Assembly: GCA_048938445.1 (NCBI GenBank)
Contig: JBHLME010000104.1
Coordinates: forward strand, 1-16,108
Direction of reading: 5' to 3'
Source: Promethearchaeota archaeon
GTDB taxonomy: Archaea > Asgardarchaeota > Lokiarchaeia > Sigyniarchaeales > SOKP01
DNA length: 16,108 nucleotides
Shown: positions 1 to 16,108 of the stretch, piece by piece
Position numbering within the stretch: position 1 is the first letter of the stretch
How the letters are laid out: each line of letters begins with the position of its first letter
Position numbers and translations under genes: made by a program
Notes under the pieces: generated by a model
What the model saw: the letters and a program-made list of their open reading frames with translations, nothing else
Databases searched by the model: none
What the model was told of the DNA's origin: nothing

Positions 1-2
1 CA

Positions 3-794
3 ATCTCTATTCATTTAAATAAGGAAAAAGAAAATGAAGAAATAAGATTTCAACGTAATTTAGAACGTAGAAAAAAATTACAGGAATTACTTGAAAAAAA
101 GGAACAAGCAGAAATACCAAAATCAGAAGGAGGAGAGCTTGAAACTAATCAAACAGATATGAAATTTGACCAAAAACCAAAAATTAAATCACTTCCTACA
201 GTAAATGAACAAGAAATTAAGGATAAAGATGCATTAATAGGAGCTATGGAAGCACTTGATGAAGAAATGAAAGGGTCTCAAATAGATGCAGTGCAATCTG
301 ATAAAAAATCAGAAGAATTGGAATTTGATGAGGTTCTAGAATTAGATGATGAAGAAAGGGATCTTACAGATTTAATACCCGAGAAAATTTTAAATTATCA
401 TGAGAAATACTCATTAATGAATGGCGGTTTAGTTCAATATGATAAACTTAAGGAATATGTCAGCCAAGAACTTAGCGATGTTACTGATGAATTCCCAGAA
501 GAACTCTTTAAACAAATCATTAATCAATTAAAGGAATTGCAGATGATCCAAAATATTATAAAAACGGCAGAGTATGAATTTCTTTTATTCAATGATATCA
601 AGTTAAATTTCTTGCATAGAAGATTTTTAACTCATGCAATTGATAAGGTTCCTTTACAGAAAGAAGATTTCATGAAAGGATTAAATTGGGATGAGGAAAA
701 GGTATTGAAAACAATGAAAGAACTCCAAGAAATGGGGATCATGAGAATTGAAAATGAAAAAATACTTCTACCTGGTTTAATTCAAAAAGAATAA
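3..794 (+). CDS. ESCRT-II Vps22/Vps36 (EAP30 domain)-like protein, 5' end outside the window
   Basis: The frame is open from base 3 (ISIHLNKEKENEEIRFQRNLERRKKLQE...) into the listed 159..794 ORF, so the true start lies upstream. After an acidic linker, the C-terminal part has tandem winged-helix-like segments, EKILNYHEKYSLMNGGLVQYDKL and LNWDEEKVLKTMKELQEMGIMRIENEKILLPGL. These resemble the NGGL and L-x-W...L...G...P-x-L patterns of Vps22/Vps36. Confidence 0.65.
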   Translation: MSIHLNKEKENEEIRFQRNLERRKKLQELLEKKEQAEIPKSEGGELETNQTDMKFDQKPKIKSLPTVNEQEIKDKDALIGAMEALDEEMKGSQIDAVQSDKKSEELEFDEVLELDDEERDLTDLIPEKILNYHEKYSLMNGGLVQYDKLKEYVSQELSDVTDEFPEELFKQIINQLKELQMIQNIIKTAEYEFLLFNDIKLNFLHRRFLTHAIDKVPLQKEDFMKGLNWDEEKVLKTMKELQEMGIMRIENEKILLPGLIQKE

Positions 795-813
795 ATAATA
801 TTATTATAGAAAT

Positions 814-2556
814 TTATAAAAAATTGTTATTTATATATTCTTGAACTGTCTTTATTTCATTTAGATGGGTTTCTCTCTTTCCAAATATATAAAATCGGAC
901 TTCGGGTCCTGTACCACTTGGTCTAAAATATAAGGTTGAGTCATCACTCTTTAATTGATATATATCTATCATTTTATTATTATCAGATAGGGCAGAGATA
1001 TGATATTTTTTATCTTTTATAGTTATTATCTTATTATCCTTTTCTTCAAAGTTTTTCATTAATCTAATTTTATCCTCATCGTTAGCAGGAATCGTGCTAT
1101 TAATTCCCACTATTGCCCAGTCAATCGATTTGGAAATAATATGCCCTCTGCAAATTAATTCAGTTATTAATATTAGAGCAGGTACGGGATATTTGTCCGC
1201 GATAATTGATATCTCTGAGTTAAATGTATACTTTTCTAAATCCTTTTCTTTAGAAATATTCACAATATTTATGGTATGGCCTCCAGATTCTTCCCACATG
1301 ACAATTATGAATTTCTCGTTTTCAATTCCTTTTTTTTCCATCAATTTTATTATTTGATGCTTCAATAGGATATCATTATTTATTTTTATAAGATTACCAT
1401 TATCATCTTCTACATATAATATAGCCGTGTCAATCTTAGATTGGTCTATTTCAACTCCTAAAAGAAAGTATAAAATTATCCCTAAATGTTTATAACCCAC
1501 TCCAGTTAATATGTTTATGAAACTCGTTTTGTCTCCCCTTAAATCGCTTGGAATCGTCCGAACATTGATAATTTTTTTATCATATTCATTTGCTAAGATG
1601 TTATGCATTGCAGAATATATCTCATTAGGAATATACGTGAAATATCCTTCATCTTGCTTGATATAGAGAGCAATTCTATCCCTATCCGCATCTAATAACA
1701 CCGCAATATCTGAATTTTGTTCAGACATTACTTTTTGAATCTTCTCTTCTTTTACTATTTTTATTGGATTGGGCGGATTTATTTCTTCTTCTATTAATAT
1801 CACATTTGCTTCATATTCTTTGAATAAATTAACGATTCCTCGAGCTTTACCTAAGTATGGCCAAATTATAATATTCCTACCTTTTAAGCTTTTAATTTCA
1901 ATTATATTTGCAAGTATATTCCTTACATAATCATTATTTTTTTGTTCAGCATTGATTAATATTGGTTTAAAATCCATATTAAAACGGATCTGATCATATG
2001 TTAATGCTTTTTGTGATATATCTTTAAACATATCTCCTGACATCGGTATTGCATACTGAATGTAAAATTTTATTCCATTCCAAGATAAATCATTATGACT
2101 TGCGGTTAATACAATGATCAAATCAATATCCTCAAGTAACGCAACAGAAGCTGCACCATAAGGAGAAGATAACCTTGATTCATTATTATCATCTTGCTGA
2201 TGATAAATTTCAAATCCTTCATGAGCAAAAATAGCAGAACAATATTTTAATAAAATTTTTCTACTTGGTCTATCATCCGTAACAATGAGAATCTTCAATT
2301 TTTTATTATTTGTAATATCCTTGAATTTATCACTTATGGCTCTGAAGACTCGTAGGAATAAATATAAATTCCTTCTGGTTAACAAATATTGATCCTCTTT
2401 GATTATATCATAAATTTGAATTCTTAAGCCAGAAGTTGGTGCAACAATTGGATTGATGATATTTTTTTCCGCTTCTGTTAATTCAGGTAACTTTAAAATA
2501 GCTATACCTTCTGAATCCCCTTCTAATTCAATGTCTTCTATTTTAAACTCTATCAT
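814..2556 (-). CDS. Alpha-D-phosphohexomutase family protein (phosphoglucomutase/phosphomannomutase-like)
   Basis: Motifs seen: TSGLR near the N-terminus, D-x-R-x-S (DDRPS), catalytic phosphoserine loop TASHN followed by WNGIKF, metal loop DADRDR, TGVGYK, sugar-binding loop WEESGG and C-terminal RPSGTGP. Confidence 0.9.
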   Translation of the reverse strand: MIEFKIEDIELEGDSEGIAILKLPELTEAEKNIINPIVAPTSGLRIQIYDIIKEDQYLLTRRNLYLFLRVFRAISDKFKDITNNKKLKILIVTDDRPSRKILLKYCSAIFAHEGFEIYHQQDDNNESRLSSPYGAASVALLEDIDLIIVLTASHNDLSWNGIKFYIQYAIPMSGDMFKDISQKALTYDQIRFNMDFKPILINAEQKNNDYVRNILANIIEIKSLKGRNIIIWPYLGKARGIVNLFKEYEANVILIEEEINPPNPIKIVKEEKIQKVMSEQNSDIAVLLDADRDRIALYIKQDEGYFTYIPNEIYSAMHNILANEYDKKIINVRTIPSDLRGDKTSFINILTGVGYKHLGIILYFLLGVEIDQSKIDTAILYVEDDNGNLIKINNDILLKHQIIKLMEKKGIENEKFIIVMWEESGGHTINIVNISKEKDLEKYTFNSEISIIADKYPVPALILITELICRGHIISKSIDWAIVGINSTIPANDEDKIRLMKNFEEKDNKIITIKDKKYHISALSDNNKMIDIYQLKSDDSTLYFRPSGTGPEVRFYIFGKRETHLNEIKTVQEYINNNFL

Positions 2557-2639
2557 ATGACTTGTTTATTAAAGTAACCTTATAAAAATTATTAAATCGA
2601 TAAAATTAAATCATTAAAGATACAAAAAAGACATTTTAA

Positions 2640-3527
2640 TCATTTATATCTGATATTTTTTATTGCTTCTCTTAAAATTCCAAGAATTTTTTCCCGATAC
2701 ATTGGTTCAATTGCCACCATTGAATGGAACTTAATATTTCTTCCTCCTTTAGAAAGAATTTTTTCACAAAATTCAGGTGTCAATCTATTTGATAAATCTT
2801 GTTTATTTGCAATCCCAATTACTAATTTATTTTTATAATGCTTTTCTAAAATATCTTGTATGATCTCTTTAGATGAATTTAAATTTTCAAAAGTAGAATC
2901 TGTTACTAAAAGTGCTATATCAGTACCATCTAGAAGACTTCCCCAGAGTGACCGGAAATTACTCTGTCCTGCAAAATCCCAAAATGTGATATCACGATGC
3001 AAGTTAGAATCTAAGTTGCCCCCATCAAATGAAGTGATATCTGCAGTAATAGTTGGTATATATTCTAAATTTATATCTTTTCCACAGATTAAATGAAGTA
3101 AAGACGTCTTCCCCACCCCACCAAGACCGATTATCGAAATTTTTATTGAACCTAAGACAACATTATCAACTTCTTTATGAAAATCTTGGAAAATTGCTCT
3201 ATTCCCCGCCCATTTATTGTCTTTAAGTACATCTTTATATTTCTCTATAAATTTATTCTTAATTGTTGCTATCTTGGGATTTATAAGATTATCATCATCA
3301 TCAAGATCGGCACATACAACTATAATGAGATTGTCAAAAATAGTATAATAATATTTATTGTCTTCAGTGGCGGTGTTTTTTATATCAGATTGTGAGATTT
3401 CTTTCATGAAACCTGAAAATGCACTTAAAAATCCTGCTAATAAGTCTCGGTCTACATCACTTTCTCCATAATTACGGAATAGAAGAGATTTACCATCTTT
3501 TGTAAGGATATTGATATATTGAATCAT
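2640..3527 (-). CDS. Longin-domain + Ras-superfamily small GTPase fusion
   Basis: The N-terminal ~125 aa have a longin-type pattern (IxILTKDGKSLLFRNY...DxDLLAGFLSAFSGFMKEI...LIIVVCAD). The C-terminal GTPase has G1 GLGGVGKT, G2 YIPT, G3 WDFAGQ and G4 NKQD; G5 is degenerate (MVAI). Confidence 0.85.
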   Translation of the reverse strand: MIQYINILTKDGKSLLFRNYGESDVDRDLLAGFLSAFSGFMKEISQSDIKNTATEDNKYYYTIFDNLIIVVCADLDDDDNLINPKIATIKNKFIEKYKDVLKDNKWAGNRAIFQDFHKEVDNVVLGSIKISIIGLGGVGKTSLLHLICGKDINLEYIPTITADITSFDGGNLDSNLHRDITFWDFAGQSNFRSLWGSLLDGTDIALLVTDSTFENLNSSKEIIQDILEKHYKNKLVIGIANKQDLSNRLTPEFCEKILSKGGRNIKFHSMVAIEPMYREKILGILREAIKNIRYK

Positions 3528-3677
3528 TTTTCATTTGTGCTGGTTTTCTTTCTCTAAAAAATAGAGTATCTTATGCGCGTATTCTAGACGACTAAAATTT
3601 AAAATAATATTAATTTATTAATTTAATAAAAATAAAATATTATAAAAATATGTTTTTTAAAATTTTCAGTATAATTA

Positions 3678-4301
3678 GTGTTTAATAAGGAGTCACAAAT
3701 GACAGATACAAAAGATTTGAATCAAGAAGAGATTGAAAACATTTTAATTGAGATTAACGGAAAACTAGAAAATTTTTCTTTAATTCTACAAAACTTCGGA
3801 TTAGATTTGATAACAAAATTAGGAAAAAATGAATCAAAACTTACTATGCTTACAGATAAAATTGAGAATCTTGCGAAAGCAACTTTAGATATTAAAGCAT
3901 TTACACCAATATTAAATAAAATAGTAGATCGGCAGAAATCAATAGAAAGTGAGTTAGATTTGTTGAAATCTTTAATACAACAATCTTTACAAATGAGGAA
4001 AACAGGTAAGTTAAATGAGAGTTTAATTAAAAGAGATGAATCAATAACCAATAATTTTGAATTAATTAAACAAAATTTTGAGAATTTTAAAGAAGAGATT
4101 GATAAAATAGAACAAACTGAAAAAGCTAAAGAGATCCTAATCAAAATAAGAGAAGATATTTTTGAATTAACTGGAGGACATCGAATTCTTTATGAAATAG
4201 CGCAAGTTATTAAATTATTGGAGGATAAAATTCCATTTGATGATGAATTAAAAACAATTTTAAGGGATAAAATAGGATTTTGGATGAATAAATTAAAATA
4301 A
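3678..4301 (+). CDS. Hypothetical helical/coiled-coil protein (probable start ATG 3699)
   Basis: 207-aa ORF with genome-typical codon bias and heptad-like L/I/E/K content. AAGGAG at 3687-3692 precedes ATG 3699, which is a more likely start than the listed GTG. Confidence 0.7.
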   Translation: MFNKESQMTDTKDLNQEEIENILIEINGKLENFSLILQNFGLDLITKLGKNESKLTMLTDKIENLAKATLDIKAFTPILNKIVDRQKSIESELDLLKSLIQQSLQMRKTGKLNESLIKRDESITNNFELIKQNFENFKEEIDKIEQTEKAKEILIKIREDIFELTGGHRILYEIAQVIKLLEDKIPFDDELKTILRDKIGFWMNKLK

Positions 4302-4326
4302 AACAAAATTTTAAGGAATATTCATA

Positions 4327-4641
4327 ATGGTACAATTCAAAATTGGTGAAGAACACGAAGGAGATTATACCTGTGATGATTGTAGATCATTCATAGATGG
4401 ATTTTGTTACAGATGGTCCTTTCCAATCCAAAGTAATCATATTCCCTGTACAAAATTTAAATATCAAAAAAAAATTGAAGAAGAAATAGATCTATCAACT
4501 ACTCCTAACGAAAAGTCCTTATTACAGGATTTTTTCCGAGAATTAAGAAAAGCTAATAAAGAAATTGATGGAAAATCCTATCTGGAGATATATACTACTT
4601 TTGATGAATTAATAAATAAGTATGCTCAAAGGTTACTTTAA
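4327..4641 (+). CDS. Small hypothetical protein with putative Cys4 metal-binding N-terminus
   Basis: C-x2-C-x7-C-x13-C pattern (CDDCRSFIDGFCYRWSFPIQSNHIPC). Starts 25 nt after the previous gene on the same strand, so probably co-transcribed. Confidence 0.65.
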   Translation: MVQFKIGEEHEGDYTCDDCRSFIDGFCYRWSFPIQSNHIPCTKFKYQKKIEEEIDLSTTPNEKSLLQDFFRELRKANKEIDGKSYLEIYTTFDELINKYAQRLL

Positions 4642-4689
4642 AATTTTCTTTATTAGTTTATGGTACAAAAAATAAGGTAAAAGATTTGG

Positions 4690-5287
4690 TTACGATTTTA
4701 CTTTTGATTGCCGTGTAATTTCGGCCATTTTTTTAAAAATATTTTTTACATTATCCCCCGTCTTTGCGGACGTTTCATGATATGCACAATTGAGTTTATC
4801 GGCCAAATGCTCCGCCATGGGTTGGATAATTTTTCTTTCATCCTTTAAATCAATTTTATTACCAATTAAGACACGTGGAATCCCACTAAGACCATATTTT
4901 ACAGCAGTATTATACCAATTTTGAACATTTGAAAATGTACTACTTCGTGTAATGTCAAATACAAGCATCATCCCATCTGCTCCATTAAAATAAGGGCGAT
5001 GAAGCATGTAAAACTGAGGTTGACCTGCTATATCCCAAATCATCAAATTAACCATAATTTTCTCGCCCTTTTCCTCAACCTCAACAATTTCCTTAACGAT
5101 ATCTGCACGCCTATAACGCCTGTGTTATAGACGTTGTGCCTACCGTTGGAATGTATTGAGTCTTGAATTTTTTCGAAGAATATTTATCTAGAAGCGAGGT
5201 CTTACCTACTTGAGGATCTCCAACAACTATGATCTTATAAATCACTTCAGTTCTTCCTTCGAAAACGATTTCTTCTTCTCCGGACAT
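4690..5287 (-). CDS. Rab-like small GTPase split by a 31-nt insertion; predicted spliced CDS complement(join(4690..5102,5134..5287)), 188 aa
   Basis: ATG at 5287 reads MSGEEEIVFEGRTEVIYKIIVVGDPQVGKTSLLDKYSSKKFKTQYIPTVGT, containing G1 and G2. This part is absent from the ORF track because it stops at TAG 5113-5111 after 58 aa. The downstream frame reads IVKEIVEVEEKGEKIMVNLMIWDIAGQ...NKID...ETSAK (G3, G4, G5). Exons of 154 + 413 nt give 567 nt = 188 codons + stop. Confidence 0.92.
5103..5133 (-). other. Putative 31-nt bulge-helix-bulge (tRNA-endonuclease-type) intron in mRNA
   Basis: mRNA reads AACGGUA-G-GCAC-AA^C-GUCUAUAAC-ACAGGC-GUUAUAGGC-GUGC-AG^A-UAUCGUU. This gives a 7-bp exon-exon stem, a 4-bp central helix GCAC/GUGC, two 3-nt bulges (AAC, AGA) on opposite strands and a 9-bp intron stem with a 6-nt loop. 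Cleavage after the second nucleotide of each bulge removes 31 nt and restores the frame. Confidence 0.8.
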
Positions 5288-5553
5288 TTTTTCTTTTTCA
5301 CAAGTTATTTTTAATTATATATGAAAATAAGAATAAGCATTTTTAAGAATTTCTATATCTTTATTTTAACGATTTAAGTTTTCATTTTTTTTATTTTATT
5401 ATTGTAATTATTGTTTATTTTTAGAATTATTAATTAGTCATTTTTCAGAATAAAAATAAAAAATGCTTATTATTCTATGTATCAAGAAATTTAATAAGAG
5501 AATAATTCATATAGAATTATACTCATGTATAAACCAAGAAGGTATAAAGATTC

Positions 5554-8124
5554 ATGAATGAAAAAATCAAAGAATTTCTAAAAGAAGGAAGAGTTGCATT
5601 TTTTTTAGGGGCGGGTATTTCAATGATTCCTCCATCATGTCTACCCAGCTGGTGGCAAATAAATCACGCAATTCTTGATTCCTTAGCCGATGAAGGTGCT
5701 GAAATCGTTCCAGAATTAAGAGATTTAGCTGAAATGATTAAAAAAAGGGAGGAAGAAGGAAGATTACCCCCAGAATTTGTAGCTGAAATCATTACAAATC
5801 GAATTGGAAAATCTTATTTCGAAGTTTTACAAGTCTTAGAAGGAGATACACCTAATTTAGCACATTTGTGGTTAGCAATATTAGCTAAAGCAGGATTATT
5901 AAAAGCTATCATTACCACCAATTTTGACACGCTAATAGAAAAAGCTTTTGAGAAAATTGGAGTTCCCCTAAAAGTTCTTGTCAATTCTAGAGAGTATGAA
6001 AATATAGAAAAATTTGAAGATTCAAAAGAGCCGTGCATGTTATTGAAGTTACATGGTACTGCCACCCTCCCTGATACATGTATTGACACTTTAGCCCAAA
6101 GAAAACGTGGATTGCACCCAAACATTACTCAAGCATTAGATTATATTGGAACTCGGACATTTTGGATCTTCTTAGGATATTCTGGAGCAGATTTAGAGGC
6201 AGAACCTAATTATCTTGGGATACGTCATCGGATGAATAATTCACCTGGATTTGCCTGGTTACACTTGCCAGAAAGAGATCCCCTCCCTGTTATTTCAGAA
6301 CTAGCTAATTTATATGGAGCAAATAGGGGATTAATAGAACATGGAGTTTTACCGGATTGGTTAGATGAATGCAAAAACATTCTTCCGGAAAATGTTCAAG
6401 CTCCAAAGAGCATTATCCTTGCTGGAGAGAAAATTCAACAAATTAAAAATGAAAAAAGTGAATATATCCAAGAACATGCTCTTAGTTGGGCAAAAAAGCA
6501 AGGCAGTGCTGAATGTGCTCTAATACTTTGTGATATTGGTGTTGATTCTGGTTTTTACGATATAGCAAGATCTATATTATTAAAACTGCACGAAGGAGTA
6601 GGAGAGTTTACGTTAACTCCGATTGGAAATGCTTTAGTTTGTCAACTTTTAGGTGAAATATCAAGAAGATTTGGAGAAATGGAAAAAACCTTGAAGTATC
6701 ATCAGGATGCGGCGAAATATTTTCAAGAAGCTAATAATCTTGAAGGATATCATGCGTCTGCACAAGATATTGCAAACTTAAAATGGCAATTTGGATATTT
6801 TGAAGAAGCTGAAAAAGATTTATACAATATTATGGAATATCATCAAAAAGTTAATGATAATGAAGGTCATGTTCATGCGTTATTAGATTTAAGCAACTTA
6901 TATCGAGAAACTGATCAATATCAAAAAGCGATGAATTTATTAAACGATGCAATTAAAATAGCAGCTAAAAATGGTCTTGAAATACTACGGGCACACGGTA
7001 TTTTAGGAAAGGCACTAATAGAAAGTGAATTGGGAGAAATGGAAGATGCTGAGAATCTCGTATTAGAATCTATAGATATATATACACGGTTGGGAGATGA
7101 CAATTTCTTATCGGAAGCTTCAAGAGAGCTTTCACAAATTCATTTCAAGCGTGGAGAAATTCAAGAAGCACTAGATATTCTTGAAAAATCTAGACAAAGT
7201 GCAATTCTAGTTGGAAACAAGTCCAGAATTATTAGGGCTGAAAGGGTAAAGGGAGAATACTTATTAAAGTTAGGAGAATACAACGAGGCAGTCTCCGTTT
7301 TAAACAATTCATTGAAAAAGGCGAATGAACTTGGAGATTTTATTCTTATCATCACAATTATGCAAAGTCTTGGATTAGCTCATCAATCACAAGGTAATGT
7401 TAATGAAGCAAAATCAATATACCAGGAAGCCATAAACAAGGCAGAAAAAAATGGATTAGATGTAAAAGCTGCAGGAATAAAAACTAACTTGGGAATCATA
7501 TTGGAACAAAGTGGTGAGGTTGAAAATGCTTTACATAACTATGAAGAAGCAGATAAGGTTTTCAAGCGCATGGGCATATTAGAATCGATTGCAGGATCTC
7601 AAGGAAATCTAGGGAACATTCATTTCCGTTTAGGGAATTACGCGGAAGCCCAAAAATACTATGAAGAAAGCATGAAGATTGCTGAGAAACTTCAAAATAT
7701 TGATGTTGTTTTAAGAACTAAGTATAACATCGCGAATGTGGTATTACAGTCAGGAGACATGGAAGGAGCGAAGATGCAATATCAACAAGCAATCGACTTA
7801 GCTAAGAAATATGAACAAAAGGGATTAAAGGACATGTTTCAAATAAATTATGCGGGTCTTTTATTTCAATTGGAAGACTATCATCCAGCTTTAGAACTTT
7901 ATGGAAATGCTTACGTTTCTTGTATCGAACGTAAGGATTATCTACAAGCCGGCACAGCGATCTATTATGCTGGTTTATCTTATTTCCGTTTGAATGAAGT
8001 GCAAAAAGGCATTAAATTATTAGAGGAAGCTATTGACACGTGGAAAATGCTTGATGAAGAACCCCCGCAACTAGCTGAAGCTCAACAAACATTAAATTCG
8101 GTAAGAGAACAATTAAACTCATAA
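5554..8124 (+). CDS. SIR2-like (SIR2_2 type) domain fused to a long TPR array
   Basis: N-terminal sirtuin-like motifs FLGAGIS, ITTNFD, LLKLHG and FLGYSG. From about residue 320 there are about 12-13 TPR-like repeats with a 40-aa period (e.g. NLGNIHFRLGNYAEAQKYYEESMKIA). No Walker A motif was seen. Confidence 0.88.
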   Translation: MNEKIKEFLKEGRVAFFLGAGISMIPPSCLPSWWQINHAILDSLADEGAEIVPELRDLAEMIKKREEEGRLPPEFVAEIITNRIGKSYFEVLQVLEGDTPNLAHLWLAILAKAGLLKAIITTNFDTLIEKAFEKIGVPLKVLVNSREYENIEKFEDSKEPCMLLKLHGTATLPDTCIDTLAQRKRGLHPNITQALDYIGTRTFWIFLGYSGADLEAEPNYLGIRHRMNNSPGFAWLHLPERDPLPVISELANLYGANRGLIEHGVLPDWLDECKNILPENVQAPKSIILAGEKIQQIKNEKSEYIQEHALSWAKKQGSAECALILCDIGVDSGFYDIARSILLKLHEGVGEFTLTPIGNALVCQLLGEISRRFGEMEKTLKYHQDAAKYFQEANNLEGYHASAQDIANLKWQFGYFEEAEKDLYNIMEYHQKVNDNEGHVHALLDLSNLYRETDQYQKAMNLLNDAIKIAAKNGLEILRAHGILGKALIESELGEMEDAENLVLESIDIYTRLGDDNFLSEASRELSQIHFKRGEIQEALDILEKSRQSAILVGNKSRIIRAERVKGEYLLKLGEYNEAVSVLNNSLKKANELGDFILIITIMQSLGLAHQSQGNVNEAKSIYQEAINKAEKNGLDVKAAGIKTNLGIILEQSGEVENALHNYEEADKVFKRMGILESIAGSQGNLGNIHFRLGNYAEAQKYYEESMKIAEKLQNIDVVLRTKYNIANVVLQSGDMEGAKMQYQQAIDLAKKYEQKGLKDMFQINYAGLLFQLEDYHPALELYGNAYVSCIERKDYLQAGTAIYYAGLSYFRLNEVQKGIKLLEEAIDTWKMLDEEPPQLAEAQQTLNSVREQLNS

Positions 8125-8178
8125 AAATAGCAAGAATGAGAGAATCTGTTAAATTAGATCCTGTAAATATAGTACTTA

Positions 8179-8724
8179 TCATTTTATTTTTAATGAGATA
8201 GTTTTTTCGACTTGAAACTTTGATTTCTTTTCATTCTTACGAGAAATAAAAAAAATTTTTTTTAATTCGAACTTTGTACTGCTCCAAGAAGTCTGTAGTT
8301 CCCTCATCAAACTTATCATAGTATCTCTCCCATTAACTTGTCCAACACTCAAGTGAGGAGTAAAGCCACCTTGGTGCTTGTTAACATCATTACAATCAGG
8401 GACAATTTTTAATAATTCTAATTGAAATTCTTTTAAGGAACTTATAGGTTCGGGCTCAAGCCAGATGGTATAATGTTCATGATGGTGATGAAAAAACTTA
8501 AAATTGTTTAATTGTAATTCAAATGGTTCGATAATCGTGCAAGTCTCTGAAAAAGTAGATTCAAGTGATATAAATTCTGATTTAGGCCTAAAGGGATATA
8601 ATAAATTAATGTGAGGCATCCATCTATTGATTTGACGGTCATACTTTTTTCTAATAACTTGAATTGGTTCCCAACATGAACGTGGAGGAATGATCACGAC
8701 TGCTGAAGTATATACCTTGCTCAT
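8179..8724 (-). CDS. 2H phosphoesterase (2'-5' RNA ligase/cyclic phosphodiesterase superfamily)
   Basis: Two H-x-[ST]-type motifs at typical spacing: variant WMPHINLLYPF and FTPHLSVGQ. Length is 181 aa. Confidence 0.88.
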   Translation of the reverse strand: MSKVYTSAVVIIPPRSCWEPIQVIRKKYDRQINRWMPHINLLYPFRPKSEFISLESTFSETCTIIEPFELQLNNFKFFHHHHEHYTIWLEPEPISSLKEFQLELLKIVPDCNDVNKHQGGFTPHLSVGQVNGRDTMISLMRELQTSWSSTKFELKKIFFISRKNEKKSKFQVEKTISLKIK

Positions 8725-8770
8725 TATATGATTATAATAAAGTTATTATGTTTTATATTGTATACATATA

Positions 8771-9283
8771 ATGAAAATGAATATCAAGCAAAGACACTTT
8801 ATTAAGAGTTCAGAAATAAAATCGCTAAAAGCAGATATTTTAAAACAGTATGACAATGAATTTATTGACCAAATTATCCCAAACAAGGCTCGGATTGAAG
8901 TCATTTACACGGAGGCTGGAGACACCTTATACGCTATTAATGGAGAGTTAAAACTTTGGAAATCTATGGAGGGATACATTCCAGTATTAACATTGCTTTT
9001 AAAAGGAAAGATAAATATAAAAACAGTTATCGTAGATATGGGGGCCATAAGGTTCGTGACAAATGGTGCAGATGTAATGCGTCCGGGAATTACAAAAATC
9101 GATCCATCCATAACCAAGGGAGATATCGTGAAAATCGCTGATGAAACCCATGGAAAGACCTTAGCAGTAGGAAAAGCATTGTATGACGCAGATGAGATGG
9201 AAAAAATAACAAAAGGGAAAGTCATTAAAAATCTTCATACGATCAAGGATTCTGTTTGGAATTTTTCTAAAGAGTTTAAATGA
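8771..9283 (+). CDS. Pre-PUA (DUF1947-like) + PUA RNA-binding protein, archaeal MCTS1/Tma20-like
   Basis: Characteristic VIVDMGAIRFVTNGADVMRPGI, followed by GDIVKI...LAVGKA and GKVIKNLHTIKDSVW. N-terminal RHFIKSSEIK. Confidence 0.92.
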   Translation: MKMNIKQRHFIKSSEIKSLKADILKQYDNEFIDQIIPNKARIEVIYTEAGDTLYAINGELKLWKSMEGYIPVLTLLLKGKINIKTVIVDMGAIRFVTNGADVMRPGITKIDPSITKGDIVKIADETHGKTLAVGKALYDADEMEKITKGKVIKNLHTIKDSVWNFSKEFK

Positions 9284-9579
9284 ATTCTTTTAATAAAATG
9301 TTTTTATAATTCTCTTTATCCTTCTTATTTAATTCATTAACGTCAGTGCTCATTCGATTATAATAATCCGGATCGCTTTCACTCATTTAGTATAGAATCC
9401 TTTTTCCTGTAATTGCTAATCGCAATAAATACCTTGCTAAACTAAGTTTTAAAAAAGAGTAAAGTCATTTAAAATAATAGATTTTGTCGTCTTGTTGCTT
9501 CGATCATTACGAACGTTATAAAAATTTTAATAATTACTTTTATAGCTTATAAATGCAAACCATTAGAACATGATATAAA

Positions 9580-9888
9580 CTATTCAATTGCTTTTTTTAT
9601 GATTGAATAAGCAACATGTTTTTCATTTGTATTTAGATCATTTATATCTTTACCAGAATAATCATACTTGTCAATATTTCTATCATGATACAAGCAAGCG
9701 ATTATCAGCATGGCATTTTGAAAAAAAACTTCGCTTTCTATTTCACGTGTAACTTCAATGAGTTTGTAAATAGAATCTTCGAAGAAATGATCTTTAGTTT
9801 CAGCATCAAGGTTCTTTTCTAGTTGTAAGTAGTTGTTAAAAACGAATGAATAAAAATCATATTCTCTTATCACTTTTTTTAAACACAC
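9580..9888 (-). CDS. Hypothetical protein
   Basis: 102-aa ORF with a GTG start and no overlap with other genes. No recognisable motif; start uncertain. Confidence 0.5.
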   Translation of the reverse strand: MCLKKVIREYDFYSFVFNNYLQLEKNLDAETKDHFFEDSIYKLIEVTREIESEVFFQNAMLIIACLYHDRNIDKYDYSGKDINDLNTNEKHVAYSIIKKAIE

Positions 9889-10082
9889 CCCTTCAACATT
9901 TTATTAAATGCAAAAAAAAAATATAACCGACGAATATCATTACGACTAATTTAATTTTTAAATGCATTATTTTTAGATTTTAGTCCGTGTTAGTGGTACG
10001 AACAAATATTTGATATAGTTTTGTTAAATCAGATTCTTAAAATACTAATTCTAATTAAAAAAAAAAATGATTTAAAAAAAAT

Positions 10083-10601
10083 TTAGTGAGTTTTAGAGTA
10101 AGAAGGGTATCTCTTTTCTAGTTCAGCTTTCACTTCTTCATCCGTCTTAAGTTTAGTAAATAAACTATAGCACAATACTCCACCAATGATGATTAAAAAT
10201 GGATCAATATAGAGCCCCAATCCATTCATCGGTATAGGATGAATTCCACCAGAAATTACGCTTAGATCAATAACCCCTATTGGTATATTTATACCTATTA
10301 TTGCGATAACTCCAAAGATTATGCAAATAGCACCTCCAATTAGTCGATTTTTAAATGAAATGATCGCTCCACAAAGTGCTCCTAATCCAAGAAATAATGT
10401 CACACCTCCTGTTATGTACAACAACGAGTGATCGATCCCTAATGAAGTCCAACTTTCCCCTGCTAATAGAATTAAAATTTCCAATGTGCCTAATATTCCA
10501 AATACAGATAATCCTCCTAATGATAATAATATAGCTCCAATCATTGCAACTATAGGACCAATTTTTGATTGGTAAGGTTTTAATGTATTTTTCTTATTCA
10601 T
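10083..10601 (-). CDS. Hypothetical membrane protein (about 4 TM helices)
   Basis: Four Gly-rich hydrophobic segments and a charged C-terminal tail. Confidence 0.75.
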   Translation of the reverse strand: MNKKNTLKPYQSKIGPIVAMIGAILLSLGGLSVFGILGTLEILILLAGESWTSLGIDHSLLYITGGVTLFLGLGALCGAIISFKNRLIGGAICIIFGVIAIIGINIPIGVIDLSVISGGIHPIPMNGLGLYIDPFLIIIGGVLCYSLFTKLKTDEEVKAELEKRYPSYSKTH

Positions 10602-11045
10602 TATTTAGACCTCTCAAATAAATATTGTCTTTAAGTATATAAATTTGCAGACTATTTAAATATTAATGGTAAATGATTGAAGGTTCTTGGATGTATACTA
10701 TAAACCATACTCAAACAATTATATTTAATCACTTATTTTATTTCTTATAATTTTTGTAGGGTATTTTTCCAGTAGAAATAGACGTCTAGTAAGTTCTTTT
10801 TTGTTTTTACTATAATTTTTTTTACTTTTTCATTTAAATATGATTTTTCTCATCTCTTAATCATGATAAGGCTGAGTAATACGAGAAATATCGTGAAACA
10901 TAATAAAAAGATCGCATATTATGCAGATATAGCCTGAATAATACTCGATTTCAAAAATTAACATCGACTTGTATTACTTGGATATTAGTATTAAGGGTCA
11001 TGACTGGTATATGTTAATGATTCTTAGAAAATATGAATAAAATAA

Positions 11046-11372
11046 ATGGGTGTATGTGTTAAAATGAGCATGTTTAGGAGTTATTTACTAAAAAACAATT
11101 TTTGGGCAAAAAAGGGAAATGAAAAAGATCCAAACAATTCTGAGAAAGTTTATATCAAACACAATGAAGTCGTTGGCGGGATTTGGGCGATCATTGAAAA
11201 TAAACCAGATAGAAAAGGCGTGAAAATCATCGTAGAAGGCCTTGAATATTTTTTCAATAACTTTGATAAATTAGATGCGTTTCTCAATCGATTAGAACAA
11301 AAGCAAAATGATTTCATGAGAATAGTTCGAAGGCGGGATATTAGCCATAAATTGAGAACTTTAGAAATTTAA
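11046..11372 (+). CDS. Hypothetical protein
   Basis: 108-aa ORF with plausible globular composition. Several possible start codons; no recognised motif. Confidence 0.6.
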   Translation: MGVCVKMSMFRSYLLKNNFWAKKGNEKDPNNSEKVYIKHNEVVGGIWAIIENKPDRKGVKIIVEGLEYFFNNFDKLDAFLNRLEQKQNDFMRIVRRRDISHKLRTLEI

Positions 11373-11557
11373 ATTAATATCGTTTGAAGAATTATTTTTA
11401 AGTTTTAATCATTTAGCTTATTAAATTAGAATATTTCAAGAAGTTTGTCAAATTATTGATAATTTTATAAATAAATTCTTCAATAGGTATGAATTAAAGA
11501 TAGCATTCCTATTTTAATTATCTACCAAATATATTAAAATATTGAGGAAAAAAATGA

Positions 11558-12094
11558 TCAATCATCCAATTCCGTAGAAACTATAGTTCTCATTCCTAAA
11601 ATCAACATTATTAATGCTGAGGGCAACATTATCATGAAGATGAAGAGATCTATAAAATTTTTCGTTGTCATTGGGAATTCTAAATTATAAATCATTAGCT
11701 GATAATCGAGAGGATCAAAACTTGATATGTTTAATAATATTGGATAAATAATTGAATTGGTGACCAATTGCAAAATTGCGATTAATAATATAATGAAAGA
11801 ACATAGCATAACTATTTTATTAATATTTTCTTTCCTTATAGATTTCCATAGTTCAATCATTAATGTAATTGAACTCACGGGAATTAATATTAATCCAAGA
11901 TAATATATTGATATGATTAAATATATTATCGATTGACCAATTAAGAAAAGAATCTGATCTCCTATTTCTATAACTCCCGGTGTGGTATAAGCAGATGAAA
12001 GAAGAGAATTTGTCATCCAATTTAAAGAAATGTTAATCATTACCAATAGAAACAAGATTATAGATAATATTTTAGAAATATTTGATTTATTCAT
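11558..12094 (-). CDS. Hypothetical membrane protein (about 4 TM helices)
   Basis: Four long hydrophobic I/L-rich segments. Confidence 0.7.
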   Translation of the reverse strand: MNKSNISKILSIILFLLVMINISLNWMTNSLLSSAYTTPGVIEIGDQILFLIGQSIIYLIISIYYLGLILIPVSSITLMIELWKSIRKENINKIVMLCSFIILLIAILQLVTNSIIYPILLNISSFDPLDYQLMIYNLEFPMTTKNFIDLFIFMIMLPSALIMLILGMRTIVSTELDD

Positions 12095-12273
12095 ATAATT
12101 TCATCTTTTATAACTTGAGAAAACATGTTAAAAGAAAAATCTAAAATGTTTTATTACACAACTGAGATTTTTCATTTTTATATATGATCCTTAAAAAATG
12201 AAAGTCTTCATTAAAAACTAAAGGATAAGTGGATAATAACCCATTTAACATGCTATACGATTTGTTTTTCAAA

Positions 12274-13083
12274 TTATAAAGTCAAGATGAGCCTCTCAAT
12301 ATCCAATACTTTACTAGCGAGCCTTATAAATACAAGACATAGGACGCTAATAATTCCGGCAATTATTATAATGATAACAGGAGAAAGAAATGCGGGATTG
12401 ACCATTTGAACGAAAAAAAGCCCAAAAAGAGGGACAATTAATGAACCCCCAATGCTTTGAGCACTTTTTACTGTCTTTACGCGAGAACTAATGATCACGT
12501 TTATTTGTATGAATAAAAAAGAAATTAAAGGAGATATGAGAAATCCTATTAATAAATCGGATAAATCCGTGAAAATTAAGAGATTTCCGTTTAAGTATGA
12601 TAAAAACATTAGATTAGTAATTAGTCCTAAACCAAAAAAACACAAAATGCTGATAATCAAGGAGGGAATAAATGAGGTCATTACTTTCCCGAGTATCAAC
12701 TCTGTTTTAGTTATTGGCAACAAGGCTAAATTTTCCATTGTTTTTCTTTCTTTTTCACCCGCAAATGAGTCTGCAGAGATAAAACTTGAGGTAAATCCAG
12801 GAACAAATAAAAAGAAGGGAATTACCATCCATTTAATCATGAATATTGCTGCCTGTAAATGCACATCATAATGGGAAATATTAAGGAGTACAATAAAAGT
12901 ACTAGCACCAGGATATTCTGCCAAAAAGGTAAAAGGATCAACGAGTGCCGCAATCATCATAAAAACAGGTAAAAATATCGTGAAAATCATTGGTAATATT
13001 ATTACTGCCGCTAATATTTCTTTATTGCGTATTGTTCCTTTCCAGTCCTTTCTCATAATCTTCCAGCTATTTATCAAGTTCAT
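12274..13083 (-). CDS. ABC-2 type transporter permease
   Basis: About 6 TM helices and the motif ADSFAGEKERKTMENLALLPITKTELILGKV. Lies 12 nt downstream of the ATPase gene. Confidence 0.92.
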   Translation of the reverse strand: MNLINSWKIMRKDWKGTIRNKEILAAVIILPMIFTIFLPVFMMIAALVDPFTFLAEYPGASTFIVLLNISHYDVHLQAAIFMIKWMVIPFFLFVPGFTSSFISADSFAGEKERKTMENLALLPITKTELILGKVMTSFIPSLIISILCFFGLGLITNLMFLSYLNGNLLIFTDLSDLLIGFLISPLISFLFIQINVIISSRVKTVKSAQSIGGSLIVPLFGLFFVQMVNPAFLSPVIIIIIAGIISVLCLVFIRLASKVLDIERLILTL

Positions 13084-13095
13084 TTTAATCCATCC

Positions 13096-14064
13096 TCACT
13101 CCTGTTGATTTTGCATCAATTTAAGATATATATCCTCCAATGAATGAATGGTTCGGTTAATTTCTAGAATCCTAGCATTTGAATCTACCAATTCTTTCAC
13201 GATCAATGGAGTTGTCTCATCAGCGTCCCTTGAATAAAAATAAATTTTATTATCATCAATTCGATATTGATCGATATAATTTAAGCGAGATATTTTTTCT
13301 TGAATTTCTTTTGATACAGGTGATACAAGAGTGCAAACCATTTCTTGGGTTTTGAAAAGATCATTCCTAAGTTCTGAAGGTGTACCTATACGTTTTATTT
13401 GTCCTAAATCTAAAATTGCTACTCGATCACAAATTTTTTGGACTTCCTCTAAATTATGTGAATTTATGAAAAGTGTTCGATGCTTTTTTTTTAAACTTAG
13501 AATTAAATCTCGAACTTTTACAGATGCAATAGGGTCAAGACCAGAAGTAGGCTCGTCAAAAAATAGAATTTGAGGATCATGTAAAAGTGCTCTGGCTATT
13601 GCTAGACGTTGTTTTTGCCCTTTTGACAACTTTCCTGCTTTCATGTCTTTTCTTTTAATTAGGTCTATTTCTTGGAGAACTGAATCTATTCTCTTTTCCA
13701 ATTCTCCTGGTTCAATGTCATAAAAGCTGCCAAAAAACCGCAAGTTATCATGAACTGAAAGATATTCATAGTTACCATGGTTCTCTGTTAAAAATCCCAT
13801 GTTCTTTCTTAATGAATGTTCTTGTTTTTTCAAGTTTTCTCCATTAACAAGAATGTTTCCTGCGTGTGGTTTCAATAATCCTGCGATACATCGAATGGCC
13901 GTGGTTTTTCCCGCGCCATTAGGACCAAGCAAACCAAAGATCTCACCTTGTTTAACCTCAAAACTCACGTTATTTAAAGCCCAAATCTCACTTTCTTCTT
14001 CCGATTTACTTTTTTTATTGTAAAATACTTTTGAAAGGTTCTCGACCTTGATTACTGACTCCAT
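13096..14064 (-). CDS. ABC exporter ATP-binding subunit (multidrug/ABC-2 type)
   Basis: Walker A GPNGAGKTT, signature LSKGQKQR, Walker B ILFFDEPTSGLD, H-loop NSH and C-terminal SLEDIYL. Confidence 0.96.
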   Translation of the reverse strand: MESVIKVENLSKVFYNKKSKSEEESEIWALNNVSFEVKQGEIFGLLGPNGAGKTTAIRCIAGLLKPHAGNILVNGENLKKQEHSLRKNMGFLTENHGNYEYLSVHDNLRFFGSFYDIEPGELEKRIDSVLQEIDLIKRKDMKAGKLSKGQKQRLAIARALLHDPQILFFDEPTSGLDPIASVKVRDLILSLKKKHRTLFINSHNLEEVQKICDRVAILDLGQIKRIGTPSELRNDLFKTQEMVCTLVSPVSKEIQEKISRLNYIDQYRIDDNKIYFYSRDADETTPLIVKELVDSNARILEINRTIHSLEDIYLKLMQNQQE

Positions 14065-14166
14065 AGTATAAGTAAAAGTTTATTAATTATTATAATTATA
14101 TAAGATAAATCAAGTTATTAAGATATTTAACATAAGATAATCAAAAAAAAAGAATAAATTAAAATA

Positions 14167-14745
14167 TTAATATATTTTTGAACCACAATTTTCACAGAAA
14201 TTAACATCTTGAGCCAATTGATGACCACAATACACGCAGAAGGTCTTTCCTTCTGAAGCAATTGGAGCTATGATCTTTTTCGAAGGAGGTTCATAATTTT
14301 CAGCAGGAGCATACGAAATGCTTTCTCCAAGGATTATTTCTCCCGTTTCAGCATTAAAGCGGTATCTTATTTTCCCACTATTACGTAAGACTAAAAGGAC
14401 TCTTAACACATCCTTTGGTTTAATTCCAACTTCAAGAGCTATGTCCTCTAGTTTATATGTTCCCTGCCCCCGGGAGATTATGGCCGCTTTAATTGCTTGT
14501 TTATACCTACTATTGGTATATATCTGTTGGAATCCTCCGATAAAGATAAAAAAAGCTGGTATGAACATCCAAAACCCCCAAGTGCGTAAGGAAAGGAAAC
14601 CATTATCTAAAGCATGAAGTACTAACGATAGAATCGCAACAAATAAAAAAACTCCTGCACAACCAAACGAGCCTGCTGCTGCTTCATAAGATTTATCCGA
14701 ATAATATCTATGTCTATATTTTTCCTTGTCTTCTTCCATTGTCAT
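14167..14745 (-). CDS. Membrane protein with two TM helices, a winged-helix-like region and a C-terminal zinc ribbon
   Basis: Two N-terminal hydrophobic helices, an HTH-like segment YKLEDIALEVGIKPKDVLRVLLVLRNSGKI and C-terminal FCVYCG-x8-FCENCG. Confidence 0.75.
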   Translation of the reverse strand: MTMEEDKEKYRHRYYSDKSYEAAAGSFGCAGVFLFVAILSLVLHALDNGFLSLRTWGFWMFIPAFFIFIGGFQQIYTNSRYKQAIKAAIISRGQGTYKLEDIALEVGIKPKDVLRVLLVLRNSGKIRYRFNAETGEIILGESISYAPAENYEPPSKKIIAPIASEGKTFCVYCGHQLAQDVNFCENCGSKIY

Positions 14746-14864
14746 ATCATTAAAATTAATTACTAATAACTATTAAAATGAAGAAAGTAAATTTAATTTT
14801 AAAAATTATTGTAGTCCAAATATTAGGAAAAATTAATGCTGTATTTTTTAGACCCTCAAGCTTG

Positions 14865-15716
14865 TTATATCTCATACTTTAAATAAAAATGAACTTTAGG
14901 ATTACTTAAACGGAAATCTTTACTAACTGAATCTAATATCATTTCAGTCTTACCTACGACTAGTAATCCTTGAGATATTAAGTGTTCTGACATCATTTTA
15001 AGAACTTTACGTTGAGAGTTTTGATTAAGATAAATTAAAAAATTTCTACAAAAAATAATATCATATTTTTGATTGAATTGATGTCCCTCAATCAAATCTT
15101 CTTGAATAAATGTTACTTTCTTTTTAATCTCATCATTTATTATGTGTTTAGAACTTAATTTACTTTTTTTTCCTGTAAAATATGATTTATAAATAATAGG
15201 TAACTCATGAATAGAATAGTTACCATACTTTCCTTTTTTTGCCATATTGATGGCGTTAATATCAATATCAGATGCGAAAATTTCAATGTCTGGAATATTC
15301 TTATTATATCTTTTAAGATAGTCAAACATCATTGCCAAAGAATAGGGTTCTTCACCTGTAGAACACGGAGCGGACCAAATTCTCAAAACATCTTGATTAT
15401 TTCTTTTAATTTTACGATTAAGAAAGTCCGACATAAGAGCTTGATATACTTCATAATTCCTAAAAAAATAGGTATAATTTACGGTAAAAAAGTTGCTAAA
15501 ATTATTAAATTCTGATGGGGTTCTTAAAATATATTCAAAGTATTCTTTATCTGACTTTAGATTTAAATTATGAATTCGGGTTTTTATTTTTCGTTCTAAA
15601 AATTTCTGTTTATAACATTTAACATTTATTTTAGTAGATTTACGTAAATGATCAATTAAAAATTGAATTGATTCTGGGTGAAGACTAATTTTATCTATAG
15701 CTGATTCTGCTAACAT
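14865..15716 (-). CDS. cheR: CheR-type protein-glutamate O-methyltransferase
   Basis: Motifs YKQKFLERKI, TVNYTYFFRN, RIWSAPCSTGEEPYSLAM, IFASDID, YDIIFCRNFLIY and GLLVVGKTE. Confidence 0.93.
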   Translation of the reverse strand: MLAESAIDKISLHPESIQFLIDHLRKSTKINVKCYKQKFLERKIKTRIHNLNLKSDKEYFEYILRTPSEFNNFSNFFTVNYTYFFRNYEVYQALMSDFLNRKIKRNNQDVLRIWSAPCSTGEEPYSLAMMFDYLKRYNKNIPDIEIFASDIDINAINMAKKGKYGNYSIHELPIIYKSYFTGKKSKLSSKHIINDEIKKKVTFIQEDLIEGHQFNQKYDIIFCRNFLIYLNQNSQRKVLKMMSEHLISQGLLVVGKTEMILDSVSKDFRLSNPKVHFYLKYEI

Positions 15717-16108
15717 GTTTTAAAAATGAAGACCCTAAAATTATACCTAATTATGACTATAACACAAGATTGTCCTTTTAAAGTAATTTAATCACTTTTT
15801 TCATACCTATAATTTTTAAAACCTAAATAAGAAAAACTAACTACAAAAATGTAATAAAATTTAATTCAAGTATGATGATATATAAAATACTTTTTTAATT
15901 TACTTATAAGAAGTGTATTCATTAGAATAAAAATGATTTTTACTGATTAAATTAAAAATTAAAGGTACACTTTTCTTAAAATTCAGTGAATAATGATGTT
16001 AGAACATCATAATATTTATTTTTTAAAAAAAACAATGAAGTTTTAAATCAAAAGAATGTTATTCTTAACCGTTAATTAAAATAATGGTTTGAAAGCGCGA
16101 CTCCTAAT

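What the first reader, a model, noticed from the sequence alone, without database searches (positions are those of the whole stretch)
5095..5147. Candidate bulge-helix-bulge mRNA intron inside an Asgard-type Rab-like GTPase gene
Seen: both halves of an otherwise intact GTPase (G1-G5 all present, no other lesions) are out of frame because of one 31-nt insert. The insert is 16/31 G+C in very AT-rich DNA and carries an in-frame TAG. On the coding strand it folds as follows: exon stem AACGGUA (5147-5141)/UAUCGUU (5101-5095) with one extra purine at the junction; central 4-bp helix GCAC (5139-5136)/GUGC (5108-5105); 3-nt bulges AAC (5135-5133) and AGA (5104-5102); intron stem GUCUAUAAC/GUUAUAGGC with loop ACAGGC. 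Both non-Watson-Crick positions are G-U wobbles on the mRNA strand only. Established: the archaeal splicing endonuclease EndA cuts BHB motifs after the second bulge nucleotide and RtcB ligates the ends; the well-known mRNA precedent is cbf5 in some Crenarchaeota. Applying that rule removes exactly 5133..5103 and yields ...GGC ACA A|AU AUC GUU AAG (YIPTVGTNIVKE) in frame. Inference: this is a spliced protein-coding intron in a eukaryotic-signature gene. I know of no described case in Asgard GTPases but could not search for one.
Basis: partly seen in the sequence, partly recalled or inferred. Interest (0 to 1): 0.95.

Follow-up and report, generated by a model that had tools for sequence, protein, structure and literature searches.

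The report
Tiny BHB intron in Asgard GTPase
A 31-base insert that splits a Rab-like GTPase gene of an Asgard archaeon has exactly the shape that the archaeal tRNA-splicing enzyme cuts, and relatives carry similar inserts at four places in the same gene, so this rare kind of protein-gene intron looks real and recurrent, although no RNA data were available to show the splicing itself.

Summary
A Ras/Rab-like GTPase gene (minus strand, 5287..4690) is broken by a 31-nt, 52% G+C insert (5133..5103) carrying an in-frame TAG. On the coding strand it folds as a bulge-helix-bulge (BHB): 7-bp exon helix, 4-bp central helix, two 3-nt bulges, 9-bp intron helix.

Four same-genus orthologues lack exactly these 31 nt. 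The boundaries fixed by that alignment are the ones the BHB cutting rule predicts.

The genome encodes a catalytic EndA with the broad-specificity loop, a second His-less EndA paralogue, and RtcB.

The same orthologue carries 18 inserts of 30-38 nt at four sites (9 of 114 genomes, 8 of 61 metagenome loci). The central helix is perfect in 13 of 18 (chance 2.3%). Exon and intron bases covary. Intron-bearing genes stay under strong purifying selection (dN/dS 0.02-0.08).

Independent contigs from two studies carry the insert.

Best reading (0.8): an EndA/RtcB-spliced pre-mRNA intron. In the papers I searched, cbf5 is the only coding-region precedent, and none is described for Asgard archaea.

Missing: RNA evidence, because no RNA run was listed. 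A genome-wide scan found no further convincing case in this genome.

The parts
5134..5287 (-). Exon 1: start codon to the first base of the Asn codon. Encodes G1 (GDPQVGKT) and G2/switch I (PTVGT).
   Evidence: Translation. Pfam Ras PF00071, profile positions 1-33. Colinear with the orthologues.
5103..5133 (-). 31-nt BHB intron, 16/31 G+C, with in-frame TAG at 5113..5111.
   Evidence: Absent from 4 of 4 same-genus orthologues, with unambiguous boundaries. Unique in the genome. Present in independent contigs: X2 record 6, and partly X3 record 11.
4690..5102 (-). Exon 2, including the stop codon at 4692..4690. Encodes G3 (WDIAGQ), G4 (GNKID) and G5 (ETSAK).
   Evidence: Translation. Pfam Ras, profile positions 45-158, E 3e-33.
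5095..5147 (-). Whole BHB motif (h-B-H-B-h') on the mRNA strand.
   Evidence: Pair list and energy -20.5 kcal/mol. z -5.3 on this strand against -2.4 on the other.
5141..5147 (-). Outer (exon) helix, 5' strand; pairs with 5095-5101. G5140 stays unpaired.
   Evidence: 7 of 7 pairs, one G-U. The unpaired G before the central helix is the same base in all 5 introns at this site (sequence column). The best-fitting outer helix leaves it unpaired in G000, L201 and L197; for G058 chose that register and another, and L202 has no clear outer helix.
5095..5101 (-). Outer (exon) helix, 3' strand.
5136..5139 (-). Central 4-bp helix, exon strand (GCAC).
   Evidence: Pairs with 5105-5108. Covaries with the intron strand across orthologues: GCGU with GCGC or GCGU.
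5105..5108 (-). Central 4-bp helix, intron strand (GUGC).
5133..5135 (-). 5' bulge AAC; predicted cut between 5134 and 5133.
   Evidence: The cut after the second bulge base equals the boundary defined by alignment A1.
5102..5104 (-). 3' bulge AGA; predicted cut between 5103 and 5102.
5109..5132 (-). Intron hairpin: 9-bp helix 5132-5124/5117-5109 with loop 5123-5118.

Best explanation
The 31 nt at 5133..5103 are an archaeal bulge-helix-bulge intron inside the coding region of a Ras/Rab-like small GTPase gene of an Asgard (Promethearchaeota) archaeon.

Proposed mechanism:
1. The gene is transcribed with the insert.
2. Exon bases (5147-5136 and 5101-5095) and intron bases fold into helix / 3-nt bulge / 4-bp helix / 3-nt bulge / helix.
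3. The heteromeric splicing endonuclease cuts after the second base of each bulge. Its catalytic alpha subunit carries the broad-specificity loop; a His-less paralogue is the likely beta subunit.
4. RtcB joins the exons and probably circularises the 31-mer.
5. The Asn codon A|AU is rebuilt and the 188-aa GTPase frame is restored.

Shown here: the anatomy, the exact agreement of the boundaries with homology, presence of the enzymes, recurrence and covariation in orthologues, and purifying selection on intron-bearing genes.

Inferred: that cutting and ligation actually happen in the cell.
For: 1. Anatomy and stability.

2. Boundaries. DNA alignment with 4 of 4 same-genus orthologues leaves a gap of exactly 5133..5103 and no freedom to slide. 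This coincides with the cut-after-second-bulge-base rule.

3. Product. The spliced protein aligns without gaps, residues 1-188, at 96.8% and 95.7% identity to L005 and L006.

4. Enzymes.
- Two EndA paralogues.
- One aligns end to end with the A. pernix catalytic chain 3p1z_B (E 1.8e-35). It keeps Tyr/His/Lys and the loop Lys and Arg that align with K44 and R46 (role of K44 from PMC3241643, passages read).
- The other paralogue lacks the His.
- RtcB is present at E 3.5e-169.
- Asgard archaea are reported to have the (alpha-beta)2 EndA with this loop (PMC5829648, passages).

5. Recurrence. 18 inserts of 30-38 nt at 4 sites of the same orthologue, each shifting the frame or carrying stops. They occur in 9 of 114 genomes with the orthologue and in 8 of 61 metagenome loci. 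At the register needed to restore the protein:
- the 4-bp central helix is perfect in 13 of 18 (null 2.26%);
- perfect helix plus at least 4 inner pairs in 10 of 18 (null 0.063%).

6. Covariation.
- Site p3: 86.9% of cells paired, against 30-44% when partners are slid; 5 pairs with changes on both sides; 0 of 500 shuffles reach the score.
- The third base of the exon Gly codon, A, G or U, faces intron U, C or A.
- Site p2: G000 has GCAC/GUGC where others have GCGU/GCGC or GCGU/GCGU.

7. Selection.
- G000 against its nearest orthologues: dN/dS 0.017-0.019 with dS above 1.2.
- Pairs that both carry the homologous p3 intron: dN/dS 0.046 (dS 1.67) and 0.084 (dS 0.87).
- Those introns are 26/30 and 22/31 identical, while 67% and 51% of synonymous sites differ.

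8. Not an assembly error.
- A 152-nt contig of another sample spans 5044-5195 with 0 differences.
- A contig of another study covers 5120-5291 with 0 differences.
- Intron-bearing orthologues come from separately titled assemblies.
Against: - No RNA evidence of any kind: no junction read, no circular intron.
- The BHB is not the MFE fold (-20.5 against -22.8 kcal/mol).
- It has one extra unpaired G opposite the 3' bulge. Whether EndA tolerates this is untested.
- The four closest relatives lack the insert, so in this lineage it may be young. The dN/dS for G000 cannot date it.
- 5 of 18 related inserts have only 3 of 4 central pairs. Two (G054, L202) fold poorly as a BHB.
- The genome-wide scan found no excess of BHB-joined reading frames (832 real against 915 mirror topology). 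The phenomenon is therefore not general in this genome, or the scan is too weak to see it.
- The rule 'cut after the second bulge base' is recalled from tRNA 37/38 geometry.
Confidence: 0.8

Rival explanations
1. Young pseudogene. A short hairpin-forming piece of DNA was inserted and simply breaks the gene. It is not removed from the RNA, and only a 58-aa fragment is made.
For: - The insert is absent from 4 of 4 congeners, so it may be recent.
- No RNA data exist.
- Other decayed GTPase copies exist in this group: the C164 frameshift, the truncated copy in G066, and the nonsense codon in L148.
Against: - A random insert would not carry a BHB whose cut sites restore the ancestral codon exactly. 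The chance rate of even a weaker motif is about 3e-6 per position and length.
- The same gene carries BHB-shaped inserts at 4 sites in many lineages, with covariation.
- Homologous introns persist across dS of 0.9-1.7 while dN/dS stays at 0.05-0.08.
- Only 1 non-synonymous against 6 synonymous G000-specific changes.
Confidence: 0.1
2. Translational bypassing. The ribosome hops over the insert, as in phage T4 gene 60 or the GC-rich mitochondrial 'byp' elements (both recalled, not read here).
For: - The insert is GC-rich, lies in AT-rich coding DNA and forms a stable hairpin.
- Hopping from ACA (5137-5135) to GAT (5103-5101) would stay in frame.
- The codon just before that landing point, GCA (5106-5104), matches the take-off codon in 2 of 3 bases (read).
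Against: - That hop would give Asp. All orthologues I compared at this site have Asn here (printed alignments), and the DNA alignment of the four congeners shows A|AT.
- At the other sites there is no matching take-off and landing pair. At G014 p4 a landing on UAU runs into a stop two codons later. At p3 the codons are CAA against AAU (read).
- Bypassing does not explain 3-nt bulges spaced by 4 bp, or exon-intron covariation.
Confidence: 0.03
3. Assembly or binning artefact: the 31 nt are not in the real genome.
For: The genome is a 256-contig draft with 8% estimated contamination.
Against: - Contigs assembled independently from another sample (X2 record 6: 5044-5195, 0 differences) and from another study (X3 record 11: 5120-5291, 0 differences) carry the insert.
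- The intron-less contig in X2 differs at 11 other positions, so it belongs to a relative.
Confidence: 0.01

Closest known systems
cbf5 pre-mRNA intron of Crenarchaeota (Watanabe 2002, Yoshinari 2006, Yokobori 2009). I read the abstract and Background of PMC2738675.
   Same: - A BHB-like intron inside a protein-coding region.
- Cut by EndA of the hetero-oligomeric, broad-specificity type.
- Patchy distribution, with lineage-specific loss.
   Different: - Different gene (a Ras/Rab-like GTPase, not a pseudouridine synthase) and different phylum (Asgard).
- Four insertion sites in one gene, and up to two introns per gene (G014, L197), instead of one site.
- Very patchy: 13 changes for 14 intron-bearing rows on a quick tree.
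- cbf5 itself is uninterrupted in this genome.
- Splicing here is not yet shown experimentally.
BHB intron in the 5' UTR of HVO_1309, Haloferax volcanii (PMC7714728; abstract and passages read).
   Same: An mRNA substrate of the splicing endonuclease outside tRNA and rRNA; a small intron (46 nt).
   Different: It lies in an untranslated region, so no reading frame depends on it. Its enzyme is the euryarchaeal type (recalled). It was shown by circRNA-seq and in vitro cleavage.
BHB introns of Asgard tRNA genes (bioRxiv 10.64898/2026.10.13.758758; abstract start and two passages read).
   Same: Same lineage, presumably the same enzymes, and repeated independent gains.
   Different: Those introns are in tRNA genes. 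'mRNA' and 'GTPase' each occur 0 times in that text.
HAC1/XBP1 unconventional mRNA splicing in eukaryotes (IRE1 cuts, a tRNA ligase joins). Recalled; only the title of Tanaka 2011 was seen in a reference list.
   Same: A very short intron whose removal changes the reading frame. No spliceosome is involved, and ligation is by RtcB-type chemistry.
   Different: The nuclease is IRE1 acting on two stem-loops, not EndA acting on a BHB. It is stress-regulated. No homology of the introns is implied.
Translational bypass elements (T4 gene 60, mitochondrial byps). Recalled.
   Same: GC-rich hairpin inserts of about 30-50 nt inside AT-rich coding sequence.
   Different: Removed by the ribosome, not from the RNA. 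They need matching take-off and landing codons, which are not found here.

Membership tests
Archaeal bulge-helix-bulge (BHB) intron | Two 3-nt bulges on opposite strands, separated by a 4-bp helix at the exon-intron boundaries (definition from PMC6379350, passage). | tested here: met
   Bulges 5135-5133 and 5104-5102; helix 5139-5136/5108-5105 with 4 of 4 pairs. One deviation: an extra unpaired G5140 opposite the 3' bulge.
Archaeal bulge-helix-bulge (BHB) intron | Flanking helices h (exon) and h' (intron), giving the strict hBHBh' form. | tested here: met
   7-bp outer helix and 9-bp inner helix.
Archaeal bulge-helix-bulge (BHB) intron | Cutting inside the bulges and joining yields the functional product. 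| tested here: met
   In silico only. The excised stretch equals the gap in alignment A1. The product is colinear with intact orthologues over residues 1-188.
Archaeal bulge-helix-bulge (BHB) intron | Structure conserved with compensatory change among homologues. | tested here: met
   Site p3: 86.9% paired against 30-44% when slid, 5 pairs with double changes. Site p2 and the exon Gly codon covary with the intron. Caveats: few sequences, and they are related.
Archaeal bulge-helix-bulge (BHB) intron | The host encodes the splicing endonuclease and the RtcB ligase. | tested here: met
   EndA alpha with catalytic Y/H/K and the loop K/R. A His-less paralogue. RtcB.
Archaeal bulge-helix-bulge (BHB) intron | The intron is actually excised in RNA: spliced junction, circular intron, or cleavage by EndA. 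| not testable with these tools
Ras superfamily small GTPase (Pfam PF00071) | Ras-family domain with motifs G1 to G5. | tested here: met
   Both halves score above the Pfam cut-off: 35.4 and 115.1 bits against 21.6. GDPQVGKT, PTVGT, WDIAGQ, GNKID and ETSAK are read. Assignment to a subfamily (Rab or other) was not tested.
Translational bypass element | Matching take-off and landing codons flanking the insert, giving the conserved protein. | tested here: not met
   ACA against GCA, and the product would carry Asp where all orthologues I compared have Asn. The other sites have no matching pair.
Group I / group II introns or any Rfam family | Match to a ribozyme or RNA-family model. | tested here: not met
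   0 Rfam matches in the window at gathering score, and 0 at E up to 1 in 4950-5300. 31 nt is far too short.

The most novel reading that the evidence does not exclude
These are not isolated accidents. They are a family of mobile BHB mini-introns (30-38 nt) that repeatedly enter and leave four hot spots in or beside the nucleotide-binding motifs of one Asgard Rab-like GTPase: before G1, in switch I (G2), after G3, and in switch II. They use conserved codons as the exon half of the splice motif. If splicing is condition-dependent, EndA/RtcB would gate production of the GTPase. That would be a prokaryotic counterpart, in the closest relatives of eukaryotes, of HAC1/XBP1-type unconventional mRNA splicing.
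Probability: 0.3. Interest if true: 0.9.

Novelty: new member of a known kind. Interest (0 to 1): 0.8.

Why it matters
- Precedent is thin. A 2020 paper states that cbf5 is the only BHB intron reported in an archaeal coding mRNA, apart from its own 5'-UTR case (PMC7714728, passage). My five full-text searches found nothing for Asgard protein genes.
- If it is spliced, this adds a second gene family, in the archaeal lineage closest to eukaryotes and in a eukaryote-signature gene.
- It shows that such introns can be gained and lost often. That bears on how protein-gene introns and RtcB-dependent mRNA splicing arose.
- There is a practical consequence: gene callers will report such genes as two fragments or as pseudogenes. 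Here that means ORFs of 58 and 121 aa.
- The case is directly testable with RT-PCR or a recombinant enzyme.

Tried and rejected
- **Strict genome-wide BHB scan** (5/4/5 bp, introns of 20-150 nt). One search timed out and was rewritten. Counts were 3888 real, 3742 with one extra base, and 4002 mirror-topology controls, so there is no excess. With the requirement that two frames of at least 40 codons are joined, the counts were 81, 73 and 94.
- **Relaxed scan** (introns of 20-60 nt). 832 real against 915 mirror; at score 15 or more, 6 against 2. The filter for 'disrupted' frames also passes sites near gene ends. The two GC-rich candidates I inspected (C47:4264 and C84:8519) are ordinary coding sequence. 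The AT-rich top hits were not followed up.
- **Other copies of the intron in the genome.** None. The best partial hit, 16 of 17 nt on C176, lies inside an unrelated coding region.
- **Paralogous GTPases flagged with stops inside a match**. In four of the seven fetched loci (L144, L145, L147, L149) my own alignment showed no stop. In L143 and L146 the stop sits at the N-terminal edge of the match, probably upstream of the start. L148 has one nonsense codon. None is an intron.
- **Ten of the 21 genomes without an orthologue match** were searched again. Only contig-end fragments turned up (G057, G130). The other 11 were not re-searched.
- **C164 GTPase paralogue**: a frameshift or deletion, not an insert.
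- **G066 copy**: truncated and decayed.
- **ARAGORN**: 62 tRNA calls, 24 with introns, several implausible (introns of 1634 and 2475 nt). I did not use these as evidence.
- **Rfam**: nothing.
- **cbf5 in this genome**: uninterrupted.
- **RNA runs**: no RNA holder listed.
- **Tree**: the careful tree did not finish; the quick tree was used. 10 loci with under 165 aligned residues and 5 duplicate proteins were dropped. G110 (L038, cut by the contig start) was not put in.
- **My first automatic excision for G014** wrongly removed 71 nt as one piece. I replaced it with two introns of 33 and 38 nt.
Full report
**The observation**

On the minus strand an ORF starts at 5287 and stops at an in-frame TAG (5113..5111) after 58 codons. 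A second frame is open from 5100 to the stop at 4692..4690. Both pieces match Pfam Ras (PF00071): the first on profile positions 1-33, the second on 45-158 with E 3e-33. G1 to G5 can be read in the translations.

Between the pieces lie 31 nt (5133..5103) with 16/31 G+C, in DNA of about 28-33% G+C.

- outer helix 5147-5141/5101-5095, 7 bp;
- unpaired G5140;
- central helix 5139-5136/5108-5105, 4 bp;
- bulges 5135-5133 and 5104-5102;
- inner helix 5132-5124/5117-5109, 9 bp;
- loop of 6 nt.

The two non-Watson-Crick pairs are G-U, so they exist only on the coding strand. The coding strand folds to -22.8 kcal/mol (z -5.3, 0 of 200 shuffles as stable). The other strand folds to -15.3 (z -2.4).

The BHB itself is not the minimum-energy fold. 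It scores -20.5 kcal/mol, and the MFE lengthens the intron hairpin by two pairs instead of forming the central helix.

**Independent definition of the insert**

A six-frame search of 40 related genomes found the orthologue uninterrupted in four genomes of the same genus (84-96% identity over the C-terminal part).

The DNA alignment of those four with the window has one gap, exactly 5133..5103. The flanking bases differ, so the gap cannot slide. The 'cut after the second base of each bulge' rule predicts the same boundaries. I recalled that rule from the geometry of tRNA position 37/38 and did not read it in a paper here.

The protein computed after excision aligns to L005 and L006 over residues 1-188 without a gap, at 96.8% and 95.7% identity.

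As a chance estimate: a weaker motif of the same topology (5/4/5 bp) occurs 3742 times in about 1.2e9 position-by-length trials in this genome. Here position and length are fixed beforehand by homology.

**Is the DNA real?**

No run on record as RNA was listed. Contigs of four DNA runs were laid on 4600-5400.
- In X2 (same study, another sample) a 152-nt contig spans 5044-5195 with no difference.
- In X3 (another study) a 172-nt contig covers 5120-5291 with no difference.
- A second X2 contig lacks a net 31 nt but differs at 11 other positions, so it belongs to an intron-less relative.

**Machinery**

The genome has two EndA homologues and one RtcB.
- The 202-aa EndA aligns end to end with the catalytic chain of the Aeropyrum pernix enzyme (3p1z_B, E 1.8e-35). 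It keeps the Tyr, His and Lys, and has 'KPR' aligned with K44 and R46 of the Crenarchaea-specific loop. Passages of PMC3241643 show that this loop gives broad substrate specificity and that K44 is needed.
- The 204-aa paralogue has no His at the corresponding place, as expected of a structural beta subunit.
- PMC5829648 (passages) reports the (alpha-beta)2 enzyme with this loop for Asgard archaea.
- The orthologue records are titled Promethearchaeota or Promethearchaeia archaeon, so the lineage is Asgard.

**The same gene is interrupted elsewhere**

Among 135 genomes of the same family, 114 have the orthologue at E 1e-33 or better. Short open frames or stops inside the match pointed to nine genomes with inserts: G000, G014, G054, G058, G060, G092, G103, G110 and G141. 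Among 61 metagenome loci (L150-L210), eight carry inserts; L190 and L192 are identical.

In total I placed 18 inserts of 30-38 nt at four sites:

| Site | Position in the protein | Carriers |
|---|---|---|
| p1 | before G1 | G103, L190 |
| p2 | in switch I, the site of the window's intron | G000, G058, L197, L201, L202 |
| p3 | after WDIAGQ | G014, G054, G060, G092, G110, G141, L197, L198, L206, L208 |
| p4 | after (R/K)PY | G014 |

Every insert shifts the frame or carries stop codons. G014 and L197 each have two inserts.

At the register that restores the conserved protein:
- the central helix has 4 of 4 pairs in 13 of 18 and 3 of 4 in the other five. At random positions of the same genes, 2.26% of 349,531 trials have 4 of 4.
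- 10 of 18 also have at least four contiguous inner pairs (null 0.063%).

Two inserts fold poorly as a BHB. G054 has 3/2/1 pairs. L202 needs a 2-nt bulge (my reading).

**Covariation**

On an alignment of six p3 introns with flanks:
- 86.9% of 84 cells pair, against 30-44% when the partners are slid by 1-3 columns;
- five pairs change on both sides;
- 0 of 500 shuffles reach the covariation score.

These are six related sequences, so the shuffle count is not a probability.

The exon takes part in the covariation. The third base of the Gly codon in the central helix is A, G or U, facing intron U, C or A. The one GGC codon faces A, a mismatch. At p2 the window has GCAC/GUGC where L201 and L197 have GCGU/GCGC, and G058 and L202 have GCGU/GCGU. 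All five p2 introns have the same G just before the central helix; in three of them (G000, L201, L197) the best-fitting outer helix leaves it unpaired, for G058 chose different registers, and L202 has no clear outer helix.

**Selection**

- G000 against its nearest orthologues: 72 synonymous and 10 non-synonymous differences, dN/dS 0.017-0.019. There are 6 synonymous and 1 non-synonymous G000-specific changes.
- More telling are pairs in which both members carry the homologous p3 intron. G060/G054 gives dS 1.67 and dN/dS 0.046. L197/L208 gives dS 0.87 and dN/dS 0.084.
- Their introns are 26/30 and 22/31 identical, while 67% and 51% of synonymous sites differ.

A gene that keeps a stop-bearing insert over that much divergence while its protein stays constrained must get rid of the insert before translation.

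**Distribution**

On a quick maximum-likelihood tree of 82 orthologue proteins, the 14 intron-bearing rows need 13 changes, of which strongly supported branches force at least 6. They are no more clustered than shuffled labels (285 of 500 shuffles as low). The careful search did not finish; 10 short loci and 5 duplicates were dropped, and G110 was not entered.

Sister sequences can carry introns at different sites (G092 p3, G058 p2). Near-identical proteins can differ in intron presence (L208 against L178). This suggests frequent gain and loss. The direction of change is not resolved.

**Limits and negatives**

- Two motif scans of the whole genome, with a wrong-handed 'mirror' BHB as control, show no excess of BHB-joined reading frames. 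The two GC-rich candidates I checked are coding sequence.
- The intron has no other copy in the genome.
- Paralogous GTPases with stops are not intron cases.
- cbf5 is uninterrupted.
- Rfam finds nothing.

So in this genome the intron looks like a singleton, and the phenomenon seems tied to this orthologue, within the weak power of these scans.

**Rivals**

- *Plain pseudogene.* This cannot explain exact BHB geometry, recurrence, covariation and constraint.
- *Ribosomal bypass.* It would put Asp where all orthologues I compared have Asn. It has no matching take-off and landing codons at the other sites.
- *Assembly artefact.* Excluded by independent contigs.

**Comparison with the known**

The mechanism proposed is that of the crenarchaeal cbf5 pre-mRNA intron (PMC2738675, abstract and Background). 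PMC7714728 (passage) calls cbf5 the only earlier mRNA example, beside its own 5'-UTR intron.

Five full-text searches found no report of BHB introns in Asgard protein genes. The recent preprint on Asgard tRNA introns does not mention mRNA. Supplements were not consulted.

I file this as a new member of a known kind. It is unusual for its four sites in one gene, its small size, its host gene and its lineage.

**Verdict**

Confidence that the insert is spliced by EndA and RtcB is 0.8. The missing piece is RNA or enzyme evidence.

Noticed in passing
G000 contig C215, about 6483-15105: ARAGORN calls about 29 tRNA genes without introns, packed on one contig and covering most amino acids. The calls elsewhere in the genome are sparse and often carry introns. 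This may be a viral or contaminant contig (the genome has 8% estimated contamination).
   Followed up: no
G000 contig C164, 271-749 (+): A paralogous small GTPase is read in two frames, with a 6-nt overlap and about 10 residues missing between switch I and the WDFAGE motif. It looks like a frameshift or deletion (pseudogene or sequencing error), not an insert.
   Followed up: partly
window 5554-8124 (+): Divergently transcribed neighbour: an 856-aa protein with an N-terminal SIR2_2 domain (PF13289) followed by many TPR repeats. The two small ORFs downstream of the GTPase gene (3678-4301 and 4327-4641) have no Pfam match.
   Followed up: partly
L041 (G066:C165), L148 (G055:C107): Decayed relatives of the GTPase. 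G066 has a copy without its N-terminal half and with a degenerate G4 motif. In G055 a paralogue has a single in-frame TAA after the AGQKKF motif.
   Followed up: partly
L166, L169, L180; G122:C10, G108:C61, G116:C145, G117:C59, G109:C38: In one genus, and in some metagenome contigs, the orthologue occurs as two or three tandem copies a few hundred bases apart.
   Followed up: no
L033 (G014), L197: Two orthologues each carry two mini-introns. In G014 they are only 30 nt apart (p3 and p4), so a 30-nt exon lies between two BHB motifs.
   Followed up: yes

Follow-up and report, generated by a model that had tools for sequence, protein, structure and literature searches.

A Ras/Rab-like GTPase gene on the minus strand of a Lokiarchaeial contig (5287-4690) is split by 31 nt at 5133-5103, and we think it highly probable that this insert represents a bulge-helix-bulge (BHB) intron of the tRNA type, spliced constitutively by EndA and RtcB, which was gained sporadically and is tolerated rather than kept as a dedicated switch. 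The structure of the insert, its exact borders, the intact and constrained exons on both sides, the genes for both enzymes and the recurrence of such inserts in related genomes are laid out below, together with the alternatives. By the window we mean the whole stretch of DNA that was analysed, 16,108 nt in length.

One GTPase domain in two pieces

The unspliced ORF (5287..5111, minus strand) encodes 58 aa ending ...PTVGTTSITQAL-stop, and its in-frame UAG at 5113-5111 lies inside the insert. On this ORF the Pfam profiles Ras and Roc match residues 18-56, corresponding to profile positions 1-39, and the downstream frame (5106-4690) takes up the match with Roc positions 40-119 and Ras positions 44-158. 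As the profile is continued across both frames, we read them as one GTPase domain in two pieces with no part lost. The gene is divided as follows.

5134..5287, minus strand: exon 1, from the ATG at 5287 through codons 1-51 and base 1 of codon 52 (ORF list, Pfam and in-silico splice)
5103..5133, minus strand: putative BHB mini-intron, 31 nt, phase 1 (orthologue alignment, BHB geometry and composition)
4690..5102, minus strand: exon 2, from the last 2 bases of codon 52 to the stop codon (translation, Pfam Ras 44-158 and in-silico splice)

The insert stands in phase 1 within codon 52 (Asn), four codons past the switch-I Thr of PTVG, and its G+C content is 52% as compared to 35% in the exons. Exon 1 contains G1 (P-loop) along with the switch-I Thr, and G3 (DIAGQ), G4 (NKID) and G5 (ETSA) are all found in exon 2. 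In-silico splicing at the predicted cuts joins 154 and 413 nt into a reading frame of 188 aa with 0 internal stops, and the joined product is identical to the uninterrupted same-genus orthologue of genome G002 at 182/188 positions in an ungapped alignment. Along this product the motifs follow in order, with G1 at residue 23, PTVG (holding the G2 Thr) from 47, G3 at 75, G4 at 133 and G5 at 161. Close homologues carry the NCBI name 'Rab family GTPase', assigned to Promethearchaeota archaeon or 'Candidatus Lokiarchaeota'.

We fetched 29 orthologue loci (L031-L059) from 61 related genomes; none of the 29 is interrupted, and their open frames span 174-217 aa. Across the break, the sequence of the four same-genus orthologues is YIPTVGTNIVKEIVE, with PTVGTNIVKE at the site itself. 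An Rfam scan and a tRNA scan of the window gave no matches. The neighbouring ORF104 (4327-4641) had no family match, and its Atlas matches, all below 0.9, serve as leads only.

A relaxed bulge-helix-bulge motif

The insert with its surroundings, 81 nt in all, folds to -24.3 kcal/mol, whereas shuffled sequences reach -10.7 +/- 2.4 (z -5.66), and 0/200 shuffles folded as well. In this MFE fold the exons pair with each other over 7 bp, and the insert forms a hairpin of 11 bp. A BHB conformer of -23.8 kcal/mol lies no more than 0.5 kcal/mol from it, with the following predicted elements listed in the order of the transcript.

5141..5147, minus strand: outer helix h, 5' strand (exon 1), pairing with 5095-5101 over 7 bp including one G-U
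5136..5139, minus strand: central helix H, 5' strand, GCAC (exon 1), 4 bp with 5105-5108
5133..5135, minus strand: 5' bulge AAC, predicted cut 5134/5133
5109..5132, minus strand: intron hairpin h', whose stem of 9 bp (5124-5132 paired to 5109-5117, one G-U) carries a 6-nt loop at 5118-5123
5105..5108, minus strand: central helix H, 3' strand, GUGC (intron), from BHB re-pairing
5102..5104, minus strand: 3' bulge AGA, predicted cut 5103/5102
5095..5101, minus strand: outer helix h, 3' strand (exon 2), from the fold and BHB re-pairing

The 7 bp of the outer helix are extended by 4 further bp beyond a 2-nt bulge. A G at 5140 is left unpaired opposite the 3' bulge, and due to this extra base the motif is a relaxed hBHBh' and not a strict one. 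The antisense strand folds to -16.9 kcal/mol only, as the stems contain G-U pairs that are present in the sense RNA alone.

Three registers are available to the 5' bulge, ACA, CAA and AAC, with energies of -23.6, -23.5 and -23.8 kcal/mol, i.e. within 0.3 kcal/mol of each other, and the 4-bp central helix is given by the AAC register only. In the ensemble this register is in the minority (pair C30-G58 at 0.18 against C33-G58 at 0.82). Its cuts are on the other hand the only ones that reproduce the orthologue sequence, and the border is unique, with 0 as the only equivalent shift. For the intron of cbf5 the cuts fall between bulge bases 2 and 3, as given in the accessible text of the source (PMC2738675); the same rule applied here places them after 5134 and after 5103, which are the borders set by the orthologues. 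By its modelled geometry the insert at 5133-5103 is a BHB-type substrate.

Several statements of the initial annotation can be followed up at this point. It held that the unspliced mRNA makes only a 58-aa peptide and that a functional GTPase requires removal of the insert, and both hold true, the first from the ORF, its UAG and the Pfam halves and the second from the orthologue alignment and the 188-aa product of exact 31-nt removal. We likewise find the insert just past the switch-I Thr region where it had been placed, recover all three proposed bulge registers, and agree that one alone yields the 4-bp helix.

Nine further inserts in relatives

With the intact orthologue of G002 as query, a search of 154 genomes from the order gave about 119 matches at 63% identity or higher (the listing being counted by hand). 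Six of these orthologue-level matches had in-frame stops and were 24-30 nt longer than their neighbours. The source genome (G000) came out as a partial match, as did G122 at a contig start and with a lower score, and G014 had been partial in an earlier search. The window intron is lacking in 4/4 same-genus orthologues and in the great majority of the about 119 orthologue-level matches, about 80 of the listed orthologues being outside the fetched set.

Eight other genomes of the same family were found to hold nine more mini-inserts of 30-38 nt, distributed over four sites of which one is that of the window.

Site a, K/IIVIGD, ahead of the P-loop: G115, 30 nt
Site b, PTVGV/N, same base position and phase as in the window: G072, 30 nt
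Site c, DIAGQ/PQFY, in switch II: G014, 33 nt; G074, G106, G068, G152 and G122, 30 nt each
Site d, HKPY/FNGADG: G014, 38 nt

Every insert contains stops or breaks the frame, and seven of these genes are otherwise intact with all motifs present. The G122 copy is cut at the contig start, so that it comprises the part after site c only, and the G014 gene was read in three-frame translation only. Altogether 9/135 genomes of the family carry inserts: 1/6 in the genus of the window, 5/54 in g11, 2/42 in g2 and 1/1 in g10.

In 10/10 inserts the homology-defined borders coincide with the BHB cuts, where the borders of the relatives were placed by protein alignment in knowledge of the BHB model and the spliced product fixes the border uniquely in five of the ten, leaving 1-2 nt of slack in the other five. 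The central helix has 4/4 bp in eight inserts and 3/4 in two, and the inner helix ranges from 2 to 9 bp. When the borders were slid by 1-8 nt in either direction, a 4-bp central helix was formed in only 0-1 of the ten, and a looser test was passed by 0-3. Covariation is seen in the central helix at two of the sites. At site b the helix is GCAC:GUGC over a Thr codon in the source genome and GCGU:GCGU over a Val codon in G072, and at site c it is GGGC:GCCU in G014, GGAC:GUCU in G106 and G152, and GGAC:GUUU in G122.

Ten checked genomes with no orthologue-level match had paralogues at 45% identity or lower only, plus a decayed copy in G080. Nine paralogous GTPase loci with internal stops (L078-L086) displayed point stops, upstream stops or decay, and no inserts. 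A LigT-like 2H gene is situated near several of the intron-bearing loci (20/35 loci searched; the window copy is at 8188-8724), which we regard as ordinary synteny.

Other copies in the source genome and an insert in rtcB

A blastn-short search of the source genome for a second copy of the window intron returned chance matches of at most 17 nt only. We also scanned this genome for BHB motifs whose removal merges ORFs. Strict thresholds gave 59 candidates (60 with one extra base allowed) as compared to 73 for a mirror-motif control, and relaxed thresholds gave 2097 as compared to 2114, hence no excess in either case. It should be noted that the strict thresholds miss 8/10 of the known inserts, which makes the genome scan insensitive, and a tolerant BHB finder proved too noisy for this AT-rich DNA. 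The only other strong GC-rich candidate, on contig C38, was inside an intact 425-codon ORF and was rejected as false. Within this insensitive scan the window intron appears to be the sole one of its kind in the genome. Pattern scans of two public collections, which may omit the source genome's own records, returned one match each, in a Treponema MAG (genome_contigs) and a TARA scaffold (metagenome_contigs); both had unrelated flanks and were discarded as chance.

The search for RtcB in the 135 genomes of the family yielded five matches that started at profile position 47-48. We fetched three of these rtcB genes, from G034, G152 and G017 and thus from three genera, and each has a 29-nt insert between GGVGY and DINCG that forms a perfect BHB with UUGG:CCAA and a 9-bp inner stem (3/3).

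Splicing enzymes and proposed mechanism

The source genome comprises 4.63 Mb in 256 contigs, with 96.5% completeness and 8.2% contamination. It contains two genes of the EndA family (PF01974; contigs C26 and C80) and one RtcB gene (PF01139; contig C28), all above the curated cut-offs, and its rtcB is uninterrupted. The available text of PMC5829648 describes Asgard EndA as an (alpha-beta)2 type with an L1 loop that permits relaxed BHB motifs. No homing endonuclease family was detected among the neighbouring ORFs of the window and of seven intron-bearing loci, and an intron of 31 nt is too short to encode an endonuclease.

On the basis of the motif and the enzyme genes we propose the following course of events. 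In the pre-mRNA the exons would pair as the 7-bp outer helix and the GCAC of exon 1 with the intron GUGC as central helix, so that the two 3-nt bulges, AAC and AGA, would present the cut sites and the remainder of the intron would form the 9-bp hairpin. The two-subunit EndA of the host would cut between bases 2 and 3 of each bulge, whereupon RtcB would join the exons, restore codon 52 (Asn) and give an mRNA for the 188-aa GTPase; transcripts left unspliced would yield the 58-aa fragment only. Since the insert has to be removed exactly, has the shape of a BHB substrate and resides in a host with both EndA and RtcB, synthesis of the GTPase would depend on non-spliceosomal splicing with ligation of the RtcB type. 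Cleavage and ligation in vivo, as well as removal that is constitutive and not regulated, are what we infer from this arrangement. The intron would be one of a sporadically gained set, found at four sites in the GTPase orthologue and also in rtcB within the same archaeal family, and would be tolerated because it can be spliced.

In archaea translation can begin on nascent RNA, and splicing and translation would hence compete. This competition, along with the minority status of the BHB register, could leave splicing incomplete. Further, we speculate that Lokiarchaeial mobile BHB mini-introns repeatedly colonise hairpin sites that encode motifs (the P-loop flank, switch I, switch II and the next strand of the GTPase, and GGVGY/DINCG of rtcB), that this is ongoing, and that splicing efficiency against co-transcriptional translation sets the GTPase dose. 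We hold this wider proposal tentatively, as a serious possibility falling a little short of probable.

Selection, turnover and the question of regulation

The dN/dS ratios were calculated by the Nei-Gojobori method on in-silico spliced genes, whose frames ran from stop to stop with a few upstream codons included, and should be read with synonymous sites near saturation. They were 0.03 for G000-G002 and 0.07 for G074-G068 (dS about 1.5), 0.035 for G000-G004, 0.03-0.09 among the other pairs of g11 and about 0.15 across genera. Judged from these ratios, the intron-bearing GTPase genes are under strong purifying selection. The site-c introns of G074 and G068 are clearly homologous, with 22/30 bases identical by eye, which, if they were inherited, means that constraint on the gene persisted in the presence of its intron. 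In the protein tree the terminal branch of the source genome is not lengthened (0.014 as compared to 0.013 and 0.022 for its sisters).

The tree had 37 rows, made up of 8 intron-bearing and 29 fetched intron-less genes; G122, truncated by the contig start, was left out. Site b requires at least two changes on this tree and site c at least three, and one well-supported clade joins G115, G072 and G106, which carry their inserts at sites a, b and c, respectively. Different sites in sister species together with the scattered presence argue for turnover and against a conserved regulatory design.

This pattern bears on the idea that removal is condition-dependent and switches the GTPase in the manner of XBP1/HAC1, with the slipping 5' bulge setting the efficiency. 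The three near-isoenergetic registers, of which the productive one is the minority, speak in its favour, and the GTPase output must scale with the spliced fraction, as the unspliced mRNA gives the fragment alone. However, the intron is missing from all same-genus and most other orthologues, equivalent introns occupy different sites in sister species, and the cut sites are BHB bulges. No match to the IRE1 RNase domain (PF06479) was found in the 96.5% complete source genome, a weak test in which the control genomes were also negative and no positive control was at hand. We consider regulated splicing improbable. The initial annotation had proposed that unconventional splicing controls the GTPase; the dependence on splicing is upheld by the BHB motif, EndA and RtcB, while the regulatory part does not agree with an intron absent from the closest orthologues. 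For the likeness to an XBP1/HAC1 on/off switch, which it also drew, we find no support on the same grounds, the look-alikes at four sites included.

Could the gene instead be a young pseudogene, with an unspliced 31-nt hairpin insertion whose BHB shape is incidental? The intron is lineage-specific and single-copy, and the source genome has one lineage-specific Tyr-to-His relative to the orthologues, just ahead of the ETSA motif of G5, that is readable as early decay. Loss might also be tolerable in a genome with 54 matches to the C-terminal part of the split GTPase, or about 54 small-GTPase paralogues, and decayed copies of the orthologue and of paralogues do occur in relatives (G080 and others). 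Still, we give this explanation little credence. No borders other than the BHB cuts bring back the ancestral codon. Comparably strong motifs number roughly 200 (about 110 strict, plus 96 relaxed with a summed helix length of at least 16) in about 1.3e9 position-and-length pairs tested genome-wide, and with such rarity a chance match at one given pair is very unlikely. Moreover, the nine other inserts in eight genomes share the same geometry in genes that are otherwise intact and have dN/dS of 0.03-0.09, whereas the true pseudogenes encountered show point stops and lost motifs and not BHB inserts.

That the insert is an assembly or sequencing artefact, absent from the DNA of the organism, we discount almost entirely. 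Some assemblers use a k of 31, the length of the insert in nt, and the sequence stems from a metagenome-assembled genome whose contamination is estimated at 8%. Nevertheless, a second build of contigs from the probable source run, which is not independent DNA, covers 4840-5900 with 0 differences, and identical N-terminally truncated proteins are recorded from contigs of 57,739 and 1,030 nt in addition to that of 16,108 nt. The stems contain G-U pairs and are hence not perfect DNA palindromes, and the same type of insert is present in eight other genomes from other assemblies. Among independent studies we found no contig bridging the intron, and of the runs listed as containing 4300-5900 none was of RNA.

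That ribosomes bypass the 31 nt in the way known from phage T4 gene 60, or shift frame in a programmed manner, is barely credible despite a stable hairpin right after the break with the stop codon in it. No pair of take-off and landing codons matches at a distance of 31 nt (ACA would land on GCA), the product would read Thr-Asp and not the Thr-Asn of all same-genus orthologues, a single frameshift is unable to skip the in-frame stop, and BHB geometry accounts for all ten inserts, among them those whose length of 30 or 33 nt keeps the frame.

Relation to known systems

The closest parallel to the BHB intron proposed here is that of the cbf5 pre-mRNA in Crenarchaeota (Desulfurococcales and Sulfolobales), as described by Watanabe 2002, Yoshinari 2006 and Yokobori 2009 (PMC2738675). 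In its available part, a paper from 2020 gives cbf5 as the only reported archaeal coding sequence with an endonuclease-spliced intron (PMC7714728), and nothing later came up in our literature searches. Both introns are short, lie in coding sequence, often have a relaxed BHB, take bulge bases 2/3 as exon borders and are gained and lost among relatives, and the cbf5 intron needs a hetero-oligomeric endonuclease. They differ in that our host is an Asgard archaeon and the gene a Rab-like GTPase of a eukaryote-signature family, hit at four sites across lineages as opposed to one position in cbf5. The splicing of cbf5 has further been shown experimentally, whereas the GTPase intron is predicted from DNA.

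In Haloferax volcanii a BHB intron is reported in the 5' UTR of the HVO_1309 mRNA, according to the available text of PMC7714728. As far as that text goes, the two cases share that an mRNA, and not tRNA or rRNA, is the substrate of the tRNA splicing endonuclease and that removal of the intron matters for expression. The HVO_1309 intron is on the other hand located in an untranslated leader, and its euryarchaeal host has an enzyme of the homodimeric type, whereas the present one breaks the reading frame.

For non-canonical tRNA introns of Asgard archaea, the accessible portions of two papers describe repeated and phylogenetically scattered gains with no known arrival route (bioRxiv 10.64898/2026.10.13.758758; PMC11291895). 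From what these portions contain, the GTPase inserts share with them the lineage, enzyme, motif, length range and pattern of scattered gain. The host gene is however protein-coding here, and the two papers report, in the same portions, tRNA introns only.

In XBP1/HAC1 splicing, IRE1 is activated by ER stress and cuts the loops of two stem-loops, and in animals RtcB ligates the ends. That RtcB has a role in XBP-1 splicing is stated in PMC8718801. The similarity to the GTPase gene consists of the predicted non-spliceosomal removal of a short frame-changing intron, the participation of RtcB, and an unspliced message that gives a different or shorter product. The substrate is nevertheless of the EndA-type BHB kind, with its borders in two bulges beside one hairpin and not in hairpin loops.

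We found no report of BHB introns in protein-coding genes of Asgard archaea in the literature searched, subscription journals and bioRxiv supplements being outside the search. What looks new is hence a tRNA-type intron in an Asgard eukaryote-signature GTPase, with such inserts at four sites of the orthologue across several genera and in rtcB as well. If confirmed by cDNA, it would mean that Asgard archaea splice mRNAs with the tRNA machinery, which would bear on how interrupted genes were dealt with in cells close to the origin of eukaryotes, and on possible reasons for keeping transcription and translation apart. If the mini-introns are indeed mobile, removal of protein-gene introns by tRNA machinery would be ongoing in the closest archaeal relatives of eukaryotes. 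For annotation there is a practical side, as genes of this kind are at present called truncated proteins or pseudogenes (P0001, P0002 and P0005).

Gene neighbourhood of the GTPase

The Rab-like GTPase gene lies in a three-gene neighbourhood (2640-3527, 3678-4301 and 4690-5287) that is conserved across the archaeal family, and in seven of the fetched relatives a gene of about 585 codons comes next after it. The features of the window in this region are:

2640-3527, minus strand: protein of 295 aa whose C-terminal part is a small-GTPase domain; its N-terminal 125 aa are unassigned
3678-4301, plus strand: 207-aa coiled-coil protein, no family
4327-4641, plus strand: Cys-containing 104-aa ORF between the coiled-coil gene and the 3' end of the GTPase gene
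4690-5287, minus strand: Rab-like GTPase
5554-8124, plus strand: 856-aa SIR2_2 and TPR protein, between the GTPase and LigT-like genes
8188-8724, minus strand: LigT-like gene

As the LigT-like gene is found close upstream of the GTPase in many relatives, we suggest that the SIR2_2-TPR gene may have been inserted, and that it is possibly of a defence type. Nothing corresponding to the 104-aa ORF was found in the 29 orthologous loci, and it has neither a paralogue in the window's own genome nor a family match. In contigs from the sequencing runs X1 (depth 90) and X8, 11 different nucleotides take the place of the sequence between 4327 and 4596, hence this stretch looks like an indel among the relatives.

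Decayed or stop-containing GTPase genes in related genomes

In genome G080 (contig C165, 9400-10800) the orthologue is missing the N-terminal third, and its NKxD and ETSA motifs are gone; this is a decaying copy and an example of a true pseudogene of the GTPase gene. In three paralogous small-GTPase genes, L082 (G064, contig C285), L078 (G069, C107) and L086 (G080, C168), the reading frame is broken by one or two point stops, and no bases are inserted; these are probably pseudogenes or sequencing errors.

Inserts in rtcB

A 29-nt insert was found between GGVGY and DINCG of the RNA ligase gene rtcB in three Lokiarchaeial genera (L087, G034 contig C3; L088, G152 contig C2; L090, G017 contig C222), and its bulge-helix-bulge motif is perfect, with UUGG:CCAA pairing and a 9-bp inner stem. 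The rtcB genes of G129 and G021 gave the same partial-match pattern as these three genomes, as seen at match level, the insert itself having been read in L087, L088 and L090. G152 bears both the rtcB intron and the one in the GTPase at site c (switch II, DIAGQ|PQFY).

tRNA genes

On contig C215 of the window's own genome ARAGORN predicted 26 intronless tRNA genes packed into about 9 kb (approximately 6480-15105), while outside this array introns were present in 24 of the 36 predicted tRNAs. The array may be viral or foreign, or may represent contamination.
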